From: a candidate division WOR-3 bacterium
GTDB lineage: Bacteria > Hydrothermota > 32-111
Reading direction: 5' to 3'
Assembly: GCA_039804205.1 (NCBI GenBank)
Contig: JBDRZY010000001.1
Location: 354,595 to 418,594 of the forward strand
DNA: 64,000 nt
The notes below the pieces were generated by a model, which saw nothing but the letters and a program-made list of their open reading frames with translations, was not told the DNA's origin and did not search any database. Positions 1 through 64,000 of this stretch are shown piece by piece. How positions within the stretch are numbered: the stretch's first letter is position 1; each line of letters opens with the position of its first letter. The translations under genes were made by a program, and so were the position numbers.

Positions 1-1
1 T

Positions 2-1291
2 GTTTCAATCGAGCAGAAGGGTAACAAATTGGTATTGGGTGTTCATATTGCAGATGTTTCTTATTTTGTAAAGGAGAACAATCCGATAGATAATGAGGCC
101 TTCAAAAGGGGAACGAGTGTATACCTTGTTTCAAGAGCCGTTCCGATGTTACCTGAAAAGTTATCAAACGATATCTGTTCTTTGAGACCTTACGAGGAAA
201 GGTATACTATAACCTGTGAGGTGACATTCAACAGTAACTATGATATAGAAACTTACAACATATTTCCATCTGTTATAAAGAGTAAAAGAAGGTTTACATA
301 TGAAGAGGTAGAAGAGATTTTAAAATCAAAAAAAGAGGATGAATTTTACACTGATCTTGTGCTGATGGAAAAACTTTCAAACGAGATATCAAAAAAAGCG
401 TTTTCTGAAGGAAGAATGGATTTTGATATTCCAGAGGTTGAAATTCTTATCGATGATGCTGGAAACATTAAAAATATAAAAGAGAAAAAAAGGCTGACTT
501 CCCATAAAATCATTGAAAATTTCATGATAACAGCCAACAATCTAATATCAACCTTTCTTACAAATAATACAAGAATAACAATCTATAGAATTCATGAAGA
601 GCCAGACATAGAAAAACTTTATCAGTTAAAAGATGTTTTAAAAGAGTATGGAATAAAGATAAAAAAGTTCGATGGTAAAGAATTACAGAGTATTCTCGAA
701 AAGAGTAAAAACAGTGATGTTGGATTCATCGTAAGAGAACTTATATTAAGATCTATGATGAAGGCAAAATATACTACTAAAAACTACGGACACTATGGAC
801 TCGGTTTAAAATATTACACACACTTCACTTCTCCTATACGAAGGTATCCCGATCTTATAGTGCATCGACAGTTGAGAAAAGTTATCGAAGGAAAACCCTT
901 TGACTCTGCAGATCTTGAAGTGATTGCAAAACATTCGACAGAACGGGAAATCGCAGCAGAGAAGGCAGAAAGAAACGCTTACGATGTTGCAAAACTCTAT
1001 TATCTCAAAGAACATCAGAAAAAGAATTATGAGGGTGTGATAACATCTGTCACACCTTTCGGTCTGTTTATACAGATAAAAGATCTCTTTATCGATGGGC
1101 TTGTAAGATACAGGGATATAGAGGATGATTATTACCATGTGTGTGATGATGAGATTTCAATATATGGAGTAAACACAAAAAAAATAATAACTATAGGTGA
1201 TAAGGTTTTGGTTAAGATTTTAAACATAGTACCAGAAAGGATGATACTTGATCTAAAAATAGAAAAAATTATAAAGAGAAAAAATAAGTGA
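2..1291 (+). CDS. rnr: Ribonuclease R, C-terminal part (RNB + S1 domains); 5'-truncated by window edge
   Basis: VHIADVS, RGTSVY, HYGL..YTHFTSPIRRYPD motifs and C-terminal S1 domain; frame open from position 2. Confidence 0.93.
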   Translation, partial: VSIEQKGNKLVLGVHIADVSYFVKENNPIDNEAFKRGTSVYLVSRAVPMLPEKLSNDICSLRPYEERYTITCEVTFNSNYDIETYNIFPSVIKSKRRFTYEEVEEILKSKKEDEFYTDLVLMEKLSNEISKKAFSEGRMDFDIPEVEILIDDAGNIKNIKEKKRLTSHKIIENFMITANNLISTFLTNNTRITIYRIHEEPDIEKLYQLKDVLKEYGIKIKKFDGKELQSILEKSKNSDVGFIVRELILRSMMKAKYTTKNYGHYGLGLKYYTHFTSPIRRYPDLIVHRQLRKVIEGKPFDSADLEVIAKHSTEREIAAEKAERNAYDVAKLYYLKEHQKKNYEGVITSVTPFGLFIQIKDLFIDGLVRYRDIEDDYYHVCDDEISIYGVNTKKIITIGDKVLVKILNIVPERMILDLKIEKIIKRKNK

Positions 1292-1301
1292 TGGAGGAAA
1301 G

Positions 1302-2744
1302 ATGAAAGAAGGATTAACTTTTGATGATGTTTTACTTGTTCCCAAATATTCTGAAATTTTACCGAAAGATGTAATTTTAAAAACGAACCTTACAAAAAAT
1401 ATTTCCTTGAACATACCGATAATTTCTGCTGCAATGGATACTGTTACAGAAAGTGCTATGGCTATTGAAATGGCAAAGGAAGGTGGATTGGGAATAATCC
1501 ATAAAAACATGAGTATAAAGGAACAGGCTGAAGAGGTAAAAAGGGTAAAAAGATATGAATCGGGTATGATACAGGATCCCTTAACACTCTCTCCTGATAA
1601 TACTATCGGTGATGCTAAAAAATATATGAAAGAGTATAACCTGTCCGGACTTCCGGTTGTTGATGAAAGAAAACGGCTTGTTGGGATATTGACAAAAAGG
1701 GATATTCTATTTGAAGAGAATATGAATGTGCTTGTAAAAGATCGAATGACTTCAAAAGATCTTGTTGTGGCAAAAAAAGGTATAACTCTAAAAAAAGCAA
1801 AAGAAATATTTAGAGAGAAAAGGATTGAGAAATTACCAGTTGTTGATGATAATAACCATCTCATCGGATTGATCACAATAAAAGATATTTTAAATCTTGT
1901 TGAACATCCACTTGCATGTAAAGATAAACTTGGAAGATTGAGAGTGGGTGCTGCAATCGGTGTTTCTTCAGATTCGATTGAAAGAGCAGAAAAACTCATA
2001 GATGCTGGAGTTGATCTGATCGTTATAGATTCTGCTCATGGTGATTCGAAAAATGTGATTTTAAAAGTTAAAGAGATCAAAAAAAGATTCAAAATAGATG
2101 TTATTGCAGGAAATGTTGCAACAAAAGAAGGTGCAAAACACCTGATCGATGCTGGAGTTGATGGAGTAAAAGTTGGAATAGGCCCTGGTTCTATATGTAC
2201 CACAAGGGTTATCGCAGGTGTTGGAGTGCCACAGTTAACTGCAATTATGGAAGTTAAAAGTGTTACCTCACCCAAGAATATACCACTTATCGCTGATGGT
2301 GGAATCGTTTATTCTGGAGATATTGTAAAAGCTCTTGCAGCAGGTGCTGATGTTGTAATGATCGGGGGACTGCTCGCTGGAACCGATGAGGCACCGGGAG
2401 AGACAGTTATAATGGATGGCAGGAAGTTTAAAGTTTATAGAGGAATGGGTTCAATAGATGCAATGATGGCTGGTTCAAAGGATAGATATTTCCAGGAAGA
2501 AGCGCAAAAACTTGTGCCTGAAGGAATAGTTGCAAGAGTGCCATATAAAGGGAAAGTTTCAGAAGTTTTATTTCAACTTGTTGGTGGTATAAGATCTGGA
2601 ATGGGATACTGTGGTACTAAAACGATAAAAGATCTTCAAAAGAATGCTGAATTCATAAAAATATCTTACTCTTCTGTTAAAGAAAACCATCCACATAATG
2701 TGATAATTTCAAAAGAAGCACCAAACTATGAAGGTCCAAAGTAA
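1302..2744 (+). CDS. guaB: IMP dehydrogenase (with CBS pair)
   Basis: [21 protein letters not shown] catalytic Cys loop, ADGG, YRGMGS; SD GGAGG. Confidence 0.98.
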
Positions 2745-3412
2745 TGGTTCTTAAAATCATTCTTTCTGTCCTTCCTTTTGTTATTTTGATAAGATATTTC
2801 TATTTGAGAGATAGAAAAGATAAAGAACCGTTGAGTATGATCCTTTTTTCTTTTATTTTTGGGATTTTTCTTGTTTTCCCTGCGATAGTAATCGAATCAA
2901 TATTTTCTGAAATTTTTGAAGTTTTGCAGATCAAACAGGTTTATAGAGCAGGTTTGAATGGCGGTATGGTTGAGGAAAGTTTAAAGTTTTTAACTTTCAT
3001 TTTTTTTATCTACAGGAATAAAAATTTTGATGAACCTTTTGATGCTATATTTTATTCTGTATTGATCTCTCTTGGATTTGCTTTCTTGGAAAATATTTTC
3101 TATATAACGAGTTACGGAATGGTTGTAGCGTTTACGAGACCTTTTACTGCAATTCCAGCACATGCGTTGTTTGGAACAGTTATGGGTTATTTTTTTATGA
3201 AGGCAAAATTTTTTCATGGTAAAGCGATAGTATACAGGATCTATATATTTTTGGCTCTGGTTATACCGGTATTTTTACATTTTATTTACAACTTTATAGT
3301 ATCTTTGAATTTGATCTTTGGAGAAATAGTGTTTGTTTTTTTAATAGTATATCTTGGCATTCTCATAGAGATTGCAAAAAAAAGTATGGATGAAAGTGAT
3401 CGTGTGGTTTAG
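2744..3412 (+). CDS. PrsW-family intramembrane glutamic protease
   Basis: D..DKEP, EESLK, GFAFLEN, PAHALF, LHFIYN motifs; multiple TM segments. Confidence 0.88.
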   Translation: MVLKIILSVLPFVILIRYFYLRDRKDKEPLSMILFSFIFGIFLVFPAIVIESIFSEIFEVLQIKQVYRAGLNGGMVEESLKFLTFIFFIYRNKNFDEPFDAIFYSVLISLGFAFLENIFYITSYGMVVAFTRPFTAIPAHALFGTVMGYFFMKAKFFHGKAIVYRIYIFLALVIPVFLHFIYNFIVSLNLIFGEIVFVFLIVYLGILIEIAKKSMDESDRVV

Positions 3413-3414
3413 AA

Positions 3415-3442
3415 TTGACAGATAGATTTTTTTAGTTAAAAT
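3415..3442 (+). promoter_or_regulatory. Sigma70-type promoter of the hydrogenase maturation operon
   Basis: TTGACA-16 nt-TAAAAT. Confidence 0.7.
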
Positions 3443-3450
3443 AATAATAT

Positions 3451-3522
3451 CTGAGGTGATGGAAAATTCCAAAAACCGAGGAATCAAAAAAACTGAGGAC
3501 AAGAAAAATTCGAGTCCGAGGA
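3451..3522 (+). promoter_or_regulatory. Tandem duplicated 5'-leader motif, candidate cis-regulatory RNA
   Basis: Two units CTGAGG..GAAAA(A)TTC..CCGAGGA at 3451-3482 and 3493-3522; second unit overlaps the SD. Confidence 0.55.
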
Positions 3523-3528
3523 GAAAAA

Positions 3529-3813
3529 ATGGAAGAACAAAAAAAAGATGATTTGAGGATTGGGGTAATAGGTATTATTATTGAAAACAGGCTGGAACAA
3601 TCCCAGAATGTAAACCGTATATTAACAGATTATGGTTATATCATCAGAGGAAGGATGGGTATCCCTAACATTGGAGAAAATTTTTGTGCGATATCCCTAA
3701 TAGTCGAAGGAACAAATGATGATATTGGAGCAATGACCGGAAAACTGGGAAGGTTAAAAGGTGTAAAAGTTTCGTCAACTTTGATAAAAAAGGAGAAAAA
3801 ATGGAACAGTTAA
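3529..3813 (+). CDS. TM1266-family iron-only hydrogenase system putative regulator (ACT-like fold)
   Basis: RIGVIGIII, VNRIL..Y..IIRGRMGIP, IGAMTGKLGRL pattern; immediately upstream of hydG. Confidence 0.88.
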   Translation: MEEQKKDDLRIGVIGIIIENRLEQSQNVNRILTDYGYIIRGRMGIPNIGENFCAISLIVEGTNDDIGAMTGKLGRLKGVKVSSTLIKKEKKWNS

Positions 3814-5198
3814 AAGATTTTATAGATCAGGAATATCTTGATCGTTTAATAAAAGAGAATAGAAAACCTTCAAGGAGCGAAGTTCTTGAAGTGTTGAAAA
3901 AAGGAGAAGAGAAAAAAGGACTTTCAGTTGAGGATGTTTTTGTTCTTTTACAGAACGATGATGAAGAGTTGAAAGAAAAAATGTTTTCACTCGCTTTAAA
4001 AATAAAAGAAGAGATTTATGGAAACCGTCTTGTAATCTTTGCTCCACTTTATGTTACAAATGTTTGTGGCAATATATGTGCTTATTGTGGTTTTCGTGCT
4101 GATAATAAAGATTTGAACAGAAGAACATTAACGATGGATGAGATCAAAGAAGAGGTGAAAATATTAGAAGATGAAGGGCACAAAAGGATTTTGATGGTTT
4201 ACGGTGAACATCCGCAATTTAAATCTGATTGGATAAAGGAAACCATACTTGCGGCTTACTCTGTTAAATCAAAAAATGGAGAGATCAGAAGAATAAATGT
4301 TAATGTTGCTCCCATGGATGTTGAGGATTTTAAAATTTTGAAAAGTTCAGGTATTGGAACATACCAGTGTTTCCAGGAAACATACCATCGAAAAACTTAT
4401 GAAAAGGTTCATCTGGGTGGAAAAAAGCGGGATTACCTTTACAGATTATATGCTCTTGACAGAGCTCAGGAAGCTGGAATAGATGATGTTGCCATGGGAG
4501 TGTTGTTTGGACTTTACGATTACAGGTTTGAGGTGATGGCTTTGATTCAACATGCTGAGCATCTTGAAAAAGTTTTTGGTATTGGACCACATACGATTTC
4601 CTTTCCACGAATTGAACCTGCACTGGGTGCACCACTTTCAGAACATCCCCCTGTTGAAATAACAAACGATGATTTTAAAAAGATCGTAGCGGTGCTCAGG
4701 ATTGCTGTTCCATATACGGGACTTATTCTTTCAACAAGAGAAACAGCTGATTTCAGAAGGGAACTTTTCAAACTCGGTGTCTCACAGATAAGTGCTGGAT
4801 CAAGGACATATCCTGGTGCTTACCATGATGCTTTATGTAACAAACCTGATATGCAACAGTTCACAATCGGAGATACACGTTCACTTGATGAGGTCATTCA
4901 GGATATAGCATCACATGGTTATATTCCTTCGTTCTGCACTTCCTGTTACAGAAGTGGGAGAACAGGTGCACATTTTATGAGTGAAGCAAAGGGTGGACAT
5001 ATACATACATTCTGTCAGCCGAACGCACTTTTGACTTTTATCGAATACCTTGAAGATTATGCATCTGAAAAAACAAAAGAAATAGGATACAAACTTGTTG
5101 ATGAAGAGATATCAAAAATGGATGATTCTCCATTGAAGAAGAAGTTTTTGGAAAAGGTAAAAAAAACCAAAGAGGGAAAAAGGGATCTTTACTTTTAG
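3801..5198 (+). CDS. hydG: [FeFe]-hydrogenase H-cluster radical SAM maturase HydG
   Basis: FAPLY, CxxxCxxC (CGNICAYC), FQETY, C-terminal CTSC-x22-C second-cluster motif. Confidence 0.96.
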   Translation: MEQLKDFIDQEYLDRLIKENRKPSRSEVLEVLKKGEEKKGLSVEDVFVLLQNDDEELKEKMFSLALKIKEEIYGNRLVIFAPLYVTNVCGNICAYCGFRADNKDLNRRTLTMDEIKEEVKILEDEGHKRILMVYGEHPQFKSDWIKETILAAYSVKSKNGEIRRINVNVAPMDVEDFKILKSSGIGTYQCFQETYHRKTYEKVHLGGKKRDYLYRLYALDRAQEAGIDDVAMGVLFGLYDYRFEVMALIQHAEHLEKVFGIGPHTISFPRIEPALGAPLSEHPPVEITNDDFKKIVAVLRIAVPYTGLILSTRETADFRRELFKLGVSQISAGSRTYPGAYHDALCNKPDMQQFTIGDTRSLDEVIQDIASHGYIPSFCTSCYRSGRTGAHFMSEAKGGHIHTFCQPNALLTFIEYLEDYASEKTKEIGYKLVDEEISKMDDSPLKKKFLEKVKKTKEGKRDLYF

Positions 5199-5207
5199 AG
5201 GTTTTCT

Positions 5208-6443
5208 ATGAAAAAAGAATTACTTTCGATGGCTCCCCACATAGGGATTTTTGGTAAGAGAAATGTTGGAAAATCATCTCTGATCAACAGTTTAACCGGA
5301 CAAAAGATCGCTATAGTTTCAGATATCCCTGGAACAACAACCGATCCTGTTGGAAAAAGGATGGAAATTTTACCACTTGGTCCGGTTTACATTGTTGATA
5401 CTGCCGGGATAGATGATGAGGGTGAACTCGGAAAAGAGAGGGTTAAGAAATCTCTTGAGGTTTTAGGAAAAACTGACCTTATTATCCTTGTTTCAACATA
5501 TTCTACTTTTAATGAGTTTGATAAGGATTTCATAAAGAAAATGAAAGAAAAAGGAGAGAAGATACTTGTTGTTTTTTCAAAAATGGATATCGAAAAAAGG
5601 GATCAAAATATTTTAAACTGGATAATCGGTGAAAAACTCGAATATATTGAAGTTTCTTCTTCAACCGGAGAGAATATTTTAAAATTGAGAGAAAAGATCG
5701 CATCCCTGTTAAGAGAGGTTATCACATCCGATATAATAATCAGAGATATTGTTGGCAAGGATGATATAATAGTACAGGTTATACCGATAGATTCTGCTGC
5801 TCCGAAAGGTAGAGTTATACTTCCACAGGAACAGGTGTTAAGGGATGCTCTTGATGCAAACTCAATATCCATTGTTGTTCAGCATACTGAACTTGAGCAG
5901 AGTTTGAAAATTTTGAATAAAAAACCAAAACTCGTGATAACCGACTCTCAGGTTGTTGATTATGTTGCAAAAGTTGTTCCGGAAGATATTGATATCACAA
6001 CCTATTCAATAGTTTTCTCAAGGTTGAAAGGGGATTTGATAGAATATGTGAGAGGTCTTAAGGTTCTAAAAGAGTTGAAGGATGGTGATAAAATTTTTAT
6101 CGCTGAAGCGTGTACTCACCATCCACAACCGGATGATATCGGAAGGTATAAACTTCCCAAATGGATCGAAAATTATACAGGAAAAAAGTTGAATTTTGTG
6201 ATGAATCCTGGAATAATGATACATCAGAATCTTGAAGGGTCAAAACTTGTTATTCTCTGTGGAAGTTGTATGGTTAACAGAAAGGAAGTCCTATCAAGGA
6301 TAGCAAAAGCGAAAGAGCAGAACATACCTGTTACAAATTATGGTGTTATAATCTCTCATATACATAACGCTTTAAAAAGAACTATAAGGGTTTTTGATGA
6401 TGTTTACAGGGAGTATATAAATATTTTCCCGGAGAACAGATGA
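5208..6443 (+). CDS. hydF: [FeFe]-hydrogenase maturation GTPase HydF
   Basis: GKRNVGKS, GTTTDPV, DTAG, APKGRVILPQ, EACTHH...CGSC. Confidence 0.96.
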   Translation: MKKELLSMAPHIGIFGKRNVGKSSLINSLTGQKIAIVSDIPGTTTDPVGKRMEILPLGPVYIVDTAGIDDEGELGKERVKKSLEVLGKTDLIILVSTYSTFNEFDKDFIKKMKEKGEKILVVFSKMDIEKRDQNILNWIIGEKLEYIEVSSSTGENILKLREKIASLLREVITSDIIIRDIVGKDDIIVQVIPIDSAAPKGRVILPQEQVLRDALDANSISIVVQHTELEQSLKILNKKPKLVITDSQVVDYVAKVVPEDIDITTYSIVFSRLKGDLIEYVRGLKVLKELKDGDKIFIAEACTHHPQPDDIGRYKLPKWIENYTGKKLNFVMNPGIMIHQNLEGSKLVILCGSCMVNRKEVLSRIAKAKEQNIPVTNYGVIISHIHNALKRTIRVFDDVYREYINIFPENR

Positions 6444-7465
6444 AAGATTATACATTAGAGCAACTATCACTACTTTTAAAAAGTAAAGGAGATGATTCGT
6501 TATTACTTCGAGAGAAAGCGAACATATTAACTGAAAAGATCTATGGTAAAAATGTTTATTTAAGAGGTATCATCGAGTTTTCAAATCTATGTAAAAAGGA
6601 TTGTTTGTATTGTGGAATAAGAAAAAGTAACAATAAAATTTCAAGGTATACTATCGAAAAGGAACGGATAAAGGATTTGATAAAAAAAAGTTATGAAGAT
6701 GGTTTTCGGACAATTGTTTTACAGAGTGGAGAAGTTGATCTATACGATAAGGATATAACTGAGATAATCGAATACACAAAAAAAAATTTTGATATGGCAA
6801 TAACCCTCTCGGTTGGTGAAAGAAGAAGAGAAAAATATTATGAGTGGAAAAGAGCAGGTGCGGATAGATTCCTTTTAAGGATAGAAACGACCAATAGAGA
6901 ACTTTTTAAAAAATTGCATCCTGATGATGATTTCGATGTAAGGTTAGAAGCACTTTTAACTTTAAAGGAACTGGGTTACGAAACGGGAACAGGAGTCATG
7001 ATAGGTCTTCCGGGGCAAACATTCGATGATCTTGCAAAGGATATTATGTTTTTTAAGATGTATGATTTTGATATGCTTGGAGTTGGTCCTTTCATCCCTC
7101 ATCACCAGACACCTTTGAAAAATGAGAGACCACCTGATTTTGAACTTGTTTTAAACTTTATCGCACTGTTAAGATTGGTCACGATCAACACAAATATTCC
7201 AGCAACAACTTCTATGGCAACTCTTGATAAGGAGGGAAGAGAGAAGGCGTTAAACAGTGGGGCTAATGTTATAATGCCAAACTATACTCCACAGGAATAT
7301 AGAGAAAAATATCAACTCTACGATAACAAGATTTGTCTTAAGGAGGATGAAAGATCAACTTTGAAAATAACAGAGGAAACAGTCAAAAGAGCAGGTAAAA
7401 TACTTGTTAAAGAAAGAGGCGATAGAAGAGAAAAACTTGTAACAGATCTACCTTTCGATTTATAA
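6440..7465 (+). CDS. hydE: [FeFe]-hydrogenase radical SAM maturase HydE
   Basis: RGIIEFSN, CKKDCLYC, LLRIET, GANVIMPN, YQLY; in hydGF operon. Confidence 0.94.
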   Translation: MKDYTLEQLSLLLKSKGDDSLLLREKANILTEKIYGKNVYLRGIIEFSNLCKKDCLYCGIRKSNNKISRYTIEKERIKDLIKKSYEDGFRTIVLQSGEVDLYDKDITEIIEYTKKNFDMAITLSVGERRREKYYEWKRAGADRFLLRIETTNRELFKKLHPDDDFDVRLEALLTLKELGYETGTGVMIGLPGQTFDDLAKDIMFFKMYDFDMLGVGPFIPHHQTPLKNERPPDFELVLNFIALLRLVTINTNIPATTSMATLDKEGREKALNSGANVIMPNYTPQEYREKYQLYDNKICLKEDERSTLKITEETVKRAGKILVKERGDRREKLVTDLPFDL

Positions 7466-7469
7466 AATA

Positions 7470-7498
7470 TTTACATCTTATTTTTTTTTTGATATAAT
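7470..7498 (+). promoter_or_regulatory. Sigma70 promoter, probably leaderless
   Basis: TTTACA-17-TATAAT with TG extension; ATG 8 nt downstream, no SD. Confidence 0.65.
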
Positions 7499-7506
7499 AT
7501 TTTCCT

Positions 7507-8832
7507 ATGTACGAGATAATCATTGTTGGTTCAGGACCTGCTGGTCTTTTCGCTGCTTTAAATCTTGTTCAAAAGGGTAAAGATTCGATTCTCATTATCG
7601 ACAAAAATCCATTTCCTTCAGGTGGAATGTTGAACGATTGTAAGTTAAACCTTTCAACTGAAATCGGAATGGATCTTGATGAGTTAAAGATCACAAAAGA
7701 TAAAGCGAAAGAGTATATAGATTTTATAGATAAAACATTTTTGAGATTTGGGGCACCGGATCAGATATTCGGTGAAGACCAGACACTCTATAAAGAATGG
7801 GATGAAAGGGCAAAAAGAAACGATGTTGAATTTATCCCTGCTGTCCAAAGACACATAGGGACAGATCTTTCAAAAAATGTTATAAAAAACTTCAGAGATT
7901 TTCTTGAAAAAAATGGAGTGAAGTTCAAACTTTCAACTGAAATAGTCGATGTAAAAATTAAAGATAATATTTATATCCTTGAAACATCAAAGGGAGAGAG
8001 TTTTGAAGGAAAATATGTGATTCTAGCTCCTGGAAGAAGTGGTTCAAAATGGCTCAGGGAGATCTCTAACAGATTAAACATTTCCTATTCGAACGGTAAA
8101 AAGATAGATATAGGTATCAGGATCGAAATGAGAAAAGAATCGTATCCGATAACCGATGTGATCTATGATCCAAAGTTCAAGATAAGATCAAAATATGGAA
8201 ACATTTTAAGAACATTCTGTACAAATCCTGGTGGCAGGGTTACACTCGAAAGGTATGATGATTTCACTCTTGTAAATGGGGATGCTTTGAAAAGCAGTAA
8301 AACTGAAAATACAAATTTTGCACTTCTCGACACGATAATTTTGACTGAACCGTTAACAGATCCTTTTGTTTATGGAAGGTTGATAGCGATTTCAACAAAC
8401 ATACTTGGAAATGGTAAACCAATAGTTCAAAGAGTTGGTGATTTTCTTGATGAAAAAAGAAGCAAAGAGGAAACATTTTTCGATAAAACAAGATGGTTTG
8501 ATAGGGTGAAACCAACATTGAACACTGGAAAACTTGTAACACCCGGGGATATAAGAATGTCTTATCCATACAAGATAATTAAAGAGTTGAAAGAAGCACT
8601 GATAAAACTTAACAAAATTTTTGGAAACACGATTTTGAAAGAGGAGAACATAATATACGCACCTGAGGTGAAGTTCTATTCACTAGTTTACAACACAACC
8701 GAAACACTGGAAACGAATGTAAAAAATATTTTTGTTGCAGGTGATGGTGCTGGCAAATCGAGAGGTATAGTTGGAGCAGCTATATCCGGTATGATAGCAT
8801 CTGAAGGAATACTCAAAAATGAAAACTCTTAA
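7507..8832 (+). CDS. Uncharacterised FAD-dependent oxidoreductase (COG2509-like)
   Basis: GSGPAG Rossmann motif, RHIGTD, RTFCTNPGG, YAPEVKFY, GDGAG. Confidence 0.85.
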   Translation: MYEIIIVGSGPAGLFAALNLVQKGKDSILIIDKNPFPSGGMLNDCKLNLSTEIGMDLDELKITKDKAKEYIDFIDKTFLRFGAPDQIFGEDQTLYKEWDERAKRNDVEFIPAVQRHIGTDLSKNVIKNFRDFLEKNGVKFKLSTEIVDVKIKDNIYILETSKGESFEGKYVILAPGRSGSKWLREISNRLNISYSNGKKIDIGIRIEMRKESYPITDVIYDPKFKIRSKYGNILRTFCTNPGGRVTLERYDDFTLVNGDALKSSKTENTNFALLDTIILTEPLTDPFVYGRLIAISTNILGNGKPIVQRVGDFLDEKRSKEETFFDKTRWFDRVKPTLNTGKLVTPGDIRMSYPYKIIKELKEALIKLNKIFGNTILKEENIIYAPEVKFYSLVYNTTETLETNVKNIFVAGDGAGKSRGIVGAAISGMIASEGILKNENS

Positions 8833-9700
8833 AAACCATTTAAGATCTCTTTTTTTTGCTATAAGACCTTACGAAAATATTCAGCATTTTTTTATAACTG
8901 TTGCTGGTTTCATCTATGCTATATATAGATTGGGATTCCCCGAGTTGAGTTTCAAAGCACTTTTTGGAATTCTCGCTGTGTTCTCATTTTTATCTCAGGT
9001 TCTTTCATATAACAATTATGCAACATTTGAACTTGATTTGAAAGATGAGAAAAAGAAATTTGGGGAAAGGTTTAAAGGTGTTGATAAAAAGTTTCTTTTT
9101 TATATTTCTTCGTTCTTCTTTTTATCGAACATTTTCTTTTCTCTCTTTGTAAATCCCTATTTCACGATCTATTTTATTTTTCTTATGCTTGGCTGGATTC
9201 TCTATACACATCCACTCGTTATGTTTAAAAAGGGAGTTGTTTTCCCTTTTCTCCTTGATTTTTTAACAATGCCTTTTCTTGCAATATTTGGTTCCTATAT
9301 TTTCGGTTACTATTCTTTTGATCTCATCTTCTTTTCCCTGTTCTTTGGGCTCATAGAAATAGCGGGGCATATCAACCATTACAATGTTGATCATGAAGCG
9401 GATAAGGAAAGTGGTGTTTTTACAATCTCACATAGGTTGGGTCTTAAAGGTTCATTCATACTTTCCTCTTTGATGTTTTTTATTTCCTGTCTATACTTTT
9501 TGACGATATCGTTTTTCAAAGTGATTCCCATTTACACTGGAATTGCATTTTTACCTGGAATGTTTCTACAACTATATTACTTTATAAACATTTTAAAATC
9601 GAATATTGATTTTAATTTCCCGAGAAGTTTTAGAAGATTTTATCGTGTACTATATTTTCTTGAATCGGTTTATGTTGCTTTAACTTTATTATTTTTCTGA
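8819..9700 (+). CDS. UbiA-family prenyltransferase (degenerate first Asp-rich motif)
   Basis: IRP start motif, about 8 TMs, NNYATFELD and NHYNVDHEADKESG motifs. Confidence 0.7.
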   Translation: MKTLKNHLRSLFFAIRPYENIQHFFITVAGFIYAIYRLGFPELSFKALFGILAVFSFLSQVLSYNNYATFELDLKDEKKKFGERFKGVDKKFLFYISSFFFLSNIFFSLFVNPYFTIYFIFLMLGWILYTHPLVMFKKGVVFPFLLDFLTMPFLAIFGSYIFGYYSFDLIFFSLFFGLIEIAGHINHYNVDHEADKESGVFTISHRLGLKGSFILSSLMFFISCLYFLTISFFKVIPIYTGIAFLPGMFLQLYYFINILKSNIDFNFPRSFRRFYRVLYFLESVYVALTLLFF

Positions 9701-10341
9701 TGAAAAAAAAAGTTTTTATAAAGATTGTAAAAATTCTTTTAAATGAAACAAAAAAGTACAAAAAACCTGTTGTCGGTAAACTTTTTGAAAAAAGCACACC
9801 ATATAAAATTTTGATATCAACTTTGATCTCACTGAGAACCAAAGATAAAATAACTGAAGAGGTATCTTTGAACCTTTTCAAAGTTGCAGATACTCCTTAT
9901 AAAATGGTGAAACTTGAGAACAGTGAGATAGAAAACCTGATAAAAAAAGCAGGGTTTTATAGAAATAAAGCGAAGGTGATAAAAAATGTTTCTAAGATGA
10001 TTATAGATAAATATCATGGAAAGGTGCCGGATGATATGGAACAACTTTTGAAATTGAAGGGTGTCGGAAGAAAGACCGCCAACCTTGTACTATCTTTGGG
10101 TTACGGGAAAAAAGGTATATGTGTTGATACTCATGTTCATAGAATCTCAAATAGATTTGGAATAATAAAAACGAAAAATCCTTATGAAACTGAAATCGAA
10201 CTGATGAAAGTTTTACCTAGAAAATACTGGATAGTTTACAACGAATTGCTTGTTATATGGGGGCAGAATGTGTGCAGGCCCGTAAGACCAAAATGTGATG
10301 TTTGTGTATTGAATAAATACTGTGAAAAAATCGGTGTTTGA
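9700..10341 (+). CDS. nth: Endonuclease III
   Basis: HhH LKGVGRKTAN, VDTHVHR, C-x6-C-x2-C-x5-C FeS motif. Confidence 0.95.
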   Translation: MKKKVFIKIVKILLNETKKYKKPVVGKLFEKSTPYKILISTLISLRTKDKITEEVSLNLFKVADTPYKMVKLENSEIENLIKKAGFYRNKAKVIKNVSKMIIDKYHGKVPDDMEQLLKLKGVGRKTANLVLSLGYGKKGICVDTHVHRISNRFGIIKTKNPYETEIELMKVLPRKYWIVYNELLVIWGQNVCRPVRPKCDVCVLNKYCEKIGV

Positions 10342-10344
10342 TAG

Positions 10345-10372
10345 TTGATAATCTCTGAATTTATGATATAAT
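10345..10372 (+). promoter_or_regulatory. Sigma70 promoter, probably leaderless
   Basis: TTGATA-16-TATAAT with TG extension; ATG 8 nt downstream, no SD. Confidence 0.65.
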
Positions 10373-10380
10373 TTAAAATT

Positions 10381-12635
<2,255 letters not shown>

Positions 12636-12638
12636 ATA

Positions 12639-12667
12639 TTGACAAAATTTTATTTCTATGTTATTAT
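12639..12667 (+). promoter_or_regulatory. Sigma70 promoter of tRNA-Asp
   Basis: TTGACA-17-TATTAT with TG extension. Confidence 0.7.
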
Positions 12668-12683
12668 AACATCCCTAATAGAC

Positions 12684-12757
12684 GGGGGCGTAGTTCAGTT
12701 GGTTAGAACGCTTGCCTGTCACGCAAGAGGTCGCGAGTTCGAGTCTCGTCGCTCCCG
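12684..12757 (+). tRNA. tRNA-Asp(GTC); CCA not encoded
   Basis: Cloverleaf: GGGGGCG/CGCTCCC acceptor stem, CTTGC-CT-GTC-AC-GCAAG anticodon arm, GTTCGAGT T-loop. Confidence 0.97.
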
Positions 12758-12811
12758 TGTGTTTAACTAATTTTAGGATGTTCCCAATAAACATAAAAAT
12801 TAAATTTTAAC

Positions 12812-12839
12812 TTGAATTAAGTATTTTAGTTAGTATAAT
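12812..12839 (+). promoter_or_regulatory. Sigma70 promoter, probably leaderless
   Basis: TTGAAT-16-TATAAT; ATG 8 nt downstream, no SD. Confidence 0.62.
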
Positions 12840-12847
12840 CTAAAATT

Positions 12848-14347
12848 ATGAAGAAAAAAGTTATCATAGTTGGGATAGATGGTGGGACATTCACTCTGAT
12901 AGATAGGTTTATCGAAGAAGGAAAATTACCATTTTTTAAGTTTTTGAAAGAAAACTCTATGTACTCTTTTATGGATTCAGTTGAACAGGATACAAGAGTT
13001 CCAATCTCCCCAACAATTTGGACATCACTTGCAACAGGGAAAAAAGCTGAAAAACATAAAATTTTATCTTTTTTTAATCTCCAACAGGATATAGTTTCAG
13101 CAAGATGGTTTGAAATTTTAAACCATTATGGATACTCTGTTGGAACTTTTGGATGGGAGTTGACATGGCCACCTGAAAATTATGGTGGATTCACGATACC
13201 ATGCTCGATGGCTAGAGATAACAGAACTTTTCCTACATATCTTTATCCTATCATGGAACTTAGAGGAAAGAAAAAGGGGAATCTATTCAAAAATATATTT
13301 TTATTTTTTAAGTTAAAAAAAATCGGAGTAGATTTTTTAACATTGATCCAACTGTCATTGAATACATTGGTTGAAAAATTTTATGATAAAAAATTGAAAC
13401 TTTTTAAAAGGTTGATTTTTTTGAACAGAATTAATCTCTCGCTTTTTTTGAATCTTGTGAAAAAATTTAAAACCGATGTATCATTTTTCTTTATTCCTTT
13501 ATCAGATTCCGCATCGCACTATTTCTGGAAATATGCGGATAAAGAAAACTTCCCTGAAGTTTCTGATGAAGAAAGAAAAAGATATGGAGATTTTCTTTTA
13601 AAAGCATACATTGAGATAGACAACAGTTTAAGAAAAATATATGAAAATAACAAAGATGCATCTCTGTTTATAATATCGGATCATGGTATGAAACCTATAA
13701 GAGAGGGGAGTTTCAAAACTCTATCTTTAAAACAGAAAAGTTTTCTTGAAAAAACAAACATTCTTGGAAAAGTGGAAATCTATTTTGTCGGATTGAACTC
13801 TGTTATAGTTTTAAAAGAGAATACTGGACTGGATGTAGAGAATCTTATGGGTTTCTTTAAGAACATCATCATCAAACCTTCAGGAGAAAAGTTTTTTGAA
13901 GTTGTTGAAAAAGATGAGAGTGGAAGAATTTTTTTAAAGATTACACAGTTTGACAAAGGAAAATTTAAAGAGGAGGATCTTTCAAATCTCAAAGTTCTTA
14001 TTGGAACAGATTATTTTGATTTTCTTTCACTTGTCGATGTAAACGATATTGAAAGATCCGCTGACCATGACAAAACAGGAATTTTTATGATCTATGACAG
14101 AGTTCTACAATTTAAAGGGAATACTGGAAACTCAACGATATACGATTTTCTTCCAACACTTCTCTCTTTTTTGAATTTACCTTTAGCGAAAGATTTTGAC
14201 GGGAAACCTATCTATAAATTCTCTAATTCAACTATGATAGATTCTTACGATTTTTTGGTGAAAAGAAAAAAAGAAGAAGTAAAAATAGATGATGAATTTG
14301 TGAAAGAAGAATTGAGAAGATTGGGTTATCTGAAAGATAGGGAGTAA
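12848..14347 (+). CDS. Alkaline-phosphatase-superfamily protein (type I phosphodiesterase/NPP-like)
   Basis: VGIDGG, PISPTIWTSLATG, D..SH.FW, ISDHG, ADH, DFLPTLL..DG, C-terminal ELRRLGYL. Confidence 0.85.
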   Translation: MKKKVIIVGIDGGTFTLIDRFIEEGKLPFFKFLKENSMYSFMDSVEQDTRVPISPTIWTSLATGKKAEKHKILSFFNLQQDIVSARWFEILNHYGYSVGTFGWELTWPPENYGGFTIPCSMARDNRTFPTYLYPIMELRGKKKGNLFKNIFLFFKLKKIGVDFLTLIQLSLNTLVEKFYDKKLKLFKRLIFLNRINLSLFLNLVKKFKTDVSFFFIPLSDSASHYFWKYADKENFPEVSDEERKRYGDFLLKAYIEIDNSLRKIYENNKDASLFIISDHGMKPIREGSFKTLSLKQKSFLEKTNILGKVEIYFVGLNSVIVLKENTGLDVENLMGFFKNIIIKPSGEKFFEVVEKDESGRIFLKITQFDKGKFKEEDLSNLKVLIGTDYFDFLSLVDVNDIERSADHDKTGIFMIYDRVLQFKGNTGNSTIYDFLPTLLSFLNLPLAKDFDGKPIYKFSNSTMIDSYDFLVKRKKEEVKIDDEFVKEELRRLGYLKDRE

Positions 14348-14349
14348 AG

Positions 14350-15099
14350 ATGAAAAATTTTCAAGCGGTTATTCTTGCAGCAGGAACCGGTGAAAGGTTG
14401 AAACCAGATACTGAAACGAAACCAAAAACAATGTTAAGGGTTGGAAGAACAACTTTCATGGGACTTATCATAGAAAATATTTATAATAATGGATTAAAAG
14501 ATATTTTGATCGTTGGAGGTCACCAATTTTCTGTTTTAAAAAGGTATGTTTTAGGTTTAAGAAAAAAGTTTAAAGATATAAATTTTACTTTTGTTGAAAA
14601 CAAAAAGTATAAAGAATATAATAACTGTTATACTCTTTTTACCGCATTACCACATATAACACGAGATTTTATCATTTTTAACAGTGATATAATTTTTGAC
14701 AGCGATATTCTCAAAAAGGTCTTAACAAATGATGAAAATTGCATTGTCGTTGATAATGTGAAAACTCTTGGAGAAGAGGAAATGAAGGTTCTTTTAAAGG
14801 ATGGTTATGTTTCATCTTTATCCAAAAAAAATCGAGTGGAGGATTCAGTCGGTGAATATATAGGTATAACGATGGTGAAATTTGACTCAATAAAAGCGAT
14901 GATGAAACATTATGAAACTTTTGATTTTTTAGCAAAAGGTAAATACTATGAGGATCTACTCGTTGATATCTCAAAAGATGGGGTTTTTTTCAGACCTGTT
15001 TACACTGATGGACTTTTATGGACTGAGGTCGATACTTTTGAGGATCTTTCATATGCAAGAGAAGTGATATACAAAAATTTGAAAAAAAATAAAAAATGA
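14350..15099 (+). CDS. LicC/PntC-like phosphocholine or phosphonate cytidylyltransferase
   Basis: ILAAGTGERL..T..KPK, YNNCYTL, EEMKV, GEYIGI, YYED, WTEVDTFEDL. Confidence 0.8.
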   Translation: MKNFQAVILAAGTGERLKPDTETKPKTMLRVGRTTFMGLIIENIYNNGLKDILIVGGHQFSVLKRYVLGLRKKFKDINFTFVENKKYKEYNNCYTLFTALPHITRDFIIFNSDIIFDSDILKKVLTNDENCIVVDNVKTLGEEEMKVLLKDGYVSSLSKKNRVEDSVGEYIGITMVKFDSIKAMMKHYETFDFLAKGKYYEDLLVDISKDGVFFRPVYTDGLLWTEVDTFEDLSYAREVIYKNLKKNKK

Positions 15100-16190
15100 A
15101 AAACATAATTTTGATAATAATAGATGGAGCAAGATACGATTTTGTAAAAGAAGATTTTGTATATCAGGAATTATTTTCAAAATCCGTTTGGTATAACAGA
15201 TTTTACACAGCATCACCATATACAATCGGTTCTATGCATACGATTTTTACAGGTCTTTATCCGAAAAACAATGGTGTGAATGGATATTTCAGACCTAACG
15301 ATTTAAAAAAGGATGTTAAGATAATACCTCAGTATTTAAAAGAAAATGGTTATTCAACTTTTGCAAATATTCCAAGTCCTGTTGTTATGGCTAACAGGGG
15401 GTTTGATGTTTACACTTTACATGATGAATACAATCAGGATGTTGAAAAAAAACATATAGAGTTTATTCAGGAAAATTTTGAAAAGATGAAAACCTGTAAG
15501 CCGTTTTTTCTATATCTACACTATTCGAAAATACACACTTCACTTGTCAACAATGTCTTAAATGTTTATAACGATAGGTCCGAAGAATATTTTAAAAACA
15601 TTGAAAAAAACAGGGAAAGGTATAGAAATGATATTAAACTCTCAGGTGAATATTTAAAAAAAATTCTTGCCCTTTTAAAAGAAAAACAATTGGATGCGAA
15701 TAGTGATATCTGGATCCTTTCCGATCATGGTGCTTCAACAGGTGAAGTTTTTGGTGAAAGAGCTTATGGAGTTTTTCTTTACAATTATACTTTACACAAT
15801 TTTGTAATAAAATATGGAGAGGAGAAAAAGGAAGATGAAAATTCTCTCCATTCAACAGTCGATTTTCTTCCATTACTTCTTGATTCTGTTGGGATTAAAA
15901 TTCCAGAAAATATTGATGGAAGATTGAAAAGGGAATTTGTTGAAAAAGGTTTTTTTAAAGAGATGAAAAAAGTTTTTGAAATCTATTTCGAAACAGGTGG
16001 AGTAGATGGGCCTTTCCCTTCACCTGAAAAACATAACATATTTGGTGTTTTCGATGGTGAGAGAAAGTTGGTCCATATTAAAACCATAGACAGGTATCAA
16101 CAGTTCACGGTTAAAGATGAAAGAGATATTGAGCAAAAAAACATAGATAAAGATCTGAAAGAAAAACTAATAAAGTATGAAAAAGGATAA
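15096..16190 (+). CDS. Sulfatase-like hydrolase/transferase (AP superfamily, Thr at nucleophile position)
   Basis: NIILIIIDGAR, SPYTIGSMHTIFTGLYP, PFFLYLHY..H, LSDHG. Confidence 0.8.
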   Translation: MKNIILIIIDGARYDFVKEDFVYQELFSKSVWYNRFYTASPYTIGSMHTIFTGLYPKNNGVNGYFRPNDLKKDVKIIPQYLKENGYSTFANIPSPVVMANRGFDVYTLHDEYNQDVEKKHIEFIQENFEKMKTCKPFFLYLHYSKIHTSLVNNVLNVYNDRSEEYFKNIEKNRERYRNDIKLSGEYLKKILALLKEKQLDANSDIWILSDHGASTGEVFGERAYGVFLYNYTLHNFVIKYGEEKKEDENSLHSTVDFLPLLLDSVGIKIPENIDGRLKREFVEKGFFKEMKKVFEIYFETGGVDGPFPSPEKHNIFGVFDGERKLVHIKTIDRYQQFTVKDERDIEQKNIDKDLKEKLIKYEKG

Positions 16191-17313
16191 AAAAGTCCTT
16201 TTGGTTTCCCATCTCTGGCCAGAATCACCACAAAGGTTAACACCTTCAACAGGTATATATGTTTATGAGCAGGTTGAAGAGTTAAAAAAAGTGTGTGATG
16301 TAAAAATTTTTGTTCCTGTTAGAATAAACCCTTCAATAAAAGAGATCCTTTTAATTGCTTTTACCAGTAAAAGAGAAAGAATACTGGAAAAATACAAAAT
16401 CAAACAACCAGAAAAAGATTTTAATTTTCTAAAATATTATAAAATATTCTCAAAACATTTTGATTCCTTTTTAATTTCTTTTCTTCTTTATTTAAAAACA
16501 AAAGATGAAAGATTTGATGTGATTCATTCCCATACGCTTTTTCCGGATGGATTTTCTGGATACATTCTTTCAAGATTAAAAAAAATCCCTTTCGTTGTTA
16601 CGATACATGGTTCTGATCTGATGTTTATAAAAAAAAGACCTTTTGATAAGATTTTGGTAAACTATTATCTTAGAAAAGCAAAAAAGGTTATAGTTGTTAG
16701 TGAAAAAATGCAAAAGATTCTTGAAAACGATTTTAAAATTAAAAACTCAATAGTTATCAGAAACGGTATTAAAGAGATTTTCGAAATGACAGATGGATCA
16801 AAAAATCTTCTGTTTGTTGGACGGTTGACAGATGTTAAAGATCCTTTAATGTTGATAGATATTTTTAATGAGTTCTTAAAAATAAGAAGCGATTTTAAAC
16901 TCAAAATTGTTGGTGATGGACCATTGAAGGCGCAGGTTTTAAAAAGAATTGATGAATACAAAATAAACGATCATGTTGATTTTGAAGGTTTTGTTGAAAG
17001 AGAAAAGATAAAAGATGTTTACAAAAAAGGGTTTTTAACATTGATAACAAGTAAATCAGAAGGTTTTCCGACAATACTTTTTGAATCTTTCTCTTCTGGT
17101 ATCCCCGTAGTTTCGTTCGATGTGGGTGGTGTTAAGGAAGTTGTAAAAGATTATAAAACAGGATTTGTAATTGAAAAAAGAGATATGCAACAGTTTGTAA
17201 AAAAACTCGTTGAGGCAGTTGATTACAACTGGGATAGGGAATACTTGAGAAATTTTTCTTCAAATTTCACATGGAAAAAAATTTCAGAAGAAATTCTTGA
17301 AAAAGTTTATTGA
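16177..17313 (+). CDS. Glycosyltransferase family 4
   Basis: HSH..FPDG, TIHGSD, FVGRL..K, EGFP...E, DVGG. Confidence 0.9.
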   Translation: MKKDKKVLLVSHLWPESPQRLTPSTGIYVYEQVEELKKVCDVKIFVPVRINPSIKEILLIAFTSKRERILEKYKIKQPEKDFNFLKYYKIFSKHFDSFLISFLLYLKTKDERFDVIHSHTLFPDGFSGYILSRLKKIPFVVTIHGSDLMFIKKRPFDKILVNYYLRKAKKVIVVSEKMQKILENDFKIKNSIVIRNGIKEIFEMTDGSKNLLFVGRLTDVKDPLMLIDIFNEFLKIRSDFKLKIVGDGPLKAQVLKRIDEYKINDHVDFEGFVEREKIKDVYKKGFLTLITSKSEGFPTILFESFSSGIPVVSFDVGGVKEVVKDYKTGFVIEKRDMQQFVKKLVEAVDYNWDREYLRNFSSNFTWKKISEEILEKVY

Positions 17314-17315
17314 AT

Positions 17316-17347
17316 AAAAAAAGGGGGCTTTTAAAGCCCCCTTTTTT
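17316..17347. terminator. Bidirectional intrinsic terminator
   Basis: A7-GGGGGCTT-loop-AAGCCCCC-T6 between convergent genes. Confidence 0.9.
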
Positions 17348-17359
17348 ATTTTTATCTGG

Positions 17360-20300
17360 TTACTTTAAAATTGTAACCTTGATGTTATCTTTCTTTGTTC
17401 CCTGAGTTAGAACAACATAGTAGATACCTGCTGAAAGTTTCTTTTCATCAACTTTTGCAGTATATCTACCAGGAGTCATAACTCCGTTTGCAAGTGTTGC
17501 AACAACCTGACCTGTAACCGAGTATACTTTCAAAGTAACATAGTCCTCTCTATCGATTGAGTAGTTTATGTTGAAACTACCTTTAACTGGATTCTTATCA
17601 AGTTGATAGAGTTTGAACACATAAGGATTGAAGAATTTAATCGAGACCTGTCCATATGTTACCTTTTCTCCACCAAGTTTTACAAGGTCAAGTTTGTATG
17701 TATATGTTCCGTTTTCAGAGATCTTGTTATCAACAAACTTTGTTGATTTGAAATCAACTGAACCAACAACCTCAAACTGATCATTCTCTTTTGCTCTTGA
17801 AATCTCCCATGCAGAACCATTGTTTATACCTTCCTTTTCCCATTCAAGATATACATCTGTACCTTTCTGTGTTGCAACAAGTGATACAGTGTTGAGTGCT
17901 GTTGTTGTGTTGTTGACAACATAGACCTCATCGGATGTGTTGAACGAATAACCCTGATAATTAACCGCTCTGACTTTGAAGTAATGTAGACCTTTTGTAT
18001 TTGGTATAACGAATGTTGCTGTTGTATCTGTTGTTGTTAAAACTGAATCTTTTGATGTTGCATAGAAGTTTGGATCCTGAGATCTGTAAACAATGTATTT
18101 TGTAACAAAGTCCTTTAATGGGTTCTTCTTCCAGACAAGTGTAACGGTATTTGTAGCATCGTTGAATGTACAGGAACTTGTAACAAGATCGACCTGTTGT
18201 GGAAGAACGAGTGCTGTTACATCAATTTTTGTAACCTCTGAATTATCAAGGTTCATAGTCCATAAATAATATCTATTTCCAAATGCGTATGGAACAGCGG
18301 GTGTAACTCCATCAGAAGAAACATCCTGAATCGCTATATCATAAGCTGGATAGTTTCCAAAAACTGATGGACATGATATTGTATTAATTGTCTTGAATTC
18401 AAGGTTTGAAGGAACAGAAGGATTGTTGATTGGATATTTTCTAAAGATTAAATTTTCATAAATATTGACAGACCAGAGACATGTTCCATCCCATTCAATA
18501 CCTCTACCGTTGTTCCATTTTCCACCATAACCTGTTCCATCGAGAAGTGCTGCTCTATCCCATATTGTTGATAGAGTTCCGAGTGTCTTTCTGACTCCAT
18601 ATATTGATTCTTCAAGTGTTCCATATGTCTGCCAGTAACCATAGAGTGAATCATTGTTATCAAAAGTAACTCCTCTGACTCTTTTCATAACTGTTCCTGC
18701 ATAATCAGAGTTAGGCCATCTCAACCTTCCAACAAGAACCGGAGCACCTGATGAGAGGTCATAGCAGTATGCAGAATCACCTGAAGAGTACCAGATTCTT
18801 CCCTGTTTATCATGATCCATGCACATAAGGTAGTTTGCACCACCATAAACGAATGAATCTTTTACAACTGTTCCCCATGTTGAGAGATCAAGAATGAACA
18901 TCTTTTTAGCACCCGTTCCATAAACGTTTCCAAGTCCTGTTCCACCGGTTATGAACAACCAGTCGTTTATGTCAGGGAAATACATCAAATCGATACCTGC
19001 TGGATCTCTGAGTGAGTTGGATATGGTTCTCAAAACTCTTGAGTAAACCATCGGTGTTGAATTGATCTTTATACCAAACTCTGTCTCGTTTGATCCATTT
19101 GAAGATGTAAAGTAGAGTGTGAAGAACAGAATTGTGTCTGTTGGACAACCTGGTTTAACTTTGATTCTGAAAACATCAGCAGTGTTTGAAACTGTTGCAA
19201 GTGAATTGATTGTTCCATAGTTTGCAGTTGAATCTATAACTGTGACAAGTCCATATTTGTGTCTTAACTTCGCAACAACACTTGATGCGTTTCCACCAAC
19301 GTTTTTGACTGCAATCACAAGATCAACAACTTCATCCGGATCAACTGAACCATTTCTATTTGAATAGTTTGTTAAAGTATCATAAACTGTATGTGATTTG
19401 TATGCAAATGAAGCTGTGGCTGGAACTGTTGCGTTATCTATAGTGAACCACATGGTATCACCTGGTGCTGAGATCGAAATGATGTATGGTCCAAAACTTG
19501 TTGTTGAACCGTTTATGTTTGCACCTGCTGAAGTTAAGTTTGTAAATTCATAATCATCACCAGCAAAATATGGTGCCTGACCAGCATCTCTGTAGATTGT
19601 ATCAGAAGGATATGTAACATGGATCTGTGGATCAAAGCCCCTCTGTTCAACCCAGTATGTGTAATAATCAGGTCCTTCATTATAATATGTTCCCTTTTCT
19701 GACTGATCATAGTGAACTATTATCAAACCATGCTCGGGTAAGCATGATTCAAAGAAACCTTTATTACATCTATTTTCAATGAAGAAATATTCTCCTGCTG
19801 TTGTCATCGCAGCATTTCTTGCCATGATGAATCTTGGACCACCTTTTGATGAATCAGCAGCAAGACCGACAACAAAATATCTTCCGTTTGTTGTGATCAA
19901 CTGATCCCAGTCATCAGGCATAAATCCTGCTGTTGTATCACCAAGTTCAGGATAACCTCTGAATGAGTACTGAAGCATTGCACCTGGATGTGGTGGTCTT
20001 GATCCTGATTGTATTCCATCACCAGTCCAAGAACCTGCATCCATCAAACTCCATACATCAGCAGGTTCACCTTCATATCCATAATCATAAAGGTCAGGTG
20101 CACTGAAAGCATGGTATGACTCGTGAGCATGAACACCTATACCCATCGTATATGATCTTACAAACTGTGTATCAAGAAGTTGTGTTAATGTCCATGTTTT
20201 TGATAATGAATCTGTCAACTCTCCAGCGTTGGTCGGGTTTCTAACTGTTGCACCTGTTGTTGTTGAAACAGTTGTTGTATATTTTGTAGCCCACATATCT

Positions 20301-21169
20301 TTTAAAGATCCTGTTGCTGACTGTTCACCACCAGCACGGACAACTATCCAGTGGTCAACATAACCATCACCATCACCATCATAATCAGAGTATGCATTCT
20401 GATCTGCTCTGTGTGGTGTTGTTTTCATTCTTCCTGAACTTCTATAGATTATGTCCTGCATATAAGTTAATTCAGCACCATCACCATAAGCACCATAAGT
20501 TTTTCCTGATGAAACTGGACCCTGAACATGGCATGCAGTATCTATAAGCCATCTACCAAAAGATATTTCTTTAAAGAATGTCCTGAATGAACCTGGTGAA
20601 TTTGAGAAAAAGACTGAATCCCAGTATAATGAATCATGTGCTGTTCCACCATATTTTCCTGAAGTAAAACCAGATCTTAATGTCCAGGAATTTATATCCC
20701 ATCTATCTGGTCTTACAGTTCCAAGGAAAGATGAATCATCAAAGCATCCAAGTATAACTAAAAATTTTCTGTCAGTGTAACCACCTTTTGTTGCTGCTTC
20801 GTCGTTGATGTTAAAAAGTTTTGTCCAGTTTATCTGTTTGAACTCGTTTCCTGGAAGTGCAGCAACTTTATCTGGATCAGGTCTTAAACCTTTTGGAAAT
20901 GGTGGATTATCTTTTCCAACTATGAAAAGCGAGGGAACCAGCAAACCGTCAACTTTATTTGCATAAGTCCACCATCCCTCACTGTTTCTGATGATAGAAT
21001 ACCTATCCTCAGTTTCAGCAAAATGGAAATGCTCATCTCCCTTTAGTTGAGCAATAAACTTTGTTCCATCCGGTTGTTCGAAGACCCTGAAACCTGGTCT
21101 TGCTGGAACAGCAAAAACTGCTACAGCAACAAAGAGAAGGAGCAAAGTAAATGTGAAAAGTTTTTTCAT
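17360..21169 (-). CDS. Secreted M6-family (immune inhibitor A-like) metalloprotease with C-terminal T9SS/FlgD-like sorting domain
   Basis: Signal peptide; AVPARPG..QPDG..GDE prodomain; HESYH...PDLYD; WSLM..GSW; YFFIENR; C-terminal VYSVTGQVV...LSAGIYYV..KVTILK; SD AGGAGG. Confidence 0.9.
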   Translation of the reverse strand: MKKLFTFTLLLLFVAVAVFAVPARPGFRVFEQPDGTKFIAQLKGDEHFHFAETEDRYSIIRNSEGWWTYANKVDGLLVPSLFIVGKDNPPFPKGLRPDPDKVAALPGNEFKQINWTKLFNINDEAATKGGYTDRKFLVILGCFDDSSFLGTVRPDRWDINSWTLRSGFTSGKYGGTAHDSLYWDSVFFSNSPGSFRTFFKEISFGRWLIDTACHVQGPVSSGKTYGAYGDGAELTYMQDIIYRSSGRMKTTPHRADQNAYSDYDGDGDGYVDHWIVVRAGGEQSATGSLKDMWATKYTTTVSTTTGATVRNPTNAGELTDSLSKTWTLTQLLDTQFVRSYTMGIGVHAHESYHAFSAPDLYDYGYEGEPADVWSLMDAGSWTGDGIQSGSRPPHPGAMLQYSFRGYPELGDTTAGFMPDDWDQLITTNGRYFVVGLAADSSKGGPRFIMARNAAMTTAGEYFFIENRCNKGFFESCLPEHGLIIVHYDQSEKGTYYNEGPDYYTYWVEQRGFDPQIHVTYPSDTIYRDAGQAPYFAGDDYEFTNLTSAGANINGSTTSFGPYIISISAPGDTMWFTIDNATVPATASFAYKSHTVYDTLTNYSNRNGSVDPDEVVDLVIAVKNVGGNASSVVAKLRHKYGLVTVIDSTANYGTINSLATVSNTADVFRIKVKPGCPTDTILFFTLYFTSSNGSNETEFGIKINSTPMVYSRVLRTISNSLRDPAGIDLMYFPDINDWLFITGGTGLGNVYGTGAKKMFILDLSTWGTVVKDSFVYGGANYLMCMDHDKQGRIWYSSGDSAYCYDLSSGAPVLVGRLRWPNSDYAGTVMKRVRGVTFDNNDSLYGYWQTYGTLEESIYGVRKTLGTLSTIWDRAALLDGTGYGGKWNNGRGIEWDGTCLWSVNIYENLIFRKYPINNPSVPSNLEFKTINTISCPSVFGNYPAYDIAIQDVSSDGVTPAVPYAFGNRYYLWTMNLDNSEVTKIDVTALVLPQQVDLVTSSCTFNDATNTVTLVWKKNPLKDFVTKYIVYRSQDPNFYATSKDSVLTTTDTTATFVIPNTKGLHYFKVRAVNYQGYSFNTSDEVYVVNNTTTALNTVSLVATQKGTDVYLEWEKEGINNGSAWEISRAKENDQFEVVGSVDFKSTKFVDNKISENGTYTYKLDLVKLGGEKVTYGQVSIKFFNPYVFKLYQLDKNPVKGSFNINYSIDREDYVTLKVYSVTGQVVATLANGVMTPGRYTAKVDEKKLSAGIYYVVLTQGTKKDNIKVTILK

Positions 21170-21209
21170 TTAACCTCCTATCATTTTCTCTATAATTACG
21201 ATATCTTAA

Positions 21210-21225
21210 AGCAAAAAACATACCA
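21210..21225 (-). promoter_or_regulatory. Sigma54 (-24/-12) promoter of the M6 protease gene
   Basis: Minus strand TGGTATG-TTTT-TTGCT; exactly 10 nt between GG and GC. Confidence 0.7.
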
Positions 21226-21371
21226 TAGATAAATAATTATTTTTTTAATATTTATGCTGAAATTAAAAATCCTGTGACGAAAAAAATTGCATAGCATTAA
21301 CAAGGGGAAATATAAATATCTAATTAACTATAAGTTATCATTAAAAAAGAATTGAAATAGTTTTACCTGAA

Positions 21372-21386
21372 GTGCAAAAATTTCAC
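21372..21386. promoter_or_regulatory. Imperfect palindrome, candidate enhancer-binding-protein site
   Basis: GTGCAAAAATTTCAC; 13-nt core identical to 55365-55377. Confidence 0.4.
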
Positions 21387-21396
21387 TTTTTTAGTG

Positions 21397-21425
21397 TTGA
21401 CATAATTAAAAGAAAATATTATTAT
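21397..21425 (+). promoter_or_regulatory. Sigma70 promoter of lpdA
   Basis: TTGACA-17-TATTAT followed by SD GAGGAG. Confidence 0.7.
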
Positions 21426-21448
21426 ATTGAAAAAAGAGGAGTATAACG

Positions 21449-22786
21449 ATGAAGAAGTACAATGTGATAATTATAGGTGGAGGTTCTGGTGGTTATTATG
21501 CTGCTGAAAAGATAAAAGATATTGATTGTTCTAAAAGTGTGCTTTTGATAGAAAAGGATAAAATTGGTGGGGTTTGTCTAAATTATGGATGTATTCCCAC
21601 GAAAACTTTTATCTCAACAGCAGAGATGATAGAGAATTTTAATGTTTCAGAAAAATTTGGTATAAAAACTTCATTTTCTGTAGATTTTCCAAAAGTGTTT
21701 GAAAGAAAAGAAAAAATAGTAAAAATTCTACAAACAGGTCTTTACAAAAAACTGTTGAACCTTGGTATAGATATAATTTTTTCTACAGCACATCTGAAGG
21801 ATTGTAATATTGTTGAAACTGAAAATGGTGAAAAGTTTGAGTTTGATAATCTGATAATAGCAACAGGAAGTAAAGATATATCTTTGCCATTCATCGAATT
21901 TGATGGTGAAACGATTTTGAACTCAAAGGATGCTCTCTCTTTAAAAGAGATCCCTAAAAAACTTGTTATAATAGGTGGTGGTGTTATCGGCTGTGAGTTT
22001 GCAACATATTTTTCACTTTTTGGAAGTGAAGTTTCAGTTGTTGAAATGTTTGATACACCGCTTCCTTCAACAGAGAATAGTTTTGTTAAAGAAAGTTCAA
22101 AAAGAATTTTACAGAAAAGTGGAATAAAATTTTTGGGGTCAAGTAAAGTTGTTTCCGTTGATAAAGAGAGCAAAAAAATTTTTCTTTCATCAGGTGAAAG
22201 TTTAGATTTTGATAAACTTATTGTTGCTATCGGAAGAAAACCTGTAGTTGGTGTTGAGGTTGAAAATTACGGTATAAAAACCGATACGAAGGGTTTTATA
22301 ATAACCGACAGATATAAAAAAACTGATCTTGAAAACATATATGCTACTGGTGATGTGACACAGGGACCCATGCTTGCGCATAAAGGTTATTATGATGGTT
22401 TGATTGCAGCAAAAAATATTTGTGGTATCAAAAGTGAAAGAATGGATTATTGCCTTATCCCATATTCGGTTTTTACTATTCCACCCATCTCTCATTCTGG
22501 GAAAAGTGAAGATCAGTTGAAAGATGAAGGAATAGAGTATAAGATTTTAAAATCGAGTTATGCTGAAAATGGAAGGGCTGCAACATACGAATCAAGAATC
22601 GGAGAGTTGAGAGTTTATATTTCAAAAGATGACAGGATACTCGGAGTTGATATTGTTGGTAAAGATAGTGATGTGATCATCCATCAACTTTTACCATTTG
22701 TTCAAAATAATCTTGATTACAAAATTTTAAAGGAAACAGTTTTTATACATCCAACACTTTCAGAAATAGTTTCAGAACTCAAGTGA
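21449..22786 (+). CDS. lpdA: Dihydrolipoyl dehydrogenase
   Basis: GGGSGG, GGVCLNYGCIPTK redox disulfide, GGGVIGCE, GDV..PMLAHK, HPTLSE. Confidence 0.85.
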   Translation: MKKYNVIIIGGGSGGYYAAEKIKDIDCSKSVLLIEKDKIGGVCLNYGCIPTKTFISTAEMIENFNVSEKFGIKTSFSVDFPKVFERKEKIVKILQTGLYKKLLNLGIDIIFSTAHLKDCNIVETENGEKFEFDNLIIATGSKDISLPFIEFDGETILNSKDALSLKEIPKKLVIIGGGVIGCEFATYFSLFGSEVSVVEMFDTPLPSTENSFVKESSKRILQKSGIKFLGSSKVVSVDKESKKIFLSSGESLDFDKLIVAIGRKPVVGVEVENYGIKTDTKGFIITDRYKKTDLENIYATGDVTQGPMLAHKGYYDGLIAAKNICGIKSERMDYCLIPYSVFTIPPISHSGKSEDQLKDEGIEYKILKSSYAENGRAATYESRIGELRVYISKDDRILGVDIVGKDSDVIIHQLLPFVQNNLDYKILKETVFIHPTLSEIVSELK

Positions 22787-22788
22787 TA

Positions 22789-22816
22789 TTGACTTATATT
22801 TTTTGTTGGGTATACT
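22789..22816 (+). promoter_or_regulatory. Sigma70 promoter, probably leaderless
   Basis: TTGACT-16-TATACT; ATG 6 nt downstream, no SD. Confidence 0.65.
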
Positions 22817-22822
22817 TTTGCT

Positions 22823-23593
22823 ATGAATTTTTTTAAAAAGAACAGAGAAGAAAAAAGAGTCAAAACAAAAGAGGAAAAAATCATCGATTGGATAGATGCT
22901 ATACTTTTTGCTGTTGTTGCAACATTTCTTTTAAAATCATTTTTTATCCAGTCTTACATGGTGTTTTCAGGTTCAATGTTGAACACACTTCAGATAAACG
23001 ATTTCCTTTTTGTTAACAGGTTAAAGTACTCAACCAATGTTCCAATCACTTCTGAAGAAATAATCAGATACAGAAATCCCCAAAGGGGTGACATAGTAGT
23101 TTTTAAATTCCCTTACGATGGAAGACCTTTTGTAAAAAGATGTGTTGGACTTCCCGGAGATACTATAGAGATAAGAAATAAGATTTTGTATATAAATGGA
23201 AAAACATATAACGAACCTTTTGTTCAACACATCGATTCTGTTGTTTATCCACACATAAACGATTTCTATAAAGGTTATCTTTCTCCGAAAGAGTATCAAA
23301 AGTTATGGGAGAATGGTGAATTCTATATGAACAGATATTTTTCCATACTCCCACGTGATAATTTTGGACCAGTTGTTGTTCCACCTGAGCATTATTTTAT
23401 GCTTGGTGATAATCGTGATAACTCTGATGATTCGAGATTCTGGGGACCTTTACACAGAAAATATATAGTCGGCACACCATTCCTTTACTATTTTTCAATA
23501 GATAAAACACAACCTGTTTGGAAGATCTGGAAATTTGTAAGATTAAACAGAATTTTGAGGCCTGTGAAATTTCAAACTTTTGAATATAAATAA
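22823..23593 (+). CDS. lepB: Signal peptidase I
   Basis: SGSM (catalytic Ser), RGDIVVF, FVKRCVGLPGD (Lys), GDNRDNSDDSRFWG. Confidence 0.96.
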   Translation: MNFFKKNREEKRVKTKEEKIIDWIDAILFAVVATFLLKSFFIQSYMVFSGSMLNTLQINDFLFVNRLKYSTNVPITSEEIIRYRNPQRGDIVVFKFPYDGRPFVKRCVGLPGDTIEIRNKILYINGKTYNEPFVQHIDSVVYPHINDFYKGYLSPKEYQKLWENGEFYMNRYFSILPRDNFGPVVVPPEHYFMLGDNRDNSDDSRFWGPLHRKYIVGTPFLYYFSIDKTQPVWKIWKFVRLNRILRPVKFQTFEYK

Positions 23594-23595
23594 AT

Positions 23596-23670
<75 letters not shown>

Positions 23671-23682
23671 ATTTAAATGTAA

Positions 23683-23710
23683 ATTATATGGTCAAAGAAA
23701 AATTTGTCAA
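23683..23710 (-). promoter_or_regulatory. Sigma70 promoter of tRNA-fMet
   Basis: Minus strand TTGACA-16-TATAAT. Confidence 0.75.
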
Positions 23711-23729
23711 GAGATTTTTGAAAATGGTA

Positions 23730-23757
23730 TTGACTTATTCTTTTATTCTATTATATT
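23730..23757 (+). promoter_or_regulatory. Sigma70 promoter of ferredoxin
   Basis: TTGACT-16-TATATT; divergent from tRNA-fMet promoter. Confidence 0.6.
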
Positions 23758-23785
23758 AAAGAAAACACTAAAAAAGGAGTTTAGG

Positions 23786-23968
23786 ATGAAAGTGAAAGTT
23801 GATCAGGAAAAATGTATAGGTTGTGGTGTTTGTATCAATACCTGTCCAGATGTTTTTGAACTCAACGATGATTCAAAAGCACAGGTTAAAGATGATGCTG
23901 ATTTTGACTCCTGCGATCTTGATGAGGCAATAGATAATTGTCCAACAGAGGCGATTGTTGAGGAATAA
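23786..23968 (+). CDS. Monocluster [4Fe-4S] ferredoxin (60 aa)
   Basis: CIGCGVC..CP...C...CP pattern; SD AAGGAG; true start downstream of the ORF-track start. Confidence 0.93.
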   Translation: MKVKVDQEKCIGCGVCINTCPDVFELNDDSKAQVKDDADFDSCDLDEAIDNCPTEAIVEE

Positions 23969-24587
23969 AGTAAAGCCGGTTTTAACCGGCTTTTTTTTTC
24001 TTTTACACTCCATCTTTCTAAAAGCAGACGGTTCCTACATCGATTCAATAATCAGCAAAAATAATTTTTACAATTACGAGTTTTTTTTCATCAAAAGTTT
24101 AAAACTGTTTTCTGGAGAACTGATTGGAAACATAAACGGGAAAATAGTTTTAACTGAAGATTCAACAAAACTCTATCTTGTTGATAAAAATAAATCTTTT
24201 GTGATAGGTTATAACAGAAAAGGTGTTTTTGAGGAAAGGGATGGGAAAAAAATATATCAAAAAAATATTTCACTTCTTAAAGATCTTGAAATAACAACAA
24301 CCCTGAACCCGATGTCAAAACTTAAAAACACAAAATATACATTAAAGGAAAACTGTTTTGATTTTTTCCCTGTAAACGGTAAAGTAGATAAGGTTAAAAT
24401 TTTCTTCACTAAAAATTTTTTATACGATTCAATATTTTTCATAAAGGGAATTGATACGGTTATGTCTACATTTTACAGATATGATGATAAATTTTTTCCT
24501 GTGGAGATAACAACTTATGACAGATTGAAAGGGATTGTGGAAAATATAAAAAATTATAGAATAAAAACTATTGATTTTTTTAAATAA
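23955..24587 (+). CDS. Hypothetical secreted protein, possibly LolA-like fold (start TTG 23955 or 23958)
   Basis: Signal-peptide-like N-terminus ending FLKA|D; beta-strand-rich; fills the gap to the next promoter. Confidence 0.55.
   Translation: MLRNKVKPVLTGFFFLLHSIFLKADGSYIDSIISKNNFYNYEFFFIKSLKLFSGELIGNINGKIVLTEDSTKLYLVDKNKSFVIGYNRKGVFEERDGKKIYQKNISLLKDLEITTTLNPMSKLKNTKYTLKENCFDFFPVNGKVDKVKIFFTKNFLYDSIFFIKGIDTVMSTFYRYDDKFFPVEITTYDRLKGIVENIKNYRIKTIDFFK
23972..23999 (+). terminator. Intrinsic terminator after ferredoxin, lying inside the next ORF
   Basis: GCCGGT-loop-ACCGGC followed by T9. Confidence 0.85.
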
Positions 24588-24598
24588 TTTTATACACT
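24571..24598 (+). promoter_or_regulatory. Sigma70-like promoter of the microprotein gene
   Basis: TTGATT-16-TACACT followed by SD AAAGGAGG. Confidence 0.5.
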
Positions 24599-24619
24599 TA
24601 TATTCAAAAGGAGGTCTTG

Positions 24620-24794
24620 ATGAAACTCAATCTTTTTATCGTTTTGGTTTTAATACTTGTTTCAATTTTTGTATTTGCTTCATTCACATTCACATTCAAT
24701 GTTTCCCAGTGTTGTTGTTATACATACAGCAATGGTAGCAGTGTGAAAACGGTTTCTGTTTCACCATATTCAACAGGGATGAATTTTATTCTGA

Positions 24795-24802
<8 letters not shown>
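24620..24802 (+). CDS. Small secreted beta-rich protein with CCC motif (60 aa, about 40 aa mature)
   Basis: Strong SD 5 nt before ATG, Sec signal ending VFA|S, stop overlaps next start (ATGAGTAA). Confidence 0.7.
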
Positions 24803-25607
<805 letters not shown>

Positions 25608-25613
25608 TTTATA

Positions 25614-25641
25614 TTGACATATAGATTAAAAATGATAAAAT
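25614..25641 (+). promoter_or_regulatory. Strong sigma70 promoter of the lipoprotein-LysM operon
   Basis: TTGACA-16-TAAAAT with TG extension; SD AAAGGAGGT. Confidence 0.75.
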
Positions 25642-25661
25642 GTTATCAAAGGAGGTTTTAA

Positions 25662-25907
25662 ATGAAGAAAATTTTAATCATTTTGGTTCTATCACTTCTT
25701 CTCCTTTCTTTATTTATAACTGGATGTGGTCCAAAGAAAGCCACTCAGGCACAACTTTCTCAACTTGAAGAGTTGAAGATGGCAGCGGATCAGGCAGAAG
25801 CACAGTATGCTGATTGTCAGAAAAAGGTTGAAGAGTTGAAAAAAGAGAAAGAAACTCTTCTGAAAGAGATCGAAGAGTTGAAGAAAGAGATTAAAATCTA
25901 TAAATAA
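25662..25907 (+). CDS. Small coiled-coil lipoprotein (Lpp-like architecture)
   Basis: Lipobox ITG|C22; mature 60 aa is almost all heptad repeats; ends in Lys (KIYK). Confidence 0.85.
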   Translation: MKKILIILVLSLLLLSLFITGCGPKKATQAQLSQLEELKMAADQAEAQYADCQKKVEELKKEKETLLKEIEELKKEIKIYK

Positions 25908-25919
25908 GAGAGGTGAAAG

Positions 25920-26336
25920 ATGAAAAGTAAACTTTTTATTGTCGTTTTATTGTTGATCCTCTCAACAGTTATCTTTGCTCAGACAATGACTGAAAAGGAA
26001 GTTCTCGATGCTATAGCAAAAGAACAGGCACGCCTTGATGCAGCGAACGCAAAGATTGAAGAGTGCAAAAATACTCATTCTCCACTTATGACTGAAGTTG
26101 AAAATTTAAGAAAAGAAAAAGAACAACTTATAGCAGAACTGAACAATCTGAAAGAAACAAGAGGATTCTATATTGTAAAACCTGGTGACTGGCTTTCAAA
26201 ACTTGCTGAATACAAAGAGGTCTATGGAAAAGGTGGATGGAAAAGATGGCCTGAAATCTACAGAGCAAACAAAAGGTTGATAAAGGATCCAAATCTTATA
26301 TATCCAAACTGGAAGTTAACAATTCCAAGACCATAA
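25920..26336 (+). CDS. Secreted coiled-coil protein with C-terminal LysM domain
   Basis: Signal ending IFA|Q, coiled coil, [13 protein letters not shown]...WPEIYRAN...PNLIYP..KLTIP. Confidence 0.92.
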
Positions 26337-26347
26337 GTTAAATTTTA

Positions 26348-26372
26348 GATGGGCTGTTTTAAACAGCCCATC
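26348..26372 (+). terminator. Stem-loop after the LysM gene (terminator or stabiliser; no U-tract)
   Basis: GATGGGCTGTTT-T-AAACAGCCCATC perfect inverted repeat. Confidence 0.7.
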
Positions 26373-26379
26373 AAATGTT

Positions 26380-27300
26380 ATGTTTCAGTTAGAAGAAAAG
26401 ATTAAGTTATTTTTCAACAGATACCCTAATTACAGAGATTTAATAGATTCAAATCTGAAGGGTAGTATCACTTTTACAGATGGAAATTATTTTTTTGAGG
26501 GGAGTGAAGATAATTTTTTGAAGTTGAAAAATATAGTTTCAAAACTGATAGAAATTGAGAATGACAAAGGGTACCTTGAAAGAACTGATGTTGTAAGTTC
26601 TATTTCAAAAAGTATAAATGATCTTTCTCTTGGAAAAGATCAGAATATTTATTATTTACCAAAGAAGATAATAAAAGCGAGAACGAAAGGACAGGAAAAA
26701 TATATTGAATCTTTAAACAGATACGATATAGTTGTTGCGATTGGACCGGCAGGCACGGGAAAAACCTTTCTTGCGGTAGCGAAAGCGCTGAATGAACTTT
26801 TGAAAAAAAATGTTTCAAAAATAATTCTAACAAGACCTGCTGTTGAAGCTGGTGAGAACCTTGGATTTTTGCCTGGTGATTTGAAGGAAAAAATCGATCC
26901 ATATCTAAGGCCTCTTTATGATGCTTTGTATGATCTTGCCGATAAAGATCGAATTGATAGGATGATAAGGGATGGGATAGTTGAGATCGCTCCACTTGCA
27001 TACATGAGGGGAAGAACACTTTCAAATTCTTATCTTCTTCTTGATGAAGCACAGAATACGACATCGATGCAGATGAAAATGTTTTTAACGAGACTGGGAG
27101 TGAGATCGAAAGCGATAATAACAGGTGATATAACACAGATAGATCTATCGATAAGATCGTCATCAGGTCTTGTCGAGTTACAGGATATCGTTAAGGATAT
27201 TAAAGAGATTTCGTTTGTTCATCTAACCTCTGAAGATGTTGTGAGACACCCTCTTGTCAAGGATATAATCGATGCATATTCTTCATACAATAAAAAGTAA
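26380..27300 (+). CDS. phoH: PhoH-family ATPase
   Basis: [38 protein letters not shown]. Confidence 0.95.
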
Positions 27301-29407
27301 TTTGAAAAAATTTTATTTTGATATAATACTTATCCTTATACTTGTTATTTTTTTCAATATTTTTTATCCATCAACCTTTTCAAAGATTCCCCAGTTAAAA
27401 AAGGGAGATATTTCACCCAAGGATATAGTTGCTCCTTTCACTTTTGACATCATTAAAAATAAAGATATTCTTATAAAAGAAAAGGAGAGAGCGTACGATA
27501 ACACTCCACCTGTTCTTGTTTACGACGAAAATCGAAACCTTGAAATAATAAACAATTTTAATTCTTTAAAAAATTTTGTTGATTCACTAAATAAAAATGT
27601 ATGGAAAAACGATTTAAAAAGAAAAGTTCTAAAAGATAGCATAAAGAATCTTTCTGATGATCTTATAAACATACTTATCTCTGACCAGTCAAAAAATGTT
27701 TTAAATTTCGTTGAAAATTCTTTAAAACAGATACTCGAAATTGGTGTTATAGGTGATAAAAGTGTAATTCCCTTTGGAAAAGACAGAAAAATTTCCTTGA
27801 AAAGATCAAACAGGGAAACAGTGAAATATGAAAATGAAATCTTCGATCTTGCCCAGGCAAACGAATATTTGAAAAAAGAGATAATAAAAAAATATTCTGG
27901 TAACTCATACCTTTTAAAATATGGTCTGGAGATGTTCCAGTATCTTTTAAAACCTAACATATTTTTTGATAGAGATGAAACCTCGTTCAGGAGAGAAAAA
28001 GCAAAAAATGAAGTTTCTGAAAAAGTTGGAATAGTTTTAAAAGGTGAAGTGATTGTGAAAGCCAACCAGGTTGTGGATCAGACAGTTGAGGATAAAATTT
28101 ATTCACTCAACAGATTTCTAAAAGGTGAGGAGAATTTAAAACAGAAAATTCTAAACACTCTATATAAAAATTTAATACTTGTAATCTCTTTCATACTCTA
28201 TCTTGTTTTCATAAACACACAGTTCTCAAAGTTATCATTGAGAAAGAGGGATAAACTTTTCGTGTCATGCCTTTATCTTATCAACCTTGGAGTTTATGGT
28301 TTTTTCTATGAATTCCCAAACATTGAGTACATAGTTCCACTCATTTTGACATCAATTCTTCTTTCACTTCTTTACAGTAAAACTTTTTCTTTGATAACAC
28401 TCCTGTTCATTCTAACATCTTTGATCCTCTATTCAGGTATGAGGTTGTATGGATTACTTGCTGTTTTGATCTCATCGATATATTCTATATTCTTTATAAA
28501 GGATGAAAATTTGAAGAAGAACTTTTTTGGTATAGTTTTTAAAATTTCGGTTATAAACCTTTCATTGGCGTTTTTCATAGAACTCTATCGGGAATCATCT
28601 ATGTCAAACATTTTTATTTCGATGGTCTACAGTTTTATTAATCCTGTTCTTTCTTTTGTTTTGATGATGTTTACGATAAAATATATTGAAAATCTGCTAC
28701 AGAGGTTGACGAATGTTACCCTTTTTGAACTTTCGGATCTGAACAATGAACTTTTAAAAGAACTTTCAGAAAAAACATCGGGGACATACAACCATAGCAT
28801 AATAGTTAGCCGTCTTGCTGAAAAGATCGCACAGGAGATAGATGCTGATCTTTTGCTTGTTCGTGTTGGTTCTTACTACCACGATATTGGAAAGATGCTA
28901 AAACCTGAATATTTTATTGAGAACCAGTTTAAAGGTGTAAATCCTCACGAGAATCTTCCGTATGAAATTTCAGCCGAGATAATAATCGAACATGTTCAGA
29001 ACGGTTTAAAACTTGCCCAGAAATACAAACTACCGGAAAAAATAAGTAGATTTATTATAACACATCATGGCACCACAACGGTTGGGTATTTTTATGAGAA
29101 AGCGAAAGAATCGAAAAAAAACTTTAATCCAGAACAGTTCAGATATCCAGGACCTTTACCTTCAAGTAAAGAGGAGACGATAGTTATGCTTTCCGATTCG
29201 ATCGAAGCTGCTGTTAGAAGTATCAACATCACCGATGATGAAAGTTTAAAGGAAATTATTGAAAAGATTATAAATAACAGGATCGTCGAGAATCAATTCA
29301 TAGAATCTGAGATCACTCTTAAAGACATCGAAAAGATCAAAGAGGTTTCGTTTGAATTTTTTAAAGGTATCTACCATCCGAGGATAGATTATGTTGCAAA
29401 AAAATAA
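27272..29407 (+). CDS. 7TM-HD phosphohydrolase (PgpH-like cyclic-di-AMP phosphodiesterase)
   Basis: Extracytoplasmic domain, 7 TMs, [37 protein letters not shown]. Confidence 0.9.
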
Positions 29408-29813
29408 AATAAACATTTATAAAAAACCAAAAAAAATTAAAAAAAGTGTCAAAGAGTTAAAACTCTGGATAGAGGATGTTTTGCTTCTTAATGGTTTTAC
29501 TGGTTTTATTGTGAATTTCATTTTCGTTGATGAATATGAGATCAGAATGATGAATAAAAAATACAGAAGGATCGATAAACCAACAGATGTGATATCATTT
29601 TCCCTTGTCGAAGGGAAATTTACAAAGTATTCATACAATATGCTTGGAGATGTTTATATTTGTGTTCAGCAGATCAAGCCCGATAACGAAAAAGATATTT
29701 TAAGAAGGATGATACATGGAGTTTTGCATCTTGTTGGTTATGATCATAAAAGGGAAAATGACTTTAAAAAGTTTATTGAACTTGAAGAAAAATATCTTTC
29801 ACTTATAGTTTGA
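29391..29813 (+). CDS. ybeY: rRNA maturation endoribonuclease YbeY
   Basis: N..YR..DKPTDVISF, LGD, HGVLHLVGYDH. Confidence 0.95.
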   Translation: MLQKNKINIYKKPKKIKKSVKELKLWIEDVLLLNGFTGFIVNFIFVDEYEIRMMNKKYRRIDKPTDVISFSLVEGKFTKYSYNMLGDVYICVQQIKPDNEKDILRRMIHGVLHLVGYDHKRENDFKKFIELEEKYLSLIV

Positions 29814-30727
29814 TGTTTGATATATTACTTTTTTTGTTTTTCTCTCTGTCATCTTTTTTAATTTCTGGAATAGAAACATCTTTCTTTTCCTTATCAACTT
29901 TTGAACTGAAAAAATTTTCAAAAAAAATAAGTTTTTTGGAAAAACTTTCAGAAGAAAAGAACACCCTTTTGTTTTTTCTTATTTCACTCAACACATTTTT
30001 CAATGTTGGCATAGTTATACTGTTTAATAAAGTTATCAGTAAAGTTGATACAAGAATAGATTATAAAGTATTTGAAATCCTCTTTCTACTTTTTTACATT
30101 CTTTTCTTCTGTGAGATTTTGCCAAAAACTTTGTCGATCTACCAAAAGATTATGTTTTTAAAAAGTTTTTTGTTTTTTTTCCCGTTTTTCAAGGTTTTTC
30201 AATATATCTTGAAAATTTTTTTTAAAGAAAAGAAGATAAAGATGAAAAAAATTGAAACAGATTTTGAGTCAATATACTATTTTCTAGAAGAACATAAGGA
30301 AAATATAGAAAACGAGTATATTTTTTTGAAGGGTTATTACGAATTGAAAGATAGAAATATTTACGAATTAGCTCCACAGAAAGAAAAGATTGTAAAGATA
30401 GAAAAAGGTTCTGTTGTGAAGGATGCACTTTCATTATATAAAGAAAAAAAATTTTCAAGGATACCTGTTTTTGAAAAGGAAAATCCTGTTGGGGTTTTAT
30501 ATATCAAAGATCTTCTTTTTAAAGATGAAAGAGAAGTTATTGATGGATACATTAAAAATTTTGAAAGGGTTGAATATGACCAAAAGTTACATGAAGTTTT
30601 AAATCTTATTATAAAAAAGAGAATACACATAGTTTTTATTTTCAAAAAAGATAGTTTTTATTCAATAATAACACTTGATGATATAGTATATAAAATTTTG
30701 AAAGGTTTAAAGATAACAAATGTATAA
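29813..30727 (+). CDS. CNNM (DUF21) + CBS domain protein, no CorC domain
   Basis: SGIETSFFSL, EILPK, FSRIPV, GVLYIKDL. Confidence 0.82.
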   Translation: MFDILLFLFFSLSSFLISGIETSFFSLSTFELKKFSKKISFLEKLSEEKNTLLFFLISLNTFFNVGIVILFNKVISKVDTRIDYKVFEILFLLFYILFFCEILPKTLSIYQKIMFLKSFLFFFPFFKVFQYILKIFFKEKKIKMKKIETDFESIYYFLEEHKENIENEYIFLKGYYELKDRNIYELAPQKEKIVKIEKGSVVKDALSLYKEKKFSRIPVFEKENPVGVLYIKDLLFKDEREVIDGYIKNFERVEYDQKLHEVLNLIIKKRIHIVFIFKKDSFYSIITLDDIVYKILKGLKITNV

Positions 30728-31934
30728 TCTATTTTTTGCATTTCTTTTTTTATTTATCTCTTTTTCACTTTCAGCGAGTGAAATGTCCTTCGTTTCATCA
30801 AACAAAATATTTTTGAAAATAAAATCGAAAAAAAACAGAATGTATTTAAAACTTTTAAATTTTCTCAATAAACCACAAAATTATCTTTATACGATTTTGA
30901 TCTCAAACAACTTAGCCAACATACTTATCACAACTTTTATGGAAAGATTTTTTATTGAAAAGAATTTGATCTTTTCACCTCTTGTTTCTACACTTTACAT
31001 TTCCCTTTTGATAATGGTGGTCGGGGAAATCATACCGAAATATATAGTTTATGAGAAGAGTGAGTTCTATTCACTCATTTTTTTCTATCCAGTTAAAATA
31101 TTATATTTTTTACTCTATCCTTTGATTAAGGTAATTTATAAGATAAACCAAATTTTCATAATAAAGGAACAGAAAGGTCTGAGTAAAGTAATCCTTGAGA
31201 GTGAAAACATAAGAGAGTTATTATTGAAAAATCTTGATTTTGATGAGGGTACTGGTATAGAAGAAGATATCCTTAAAGGGATTTTTAAAGTAAAAGATAT
31301 GAAAGTAAAAGATATATCGGTTAAAAGAAAAGAAGTTTTAATGGTTTCTGATAATATTAAGGAGGAAGAGTTCAAAAAAATATTAATAGGATCAAAAAAA
31401 ATATATTCAAAAATTCCAGTTTATAAAGATAGTATAGATAACATAGTTGGTATTTTAAACATTTTCGATCTCTTAAAAACAAAAGAGTTTGAAATAAAAA
31501 AAGTTTTAAAAAAACCTTTATTTGTAAATGAATCGGTTTCGATTGGAAGTGTCTTGAACGAGATGAATTCAGTTAGTGAAAATTTTGCCATCGTTATCGA
31601 TGAATATGGGGGATTTGAAGGTATCGTTACAAAAGAAGATATCATAGAGGTAATCTTTGGAGATATTGAAGATGAGCATGATACGATTGAAGAACAGGAA
31701 AATCTTCTTGGTATAGAAAATGGCGATGTTTCTATAGATGATTTTTGTGAAAAATATAATGTGAAAATAAAAAGTAAAAATTTTGTTACACTGTCAGGTT
31801 ACATAGTTTACACTTTAAAAAGATTCCCTGAAAAAAATGATATTGTAATTGTTGATAATAAGATTAAAATAATAGTTCTTGAAGTTAAAAATATGGTTGT
31901 AAAAAAAGTGAAGATCGAGGAGATCAAAAAATGA
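30720..31934 (+). CDS. Hemolysin/CorB-family CNNM-CBS-CorC transporter
   Basis: SASEMSF, GEIIPK, VIDEYGGFEGIVT.EDIIE.IFGDIEDEHD, TLSGY. Confidence 0.88.
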   Translation: MYNLFFAFLFLFISFSLSASEMSFVSSNKIFLKIKSKKNRMYLKLLNFLNKPQNYLYTILISNNLANILITTFMERFFIEKNLIFSPLVSTLYISLLIMVVGEIIPKYIVYEKSEFYSLIFFYPVKILYFLLYPLIKVIYKINQIFIIKEQKGLSKVILESENIRELLLKNLDFDEGTGIEEDILKGIFKVKDMKVKDISVKRKEVLMVSDNIKEEEFKKILIGSKKIYSKIPVYKDSIDNIVGILNIFDLLKTKEFEIKKVLKKPLFVNESVSIGSVLNEMNSVSENFAIVIDEYGGFEGIVTKEDIIEVIFGDIEDEHDTIEEQENLLGIENGDVSIDDFCEKYNVKIKSKNFVTLSGYIVYTLKRFPEKNDIVIVDNKIKIIVLEVKNMVVKKVKIEEIKK

Positions 31935-32770
31935 GGATAAACACAAAAGATATTTTTTATCTCGCTTTAGGAATCATACTATGTTCTATTGGGTACACAT
32001 TTTTCCTTGTCCCTGGAAAGATAAGTACAGGGGGTATTTCGGGTATATCGATGGTTTTACATCATGTATTCAAAACACCTTTTGGAATAGTGATGATAAT
32101 TTTAAATATCCCTCTCCTTATAGGGAGTATAAAACTTTTTGGAACGCTTTTTGTTATAAGGACATTGATTTCAATTCTTTTGATAGGTTTTTTTTCGGAT
32201 ATATTGAGTTATTTTAAATTTTTGATTTTTGAAGGAAACCAGTTGCTCGCAACACTTTATGGGGGAGTGATTTTAGGTATAGGTCTTGGTTTTGTATTCA
32301 AAGGTAAAGGTTCAACAGGTGGAAGTGATATAATCGGAAGGATGATAAACAGATTTACTACGATTTCTATAGGAACATCGATTTTTATAGTTGACTCAAT
32401 AGTTATAGGTCTTACTGGAATCGTTTTTAAAAGTTATGAACTGATACTTTATTCGTATCTTTCACTCTATCTTTCAAGTAAAATGATAGATCTCGTATTG
32501 GAAGGACAGGACTATGCAAAAGGAGTGTTCATATTCACAAATAGACCTGAAGAGATTTCAAATGAAATAATAAATAAACTCAAAAGGGGAGTTTCAGGTT
32601 TCAATGGAAAAGGGATGTATTCAAAGGAAGAAAAAACAATTCTATATTGTGTTGTTGCAAGAAGAGAAATATCGATTTTGAGTAAGATCATAGAGGATAT
32701 AGATAAAGATGCTTTTGTTGTTGTATCAAACGTTTATGAAGTTATGGGTAAAGGTTTTCCGAGAAGATGA
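31931..32770 (+). CDS. YitT-family membrane protein
   Basis: TGGISG, NIPL, GSTGGSD, RGV..G.G.YS, IDKDAF...EV.G.GF. Confidence 0.92.
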   Translation: MRINTKDIFYLALGIILCSIGYTFFLVPGKISTGGISGISMVLHHVFKTPFGIVMIILNIPLLIGSIKLFGTLFVIRTLISILLIGFFSDILSYFKFLIFEGNQLLATLYGGVILGIGLGFVFKGKGSTGGSDIIGRMINRFTTISIGTSIFIVDSIVIGLTGIVFKSYELILYSYLSLYLSSKMIDLVLEGQDYAKGVFIFTNRPEEISNEIINKLKRGVSGFNGKGMYSKEEKTILYCVVARREISILSKIIEDIDKDAFVVVSNVYEVMGKGFPRR

Positions 32771-33315
32771 TAAAAACTTCTTATATAGAAACTGAAGGAA
32801 TAGTTTTCAAAAAAAACAAGTATCTTGAGAGCAGTGGACTTATAGAAGTTTTTACACCAATGTTCGGTTGTAAAAATTTTCTGGTAAAGGGTCTTTACAG
32901 AAAGAACAGAAGGTTTCAATCACCTCTTGAACAACTCTCAGTTAACTTTTTAGAAATATTTTATAAAGAGAATAGGGAACTTAATATAGTCACAAAAGCA
33001 CATATATTGTTTTATCCTGAAGGTATTGTAAAAGATTTGGAAAAATTTAATCTAATGATTGGAATGATTAAAATTTTAAGAAAACAGAAATACCCGACCG
33101 AAAGTGTTGGAAAACTATATGAACTTTTAAAAAACTCGATTTTTAAGTTAAATTCATCTAGAGAGAATGAAAAAATTTATTTTGATTTTCTCGAAAATTA
33201 TCTTGATATCGAAGGTTTTATGAACGATAAAATTAGAAATGAAAATTTAAAAAAATTAGTGTTAAAAGAAAGAATAAAACATTATGAAACTTTAATTGGA
33301 AAATTGAATTTATGA
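32767..33315 (+). CDS. recO: DNA repair protein RecO (short form)
   Basis: EGIV....Y.E......FT...G....V KG N-terminal OB-fold pattern; position downstream of phoH-ybeY. Confidence 0.78.
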   Translation: MIKTSYIETEGIVFKKNKYLESSGLIEVFTPMFGCKNFLVKGLYRKNRRFQSPLEQLSVNFLEIFYKENRELNIVTKAHILFYPEGIVKDLEKFNLMIGMIKILRKQKYPTESVGKLYELLKNSIFKLNSSRENEKIYFDFLENYLDIEGFMNDKIRNENLKKLVLKERIKHYETLIGKLNL

Positions 33316-33974
33316 AAAATTATAAAAATATAATATTCGATCTCGATGGAACTTTAACTGATTCAAAAGAGGGAATAATAGATTCTCTTGATTATTCTCT
33401 TCAACATTTTGGAATCAAAATTGAGAAAAACAGGTTAGAAAAATATATAGGTGAACCTCTTTTTAAAATCTACAGAGAAGTTCTTAAAACCGAAAACAGA
33501 GAAAAAATAGATCTTGCGGTGAGTTTATACAGAAAAAAATTTGAGGAAGATGGAATGTTCAAAAATAGAGTGTATGATGGTATCTATGAACTTTTAGATA
33601 GTTTGAATAGAAATGGGAAAAATCTTTTTCTTGCAACTATAAAACCGACGAAATTTGCTCAGAAAATTTTAGAAAATTTTTCTCTTATGAAATATTTTAT
33701 ACATGTTCAGGGAACAGAAATGGATGGTTCGAATGCGAGTAAAGAGGAGTTGATCAATTCGATTATAACAAGATTCAATATTGAAAAAAACAGTGTGGTT
33801 ATGGTTGGAGATAGGAAAAGTGATTTTGATGGAGCGAAGTTTAACACTATTGATTCCATAATCGTTTGTTATGGTTATATTGATGAAAATGAAAAAAAAT
33901 TGATAAGCCCGACATTTTTTGCAAGTGATGTTTTAGAACTCAAACAAATTTTGATAGGAGAAAAAGATGGGTGA
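33312..33974 (+). CDS. HAD-superfamily phosphatase (phosphoglycolate phosphatase/5'-nucleotidase-like)
   Basis: FDLDGTLTDS, AT.K, MVGDR..D, YGY. Confidence 0.9.
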   Translation: MKNYKNIIFDLDGTLTDSKEGIIDSLDYSLQHFGIKIEKNRLEKYIGEPLFKIYREVLKTENREKIDLAVSLYRKKFEEDGMFKNRVYDGIYELLDSLNRNGKNLFLATIKPTKFAQKILENFSLMKYFIHVQGTEMDGSNASKEELINSIITRFNIEKNSVVMVGDRKSDFDGAKFNTIDSIIVCYGYIDENEKKLISPTFFASDVLELKQILIGEKDG

Positions 33975-34626
33975 AATATGTTTTGATATCGAAACTTTTG
34001 GAATAGATGATGACCAGATCGATGAAAAAGTTTTAGAATATTTTCTGGATAAGGATAAAGATTTTAAAGAAAAAAAAGGGCTCTACCCTTCCTCTGGAAA
34101 AATTATTGCTCTTTCGATTCTTGATGCTGATCAAAAAATTATTGAAACATTTTACCAGTCATCACAGAATACACTTTTTGATAACAGTTGTGTTGATGAT
34201 TATAATGGTTATAAAAGAATATTCACTATAACAAACGAAAAGGAAATTTTGGAAAATTTTTACGATAGGGTTAAAAGATGTACAAGGTTTATCACTTTCA
34301 ATGGGTTAAGATTCGATTGTCCTTTCATAACTTTCAGGGCGATAATCAATGGTGTAAAACCTTCAAGGAATATCAATACCCCAAGATTTAAAAAGGAAGA
34401 GCACTATGATGTTTACGATGTTTTAACCTTGAGTGGTCTTTTGAAAGGTAACTCCCTTGATATATACTGCAAGGTTTTTGATATACCTTCTTCAAAGGTT
34501 AATATGTCTGGTAAGGATGTTGAAAAGTTTTATAGAGAGGAAAAATTTCTCGAAATTGCAAAATACTGTTCTATGGATGTTCTTTCAACCTATCTTCTAT
34601 ACCTTAAAATCAAAGATTATTTTTGA
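33967..34626 (+). CDS. PolB-like 3'-5' exonuclease (DEDDy)
   Basis: FDIET, FNG..FD.P, H.D, YC..DV motifs. Confidence 0.85.
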   Translation: MGEICFDIETFGIDDDQIDEKVLEYFLDKDKDFKEKKGLYPSSGKIIALSILDADQKIIETFYQSSQNTLFDNSCVDDYNGYKRIFTITNEKEILENFYDRVKRCTRFITFNGLRFDCPFITFRAIINGVKPSRNINTPRFKKEEHYDVYDVLTLSGLLKGNSLDIYCKVFDIPSSKVNMSGKDVEKFYREEKFLEIAKYCSMDVLSTYLLYLKIKDYF

Positions 34627-36620
34627 TACCTAATGACTCTATTTCTCCCAAGTTCTTTTGCCTTGTAGAGTGCAGTATCTGCAAAGTTTATCAAAAGGTT
34701 TTTATCCTTTGTATCATCTGGAAACAAAGAAAAACCGATGCTCACAGTAATGCTCAATTCTTCGTTTGACGAAATTGTGATTTTATTATCCTCGATCTTT
34801 TTTCTAATGTTTTCAAACACATTTTCAAAAGAATCGTCTTTTATATTTGTCAAAACTATAACGAACTCTTCTCCACCATACCTTGCAACAAGATCTGTTT
34901 TTCTCAGGGACTGTTGTAAAATGTTTGCAATATGTTTCAAAACCAGATCACCTATCTGATGTCCATAAGTATCATTGAATTTTTTGAAATAATCTATATC
35001 GAGAAGTCCAAGAGAGACCTTTTTATCTGTGCGTTGTGAATTCAAAAGGATTTTTGTGAGTTCATCTTGAAAAAATCTATGGTTATAGATTCCCGTTAAC
35101 CCATCTTTGATAGCAAGATCTTTTGTCTTCTGGTATAAAAATGATTTTTCGGATGCTGTTATCGTTATATCTGAGATAAAGTTTAAAAGAAATTTTTTTC
35201 CTGAATCGATCGAAAGATTATCATCGGATATCAAAACCAAAAATATTCTTTTTTCTTCATCAAGAAAAACAGGTATTGATATCGCTGAGTTAAAAAGTCC
35301 CACATTGTCACCTTTTTGAAAAAGATAGATTGGAATATCTCTATCGAGAAGATCGGTTTTATAAAAAACATTGTCCTGTTTGAAAGCAAGATGTAAAAAA
35401 CTATTTTCTGAAATCGTTTGAGGATATTTTTTTATGTTAGAATCTGTCATCAAAATCTTAAGATTCGACTTCTCAAAGGAAATAAGAAAATAGTTTGAAA
35501 AATCTATAATGACCCTTAAAGAACTTATTATTATTTTTATTATCTCTTCAAAATCAAGTGTTTTTGAAAGTTTATGTGTTATCTCGTTCAAAATCGAAAT
35601 CACTGTTGCTTCAGTTTTTGCCTGTTGAGCGTATTCTGCAAAGTTTAATATCATTCCAATCTGATCCGAGAAAAGTTTAATCGTTTGCATATCCTTATCT
35701 GTAAATTTTTCTTCTTCGGTATCATCAACATATAAAACCCCAACACATTCTCCAGATTTGATAACAGGTAAAGATATTATTGATCGTATGATCGTATTGT
35801 GTTTGTAAAGTGATAATTTTGAAATATCGCCTGTGAAAAAATTGTCCTTAATATTTTTCATGTCATTGACAACAGAATAAAGAAAATTTTCTTTATTGGA
35901 AACAGTTTTTTTAAGATTTATTTCTTCGTTCGAGAGTCCATGTTCTATAAAAAGGTAACCATTTTTTTTGTTTAAAAGGAAAAAAACTACACTTTTGTTG
36001 TTCAAAAGGATTTTTAAAGTTGAAAGGAGTGAAACTACAGCATCGTCTATGGTACTTAAAATTATTTTGTTTCTTTCAAGATCATCGTTTAAGATCTGCT
36101 CTTTTTGAAGCATAAATGGAGAAACATCGATGATTTTATTTTTAGATGAAAGATTTTCATACTTTTCTTCAAGGTTTCTTTTTTTAGATTTTTCTTTTCC
36201 ACTCAGTAGTAGAGTTATAAAAGTTGTTATAGTTATGACGGTTGAATAGAGTATCTTGTCACTGTTGTGAAAAAAAGTTCTTATCCATAAAAAGAGTGTG
36301 AATAGAAAGAAATAAAAATAAACCTTTTTTCTTTCATAATCTAAAATCGCAATCACTGTGGAAAGTGAAAGAAGGATAAAATAGAAAAACCAACCAAAAT
36401 TTTCGTTTAGAAATGGTACAAGAAAAGTTAAAGGAAGAAGAAATAACAGGTGATTTGGATAGAAAAAAAATCTTATGAAATAGAATAAAAGAAAAAATAG
36501 AAAAATTAAACCCAGAAATATTTGTGCAAAGTTGTTTATTTCAAAAGAAACGGTCAGATTCAGAATTGCGGAAATTATAAATAGTAACAGGATCGAAAGG
36601 TTAAGGTTGAGATCTCTCAT
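34617..36620 (-). CDS. Membrane-bound GAF-GAF-GGDEF diguanylate cyclase
   Basis: N-terminal TMs, GAF motifs, DGLTG.YN, DID.FK..ND..GH, RxxD I-site (RKTD), GGEEF. Confidence 0.93.
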   Translation of the reverse strand: MRDLNLNLSILLLFIISAILNLTVSFEINNFAQIFLGLIFLFFLLFYFIRFFFYPNHLLFLLPLTFLVPFLNENFGWFFYFILLSLSTVIAILDYERKKVYFYFFLFTLFLWIRTFFHNSDKILYSTVITITTFITLLLSGKEKSKKRNLEEKYENLSSKNKIIDVSPFMLQKEQILNDDLERNKIILSTIDDAVVSLLSTLKILLNNKSVVFFLLNKKNGYLFIEHGLSNEEINLKKTVSNKENFLYSVVNDMKNIKDNFFTGDISKLSLYKHNTIIRSIISLPVIKSGECVGVLYVDDTEEEKFTDKDMQTIKLFSDQIGMILNFAEYAQQAKTEATVISILNEITHKLSKTLDFEEIIKIIISSLRVIIDFSNYFLISFEKSNLKILMTDSNIKKYPQTISENSFLHLAFKQDNVFYKTDLLDRDIPIYLFQKGDNVGLFNSAISIPVFLDEEKRIFLVLISDDNLSIDSGKKFLLNFISDITITASEKSFLYQKTKDLAIKDGLTGIYNHRFFQDELTKILLNSQRTDKKVSLGLLDIDYFKKFNDTYGHQIGDLVLKHIANILQQSLRKTDLVARYGGEEFVIVLTNIKDDSFENVFENIRKKIEDNKITISSNEELSITVSIGFSLFPDDTKDKNLLINFADTALYKAKELGRNRVIRYQK

Positions 36621-36628
36621 AAAAAATT

Positions 36629-36657
36629 ATTATATTGGTATGATTCAAAATAGTCAA
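36629..36657 (-). promoter_or_regulatory. Sigma70 promoter of the diguanylate cyclase gene, probably leaderless
   Basis: Minus strand TTGACT-17-TATAAT; ATG 8 nt downstream, no SD. Confidence 0.65.
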
Positions 36658-36665
36658 TTAAAATA

Positions 36666-36693
36666 TTGATTTTTAATAAAATAGGTTTATATT
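36666..36693 (+). promoter_or_regulatory. Sigma70 promoter of dnaG, probably leaderless
   Basis: TTGATT-16-TATATT; ATG 6 nt downstream, no SD. Confidence 0.55.
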
Positions 36694-36699
36694 AAATTT

Positions 36700-38403
36700 A
36701 TGCTCAACTATGAAGACCTAATTTTTAAAATAAAAGAGTTAAATCCAATAGATTCTGTTGTTTCAGAGTATGTAAAATTAAAAAAAAGTGGAAGTTCACT
36801 GAAGGGTTTATGTCCTTTTCATTCAGAAAAAACACCCTCCTTTTTCGTTCATCCACAAAGAGGTTTTTTTCATTGTTTTGGTTGTGGAAAGGGAGGTGAT
36901 GTTATAACTTTTATCCAGTTTATTGAAAATGTTGATTTTAAAGATGCTGTTGAAATACTTGCTAGAAAAAGCGGAATCAATATTAAAAGTTATTTAAAAA
37001 CTCAGGAAAGAGGTGTAGCATCGATAATTTTTGAAGTCAATAGATTTGCCAGTGATGTATATCATAAAAGTTTAAAAAAAAATAAAAAAGTTCTTTCCTA
37101 TCTTGAACAAAGAGGTTTGAACGAGGAAGACATTTCTATGTTTATGCTTGGATACGCTGATGGAGAGAGAACACTTTTGAAAAATATAAAAGAGAGTAAA
37201 CTGAATATAGAAGATTTTATAAAGGCAGGATTGGTCACAAAAAATGAGGATGGGAAATATAGGGAGGTTTTTTATAACAGGATAATGTTTCCAATTTTTT
37301 CTATAACTGGAAACATTCTTGGGTTTGGTGGAAGAGTTCTTGGTGATGAACTACCAAAGTATGTTAATACACAACAAACACCGGTTTATAAAAAGGGAGA
37401 TTTTCTTTATGGATTGAATTTGAGTAGAAAATTTATAGCTGAGGAAAACTACGCAATTCTTGTTGAAGGTTATATGGATTTTATATCCCTTTATAAAAGT
37501 GGTATAAAAAACATTGTTGCTCAACTTGGAACTGCGTGTACGGAAAATCAGGCAAAAATTTTAAAAAAATTCTGTGAAAAGGTCGTTTTAATGTACGATT
37601 CAGATGATGCAGGGCAGAATGCTACGATGAGGTCGATCCCAATACTTTTAAAGGAAGGTTTGATAGTTGAGGTTTATAAAAATGAAAAGTTTAAAGATCC
37701 AGACGAACTTGTAAAAAATACTCAAAAGATAACACATGAGTTTTTGAACAAAGATTTTGTTGATATTGTTAAGTTTTCAAGGGATTATTTTTTTAAAAAG
37801 GAAAAAGATGTGATGCTATCAAAGAAACATCTTTTAACATTTCTGTCATCTTCAATAAATGGAATTGAAGATAAATCTCTAAAATTTTTATACAGGGATA
37901 TGGTCAAAAAAGAGCTGGGTTTTGAAGTGAATCTTGAAGAAGGTAAAGAGTCAAAAAAAATAAAGGAAGAAAAAAATGATGCAGGTCTTGTAAATGTTTA
38001 TCTTGATATAGTATCTTTGATGCTTGTGGATAAAAATATCTGTAAAACTTTTTGCTCTGAAATAGAAGAAGAGGATTTTCTTGATCTTAACCTCAAAGGT
38101 GTTTTTGTTTCAGTGTGCAACTCCATCGAGGAAAAGTGGGAAAATAATGTTGATTTTTTATTAAAGAATGATAAAATTATAAATCTTAAAAATAAAATTA
38201 TTGAAAGGATGGATTACTACTCAAGCAATCTTCCGGATGAGAAGAAGATCAAAGACATTCTTTCAATATTGAAGAGAAAAAAACTTGAAAGAAAGATAAA
38301 GGAAATAGAAACTCAAATTAAAAACTGTACAGATGAAGAGGAAAGGGATAGATTGCTTGAGATCAAGATTCTTATTCAAAAAAAACTTAAAGGGGGAAAA
38401 TAA
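36700..38403 (+). CDS. dnaG: DNA primase
   Basis: CPFH.EKTPSF..CFGC zinc finger, FGGR, KY.N, VEGYMD, YDSDDAG, KDPDE. Confidence 0.97.
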   Translation: MLNYEDLIFKIKELNPIDSVVSEYVKLKKSGSSLKGLCPFHSEKTPSFFVHPQRGFFHCFGCGKGGDVITFIQFIENVDFKDAVEILARKSGINIKSYLKTQERGVASIIFEVNRFASDVYHKSLKKNKKVLSYLEQRGLNEEDISMFMLGYADGERTLLKNIKESKLNIEDFIKAGLVTKNEDGKYREVFYNRIMFPIFSITGNILGFGGRVLGDELPKYVNTQQTPVYKKGDFLYGLNLSRKFIAEENYAILVEGYMDFISLYKSGIKNIVAQLGTACTENQAKILKKFCEKVVLMYDSDDAGQNATMRSIPILLKEGLIVEVYKNEKFKDPDELVKNTQKITHEFLNKDFVDIVKFSRDYFFKKEKDVMLSKKHLLTFLSSSINGIEDKSLKFLYRDMVKKELGFEVNLEEGKESKKIKEEKNDAGLVNVYLDIVSLMLVDKNICKTFCSEIEEEDFLDLNLKGVFVSVCNSIEEKWENNVDFLLKNDKIINLKNKIIERMDYYSSNLPDEKKIKDILSILKRKKLERKIKEIETQIKNCTDEEERDRLLEIKILIQKKLKGGK

Positions 38404-40137
38404 ATGGTTAAAAATAGCAAGAACTACGATCCTCTTGATGAGATTATCGAGATGATAGTTAAAGAAAGTTCCAGCGGAGGAGAACTTTCCTATCAGAAAT
38501 TGAATGAGATTCTGCCCGATGATTTCAGAGTTGATCTTATAGAGACACTGATTAAGAGGATGCAAAGTCTTGGAATAGTTCTTGTTGAAGATGAAACCGA
38601 AAAAACTATCGGAGAATCATATATTAGAGGTGAAGATGAGAAGAGGGAAGCAGAGGAGGTCAGAAACGATGACCCAATAAAAATGTATCTTAACGAGATG
38701 AAATCAATAGACCTTTTGACAAAAGAAGAGGAGATAGAAATTTCAAAACTGATAGAGGAAGGAAGAAGAGGGATACTGACAAACCTTTTTTCAGTTGAAA
38801 AAACATTTTCATACCTTGATGAATTTTTCAACAGGGTTGTTGTTGAAGGTGAATCGATCGATCAGTATTTTCATATCGAGGATCCAAAAATCTCATCAGA
38901 GCTTTCACAGAAGAAAAAGATCCAGAGGTTAAAAAATATATACGCGAAAGTTAAAGAGAGTTTAAAAAAGATAAAAGAGTTGAAAAAAGGTTATGCTAAG
39001 ATGAGAAAGGAAGAAAAAATCGCTACCGATCAGAAAGTTGAGAAAGTTTTTAAAAATCTCATCGGTTATATAGAGGAACTCCAGTTGAATCCTTTGCTTT
39101 TGAACCAGTACATAAAAGAGTACAGGGAATTATCAAAAGAGATAGAGTTTGAAAAGGAAAAGTTGAGAATGATCGAAAAGAGGTTTGATGCTACTATAGA
39201 TGATATTTTAAAAAATGCAAAAGCACAGGGAACTGTTCCACTGAAATACAAAAGAAAGAATATTAAAAGGGAAGATTTCAAAAATGCCTCATTTGAGATA
39301 GAGAGGATACAGAACAAAATTAAAGATTATGAACAGAATTTAAAATGTGATTGTGATGAGTTCTGCAAAATAGTTAAAAATCTTAACGAGTATGAAAGAA
39401 AACTCAACAGAGCAAAAGAGAGGATGATGGAATCGAATGTGAGACTTGTTATTTCGATAGCGAAAAGATACACCAACAGAGGGCTTGAATTTATGGATCT
39501 TATACAGGAAGGTAATGTTGGTTTGATGAAAGCGGTTGAAAAATTTGATTATCAGAAAGGGTACAAATTCAGCACATACGCTACTTGGTGGATCAGACAA
39601 TCGATCACAAGAGCGATTGCAGATCAAGCGAGAACGATAAGAGTTCCAGTCCATATGATCGAAGTTATGCATAAGGTTGTTAAGGTGACAAGAAATCTGA
39701 TGCAGGAACTTGGAAGAGAACCATCCGAAGAAGAGATAGCTGAAAAACTTGATATGCCACTTGAAAAGATAAAGAGTGTCTACAAGATAGCACAGGAAAC
39801 GATATCGCTTGACAAACCAATAGGTGATAGTGATGAATCAAAATTCAGTGATGTCATCGAGGATGTTGATCAGAAATCTCCACAACATCATGCGATGCTT
39901 TCGATGCTGAGAGAAAAACTTGATCTTGTGCTCTCGGATCTTTCTCCAAGACAGCAGACGGTTTTAAAGTTGAGGTTCGGTTTGCAGGATGGTTATCAGA
40001 GAACACTTGAAGAGGTTGGAGAGATACTCGATGTCACAAGGGAGAGGGTTAGACAGATAGAGGCAAAAGCGCTTGAAAAACTCGCTCATAAAAATAGAGC
40101 GGATATGTTAAGACCATTTTTGGATATCGAATCATGA
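38404..40137 (+). CDS. rpoD: Primary sigma factor sigma70 with region 1.1 and large non-conserved region
   Basis: [39 protein letters not shown]...[10 protein letters not shown]. Confidence 0.97.
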
Positions 40138-41567
40138 GAATTCTATTCGAATCAAACATTTTTGATGGAAAAGGTTTTAAAAATTTTCTTGTGGTTGAAA
40201 ACGGAAAAGTTTTTTCTTTAGAGAATGAAAAATGTGAAGTTTTTGATAAGCATATAGTTTTAAAGAACAAATATATCTATCCTTCCTTTTTTGATTCACA
40301 CACTCATATGATCTGGTATGGACTCAACCTTTTAAGGTGTAATCTAACAGGTGTGATGAGTGTTGATGAAATCATAGATAGGATCAAAAAGTATCTGAAA
40401 GATAACAGTGATTTGAAATTTGTTATAGCAGAAGGTTATGATGAAACAAAGTTTTTAAAAAAGGAAAAACTCGATAAAAAAATTCTTGATCAACATTTCA
40501 AAGATATTCCCGTTATCGTAAGAAGAGTTTGTGGGCATATCGCCGTTTTCAACAGTGAAGCGATAGAATTTTTAAAAGGTTTTGAAAATTTTAAAGATTT
40601 TAAAGAAGATGGAGTTTTAAAGGAAGGTATAGTTTTAAAACTGAACACAATTTTCAAACCTGAAAAAAAAGAACTTTTTAAAGCGTTCAGAGTTGCTCAG
40701 GAAAAATTTTTATCACTCGGTATTACATCTGTTTCAGATATGGCTACTTTTGATTCACTCGATGTTTACAGGGAAACTGATAGTATTCTTGATATATTTT
40801 TTTATTTCCCCTGGGAGAACGAAAAAAAACTCTCAGAATGGAAAGATAGAGATAGAATAAAGTTGAAAGGTTTGAAAATTTTTACTGATGGATCTATAGG
40901 TGCTTTTACCGCCGCTTTATATAAAAACTACAGGAATGGTCAAAGAGGAAAAATTTTTATAAGTGAAAAAGATTTTAAACAGATAGTTTCACTTGCAAAA
41001 GAGAAAAATTATCAACTCGCTATACATTCGATAGGAGACCGAGCAACAGATTTTGTTCTCAAGAATCTATCAGATCCAGAAGGTCATAGAATAGAACATT
41101 TTGAAATCTCTTCAAAAGAACAGATAGAAAAGGTTAAAGAAAAAGGTATATTCCTTTCGATGCAACCGAATTTTATTGGAAACTGGGGTTTAAAAGGTCA
41201 GATGTATGAGGAGAGGTTGAGTAAAAATTATTTTGAATTTAACAATGTGTTTGGATACATTTTTAATAAGAAAATACCTTTGGGTTTCGGATCAGATTGT
41301 ATGCCTCCTTCGCCACTTTACGGTTTAAATTCTTTAAGGAAAGCTCTTTTTGAAGAACAAAGGATTGATTTTATTGATGGATTCAGGTGTTATACTGAAG
41401 GTAGTGCGAAAATCGTTAAAGAAGGGAAAAAACTTGGGAAACTTTTAAAAGGTTTTAAAGCCGATTTTATAGTTACAGATAAAAGAATAGATGAAGATGG
41501 TGTAAAAATAGTTGAAACTTATAAAGAAGGCAATCTTGTTTTCAAATCTAAAAAGGAGAGAATATGA
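40134..41567 (+). CDS. Amidohydrolase 3 (YtcJ-like)
   Basis: DSHTH, K.FTDGS.G..TA, HSIGD, RIEH, GSD.P, G..ADF. Confidence 0.88.
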
Positions 41568-42469
41568 TACTTTTATGGTTTTTTATCATTTTTGCTGTTA
41601 TTATTTTTTTATCAAAGGCAGTCATCATTGTCCGTCAGGCAGAGGTTGTGATAATAGAAAGGTTTGGTAAATACAGAGCAACATTGAAAAGTGGAATACA
41701 TGTGATAATACCTATTATCGATACAATAAGACCGATAGCGTTTGGGCCAAGGTATCTTGTGAGAATAGATTTAAGGGAACAGGTTCTCGATTTCCCACCT
41801 CAACCTGTCATAACAAAAGATAATGTAACGATGCAAATCGATACGGTTATATATTATCAGATAACTGAACCATACAAAGCGATGTATGAGATAACAAACA
41901 TTGTTTATGCTATAGAGAAGTTAACGATTACAACTTTGAGAAATGTCATAGGCGATCTCACTCTTGATGAAACTCTCGTTTCAAGGGCAAAAATAAACAG
42001 TGAACTTCAGGTTATACTTGATGACGCAACGAACAAATGGGGAGTTAAAGTTAACAGAGTTGAACTTAAAAACATAAACCCACCGGATGAGATACAGGAA
42101 GCGATGACAAAGCAGATGAAGGCGGAAAGAGAGAAAAGAGCCACAATACTTCTTGCTGAAGGTGAGAAACAGTCAAAAATCTTGATCGCTGAAGGAGAAA
42201 GAGAGAGTAAAATAAAAGTGGCAGAAGGTGAACAACAGGCGCAGATACTGGTTGCATTAGGTCAAGCACAGGCGATAAAGTCAGTTTTTCAGGCGATACA
42301 TGATGGCAAAGCAACGAATGATGTTATAACTTTGAAATATCTTGAAACACTTGAAAAGATTGCAAACGGAAACGGTTCAAAAATATTTATTCCATATGAA
42401 GCAACAGGCATCTTATCGTCGTTGGGAAGTTTAAAAGAACTTTTTAAGGAAGATGGTAAAAAACAATAA
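41564..42469 (+). CDS. SPFH/band 7 (QmcA/stomatin-like) protein
   Basis: ERFGKY, DLRE...PPQ.VITKDN, WGVKV.RVE, QMKAEREKRA..AEG repeats. Confidence 0.93.
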   Translation: MILLWFFIIFAVIIFLSKAVIIVRQAEVVIIERFGKYRATLKSGIHVIIPIIDTIRPIAFGPRYLVRIDLREQVLDFPPQPVITKDNVTMQIDTVIYYQITEPYKAMYEITNIVYAIEKLTITTLRNVIGDLTLDETLVSRAKINSELQVILDDATNKWGVKVNRVELKNINPPDEIQEAMTKQMKAEREKRATILLAEGEKQSKILIAEGERESKIKVAEGEQQAQILVALGQAQAIKSVFQAIHDGKATNDVITLKYLETLEKIANGNGSKIFIPYEATGILSSLGSLKELFKEDGKKQ

Positions 42470-43298
42470 TTTTTTTGATATAATTAAACTTTTAAGAATA
42501 AACAACGCTTTGATTGGTGGGTTTGGTGTTTTTGTTTCATATTTGCTTGTAAAATTCAATCTAAAAGATTCTCGATTATATTTAGGTATACTCGCTGTAT
42601 TTTTTGTAATGTTCGCTGGTAACATAATAAACGATATATTCGATCTTGAAACAGATAGAATAAACAAACCCCAAAGACCGCTTGTGAAGTCAAAGTTCAA
42701 CATAAAATTTATATATTTAATCTATTTTTTGTTTTCAATTTTATCATTTTTTATATCTTTCTTTTTATCGTGGAAATTACTTTTTATAGTTGTTTTTTCA
42801 ACAGTGATACTTTACCTGTATTCTTATAAACTAAAAAGGATACCTTTTTTAGGGAATCTTATAATTTCTCTTCTTTCGGGACTACTCTTTATTTTTGGTT
42901 CTGAAATAGCAGGTGATATATCAAAAGGTATTTTCCCTGCTTTGTTTGCCTTCTTTATGACACTCGGTAGAGAAATTTTGAAAGATATTGAGGATATCAA
43001 CGGAGATAAGTATATAGGAAGGAAGACATTACCGATAGTTTTAGGTGAGGAGAATTCACTTTTTGTTGCTATTTTTGTGTTCACCATCCTTATTGTCCTG
43101 ACTTTTATCCCCTATCTTTTAGGGATATACAACAAATTGTATATGCTCGTTGCGTTCTTTGGTGTTGATCTTATCATAATAGTTATGCTTTTGATATTTT
43201 ATATATTCAACGATTTAAAGACCAAAAGGGTTGTAAACACTTTGATAAAATACGATATGCTTATAGGACTTGTTGCGATATTTCTTGGAGGAAAATGA
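42453..43298 (+). CDS. UbiA-family protein of the digeranylgeranylglyceryl-phosphate (DGGGP) synthase type
   Basis: NDIFDLETDRINKPQRPL, YS..LK...GN, GREILKDIEDINGD...TLP. Confidence 0.82.
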   Translation: MVKNNNFFDIIKLLRINNALIGGFGVFVSYLLVKFNLKDSRLYLGILAVFFVMFAGNIINDIFDLETDRINKPQRPLVKSKFNIKFIYLIYFLFSILSFFISFFLSWKLLFIVVFSTVILYLYSYKLKRIPFLGNLIISLLSGLLFIFGSEIAGDISKGIFPALFAFFMTLGREILKDIEDINGDKYIGRKTLPIVLGEENSLFVAIFVFTILIVLTFIPYLLGIYNKLYMLVAFFGVDLIIIVMLLIFYIFNDLKTKRVVNTLIKYDMLIGLVAIFLGGK

Positions 43299-44089
43299 AA
43301 GAACTTTTTTACCATTCACTGTTTGGTTTTGTTCAAGGGATCACAGAATTTTTACCTGTCTCCTCTTCAGGTCACATTGCGATTCTGAAAAATATCTTTG
43401 GAATCACAACGAAAAATCTTTTTTTTGAAACATCTTTACATCTCGGAACATTCTTTTCACTGTTGGTTTTCTTTAGAACAAAAATAATTGACCTTTTAAA
43501 AGGTATATATTTTGATTTAAAGTATCAAAAGGTGAAAAAAGAAAATATAAATTTTGCATCACTTGTTCTTATCGGCATAATTCCTGCTGCAGTTTTTGGT
43601 TTTTTCTTGAACGATTTTGTTGAAAAGGTTTTTTCAGATCTTTTTTTGATAGGGATCTTTTATCTCATACTCTCTCTGATCCTTTTTTCAACAAAGTTTT
43701 CAAAAAATAGGATGAAGAGTGTGAGCATTTTTGAGTCAATAGTTATCGGATTGTTTCAAACAGTATCGCTTTTGCCCGGGATTTCAAGATCTGGAACAAC
43801 TATCTCAACAGCACTTTTTCTTGGTGTTGAACCTGAAAAGGCATCCGATTTTTCTTTTTTTATGGCTATGCCTATAATTCTTGGTTCTTTCATCAAAGAG
43901 TTTATAGATGTGAAATTCTTTTTTGATATGAACATATTTGTAGGAATTGTTATCTCATTTTTGACAGGTTATTTAGCTCTGATTCTGCTTTACAGGATAT
44001 TGAAAAGTAAAAGATTTTATCTTTTTTCAATATATACTTTTTTGATCGGATTGTTTTTAGTGTTATGGAAGATAAAAGAATTCTTTTGA
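43295..44089 (+). CDS. uppP: Undecaprenyl-diphosphate phosphatase
   Basis: QGITEFLPVSSSGH, LPGISRSGTTI, FSF.M..P. Confidence 0.95.
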   Translation: MKELFYHSLFGFVQGITEFLPVSSSGHIAILKNIFGITTKNLFFETSLHLGTFFSLLVFFRTKIIDLLKGIYFDLKYQKVKKENINFASLVLIGIIPAAVFGFFLNDFVEKVFSDLFLIGIFYLILSLILFSTKFSKNRMKSVSIFESIVIGLFQTVSLLPGISRSGTTISTALFLGVEPEKASDFSFFMAMPIILGSFIKEFIDVKFFFDMNIFVGIVISFLTGYLALILLYRILKSKRFYLFSIYTFLIGLFLVLWKIKEFF

Positions 44090-44559
44090 TATCCGATACT
44101 CATAACGATATTGGATCTTTCAAATCTTTGAAAGAAAGGTATGAAAGAGAAAGGTTTTTAGCAACCATTCATCTTGGTGATGTTGTTGACTTTAACAACC
44201 TTTCGATCATAAGGGATCTTTCGGATGAGTTTTATCTTGTAAAGGGTAACAACGATAGATTGGATCTTGTAACATCAAAAATTTTAAGGGATCTATCCAT
44301 ATCGTTTTCAACATCCCCTTTCGAAATTTTTCTGGAACCATTTGGATACATAATTTTGATGCATGAACCGTTTTTTTTGAATGATTACATTCAAAAAGAG
44401 CATCCAAAATATATCTTTTATGGGCATACCCATAAAATTGAATCAAAAGTTGAAAATGGGAAAATTGTTGTGAATCCTGGAGCGTTATCACTTTTCCTTT
44501 CGAAAGAAAAAACTTATGCGTTAATAGATAAAAAAGGGGTTAGATTTGAAAAAGTTTAA
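44065..44559 (+). CDS. YfcE-type metallophosphoesterase
   Basis: SDTH, HLGD, GNND, GHTH, NPG. Confidence 0.88.
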   Translation: MEDKRILLISDTHNDIGSFKSLKERYERERFLATIHLGDVVDFNNLSIIRDLSDEFYLVKGNNDRLDLVTSKILRDLSISFSTSPFEIFLEPFGYIILMHEPFFLNDYIQKEHPKYIFYGHTHKIESKVENGKIVVNPGALSLFLSKEKTYALIDKKGVRFEKV

Positions 44560-45565
44560 CATTTTATTTTTTACTCTTTTTCTCTTTTCACTTTTAAGGA
44601 GTGGAAATATAAAGATAACAGCTGTTGGTGACATAATGGTTGGAACAGTTTATCCATCACTTTCTCTTCCAGAAGGTGATGGATTCTATCTTTTTCAGGA
44701 AGCGGAATCCATAATAAAAAAAGGTGATATCAGGATAGGAAATCTTGAATCCGCGTTATCAGATTCTGGAAGTTTAAGAAAAAATGTTGTTGAGGGAAAA
44801 AGTTATGCTTTCAGAACACCGGAAAAGTATGCTAAAACATTAAAAAATGCTGGATTCAATGTTTTGAACATGGCGAACAACCATATAAGGGATTTTGGTG
44901 ATCTTTCGGTTTCAAGAACAAAAAAGGTTCTCTCAGAAAACTCGATCCAGTATACAGGTTTTTTGAACGATTTTGGAGTTTTTAATATAAACAGTAAAAA
45001 GGTATGTGTTGTTGGTTTTTCAAACTACTCTCTTATGAACGATCTCACAGATTTGAAGAAAAGTTATAATCTCATCGATTCACTTTCAAAATTTTATGAA
45101 ATTGTGATCGTTACTTTTCATGGTGGACAGGAAGGAAAAAACGCTTTACACATAAAGGATACAGTAGAATATATGTATGGTGAATATAGAGGTAACATCT
45201 ACAGGTTTGCGCATACGGTTATCGATGCTGGTGCTGATCTTGTGATAGGTCATGGCCCTCATGTTGTCAGAGCGATTGAACTTTACAAAGGAAAACTTAT
45301 CGCATACTCGCTCGGTAATTTTATGACATTTTCGGGAATAAACATTTCCGGAATAAATGGATTGGCCCCGATTTTATATGTTGAGATCGATACATGCGGA
45401 AATTTTGTATCAGGCAAAATATACCCTTTCAAACAGGAAAGGTTCAAAGGTGTTATATTCGATAAAAATCATGAGGTTGTAAAACTGATGAAAAGTTTAA
45501 CTGAAAACGATTTCAAAGATAATTTGATCAAGATCGATGATGAAGGAAACATAAGGTTGAAATGA
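44546..45565 (+). CDS. CapA-family (poly-gamma-glutamate capsule-type) metallophosphatase, secreted
   Basis: VGDIM, GNLE, ANNH..DFG, H.G.E, GHGPHV, YSLGNF. Confidence 0.9.
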   Translation: MKKFNILFFTLFLFSLLRSGNIKITAVGDIMVGTVYPSLSLPEGDGFYLFQEAESIIKKGDIRIGNLESALSDSGSLRKNVVEGKSYAFRTPEKYAKTLKNAGFNVLNMANNHIRDFGDLSVSRTKKVLSENSIQYTGFLNDFGVFNINSKKVCVVGFSNYSLMNDLTDLKKSYNLIDSLSKFYEIVIVTFHGGQEGKNALHIKDTVEYMYGEYRGNIYRFAHTVIDAGADLVIGHGPHVVRAIELYKGKLIAYSLGNFMTFSGINISGINGLAPILYVEIDTCGNFVSGKIYPFKQERFKGVIFDKNHEVVKLMKSLTENDFKDNLIKIDDEGNIRLK

Positions 45566-46662
45566 TAAAGGTTTTACTGTCAATATCTTTTCCACCATAT
45601 AGAGGTGGAATTTCCCATTATCTTTACAGTGTATTTAAAGAATATAAGTATAAAGATCAACTCGTTGTGATAACACAGACACCTGCTTTTACTGAACCTG
45701 AAGAGGATTTGACGATTTTTAAAGAAATCATAAGATCAAACAACCTTCCTTTGAAGGGTGGATTTAATCGAATTGATTTTTATTTGAAAATAATAAAATT
45801 CCTTTTCCGAAATAGAGGAAGGATAGATTATATATATACAGAATCTGTTATACCAACAACTATATTTTCATATCTTTACAAAATTTTTTTCCCGAAAACG
45901 AAAATTGTTTGTTTTGCTTATGGAACGGATGTAAACGTTTTTGATCCTTTTATTAAAAGAAGGTCAGGTTTTGTGAATTTTCTAAGAAAATTTTTGTTTA
46001 ACAGAGTTGACAGGATAATAACGATAAGTTCTTATACTGAAAGTATATTGAAAAGAATAACCAGAAAAGAAGTTTTTATAATCTCTCCAAGGTACACAGG
46101 GAAAAGAATCGAACAAAAAGAGTATAAACAGAAAGATACGATAACTTTAATTTCAGTTGCACAATTCACTCCAAGAAAAGGGATCCAGTATGTTTTGAAA
46201 TCTCTCGATATTTTAAAGGATAAAATGGATTTCAGGTACTATATTGTTGGAAATGGGAATTATAGAGAAAAACTTGAAAAATTTATAAAAGATTTTAAAC
46301 TTGAAAAAAAAGTTTTCATCAAAACCGGTTTAAAAAATAGTGAGGTGTATAAACTGTATGAAGAATCTGACATCTTCGTTTTACCTGTTTTTTACCATAA
46401 AGGAGATTTTGAAGGTTTTGGAATAGTTTACCTTGAAGCGGGTGCTTTTAGATTACCGATAATTGCAACTGGTTCTGGTGGATCAAAGGATATACTGATA
46501 GATGGTTTCAACTGTGTACTTGTAAAGGAAAAGGATTACAAAGATCTTGCAGAGGTAATAAAAAATCTGTCAAAAGATCATATCAAAAGAGAGATACTCG
46601 GTAACAATGGTTATAGGATGTCTTTTTACAAAAAAGGTGATACTTCTTTTCTGACATTTTAA
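45562..46662 (+). CDS. Glycosyltransferase family 4
   Basis: FPP..GGI, RKG, EGFGIVYLEA. Confidence 0.9.
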   Translation: MIKVLLSISFPPYRGGISHYLYSVFKEYKYKDQLVVITQTPAFTEPEEDLTIFKEIIRSNNLPLKGGFNRIDFYLKIIKFLFRNRGRIDYIYTESVIPTTIFSYLYKIFFPKTKIVCFAYGTDVNVFDPFIKRRSGFVNFLRKFLFNRVDRIITISSYTESILKRITRKEVFIISPRYTGKRIEQKEYKQKDTITLISVAQFTPRKGIQYVLKSLDILKDKMDFRYYIVGNGNYREKLEKFIKDFKLEKKVFIKTGLKNSEVYKLYEESDIFVLPVFYHKGDFEGFGIVYLEAGAFRLPIIATGSGGSKDILIDGFNCVLVKEKDYKDLAEVIKNLSKDHIKREILGNNGYRMSFYKKGDTSFLTF

Positions 46663-46666
46663 TCTA

Positions 46667-46695
46667 TTGACTTAACTCTAAATCTAACATACAAT
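46667..46695 (+). promoter_or_regulatory. Sigma70 promoter, probably leaderless
   Basis: TTGACT-17-TACAAT; ATG 7 nt downstream, no SD. Confidence 0.65.
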
Positions 46696-46702
46696 TTTTT
46701 CA

Positions 46703-48379
46703 ATGGCGAATGGGAATATAAAAAACCTTTTTAGATCGTTTCTTGTTTTTGTAACAGTATTTTTAGTGATACTATCATTTGTTTATTTACTCACGAATAT
46801 GTTTTTGATTCGTCTCGTATACGAGAACCATCTTTCGATAACAAAAGATCTTATAGAAACAGCAAAACATGGTGTATACAACTGTTTACAGAGAAACATA
46901 GAGGAACTTTCAATATACAGTAAAAATAAGGATATAATTAATCTGACTCCTCTTGGAAAATTTTTGATCGATTCAATACAAAGGGTTAACAGTGAAAGAT
47001 ATGCTGCTGTTACAAGAATAGATAAAACCGGAAAAATCTCATACACCTCACCATATCAAAAAGAGTTCATAAATCAGAATGTTCTCTATCAGGAACATAA
47101 CAAAAAAGTTTTTACAGAGAAAAGATTTGTTATCTCAAAACCCTTTCTTGCAGTTCAGGGCTTTAAAGCGATAGCACTTGCCCATCCAGTTTACAAAAAC
47201 AGAGTTTTTGATGGAGCGTTTTCATATCTACTCCCATTTAACCTTTTATACGATGAATACCTTTCCGATATAAAACCGACAAGAAATTCGTTTCTGATCG
47301 TTTTCAACGGGGATGGAAAGATAGTATACTCTCCCGATTTTTTCAAAGAGTTTGAAAATATATCAAATATCAACAAATTCTTTTTTATAGATGATACTTC
47401 CCTGATCGATTCAAACCAGAACTTTATTTCGTTGAGGTTATCATCATTGAACTCTTTTGGAATCTTTAAAAGAAACGAGAAATTTATTCTTGTAAAATCT
47501 CATATCGATGTTTATGGCTCAAGATGGTACATATACTGTTATTCTCCCGAATATGAGGTAAAAGAGATTTTCAATTCAATCTTCAGATGGCAGACATTTT
47601 TTATAATACTCGTATTTATTTTGATTGTAATTGTAGCGATTTTCTTTATAAAATATTTACAGGAAAGAGTGAGTGAGGATATAGAGATTTTCAAAGAGAT
47701 TTTTGAAGAAAAAAATCTTACAGAATCTGAAAAAGAATTTTATGAAAAGATACTTTTAGGGATTTTGAAAACAAAGGATATCTATCTGTTTACAATAAAA
47801 GAGAACGGTGAAATTTTTTTCTCAAACAACAGGATAACATTCAAAAAGAATTTTTTTGATCTTATTTTAGAAGAAAAACAGTATTTTGTTAAAGATTCTT
47901 TAAAGTTTGTTATCGAGAATGAAGTTTCAAAAATGGTTTTCATTCCTGTAAAAATTGGGAAAAACATTGTAAACATTCTTTTCAACATAACATCTTTTAA
48001 ACATAAGGATAACATTTTTATACTTCTTTTTGGTTTTGAATACAACACTGTTAAAGAATGGAAAGTTTCAGAGGATATTTTTGCGGAAATTTTTTCATTG
48101 TGGTATGAAGATGAAAAACCTTTATGTGTAATAGATAAAAATGGGGATATCGTTGTAAAAAATAAAATTTTTGAAGAAGTGTTTAACCAGAAAAGTATTT
48201 ATGAAATTTTTGAGAGTGAAAAAGAGGGAAAGGTAAGGAATATACTCAACAAGGTAAATTTTGGTCTTGAAAATATAACACTTGAAACCCAGATAAAAGG
48301 TAAAGATTACAGAATTATCTTTGCACCTTTTTACAACCAGCTATTGAAAGTGGATTATATTTATGTAAAATTTGAATGA
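46703..48379 (+). CDS. Membrane sensor: TM-dCache-TM plus two PAS-like domains, no recognisable output domain
   Basis: ISKPF.AVQG...IA.A.PV Cache motif; two 'ID.NG.I..N' PAS-like starts; no H-box, GGDEF or MCP signature. Confidence 0.7.
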   Translation: MANGNIKNLFRSFLVFVTVFLVILSFVYLLTNMFLIRLVYENHLSITKDLIETAKHGVYNCLQRNIEELSIYSKNKDIINLTPLGKFLIDSIQRVNSERYAAVTRIDKTGKISYTSPYQKEFINQNVLYQEHNKKVFTEKRFVISKPFLAVQGFKAIALAHPVYKNRVFDGAFSYLLPFNLLYDEYLSDIKPTRNSFLIVFNGDGKIVYSPDFFKEFENISNINKFFFIDDTSLIDSNQNFISLRLSSLNSFGIFKRNEKFILVKSHIDVYGSRWYIYCYSPEYEVKEIFNSIFRWQTFFIILVFILIVIVAIFFIKYLQERVSEDIEIFKEIFEEKNLTESEKEFYEKILLGILKTKDIYLFTIKENGEIFFSNNRITFKKNFFDLILEEKQYFVKDSLKFVIENEVSKMVFIPVKIGKNIVNILFNITSFKHKDNIFILLFGFEYNTVKEWKVSEDIFAEIFSLWYEDEKPLCVIDKNGDIVVKNKIFEEVFNQKSIYEIFESEKEGKVRNILNKVNFGLENITLETQIKGKDYRIIFAPFYNQLLKVDYIYVKFE

Positions 48380-48380
48380 T

Positions 48381-49376
48381 ATGAAAAAAATTCTTGTTGG
48401 GGTTTCAGGTGGTATCGATTCTCTTGCCTCAGTCCTGTATTTTAGAAATCTGAATTATAAAGTTTTTCCCTATTTTCTGATATTAACTGAAAACAATTTT
48501 ACAGATAAAGATAAAGTGGAAGAAATTTATCGAAATATTGGTTTTCAGTTGATCTCTGAAGATAAAAGGGAATTTTTTAGGGAATCGATAATAGATTATT
48601 TTATAAATACATACAAAATTGGAAAAACCCCAAACCCATGTGCATTCTGCAACAGGTTGGTGAAGTTCCCGCTTTTTTTATCAAAAGCAAAAGATCTTGG
48701 AGTTGAAAAATTCAGTACAGGTCATTATATAAGGGTTGAAAATGGTTTTCTTTATAAAGGTAGAGATAAAAGAAAGGATCAATCCTATTATGTTTCCACT
48801 GTAAAAAGGGAACACTTAAAATTTTTTGAAAATTCGATAACATCGTTTTTAACAAAAGAGGATGTAAAAAAGTTTGTGTCAGGTTATGATGTAAAATTCT
48901 TTGAAAAGGAGAGTCAGGATATCTGTTTTATAAAAGACGATTATGTATCTTTTCTGAAAGAGAATGGCTTTTTAGATGAATCTGGAGAGATGGTGGATGA
49001 AGAAGGAAAAGTTTTAAAAAAACATTCAGGATATTTTAAATTCACGATTGGACAGAATGTTAAGATCGGTGGAATGGATGAAAAACTCTTTGTGAAAAGA
49101 ATAATACCGCAGAAAAATCGAATAGTTGTTTGCAAAAGGGAAGATTTAAAAGTAAAAGAGTTTTTTGTTTTTCCAGTAGAAAAGTTTTCAGATGAGAAAA
49201 ATAATTTAAAGGTGAAAATAAGATATAGAAATGAAGAGGTCGATTGTTCGATAGAGATACAGGGAAATATTGTAAAAGTGAAAACAAAAGATTACATCTA
49301 TGGTGTTACACCAGGTCAGATAGCAGTGTTGTATGACGAAGATAAAGTTGTTCTTTCAGGTGTGATCGAAAAATAG
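48381..49376 (+). CDS. mnmA: tRNA 2-thiouridine(34) synthase
   Basis: SGGIDS, TPNPCAFCN, TGHY, KDQSY, ESQDICF, FTIGQ, TPGQ. Confidence 0.93.
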   Translation: MKKILVGVSGGIDSLASVLYFRNLNYKVFPYFLILTENNFTDKDKVEEIYRNIGFQLISEDKREFFRESIIDYFINTYKIGKTPNPCAFCNRLVKFPLFLSKAKDLGVEKFSTGHYIRVENGFLYKGRDKRKDQSYYVSTVKREHLKFFENSITSFLTKEDVKKFVSGYDVKFFEKESQDICFIKDDYVSFLKENGFLDESGEMVDEEGKVLKKHSGYFKFTIGQNVKIGGMDEKLFVKRIIPQKNRIVVCKREDLKVKEFFVFPVEKFSDEKNNLKVKIRYRNEEVDCSIEIQGNIVKVKTKDYIYGVTPGQIAVLYDEDKVVLSGVIEK

Positions 49377-49384
49377 GAGGTTCA

Positions 49385-51070
49385 ATGGAAAGAGAAAGGT
49401 GGAGCTCAAGAATCGCTTTTGTGCTTTCAACAATAGGTTCCGCTGTTGGTCTTGGAAACGTATGGAGGTTCCCTTTTGTAGCGTATCGAAATGGTGGTGG
49501 TGCATTTCTGATCCCATACTTTGTTGCACTATTCGTTGCAGGTATTCCTTTGTTGATGATGGAAACAGCTATAGGACAAAAGTTTCAGGGTTCAGCTGCA
49601 AAAACGTTTTCAATGATATCAAAAAAGTGGGAATGGCTTGGATGGTTTGCGATATTTGTTGGAACTGTTATCTGTTCATACTATGCTGTTGTTCTATCGT
49701 GGGCTTTGAACTATCTTTTCTTTTCTTTCAATCTTTCATGGAACATCTCGGGTAGTGTGAATTTTTTCTTCAACGATTTTTTAAAGGTATCATCAACACC
49801 TTTTGATTTTTCTTCGTTTAATCTGAACATATTCATAGGTTTGGTTGTTGTATGGTTGATTACAGGTTTTATAATAATAAAAGGGATTAAGACACTCGGG
49901 AAATTCAATACATTTTTGTTGCCATTATCTTTTTTGATTCTCTTCGTTTTACTTTTGAGAGGCATAACACTTAAAGGTTCTTTAAGTGGAGTGGAGAGAT
50001 TTTTTACTCCTGATTTTAAAAAACTTCTTTCTTTAAATGTCTGGATCGAAGCGTTCTCTCAAATATTCTATACACTCTCTCTTGGTTTTGGAATCCTGAT
50101 CGCTTATGCAAGTTATAGAGATGAAAAAACTGATATAGCAAACAATGCAAAGATAACTGGATTTACAAACTCTCTTGTTGAGTTTATTGCAGGTATAACA
50201 GTTTTTTCGACTGTTGGATTCCTTGCTTTTTCAAACAATGTTTCCATTGACTCTTTAAGGTTGGGAGGGCCAGGTCTTGCTTTTGTCACATATCCTGAGG
50301 CGATCGCAAAGATTCCAGCATTTCCAAACTTGTTTGGAATTTTATTTTTTTCAATGTTACTGTTCTTAGGTTTAACATCTCTTGTTTCACTTATAGAAGC
50401 TGTAGTTACAGGGCTGAAAGACAGATTCAACTTTTCACGAAAAAAATCGGTATTCATAATTGTTGGTGTTGATCTTTTATTTGGACTTTTATACTGTTTT
50501 GGAAGTGGAATCTTGTGGCTTGATATAGTTGATCACTGGATTTTGACTTATGGACTTTTAGTTGTTGGGCTTTTTGAAACGGTTATTGTGGCATGGTTTT
50601 TTGGTAGTGATAGGTTGAGAAGTTTTATAAATTCAGTTTCAGAAATAAATGTTGATAAAATTTTTGAGGTATCGATAAAATATATTGTTCCTCTGTTTTT
50701 GGTGGTACTACTTTCATATTCTATATTCAGTGAGTTTAGAAAACCCTATGAAGGGTATCCTTTAACAGCAAGGATTTTCGGTGGTTTTTTTGTTGTCTTT
50801 TTAACACTTTTGATTTCAATATTTGTCAGCAATGGAAAAAACTGGAAAGATGTTTCAAACTCTGGAAAAATCTATCTTATGTTCCTTTTCGTTATTTCGG
50901 TTATCTATGTGCTTTATGAAAAAAATAAAGGAATAAACTGGGGTGCTTTATTTTTCTTTTTGATAGGTTTTGCTATACTTGCAGGGAACATTTCTTATTC
51001 TATATATGTTGCTATAAAGAATGAGAGGAAAAAATCTTTGAAAGACGAAATCCCACCAACAACCTTTTGA
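49385..51070 (+). CDS. Sodium-dependent NSS/SNF-family amino-acid transporter with C-terminal TM extension
   Basis: GSAVGLGNVWRFP, GGGAFLIPY, QIFYTLS.GFG, GPGLAF..YP. Confidence 0.95.
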   Translation: MERERWSSRIAFVLSTIGSAVGLGNVWRFPFVAYRNGGGAFLIPYFVALFVAGIPLLMMETAIGQKFQGSAAKTFSMISKKWEWLGWFAIFVGTVICSYYAVVLSWALNYLFFSFNLSWNISGSVNFFFNDFLKVSSTPFDFSSFNLNIFIGLVVVWLITGFIIIKGIKTLGKFNTFLLPLSFLILFVLLLRGITLKGSLSGVERFFTPDFKKLLSLNVWIEAFSQIFYTLSLGFGILIAYASYRDEKTDIANNAKITGFTNSLVEFIAGITVFSTVGFLAFSNNVSIDSLRLGGPGLAFVTYPEAIAKIPAFPNLFGILFFSMLLFLGLTSLVSLIEAVVTGLKDRFNFSRKKSVFIIVGVDLLFGLLYCFGSGILWLDIVDHWILTYGLLVVGLFETVIVAWFFGSDRLRSFINSVSEINVDKIFEVSIKYIVPLFLVVLLSYSIFSEFRKPYEGYPLTARIFGGFFVVFLTLLISIFVSNGKNWKDVSNSGKIYLMFLFVISVIYVLYEKNKGINWGALFFFLIGFAILAGNISYSIYVAIKNERKKSLKDEIPPTTF

Positions 51071-51076
51071 TTTATA

Positions 51077-51157
51077 TGCCGGGGAGGGGACTTGAACCCC
51101 TACGGGAAGCCCACACGCCCCTCAAACGTGCGCGTCTGCCAGTTTCGCCACCCCGGC
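51077..51157 (-). tRNA. tRNA-Leu(GAG); CCA not encoded
   Basis: GCCGGGG/CCCCGGC acceptor stem, GAG anticodon, long variable arm. Confidence 0.96.
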
Positions 51158-51161
51158 AGAG

Positions 51162-51234
<73 letters not shown>

Positions 51235-51245
51235 TTAAAACAAAA

Positions 51246-51273
51246 ATAATACGAAAAAATTTTTAAATGTCAA
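51246..51273 (-). promoter_or_regulatory. Sigma70 promoter of tRNA-Phe/Leu
   Basis: Minus strand TTGACA-16-TATTAT. Confidence 0.7.
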
Positions 51274-51293
51274 TAGTTTGTTTAAGATAATTG

Positions 51294-51323
51294 TTGACAA
51301 TCCTGTATCTTTAGGTTTACAAT
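51294..51323 (+). promoter_or_regulatory. Sigma70 promoter, probably leaderless
   Basis: TTGACA-18-TACAAT; ATG 6 nt downstream, no SD. Confidence 0.62.
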
Positions 51324-51329
51324 AAAAAT

Positions 51330-53489
51330 ATGAGGATATTTTTTAAAATCATACCTTTTATTTACTTTTTAAACCTGTTCTCTTTGAACCTCTCGAAACT
51401 TGATCCAACATTGATCTCATATTTTTCAGAAGAACTGGGAAAAGAAATTTTTTTTAATCAGGTTAAAGAAAAATTTGATTTTGATTTTTCAAATTCTGAT
51501 TCAATTTTTTCATACTTTTATGAAATACAAAAGAATATAAAATCACAGATTCCAGTTATATTAAAAGGTGATGTTAACAGATTGAGAACATTCCTTTATG
51601 AAGGGGTTATAATTTCTGATTCTTTGATAACAGGTTATCTTGATTTCTCAAAATTAATCGAACTTTCAGATTCAAACTTTTTGAATTTTTGTGAAATTTC
51701 AAAACCGATGTTCCAATCATCCGATAGTGGTGCTTACTGGACAAGAATTTCACAGATGGTTGATATGGGGTATGATGGTGAAGGGGTAAACATCTGTTTT
51801 ATAGATGAGGGGTTTTTACCATCACTTGAAATTTTTAAAAAAGATAATATTTCAAAATTCAAAATTATATGGAATCAGAAAGGTTTTTCTCCATTTCCAC
51901 CTGAAAATTTTGGTTATGGCGAAGAGATTGATTCGTCGAATGTTTTTAACTGTTATATTGAAGATGTTAAAGGTCATGGAACTTCACTTCTCTCGATTCT
52001 CTCATCCGAATCCTATTTTTCAGAAGGGTTGATAAAAGAATCTAAAATAATCGCAGTTAATACATATCTCAACACAAAAAATGTTCTTGATGGTTTAAAA
52101 TACCTCGTTCACAGGGGTGAATATTTTCAGAAACCGTTCGTTGTATTTATGCCGTTAAACTATTTCTGGGGTTTTCATAATGGTCAGGATCTTTTTGAAG
52201 AGGGGATCAAAGAACTCTTTCCATTAACCGGAACAAAGAGGGGAATTTCCGTTCCTGCTGGAAACCTCGGTAATTTAAAAATACATTCAAAAGTTTATGA
52301 TGGTTACACTGTAAAAAGTGAGAATATTTTTTCAAACAGTTCTGTTCTTATCCTTACAGATACTTCGAAAAATCTTGATGTTGATATCTCAAACGACAAT
52401 GATCTTTCAATAAGATTTTTTGTTGTTTCAGATGGAAGTTTGTTTATTTCGGATTGGATCGATTTAAAAGATAATCCGGTTTTCTATTGTTATGGAAATG
52501 GTTTCTTTTTGGGATTCGGCTTTAACGATCATAAAAATTTTTCACATCTTGTATTTGAACATCAGAATAAAAGTTATCTTGGAATACAGATCTTCAAGAC
52601 AGTAAAAGAAAATCCAGTTGAATTTTTCATTTCAAGAGGTGGAACATTTGTAAAACCATCCTATGATAATTTTTTTGATGGTGATAGAAAAAAAACTTTA
52701 TGTGGTCCCGCTTTGATTGAGAATGTGATATCCTCTGGTTCATACCTTTCAAGAAGAAACACATATCTTTTTGTAAGTGAGGATACACTCTTTACGATCT
52801 CATCTTTCAACTCAAGAAGTGAAGACAATTTAAAACCGGATATATATTCACCGGGTAAATATATTTTGAGTTATAAATTCGGGAGTGATGGTATAGTGTA
52901 TAAGGACTCTTTTGGATTTTTCCTTGGGACAAGTTATTCATCGATTTTTACAGGTGTTGCACTGGTTCAACTCCTTCAGGCTGATTCGAATTTGAATGTG
53001 AATCAACTTTATGAACTCATAAAAAAGGGTGCTGACATTGTATCTGTTGACAGGGATTATGAACTTTTTACAGGATACGGTTTTTTAAATGTTTTTAGAA
53101 GTTTAAGAAGTCAGTCAGTCAGAACGGATCAGATAATTTTTTCAGTAGAAAAAAATCAAAACTTTGTAAAAATTATTTTAAATGATATTAACTATAGAAT
53201 TCTTGAATGCATCAATAAAACTCTCTCAAAAAAAATTGAGGTTCATAGCACTTTTACTATTGACAGAACACCTAAAATGGGTAAAAATATTTATAATTTA
53301 AAACTTTTAAATTACAGGGGAGAAACAAAAGAGATGGATATTGAAGTTGAAATATCCAGTAATAGTTTTATAAACAAAGATAAAATCTATGATTTAAGTG
53401 GTAGACAGGTTGTTGAAGGTGTTTTAAAAAGGGGAGTTTATTTTAAAAAACTTGAAGGGGAAAAAATCAAAAAGATAGTTAAATTTTAA
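51330..53489 (+). CDS. Divergent S8 subtilase (Csp-like inserted domain) with short C-terminal sorting-like domain
   Basis: IDEG, HGT, PAGN, KPDIYSPG, GTSYS, GYG; tail IYDLSGRQV...GVYF...KKIVKF. Confidence 0.78.
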   Translation: MRIFFKIIPFIYFLNLFSLNLSKLDPTLISYFSEELGKEIFFNQVKEKFDFDFSNSDSIFSYFYEIQKNIKSQIPVILKGDVNRLRTFLYEGVIISDSLITGYLDFSKLIELSDSNFLNFCEISKPMFQSSDSGAYWTRISQMVDMGYDGEGVNICFIDEGFLPSLEIFKKDNISKFKIIWNQKGFSPFPPENFGYGEEIDSSNVFNCYIEDVKGHGTSLLSILSSESYFSEGLIKESKIIAVNTYLNTKNVLDGLKYLVHRGEYFQKPFVVFMPLNYFWGFHNGQDLFEEGIKELFPLTGTKRGISVPAGNLGNLKIHSKVYDGYTVKSENIFSNSSVLILTDTSKNLDVDISNDNDLSIRFFVVSDGSLFISDWIDLKDNPVFYCYGNGFFLGFGFNDHKNFSHLVFEHQNKSYLGIQIFKTVKENPVEFFISRGGTFVKPSYDNFFDGDRKKTLCGPALIENVISSGSYLSRRNTYLFVSEDTLFTISSFNSRSEDNLKPDIYSPGKYILSYKFGSDGIVYKDSFGFFLGTSYSSIFTGVALVQLLQADSNLNVNQLYELIKKGADIVSVDRDYELFTGYGFLNVFRSLRSQSVRTDQIIFSVEKNQNFVKIILNDINYRILECINKTLSKKIEVHSTFTIDRTPKMGKNIYNLKLLNYRGETKEMDIEVEISSNSFINKDKIYDLSGRQVVEGVLKRGVYFKKLEGEKIKKIVKF

Positions 53490-53500
53490 CTGGAGGTTTT

Positions 53501-55312
53501 ATGTTCAAAAAGTTTCTCATTTTAACAGTTCTTTTGGTTATTTCAATTTTGATCTTCTCCTATACAGGGCCTAATGTAAAATATCCTTTCAAACAGACAT
53601 CATGGTCAGGTGGTCCTGGACAACAGGTTTACAATGACAACACGAAATTTTTAACCTGTGAGAGGATACATTTTTTAACAACACCTTTAACACTTGGTTT
53701 TATTGAAGATACAAATTTTGCTGTTCTGTCAGCATATCCACCCGCTGCTGCTGGAAGTGTTACGATAGTGAACGATCTTATCAACATAAACGATACAATC
53801 TTTGCTGTTGGTGGAAAAAAAGCAAACCTTTCATTTTCAACAAGTAAAGGTCAAACATGGACAAGTTTTGATACTATACCTGTTAACCAGAACAACTGTG
53901 AACTTTTAGCGTTTGAAAAAGTAAATGATACAATTTTTGCTGGTGGATACTGGGGAGCCATAAATTTTGGATTTATCTATAAAAGTGGTGATATGAAGAC
54001 CTGGACAGGTGTTGGATCACAGCCAATAGAAGCAGCAAGAGTTTACGATATTTTACACTTAAATGGTGACACATTTTTAATTGCAGGTGGTGATCCTGAT
54101 CCAGGAAGTGCTGACTTTGATGGGCAGGTATTCTTAACAACTGACAGGTTTGCTACTTATACAAAAATCGATACTCTTGGATATCTTTTGGTTAACAAAA
54201 TCATAAAATATAACGGTGATACACTTATAGCATGTGGTGATAACCTTCTATACGGTGAACCAGTTTATATCTCTTATGATAGAGGTGGATCATGGGTTCC
54301 ATCAGGTGTAGTTGATACATACTTTACAAACAATATGGAGCCATTTGCTCTAATAACGGTTGAAAAAATAGGGAACTCAATTTATGCAGGAAGTTATGGA
54401 ACTTTTGGTGGTGGGATTTACAGATCTGATGATTGTGGGCAGAACTGGATAGCACTTGATACAACTGGAGTTATTCCAGATACTTCAGATATAACAGGAA
54501 TATATTCACTCGATAATGGAACAACGATTTATGTCACTGCTACATATCCTGGTGCGTTGTATAAATCTCTTGATGGAGGTTATACTTTCACCCTCTGTGA
54601 TATAATCACAGATCTTGGAGCAGTTGGTTTTGTAAAACTTGGTGAACATACTTATGGTGTTGGAGCAACAAGTTCAACTGCAGGTGGAAAGATCTATTAT
54701 GACAGTTATTACAAAAACGGATATCTAATCTCTTCTGCAATAAATATTGACAAATATGATGCTGTTTTAGTATCGGATTATTTTGATCTTTACAATGTGT
54801 TCATAACATTCAACAAACCATCATTTACAACATTCACATTAAAGATGAGATCATCAGCAGATTCAACAATGGCAACAGCAACAGATTGGGCATCATGTCC
54901 TTCAATAACATCATACAACAGTTATTCTTCAAACTTAGCAACAATCTCTTCAATAACAAATAAAGCAGGACACCACTATATCCAGTATAGAATAGATTTC
55001 ACAACATCAAGGATGGAACTTACTCCAACAGTTGATTCTATATGGATCGAAAAGGTTTCAGGTGTTGATGAACTTTCAAAAGATTCAAAAAATCCTGTTG
55101 TAAAATTTGTTTCACCTTTAAAACTTTCAATTTCATCAACAAATTCTGTTAACCTAAAAATATTTGATATTGCAGGTAGAAATGTGTTAACCGAAAATGT
55201 TTCACATGAAAAAACAGTTGACCTTTCAAAACTTCCATCAGGTAAATACATTTTGAAACTCTATAATAATACAAAGGAAATTTTAACAAAAGATTTTACA
55301 ATAATAAAGTAA
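53501..55312 (+). CDS. Secreted BNR/Ycf48-like beta-propeller protein with T9SS-like C-terminal domain
   Basis: Signal peptide; repeated S.D.G..W/F Asp-boxes; IFDIAGR...LPSGKYIL tail; SD GGAGG. Confidence 0.8.
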   Translation: MFKKFLILTVLLVISILIFSYTGPNVKYPFKQTSWSGGPGQQVYNDNTKFLTCERIHFLTTPLTLGFIEDTNFAVLSAYPPAAAGSVTIVNDLININDTIFAVGGKKANLSFSTSKGQTWTSFDTIPVNQNNCELLAFEKVNDTIFAGGYWGAINFGFIYKSGDMKTWTGVGSQPIEAARVYDILHLNGDTFLIAGGDPDPGSADFDGQVFLTTDRFATYTKIDTLGYLLVNKIIKYNGDTLIACGDNLLYGEPVYISYDRGGSWVPSGVVDTYFTNNMEPFALITVEKIGNSIYAGSYGTFGGGIYRSDDCGQNWIALDTTGVIPDTSDITGIYSLDNGTTIYVTATYPGALYKSLDGGYTFTLCDIITDLGAVGFVKLGEHTYGVGATSSTAGGKIYYDSYYKNGYLISSAINIDKYDAVLVSDYFDLYNVFITFNKPSFTTFTLKMRSSADSTMATATDWASCPSITSYNSYSSNLATISSITNKAGHHYIQYRIDFTTSRMELTPTVDSIWIEKVSGVDELSKDSKNPVVKFVSPLKLSISSTNSVNLKIFDIAGRNVLTENVSHEKTVDLSKLPSGKYILKLYNNTKEILTKDFTIIK

Positions 55313-55323
55313 ATTGTGAGACA

Positions 55324-55357
55324 AGTTCAGGGTGCATTAAATTTTGCACCCTGAACT
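55324..55357. terminator. 13-bp stem-loop; U-tract only on the minus strand
   Basis: AGTTCAGGGTGCA-8 nt-TGCACCCTGAACT followed by A7. Confidence 0.65.
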
Positions 55358-55363
55358 AAAAAA

Positions 55364-55378
55364 ATGCAAAAATTTCAT
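55364..55378. promoter_or_regulatory. Imperfect palindrome, candidate enhancer-binding-protein site
   Basis: ATGCAAAAATTTCAT; core identical to 21373-21385; about 70 nt upstream of a sigma54 -24 element. Confidence 0.45.
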
Positions 55379-55446
55379 ATTGTTGATAAATTTTTCAAAG
55401 GAACAAGATTAAATAACTGACAATATATTATATTTATAATTTTCAC

Positions 55447-55462
55447 TGGTATAAATTTTGCT
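55447..55462 (+). promoter_or_regulatory. Sigma54 (-24/-12) promoter of the large S8 protease gene
   Basis: TGGTATA-AATT-TTGCT; exactly 10 nt between GG and GC. Confidence 0.7.
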
Positions 55463-55519
55463 TAATTTAAATTTATGAAAGTTTTTGAAAAATTTTGTGA
55501 AAAGATAAAAGGAGGTAAG

Positions 55520-58500
55520 ATGAAGCGATTTATAACAGTGCTGCTTCTTGTTTCCCTTATCCTTCTTTTTGCTGGTGCAAAATCGGTGAACAACAAAGCA
55601 ACAGTTGTTGAAAACATTGCACCATCAATGGATAATGGAACATATTTCAATCCTCTTGCTGATGGTTTTAAATCCATCACAAAAGGTAAAGAGATGGTAA
55701 AAGCGATGAAGGATCCAAACATTCTCCATCTTCCATACCATGATTTTGATGTGAGGAATGGAGAGCCAAACATTCCATCAGAATTGAAAGCAAAGTTGAC
55801 AAAGGATGGAACAAACTATTACATTTTAAAATTTTCAGGTCCTGTGCTTGAAAAATACAAAAGTGAACTTTCAAATTATGATGTGAAATTTGAATGGCCA
55901 GTTCACAACTACGGTTATATTGTGAAAATGAGAGATAGTGATGTAGAAAAGATTTCACAACTACCATACATAAAATTTGTTTCACTCTGGCATCCTGCTT
56001 ATAAAGCATCTCCAAAATTTTTGAATTCAAAGTCAGATGTGAAAAGAGAGATAGTTGTCAGGTTGTTCAGAAACGGTTCATACTATGAAACACTTGATAA
56101 TCTGAAAAAACTTGGTGCAAAGATCCTTGATAAATCACAGCCAACAACTGCTCTTGCAACATTTTTGATTGAAGTTCCAGAGAATATGATTTCAGAAGTT
56201 GCAAAGATTAAAGATGTTTATCTTATGATGCAGTATGCGAAAAAATATCCAAGAAACGATAACGGTCGAGCGATAATAATGAATGGAACAACAGTTGTTG
56301 CAGATACTGTTATCTGGAACAGAGGAGTCAGAGGTGCAGGACAGATAATAAATGTCTCTGATTCAGGTATCACAATAGGGCACTATCAGTTCTACGATCC
56401 AGCGGTTCCATTGACAACATGGGGATACTATCCAACACATAGAAAAGTTATCGCTTATCTTCCAACACATCCAGATTTTCTTGATACTTTGAATTTCGGT
56501 GATGAAAATTTGGCAAGTTACCACGGAACACATGTTTCTGGAACAGCAGCAGGTTCTGATGATGGTCTTGGATCATCAAACTATGATGGTATAGCAAAAC
56601 AGGCAAAAATCCTGTTCATGGATGCTGGAAACACTGTTGATGATTTCTTGTGGATTCCAATAGATTGTTATTCAATGTTTGATACAATGTATGTTCATGG
56701 TGCAAGGATAACTTCAAACTCTTATGGTCCTTCTGTGTCATCATATCCTGAACTTGCAGGTGCTTATGATGAGGGATGTCAGTTGACTGATGCTTATATG
56801 TGGGATCATAAGGATTTCAATGTCCATTTTGCAGCAGGTAATGATGGTTCAGCAGCAGGAACAATTTCAGGAACAGCATGTGCAAAAGATGTTTATGCAG
56901 CAGGTTCATGTTCTGAAGTTTCCCCAACATCTATTTCAACATTTTCATCAAGAGGACCAACTGCTGATGGAAGGTATGGTGTTACACTTCTAACTCCTGG
57001 TGAGGATGTTATGTCAGCTGATGGTTCAACATCTGGTGCAACATCAAACTATGTGAATATGCAGGGAACCTCAATGGCAACACCATTCTCAGCAGGTGCA
57101 ATCGCACTCATAAGAGATTATCTTGCACAGGGATTTTATCCAACAGGTTCAAAAGTGGCAGCAAACGCAATCACAAATCCTTCTTCAGCACTCATAAGAG
57201 CACTCGCTGTGAACTCAGCAAACGATTGTGGACAGACGATTCCAAACAACAACTACGGTTTTGGAAGATTACAGTTGAACAATTGTTTGTTGTTCAGTTA
57301 TTCTGGTTCAACATCACCTAAAGCAGTTGTTTTTGATGATAATCAGGATGGACTTTTAACTGGTGAATATGTTGAATACCAGTTCAATGTTACAGATGGT
57401 GCAAACGAGTTGAGAGTTACACTTGTATGGACAGATTATCCAGCACCATTTTTTGGTGATAACACTGTTACAGATACAACTCTTGTAAATGATCTTGATC
57501 TACAGGTTTACAATCCAACTGGAACTCTTGTGTCAGGAACTGATCATCTTAACACTATAGAACAGTATAGAAACTTAACACCAGCAACAGGAACATGGAG
57601 AGTCAGAGTTGTTGCAACAGATTGTCCTGTTTCACCACAACCATACGCAATAGTTGTATCCTATTCTGTGAACAATTTGAACAACGGTTATGTTAAATTT
57701 GATAAAGCAGTTTATTCATGTATAGATTCTATTGCAACAGTTATTATTACAGATTGTGATACCGCAACAGGACTTCTTGATTCTTTCAATGTAAAAGTTT
57801 ATTCAAAACTTGGTGATACTGAATATGTAAAAGTTAAAGGAACAACAGGAATATTCAAAGGTTCAATCCAGATGGCTTATCAGGCACCAATATCATCAAA
57901 CTTTAACGATGGTTTCCTTGGTGTTAACAAGATAGATACTATCTGGGCTATTTATAATGATATTTATCCAGTAGCAACAGTTACGGCAAGGGCTTTGATC
58001 GATAATGCTACATTCACAATTTACAATGTCAGATGTGAGAAAGCTGAAGGAACGAGGGGATTCATCGCCTGGAACACAACTGAGCCAACAACTGGAAAGG
58101 TCTATTATGGACCAACAACAGCACTCGGTTATGAAACAGCAGAGAATCCAAACCTTGTTTACGATCATTCAGGTGATCAGGCAATTATAGTTTCAAATCT
58201 CACACCGAACACAGTTTACTATTTTGATGTTGAATCAAAAGATCATAAAGGAAATACTGTAAGAGATGATAACAATGGTAAACATTACCAGTTCGCAACT
58301 GTTGATATCGCAGGTGCAGATATTTTGGTTCTTGTAACTGATGATAACCTTGAAGGTGAACTCTTTGCACATCCTGACTTTTTGGTCTATGCTATACAGC
58401 AGGGTGGTTGGAACTATGCTTGGTATCAGACATCTTTGAACAACTTCGGACAACTCCCTGTTACAAATCTGATGAGAAACTTTAAAGCAATATTCTTACA

Positions 58501-60370
58501 GTCAGGTCAGGAGAACTATCCACCACTCACAAAACCACAGGAAGAATCATTAAAAATTTATGAAGCAGGTGGTGGAAGAATAGCATACACAGGACACGAT
58601 TTTGGCTGGGCAATGGCTTCAAAAGAAGGTTATACCTATGTTGGAACAGATAAAAACGACTCACTCTTTGTTATAAATTATATGATGGGTAGATATGTTG
58701 GTGATATAGTTGCAACCGGTAATTTCACACTCTATGGAGTATCAGGTGATCCGATCTCTGGTGCATACACATCCGGTGTCCCATACAACCCATACAGAAG
58801 TGGTGCTGATGGTGACTCAATGTATGGTGTATCAGCAGCGTTTGTTGCTGGAACCTCAACGAATGTCTGGAGATGGAATGCTGCAACCGGTCCAGTTGTT
58901 GGAGTAAAATGGGAATCAACAAACAACCTTGGAACACCTGGTGTTGGTGTATGGGGTGGATACAAAACAAGAGTTATCTTCAACGCATTTGAGATAACAC
59001 AGATTGATACTACAAATCCAACCTCAGCAACAAGAACAAACATTCTAAACAATAACCTTATCTGGCTTATAGGTCATGACCATCCTGATGTTACAATAAG
59101 TGCTCCAGTTGCTGGTAATACATACACTACGAACACGATTTCAATCTCATGGACAGCAACTGCTTATGGTGGTGCTGCAATAGATACAACTTATATCTAT
59201 TATTCACCAAACGGTGGTGATTCATGGATTCTTATAACAAAAGGAACATCTATAACCTCACCATACACATGGGATGTTTCATCATTACTTAATGGTAATA
59301 AATATAGAGTAAAGGTAAAAGTCAGTGACAAGAATGTATATCCTTCAATGACAGGTGAAGCAACAACAGGTAACTTCACAATTTCGAGAGTTGGTGGTGA
59401 TTATCTTGGACCAATAGTTTATGCTGGTTCAATTCAGACGAATCCATCACCTGTTGGAAACGCAGCAGGACTTGGGCTTCCAACATCATTTACAATAACA
59501 GCAATAATCTCTGATTCATCAACAGGTATGTCAAACATCAGTGGTGCTGAATGGTCCTATGGTCCAACACCTGCACCAGCAGGAACAGGTTATCCGATGA
59601 GTGCGGTTGATGGTTCGTTCAACTCAATATATGAACAGGTTACAGCAACAGTTAGTTCAACAGTTGGATGGCCGGTTGGAACAGTAAAGATCTGGGTCAG
59701 AGGTAGAGATGCTTCTCCAGCAAAAACACCCTCTAACTGGGGTGATGCTTTTGAAGGATCAGTTGTTGTTCTGAACAACTCAGCAACTTTAACAAGAGTT
59801 CAGATGACAGAGATATCAGCAATATCTGAGAACAACACGATAACACTCAAATGGTCAACAACATCAGAATTCAATAACGCTTCATGGATAATCGAAAGAT
59901 CTCTTGATGGGCTCAACTTTGAAAAGATAGGAACACTTGAAGCAAAGAATGCTCCATCAACATACACATTCACAGATACAAAGGTTTATGGTGGAACCGT
60001 TTACTACTACAAAGTTTCCGATGTATCAAAGAATGGAATCAAGACAGAGCATCCAGTTGTTAAGGTTGTTGCTTCAGGCAAACCAAGACCTACAACTTAC
60101 ACTCTCTCACAGAATCAGCCAAACCCATTCAAAGATGTAACAGTAATAGAGTATGCTGTTCCAGTTAAAGGAAAAGTTACTCTTGCTGTTTACGATATAA
60201 CAGGTAAACTTATTAAAACACTTGTGAACGAAGTCAAGGATGTTTCCTGGTATACAGCAAAATGGGATGGTAAAGATAATTCTGGAAAGAGTGTAGCAGC
60301 AGGTGTTTATTTCTACAAACTCTCTGCATCCGGATTTGAATCAACTATGAAGATGACCTATCTGAAATAA
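55520..60370 (+). CDS. Large secreted S8 subtilase (KP-43-like) with accessory beta-sandwich domains and FlgD/T9SS-like C-terminal domain
   Basis: SD AAGGAGGT; signal peptide; SDSG, HGTHVSGT, AAGN, GTSMATP; VTLVWTD..VNDLDL; LSQNQPNPF...WDGKD..G..VAAGVYFY. Confidence 0.93.
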   Translation: MKRFITVLLLVSLILLFAGAKSVNNKATVVENIAPSMDNGTYFNPLADGFKSITKGKEMVKAMKDPNILHLPYHDFDVRNGEPNIPSELKAKLTKDGTNYYILKFSGPVLEKYKSELSNYDVKFEWPVHNYGYIVKMRDSDVEKISQLPYIKFVSLWHPAYKASPKFLNSKSDVKREIVVRLFRNGSYYETLDNLKKLGAKILDKSQPTTALATFLIEVPENMISEVAKIKDVYLMMQYAKKYPRNDNGRAIIMNGTTVVADTVIWNRGVRGAGQIINVSDSGITIGHYQFYDPAVPLTTWGYYPTHRKVIAYLPTHPDFLDTLNFGDENLASYHGTHVSGTAAGSDDGLGSSNYDGIAKQAKILFMDAGNTVDDFLWIPIDCYSMFDTMYVHGARITSNSYGPSVSSYPELAGAYDEGCQLTDAYMWDHKDFNVHFAAGNDGSAAGTISGTACAKDVYAAGSCSEVSPTSISTFSSRGPTADGRYGVTLLTPGEDVMSADGSTSGATSNYVNMQGTSMATPFSAGAIALIRDYLAQGFYPTGSKVAANAITNPSSALIRALAVNSANDCGQTIPNNNYGFGRLQLNNCLLFSYSGSTSPKAVVFDDNQDGLLTGEYVEYQFNVTDGANELRVTLVWTDYPAPFFGDNTVTDTTLVNDLDLQVYNPTGTLVSGTDHLNTIEQYRNLTPATGTWRVRVVATDCPVSPQPYAIVVSYSVNNLNNGYVKFDKAVYSCIDSIATVIITDCDTATGLLDSFNVKVYSKLGDTEYVKVKGTTGIFKGSIQMAYQAPISSNFNDGFLGVNKIDTIWAIYNDIYPVATVTARALIDNATFTIYNVRCEKAEGTRGFIAWNTTEPTTGKVYYGPTTALGYETAENPNLVYDHSGDQAIIVSNLTPNTVYYFDVESKDHKGNTVRDDNNGKHYQFATVDIAGADILVLVTDDNLEGELFAHPDFLVYAIQQGGWNYAWYQTSLNNFGQLPVTNLMRNFKAIFLQSGQENYPPLTKPQEESLKIYEAGGGRIAYTGHDFGWAMASKEGYTYVGTDKNDSLFVINYMMGRYVGDIVATGNFTLYGVSGDPISGAYTSGVPYNPYRSGADGDSMYGVSAAFVAGTSTNVWRWNAATGPVVGVKWESTNNLGTPGVGVWGGYKTRVIFNAFEITQIDTTNPTSATRTNILNNNLIWLIGHDHPDVTISAPVAGNTYTTNTISISWTATAYGGAAIDTTYIYYSPNGGDSWILITKGTSITSPYTWDVSSLLNGNKYRVKVKVSDKNVYPSMTGEATTGNFTISRVGGDYLGPIVYAGSIQTNPSPVGNAAGLGLPTSFTITAIISDSSTGMSNISGAEWSYGPTPAPAGTGYPMSAVDGSFNSIYEQVTATVSSTVGWPVGTVKIWVRGRDASPAKTPSNWGDAFEGSVVVLNNSATLTRVQMTEISAISENNTITLKWSTTSEFNNASWIIERSLDGLNFEKIGTLEAKNAPSTYTFTDTKVYGGTVYYYKVSDVSKNGIKTEHPVVKVVASGKPRPTTYTLSQNQPNPFKDVTVIEYAVPVKGKVTLAVYDITGKLIKTLVNEVKDVSWYTAKWDGKDNSGKSVAAGVYFYKLSASGFESTMKMTYLK

Positions 60371-60386
60371 CAGAATCTGAATATAG

Positions 60387-60418
60387 AAAAAAGCCCCCTT
60401 TTTTAAGGGGGCTTTTTT
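60387..60418. terminator. Bidirectional intrinsic terminator
   Basis: A6-GCCCCCTT-TTTT-AAGGGGGC-T6 between convergent genes. Confidence 0.9.
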
Positions 60419-60420
60419 AT

Positions 60421-61233
60421 TTATGCTCTTTTTGATTTTTTATAAGTTGAAAATAAAAGAATTGAAGAGAATAAGATTATAAGAAGTGAAGTTATCTGTG
60501 AAAGGGAAAAGATTTTGAAAACCAGAGCATTTTTTGAGTATTCTCTTAAAAAGTCAACAAAAAATCTCTCTGTTCCATAGATGATAAAGAAAGAATAAAA
60601 AATAAATCCATCAAAGAGTTTTTTTCTGTTGTATAGATAGAATAGAAAGAAAAAAACGATGAGCATCGTGAATGATTCTATCATCTGGGTCGGAATCACA
60701 GGAAGAGAACAACATGCATCAGGTTTGATCAAACCTTTTTCAAGTTGTTCTTGATATGGTGGTGGAAAATTTTCTCTTGGAAATCTTAGTCCGAAAGTTT
60801 TAGAAATTTTACCATAACAGCAACCGTTCAGGAAACATCCGATTCTACCAAAGAATATTCCAAGTGGAAATGAAGTCATAAATATGTCTCCGACCTTCAG
60901 TAGATCAAGATGGTTCCTTTTTATGTAAATGAGTCCTGCAATTATTCCTCCGAAGAAACCACCATAAAATACCATTCCACCTTCCCAGATTTTTATAATC
61001 GATAACAGATCATCTTTATATATGTTAAAATTTTCAATAACAAACCAGATCCTTGCACCGATTATACCACCTATTATGATCCAGACCGAAAGATCAAAAA
61101 GAATATCCCTTGAAATTTTTGATTTTTTTGAGAGTTGAAATATGACAAAGAGTGAAGCAAGAAATCCTATCGCTTGCATAAGACCATAAGAATAAAGTGT
61201 AATATTATCAAAATGAAATATTATTCTATGCAT
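60421..61233 (-). CDS. lgt: Prolipoprotein diacylglyceryl transferase
   Basis: SYG, GAR, IWEGGMVFYGG, GRIGCFLNGCCYG, PTQ.IE, RF.VDFLR. Confidence 0.95.
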   Translation of the reverse strand: MHRIIFHFDNITLYSYGLMQAIGFLASLFVIFQLSKKSKISRDILFDLSVWIIIGGIIGARIWFVIENFNIYKDDLLSIIKIWEGGMVFYGGFFGGIIAGLIYIKRNHLDLLKVGDIFMTSFPLGIFFGRIGCFLNGCCYGKISKTFGLRFPRENFPPPYQEQLEKGLIKPDACCSLPVIPTQMIESFTMLIVFFFLFYLYNRKKLFDGFIFYSFFIIYGTERFFVDFLREYSKNALVFKIFSLSQITSLLIILFSSILLFSTYKKSKRA

Positions 61234-61234
61234 A

Positions 61235-62485
61235 TTAAACTCCAACAATTTTTTCAATATCTTTTATTGATTTGGGAATCTCGATTGAAAGATTTTTGTA
61301 TCCGTTTTTTGTTACGAGTATATCATCTTCAATCCTGAGTCCAATCTCTTCTTCAGGTATGTAAATACCGGGTTCAATCGTTAAAACCATATTTTCTTCA
61401 AGTTCAGGCATATATCTTGGAACTGATGAAACATCGTGTGTATCAAGTCCAAGCATATGTCCAACAGAATGGGGATAATATTTTTTTACATCCTTCACAT
61501 CTTTGATATAGTTTAATTTTATAAGAAGTTTCCCAATAAATTCATTTGTTTTCTCATTCAACTCTTTCATACTCACACCGGGTTTTATCGAATCTATTAT
61601 TTTCTCCTGTATCTCAAGTAAAGGTTGATACAATCTTTTTTCCTTTTCAGTAAATTTTCTTTTTGGAGGAAAGACCCTTGTGATATCAGCAGAATAGAGT
61701 TCATATTCAGCACCAACATCTATAAGTATAAGGTCACCTTTTTTTACCTTCTGATTGTTTGATGTGTAATGTAAAGTTGCACCGTTTTTACCTGAAGCGA
61801 CTATTGAAGGGAACGCCGGGACAAAAACCCCATTTTTTAAAAATATATATTCAAGTTCCGCCTGAACCTCGTATTCGAACATTCCCTCACTGGCATTTTT
61901 CATACAGTTGATTATTCCCTCTTTTGTTATATCTATCGCTTTCTTTATACATTCTATCTCATATTTATCTTTGATCGATCTTAAAGGGTATATCAGATTG
62001 TTTGCAGGTAAGAAAGATTTTATCTGGGGAAAATGTTCTCTGAGTTTTGAAATTTTGTAATGGTTGTATCCTAAAAACTCAGTGACTCTTTCATTTGCAA
62101 AATCAAAGTAACAGATTACACCTTTGTTAACATAGTTTCCAAAATGAAAGTAAAAATCTTTGTTGTAAAAAACATTCTCAATTCCTGTTTCCTCTTTTAC
62201 CTCTTTATCAGATTTTTTCTTTCCAGTCCAGACCTCATAGTAGGGATTGTTCTCCTCAACAAAGAGTATCTCTTTTTCTTCTTTCTCTCCTTTGTAAAGT
62301 AAAAGAGTTGATGAAGGTTCCCTGTAACCTGTGAGATAAAAGAAATTTGAACTCTGCCTGTAGATATAGTTGTTTTCTGCATTTTTTTCCTTAAAAGATG
62401 CTGAATCGAGAAGAAGAACCGAATTCTTTTCCATCGATTTTAAAACTTTTTCTCTTCTTTTTTTGAAAATTTCTTTTGGAATCAT
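61235..62485 (-). CDS. pepP: Xaa-Pro aminopeptidase
   Basis: YRQ.SNF.YLTG, LHY, DVGAE...Y.ADITR, H..GH.LGLDTHD, TIEPGIY, RIEDD. Confidence 0.93.
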   Translation of the reverse strand: MIPKEIFKKRREKVLKSMEKNSVLLLDSASFKEKNAENNYIYRQSSNFFYLTGYREPSSTLLLYKGEKEEKEILFVEENNPYYEVWTGKKKSDKEVKEETGIENVFYNKDFYFHFGNYVNKGVICYFDFANERVTEFLGYNHYKISKLREHFPQIKSFLPANNLIYPLRSIKDKYEIECIKKAIDITKEGIINCMKNASEGMFEYEVQAELEYIFLKNGVFVPAFPSIVASGKNGATLHYTSNNQKVKKGDLILIDVGAEYELYSADITRVFPPKRKFTEKEKRLYQPLLEIQEKIIDSIKPGVSMKELNEKTNEFIGKLLIKLNYIKDVKDVKKYYPHSVGHMLGLDTHDVSSVPRYMPELEENMVLTIEPGIYIPEEEIGLRIEDDILVTKNGYKNLSIEIPKSIKDIEKIVGV

Positions 62486-62494
62486 ATATTCTCC

Positions 62495-63265
62495 TTATGG
62501 TTTAAAAATTTCAAAATTAAAATTTTGAATTATATTTTCAACAGATTCAAAACCGAAGGCAACATCTCCATCTTTGTGTGAGTCAGAACCTGTTGAAACA
62601 TATTTCCCACCAAGTTCCCTGTAAAGTTGAAGTATTTCGGTTGATGGAAACTCTTCTTTGCATCTATGTCTTAGGCCACTTGTGTTTATTTCAAGAACTA
62701 TGTTGTTTTTGATGATTTTTTTTAAAATTCTCTCATAATGGTTTTCATACCTTTTAAATGTGATCTTATGCTCTGAAAATTTTGAATATTTTTTGTAGTA
62801 ATCTATATGCCCCAGAATGTTGAAATTTCGAAAATCGACGATACTTTCAAGTTGTAAAAAATATTTTTCGTAATCAACATCTAAAATATTATCTTTATCT
62901 TTTTCAATCTGAGCGATCCAGTCGGAAATAACTATTCCTTCTACAAAATGTAACGAAACTATTCTGTAATCGAAAGGAAATCTGTTAAAAGTTTCAACGA
63001 TCTTTTCTTCATAATCTTTTTCATAAGATGATTCTATTCCAACAAAGAGTTTAATTCTGTTTTGATATTTCTTTTTTAAGGTTAAAAATTCTTCAAATTG
63101 TTTTTTGCCTTTGTAAAACATATTTCCAGGATCGTTCTGGTTGAAATCGAGATGATCTGAAAAACCTAAAACTTTTAGATTTTTCGATAACGATTCAAGA
63201 ACTATATCTTCCATTCTTCTTTTCGAATCGTATGAATAAAGTGAATGGTTGTGTAAATCTATCAT
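62495..63265 (-). CDS. HisJ-family PHP histidinol-phosphatase-like protein
   Basis: DLHNHS, SDH, GIE, SLH, GHID, EINTSG, GSDSH. Confidence 0.88.
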   Translation of the reverse strand: MIDLHNHSLYSYDSKRRMEDIVLESLSKNLKVLGFSDHLDFNQNDPGNMFYKGKKQFEEFLTLKKKYQNRIKLFVGIESSYEKDYEEKIVETFNRFPFDYRIVSLHFVEGIVISDWIAQIEKDKDNILDVDYEKYFLQLESIVDFRNFNILGHIDYYKKYSKFSEHKITFKRYENHYERILKKIIKNNIVLEINTSGLRHRCKEEFPSTEILQLYRELGGKYVSTGSDSHKDGDVAFGFESVENIIQNFNFEIFKP

Positions 63266-63273
63266 ATCTGCTT

Positions 63274-63301
63274 ATTTTAACAGGTTGAACTTTTAAGTCA
63301 A
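63274..63301 (-). promoter_or_regulatory. Sigma70 promoter, probably leaderless
   Basis: Minus strand TTGACT-16-TAAAAT with TG extension; ATG 8 nt downstream, no SD. Confidence 0.65.
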
Positions 63302-63305
63302 TATA

Positions 63306-63334
63306 TTGACAAACAGTGCTTTATAAAATACAAT
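63306..63334 (+). promoter_or_regulatory. Sigma70 promoter of the aminotransferase gene
   Basis: TTGACA-17-TACAAT followed by SD AAGGAGG. Confidence 0.72.
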
Positions 63335-63362
63335 TAAAATATTAAAATTTGAAGGAGGAACT

Positions 63363-64000
63363 ATGCATAAAAAATTGTTTATACCAGGTCCAACCGAAGT
63401 TGTGAAGGAAGTAAGGGAAGCCATGGCCTGTGAGATGATAGGTCATAGAATGAAGGAGTTTACTGAACTTTACAATCAGGTGATTCCCAAATTACAGCAG
63501 GTTCTCTATACGAAAAACAGAGTGTTGCTTTTCACATCTTCAGCAACTGGATGTATGGAGAGTGTTGTGAGAAACCTGTCAAACAAAAAGATACTTTCAT
63601 GTATGTGTGGTGCTTTCTCTGACAGATGGTATGATATCGCAGTTTTGAATGGTAAAAAAACGGATCCCTTAAAGGTTGAATGGGGATACGCTATAAAACC
63701 TGAGATGATAGATGAAAAATTGAAAACTGGTGAGTACGATCTTGTAACTCTTGTCCATAACGAAACATCAACTGGAGTGAAAAACCCAATAGAGGAAATC
63801 GCAGAGGTTATGAAAAAATATCCTGATGTGATTTTTGCTGTTGATGCTGTTTCATCACTCACAGGTTATAAAATCGATGTGGATGCTCTTGGAATTGATG
63901 TTATACTTGCCGGTGTTCAGAAATGTTTTGCTCTTCCACCAGGACTCGCTGTGATGACAGTTTCACAGAAGGCAGCGGAAAAAGCAAAAACTGTTGAAAA
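63363..64000 (+). CDS. Class V PLP aminotransferase (alanine-glyoxylate/serine-pyruvate type); 3'-truncated and absent from the ORF track
   Basis: Translates MHKKLFIPGPTEV...IGHR...VHNETSTGV...DAVSS...QKCFALPPGL. Confidence 0.92.
   Translation, partial: MHKKLFIPGPTEVVKEVREAMACEMIGHRMKEFTELYNQVIPKLQQVLYTKNRVLLFTSSATGCMESVVRNLSNKKILSCMCGAFSDRWYDIAVLNGKKTDPLKVEWGYAIKPEMIDEKLKTGEYDLVTLVHNETSTGVKNPIEEIAEVMKKYPDVIFAVDAVSSLTGYKIDVDALGIDVILAGVQKCFALPPGLAVMTVSQKAAEKAKTVE

Follow-up and report, generated by a model that had tools for sequence, protein, structure and literature searches.

The locus lies at positions 25614-26372 of the window, i.e. the whole stretch of 64,000 nucleotides that was analysed, and all features described here are on its plus strand. 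A sigma-70-type promoter (25614-25641) consists of TTGACA (25614-25619) and TAAAAT (25636-25641) separated by 16 nt, with 11 of 12 matches and a TG upstream that makes it an extended -10 promoter. It ranks first of the 12 promoter-like sites in positions 25000-27000 (shuffles: mean 6.9). Gene 1 (25662-25907) encodes a coiled-coil lipoprotein of 81 aa; its start codon, ATG at 25662, is preceded at a distance of 6 nt by a Shine-Dalgarno sequence, AGGAGG (25650-25655). Gene 2 (25920-26336) encodes an exported coiled-coil-LysM protein of 138 aa, and its Shine-Dalgarno sequence, GAGAGGTGA (25908-25916), falls within the 12 nt that separate the two genes, ahead of the start codon (ATG, 25920). Downstream follows a 3' hairpin (26348-26372) with an 11-bp stem and a 3-nt loop, whose folding energy of -18.5 kcal/mol (z -4.8) was equalled by 0 of 200 shuffles. 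Genes 1 and 2 make up a compact two-gene unit, preceded by a near-consensus promoter. An earlier, sequence-only reading had noted a near-consensus promoter, Shine-Dalgarno sequences and a 3' hairpin in this stretch, and all of these are confirmed. The hairpin has no T-run, and a terminator scan returned 0 sites.

The two proteins and the envelope of the organism

The translation of gene 1 bears out the lipoprotein described in that reading. A signal peptide (residues 1-21) ends in FITG directly before the lipobox Cys22 (25725-25727), and the mature part is a 60-aa coil ending in KIYK. Heptads are unbroken from residue 35 to 80 and place Cys52 (25815-25817) at 'd'. Cys22 and Lys25 are invariant in a 34-row alignment, and the mature length was counted as 59 aa in 14 of 14 pairs from the organism's own family. 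None of 87 gene 1 relatives carries an informative name, and public names for the family are restricted to 'hypothetical' or generic LysM protein. JGI automatic names of relatives include EnvC-like and CwlO-like, the basis being coil similarity only. Matches of either protein to DUF3450, phage scaffold, SMC, PcsB and EnvC/CwlO-type families were all below cut-offs and were treated as matches of composition.

Gene 2 likewise encodes what had been proposed, an exported coil ending in LysM. Its signal peptide (residues 1-21, 25920-25982) is predicted to be cut between VIFA and QT, and is followed by the coil (residues 22-81, 25983-26162) with Cys49 (26064-26066) and by a LysM domain of the Kbp/YgaU type (residues 83-138, 26166-26333). 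Pfam LysM (PF01476) scored 27.3 bits on gene 2 against a cut-off of 20.9, and the gene 2 alignment profile matched the LysM domain of E. coli Kbp/YgaU (PDB 7pvc, E 1.1e-12; 9g8s, 2.2e-9); PRK11198 gave 47.5 bits, under its cut-off of 134. By these profile matches the C-terminal domain belongs to the LysM family, and it would be expected to bind peptidoglycan. The gene 2 family comprises at least 2126 protein clusters at E <= 1e-10 among 8000 candidates scored, some of them possibly by way of LysM alone. Family-model searches of both proteins showed no hydrolase or LytM domain, and PF00691, the OmpA-like peptidoglycan-binding domain, had no match in either.

The genome encodes Omp85/BamA, as befits a diderm, and the enzymes Lgt and LspA, by which lipoproteins mature. 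A protein of the LolA superfamily fold is encoded directly upstream of the pair, as found by a fold search of the neighbouring ORF. The Pfam LolA model had no match in the genome, a result that says little since its control also missed Bacteroides. Given the LolA-fold neighbour and the insensitivity of this control, lipoproteins could plausibly reach the outer membrane by a Lol-type route. Three OmpA-domain proteins are encoded elsewhere in the genome and none of them has a lipobox, so that no Pal-type lipoprotein was seen among them. These three proteins could tether the wall by themselves.

Conservation of the pair and probable pairing of the coils

Gene 2 is present in 39 of 41 related genomes, and a separate gene 1 directly adjoins it in 33 of the 41. 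A lipoprotein gene lies directly upstream of gene 2 in all of the first 20 loci, with phoH downstream of the pair in 19 of them. Extending this to 76 loci (L001-L076), 72 of them assessable, with 60 unique pairs among these, we found the lipoprotein gene upstream in all 60 and in 46 further pairs from metagenomes; these pairs are a subset of 232 and 257 reported relatives, and related pairs among them are not mutually independent. The synteny that the sequence-only reading had named as a check on its proposal is thus seen far outside this genome. Loci L050 and L075 were left out as other proteins, and L029, L052, L133, L134, L135, L140, L181, L184, L185, L186, L188, L191 and L192 because a contig end cut the locus or gene 1 lay beyond the DNA examined. 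L077-L100 were excluded, their listed matches spanning the LysM part of the query only (residues 75-138 or less). Lipobox or LysM was assigned by eye in L045-L058, L049, L059, L060, L064, L074, L136, L149 and L190. The record titles of relatives name TA06, WOR-3-type, Stahlbacteria, Cloacimonadota, Coatesbacteria, Mcinerneyibacteriota, Eisenbacteria, Krumholzibacteriota, Latescibacterota and Hydrothermales, and judged by these matches the pair spans WOR-3/TA06-type and other FCB candidate phyla. In loci labelled Krumholzibacteriota and Eisenbacteria gene 2 often has a lipobox of its own and gene 1 is kept there too, so that gene 1 is more than an anchor. The proposed division of labour, with one protein as anchor and the other as grip, holds in the clade of our genome but needs qualifying in these loci.

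Alignment of the two families with hhalign (98.6%, E 9.6e-16, 87 columns) leaves the coils ungapped and sets Cys52 on Cys49. By this profile comparison the two coils are paralogues with the same Cys, as had been suggested from the single sequences, and the insertion of exactly one heptad that the sequence-only alignment had called for is needless. Both coils keep unbroken heptads, with Cys49, like Cys52, at 'd'.

The Cys residues of the two proteins vary together. Mature gene 1 and the coil of gene 2 contain equal numbers of them in 59 of the 60 genome pairs (states 0/0, 1/1 and 2/2), in 36 of the 46 new pairs of the second sample, which consists of metagenome loci drawn after the idea was formed, and in 95 of the 106 unique pairs when both samples are pooled. 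In the 34-row paired alignments, Cys residues occur at gene 1/gene 2 positions 52/49, 42/38, 80/77 and 73/70, numbered on the proteins of the window. Relative to 52/49 the other three are shifted by -10/-11, +28/+28 and +21/+21, and in three of the four position pairs the two Cys residues fall in the same 'd' layer. A tree from which Cys positions had been masked requires six changes for the six joint Cys states, the smallest conceivable number being five. The 11 of 106 pairs with unequal counts cluster in two groups of look-alike pairs, namely eight with a gene 1 Cys at +20 and none in gene 2 (L020/L042, L125, L128, L132, L139, L149, L193, L146/147) and three ending in GFEY (L167, L170, L171). 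Neither protein has any Cys in 20 of the first 60 pairs, about a third, and a Cys staple is therefore inessential to the family.

The charges of the coils point in the same direction. Charge pairing at g-e' nets +4.56 for the heterodimer, where the two homodimers have +1.65 and +1.00; repulsive g-e' pairs amount to 0.71 vs 2.47 and 2.18, and among 34 related pairs there are 30 in which the heterodimer outscores the mean of the homodimers. Complex prediction of the 1:1 hetero form gave ipSAE values of 0.67, 0.67 and 0.68, the best of three controls reaching 0.00; these controls were unrelated natural proteins and not coiled coils, which dock readily in models. Of 80 solved complexes 58 attained this ipSAE level, as did 2 of 110 mismatched pairs; since our own alignments served as input, the calibration applies only roughly. 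The model runs share at least 98% of contacts, with a partner pLDDT of at least 89. In the modelled interface residues 23-81 of gene 2 face residues 24-81 of gene 1, including 49 with 52, and both N-termini lie at the same end, i.e. the coil is predicted to be parallel. Cys co-variation, g-e' charges and the model together indicate that the two proteins in all likelihood pair as a parallel hetero-coiled coil, with the shared Cys as the junction; the heterodimer as such and its register are supported by modelling only. The hetero-coiled coil postulated from the sequence is thereby strengthened, and the structure prediction suggested along with it placed the two Cys residues against each other.

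A candidate membrane-to-wall tether and its alternatives

We propose that the products of genes 1 and 2 run parallel and in register as a heterodimeric coiled coil of about 58 residues, each contributing one strand. With a coiled-coil rise of 0.148 nm per residue, the rod would be roughly 8.5 nm long. Gene 1 would be cleaved at its lipobox, and the lipidated Cys22 would fix the rod by its N-terminus in a membrane. By analogy with Lpp, this is most likely the outer membrane, at its inner leaflet. Gene 2 would be exported by Sec, its signal peptide probably cleaved, and its residue n would pair with residue n+3 of gene 1. The LysM domain would lie at the opposite end of the rod and grip peptidoglycan there by its glycan strands, in a non-covalent manner. 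Cys52 and Cys49 would touch in the same 'd' layer in this clade, most simply as an interchain disulfide, and the complex would act as a tether or spacer of fixed length between membrane and wall. DsbB and VKOR were found in none of 41 related genomes, and the organism's own genome (94.55% complete) gave no match to the DsbA-like Thioredoxin_4 domain, so that there is no known enzyme to make the disulfide. Oxidation of the Cys52-Cys49 pair may nevertheless occur. The pair is a candidate for a real, previously undescribed heterodimeric membrane-to-wall tether, and we consider the explanation as a whole somewhat more probable than an even chance.

The same heterodimer might instead sit in the inner membrane, where it would space or link that membrane to the wall or scaffold wall synthesis or hydrolysis. 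We regard this as a rather unlikely though sizeable possibility; the missing Pfam LolA match in the genome would agree with it, as would the EnvC-like and CwlO-like names, which suggest wall-hydrolase regulators but derive from coil similarity, whereas the lack of a hydrolase or LytM domain, the LolA-fold periplasmic protein encoded next door, with the plausible Lol-type route, and the absence of an Asp after the lipid Cys of gene 1 speak against it (the Asp rule for inner-membrane retention is known only for E. coli). It appears improbable that gene 1 works as a true analogue of Lpp, with its C-terminal Lys cross-linked covalently to peptidoglycan and the LysM protein as a second grip. Lpp ends in YRK, which is similar to the [IK]YK that closes gene 1 invariantly in 14 of 14 unique own-family pairs, and gene 1 weakly matches NF040598, the alanine-zipper model of Lpp/OprI (22.1 bits, E 1.6e-4); YkuD was also found in 7 of 8 genomes from the other genera of the family. 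However, that match is below the cut-off of 43, PF04728 had no match in the genome while its E. coli control was found, and YkuD was not found in any of the six genomes of the organism's own genus (85-100% complete), all of which keep IYK at the end of gene 1. The last residue of gene 1 is moreover varied in the 60 pairs (K 31, R 14, W 9, G 2, E 2, Y 1, M 1), and in the model Tyr80 and Lys81 are among the residues touching gene 2, the heptad register placing Tyr80 at 'd' and Lys81 at 'e' facing Glu73 at 'g'. An Lpp-like covalent role of the terminal Lys, to which the sequence-only reading had pointed, is not supported by these findings, and of the two residues whose conservation it had put forward as a check the Cys co-varies between the partners whereas the Lys is terminal in only 31 of 60 pairs.

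We find it quite improbable that the proteins do not pair and are neighbours merely as paralogues, each forming homo-oligomers of its own such as an Lpp-like trimer and a LysM dimer. Complex modelling covered the 1:1 hetero form only, a Cys at 'd' would permit homodimer disulfides too, and the pairs with unequal Cys numbers would also agree with separate oligomers. Such an arrangement leaves unexplained why Cys presence and position change jointly in at least five separate events and why g-e' charges fit better across than within the proteins, and the complex model favours the pair. Hardly credible, in our view, is a divisome heterodimer of the FtsB/FtsL type or a spanin-like complex crossing the periplasm. 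Some gene 1 relatives come near Pfam DivIC (27.3 bits vs a cut-off of 28.9) and the gene 2 profile matches FtsB chains (E 0.0045-0.0077), but the genome has a proper DivIC/FtsB at C1:190402-190620 (35 bits), and gene 1 scores only 13.9 bits on that family's model (PF04977, cut-off 28.9). The model holds the N-termini of both proteins together, and the fact that both are lipoproteins in some phyla fits one membrane rather than a crossing between two; the conserved chromosomal context beside phoH in 19 of 20 loci is not that of a phage lysis cassette. Gene 1 was accordingly not assigned to FtsB/DivIC (PF04977), its score being below the cut-off and a lipobox being present, nor the pair to the two-component spanins (Rz/Rz1), given the phoH context and the parallel model. 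The FtsL model gave no match in a search whose control finds only E. coli.

Relation to known tethering systems

The proposed heterodimeric tether is closest in outline to Lpp. Gene 1 resembles Lpp in being a small lipobox lipoprotein that after maturation has about 58-60 residues, nearly all of them in a coiled coil, with an N-terminal lipid and a wall-facing C-terminus, and the likely role is in both cases that of a fixed-length tether. Lpp is a homotrimer, whereas the pair is modelled as a heterodimer, its wall grip would be a LysM domain on the partner, no YkuD was found in the genus and the Lpp family models stay below cut-off or without a match. Lpp is bound covalently through its C-terminal Lys (10.1101/2025.11.13.688167) and is confined to a subclade of Gammaproteobacteria (10.1101/2021.05.31.446380). 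Salmonella LppB, an Lpp-type lipoprotein, is described as forming disulfide-linked dimers and mixed oligomers with its paralogue (10.1101/2025.11.13.688167). LppB is thus a precedent for redox-linked pairing of paralogues in a tether, but its Cys is C-terminal, its partner is another Lys-linked Lpp, no LysM is involved and it modulates a covalent tether.

Pal and OmpA share the non-covalent grip on peptidoglycan and are held in the outer membrane by lipid (Pal) or barrel (OmpA); they differ in using an OmpA-like domain in place of LysM, in being single chains and in having no long coiled-coil stalk. The OmpM/SlpA-type tethers of Terrabacteria, described as having an SLH domain and a beta-barrel, also join a wall-binding domain to an outer-membrane anchor. 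In OmpM/SlpA the SLH domain and the barrel are joined by a coiled-coil stalk, but these are homo-oligomeric single polypeptides. E. coli Kbp/YgaU has the nearest solved LysM domain (7pvc) but is a BON-LysM protein described as potassium-binding, with no coil and no lipoprotein partner. Rz/Rz1 and FtsB/FtsL are, like the pair, two-protein periplasmic coiled-coil complexes, and spanins include a lipoprotein and intermolecular disulfides; genomic context and geometry are different from those of the pair, and neither the FtsB/DivIC nor the FtsL model is matched above its cut-off.

Surveys of outer-membrane tethering count four systems, i.e. Lpp, Pal, OmpA and OmpM, and neither 'LysM' nor 'WOR-3' occurs in the main text of the survey cited here (10.1101/2021.05.31.446380). 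A full-text search of the literature, covering main texts, returned no description of this pair. We tentatively suggest, as a possibility that we hold at well under even confidence, that the pair represents a fifth class of outer-membrane-to-peptidoglycan tether, a heterodimeric lipoprotein/LysM rod of fixed length, stapled in many lineages by a Cys pair whose position has shifted jointly in both partners. WOR-3/TA06-type bacteria and several other FCB candidate phyla would then rely on it as their chief lipoprotein tether and as the ruler of the periplasm. With neither DsbB nor VKOR found in these genomes, the Cys pair could on this reading respond to redox state and tighten the envelope only when an oxidant is at hand. 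If the pair is such a tether, uncultured FCB lineages would have solved the mechanical problem of the known systems in a new way, and the pair would be a natural heterospecific coiled coil with a co-evolved staple position. It would also open envelope architecture to simple tests in phyla without genetics. Both proteins are small and easy to express.

The two-gene unit and its conservation

Our analysis confirmed that the two-gene unit first read from the sequence is real and beyond chance, with the promoter, both open reading frames (ORFs), the lipobox lipoprotein, the coil-LysM protein and the 3′ hairpin all present. A promoter-like site (25614-25641, plus strand; TTGACA, 16 nt, TAAAAT, with a TG upstream; 11 of 12 matches) is the best among 12 such sites in 25000-27000. 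Gene 1 (25662-25907, plus strand) encodes 81 amino acids with a signal peptide, a lipobox (FITG/C22) and a 60-aa mature part ending in KIYK. Gene 2 (25920-26336, plus strand) begins after 12 nt on the same strand and encodes 138 amino acids, comprising a signal peptide ending in VIFA/QT, a coil and a LysM domain; a strong ribosome-binding site precedes each gene. The hairpin downstream (26348-26372, plus strand; 11-bp stem, -18.5 kcal/mol, z -4.8) lacks a T-run, and a terminator scan found no site there. By sequence, gene 2 belongs to the LysM family and is predicted to bind peptidoglycan: its LysM domain scores 27.3 bits against a Pfam cut-off of 20.9, and in a profile search the LysM of E. 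coli Kbp/YgaU (PDB 7pvc) matched at E 1.1e-12. A PhoH-family ATPase of 306 aa follows the pair (26380-27300, plus strand; PF02562, E 1e-91), and a 711-aa ORF with many hydrophobic stretches (27272-29407, plus strand) overlaps the 3′ end of phoH.

The adjacency of the two genes was also borne out by synteny. Matches to gene 2 (E <= 0.01) and to the gene 1 profile were each found in 39 of 41 related genomes, and comparing the coordinates of both searches placed a separate gene 1 directly adjoining gene 2 in 33 of the 41, a count that excludes G028 and G035 because there the gene 1 match falls inside the gene 2 ORF. Throughout the first 20 loci a lipobox gene lies immediately upstream of the coil-LysM gene (20/20), and phoH is located downstream of the pair in 19. 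A one-genome-per-species scan yielded 232 relatives, of which 80 were kept and loci L021-L076 examined; L077-L100 were left out of the pair counts because the listed matches span the LysM part of the query alone. Together the 76 genome loci L001-L076 contained 72 assessable ones, the others being different proteins (L050, L075) or cut by contig ends (L029, L052), and gave 60 unique pairs, each with a small lipoprotein gene upstream. The record titles name TA06, Stahlbacteria, Cloacimonadota, Coatesbacteria, Mcinerneyibacteriota, Eisenbacteria, Krumholzibacteriota, Latescibacterota and Hydrothermales. At loci labelled Krumholzibacteriota or Eisenbacteria, gene 2 carries a pair of LysM domains and often a lipobox as well, and gene 1 ends in GSGR. 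Relatives of gene 1 (87 proteins at E <= 1e-5) are publicly named "hypothetical" or carry automatic coil-based names; those of gene 2 (at least 2126 clusters at E <= 1e-10 among 8000 candidates scored) are named as generic LysM proteins. The closest titled public relative of gene 2, at 91% identity, comes from a metagenome-assembled genome labelled candidate division TA06. In five related genomes (G019, G024, G030, G033 and G036) a second LysM match directly follows the first in a frame of about 200 aa, suggesting two-LysM forms, and at another locus of G019 two coil-LysM matches lie in tandem.

Evidence for a hetero-coiled coil

Judged by profile-to-profile comparison of 34-row alignments of each family, gene 1 and gene 2 are paralogues (probability 98.6%, E 9.6e-16 over 87 columns, a figure inflated by shared signal peptides and coil composition). 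The sequence-only reading had proposed related coils sharing a cysteine and differing by an insertion of one heptad. Relatedness and the shared cysteine held, since Cys52 of gene 1 aligns with Cys49 of gene 2, but the insertion did not, as no gap interrupts the coil in this alignment. The heptads are unbroken in both proteins, each cysteine occupies a "d" position, and in the ungapped register both coils start and finish together.

The cysteines of the two partners vary together. Counting those of mature gene 1 beyond the lipid cysteine against those in the coil of gene 2, we obtained the same number for both partners in 59 of the first 60 unique pairs (0/0 in 20, a third of the pairs, 1/1 in 36 and 2/2 in 3); the lone mismatch was L020/L042. 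In paired alignments the cysteines of gene 1 and gene 2 occur at 52/49, 42/38, 80/77 and 73/70, that is, shifted relative to the first by -10/-11, +28/+28 and +21/+21, and three of these four position pairs fall in the same "d" layer. The two-LysM group has matched sets of its own (6 with 25-33; 6+21 with 33+46). On a Cys-masked tree the six joint cysteine states need six changes where five is the minimum possible, and therefore reflect about five coordinated changes rather than one inherited state. A second sample, drawn after the idea of coupling had been formed, comprised 79 metagenome loci with 46 new unique pairs, and numbers were equal in 36 of these, giving 95 of 106 over both samples. 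The ten metagenome mismatches are two groups of look-alike pairs, one (L125, L128, L132, L139, L149, L193 and L146/147) with a gene 1 cysteine at +20 and none in gene 2, the other (L167, L170 and L171) ending in GFEY. L020/L042 has the pattern of the former, with a gene 1 cysteine 20 residues past the lipid cysteine and no match in gene 2. All 58 pairs with cysteines in both proteins fall in matched position classes.

Charge pairing points in the same direction. For an in-register parallel arrangement the net g-e′ score was +4.56 for the heterodimer versus +1.65 and +1.00 for the homodimers, with 0.71 repulsive pairs versus 2.47 and 2.18. In 30 of 34 pairs, themselves not independent but related, the heterodimer outscored the average of the homodimers. 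A complex model of both mature proteins reached ipSAE values of 0.67, 0.67 and 0.68, compared with 0.00 for the best of three control proteins, none of them a coiled coil. Of 80 solved complexes 58 attained the mark of this model, as did 2 of 110 mismatched pairs, a calibration that is only rough because the analyst's own alignments were used for the complex model. Model runs agreed on at least 98% of contacts with a partner pLDDT of at least 89, and the modelled complex is parallel, residue n of gene 2 touching n+3 of gene 1 over 23-81, with 49 against 52 among the contacts. The hetero-coiled coil proposed from the sequence is thus well supported, by co-variation and a model. Searches of the 41 genomes of the phylum sample, the host's and those of 40 relatives, revealed neither DsbB nor VKOR, and no DsbA-like domain was found in the host genome; a disulfide between the cysteines would therefore have to arise in the absence of known enzymes or depend on oxidising conditions.

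A putative envelope tether and its alternatives

We infer that the pair may function as a tether. The complex would act like Lpp, as a lipid-anchored coiled-coil rod of similar length whose C-terminal end faces the wall; the pair is not a member of the Lpp family, and Lpp sequence models did not match. The sequence-only reading had further suggested that the C-terminal lysine of gene 1 links to peptidoglycan, and for the host's own genus we reject such an Lpp-type covalent bond. Of the 41 related genomes 17 have YkuD L,D-transpeptidases, 7 of 8 from sister genera among them, but none was found in the six genomes of the genus (85-100% complete), all of which retain the IYK terminus. Across the 60 pairs the terminal residue varies: 31 have K, 14 R and 9 W, two each have G and E, and one each Y and M. 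In the complex model Tyr80 and Lys81 are among the residues contacting gene 2; in the heptad register Tyr80 occupies a "d" core position and Lys81 an "e" position facing Glu73.

The same heterodimer may instead sit in the inner membrane. Independent homo-oligomers of each protein would fail to explain the coupled moves of the cysteines. Identity with the divisome components FtsB/FtsL is unlikely, as a proper DivIC/FtsB gene scoring 35 bits lies elsewhere in the genome and gene 1 scores 13.9 bits. Reading the pair as a spanin conflicts with its conserved chromosomal context and with the parallel complex model. The three OmpA-domain proteins of the host genome, none with a lipobox, are other possible tethers.

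A survey of tethering systems lists Lpp, Pal, OmpA and OmpM and describes Lpp as confined to a subclade of Gammaproteobacteria; LysM and WOR-3 are both absent from its main text (10.1101/2021.05.31.446380). Salmonella LppB, reported to form disulfide-linked and mixed Lpp oligomers (10.1101/2025.11.13.688167), offers a precedent for such oligomers among Lpp-type proteins. A full-text literature search of main articles turned up no account of a coiled-coil pair made of a lipoprotein and a LysM protein.

Host genome and upstream neighbourhood

The host genome (1.71 Mb, 94.55% complete) encodes Omp85/BamA-family proteins and the host is therefore a diderm; Lgt and LspA are both encoded. Directly upstream of the pair lies a gene for a 253-aa exported protein (24795-25556, plus strand) assigned to the LolA superfamily by fold comparison. 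It has a signal peptide without a lipobox and no Pfam or NCBIfam match. Its AF2 model (pLDDT 84.4) gave LolA and LolB chains as top Foldseek matches (E from 6e-11 upwards, TM 0.44-0.62), the best PDB matches being F. tularensis LolA and P. gingivalis LolA3 and LolB (E 6e-11 to 3e-10). The gene is kept upstream of the pair across the host's own family, and since a LolA-superfamily protein is encoded next to the pair, a Lol-type route carrying the lipoprotein to the outer membrane is plausible.

The final seven codons and stop of the LolA-like ORF (25536-25556) run into a same-strand tRNA-Gly(ccc) gene just upstream of the pair (25536-25607, plus strand), and close relatives share the ORF tail AGI[TA]QW. 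Further upstream, a 210-aa exported ORF (23955-24587, plus strand) with a weak sub-threshold Pfam match only precedes a 61-aa ORF (24617-24802, plus strand), which has no family match and shares 8 nt with the start of the LolA-like gene. The 61-aa ORF, whose product has a hydrophobic segment at the N-terminus and a triple-Cys motif that is conserved, is kept in most loci of the host's own family.
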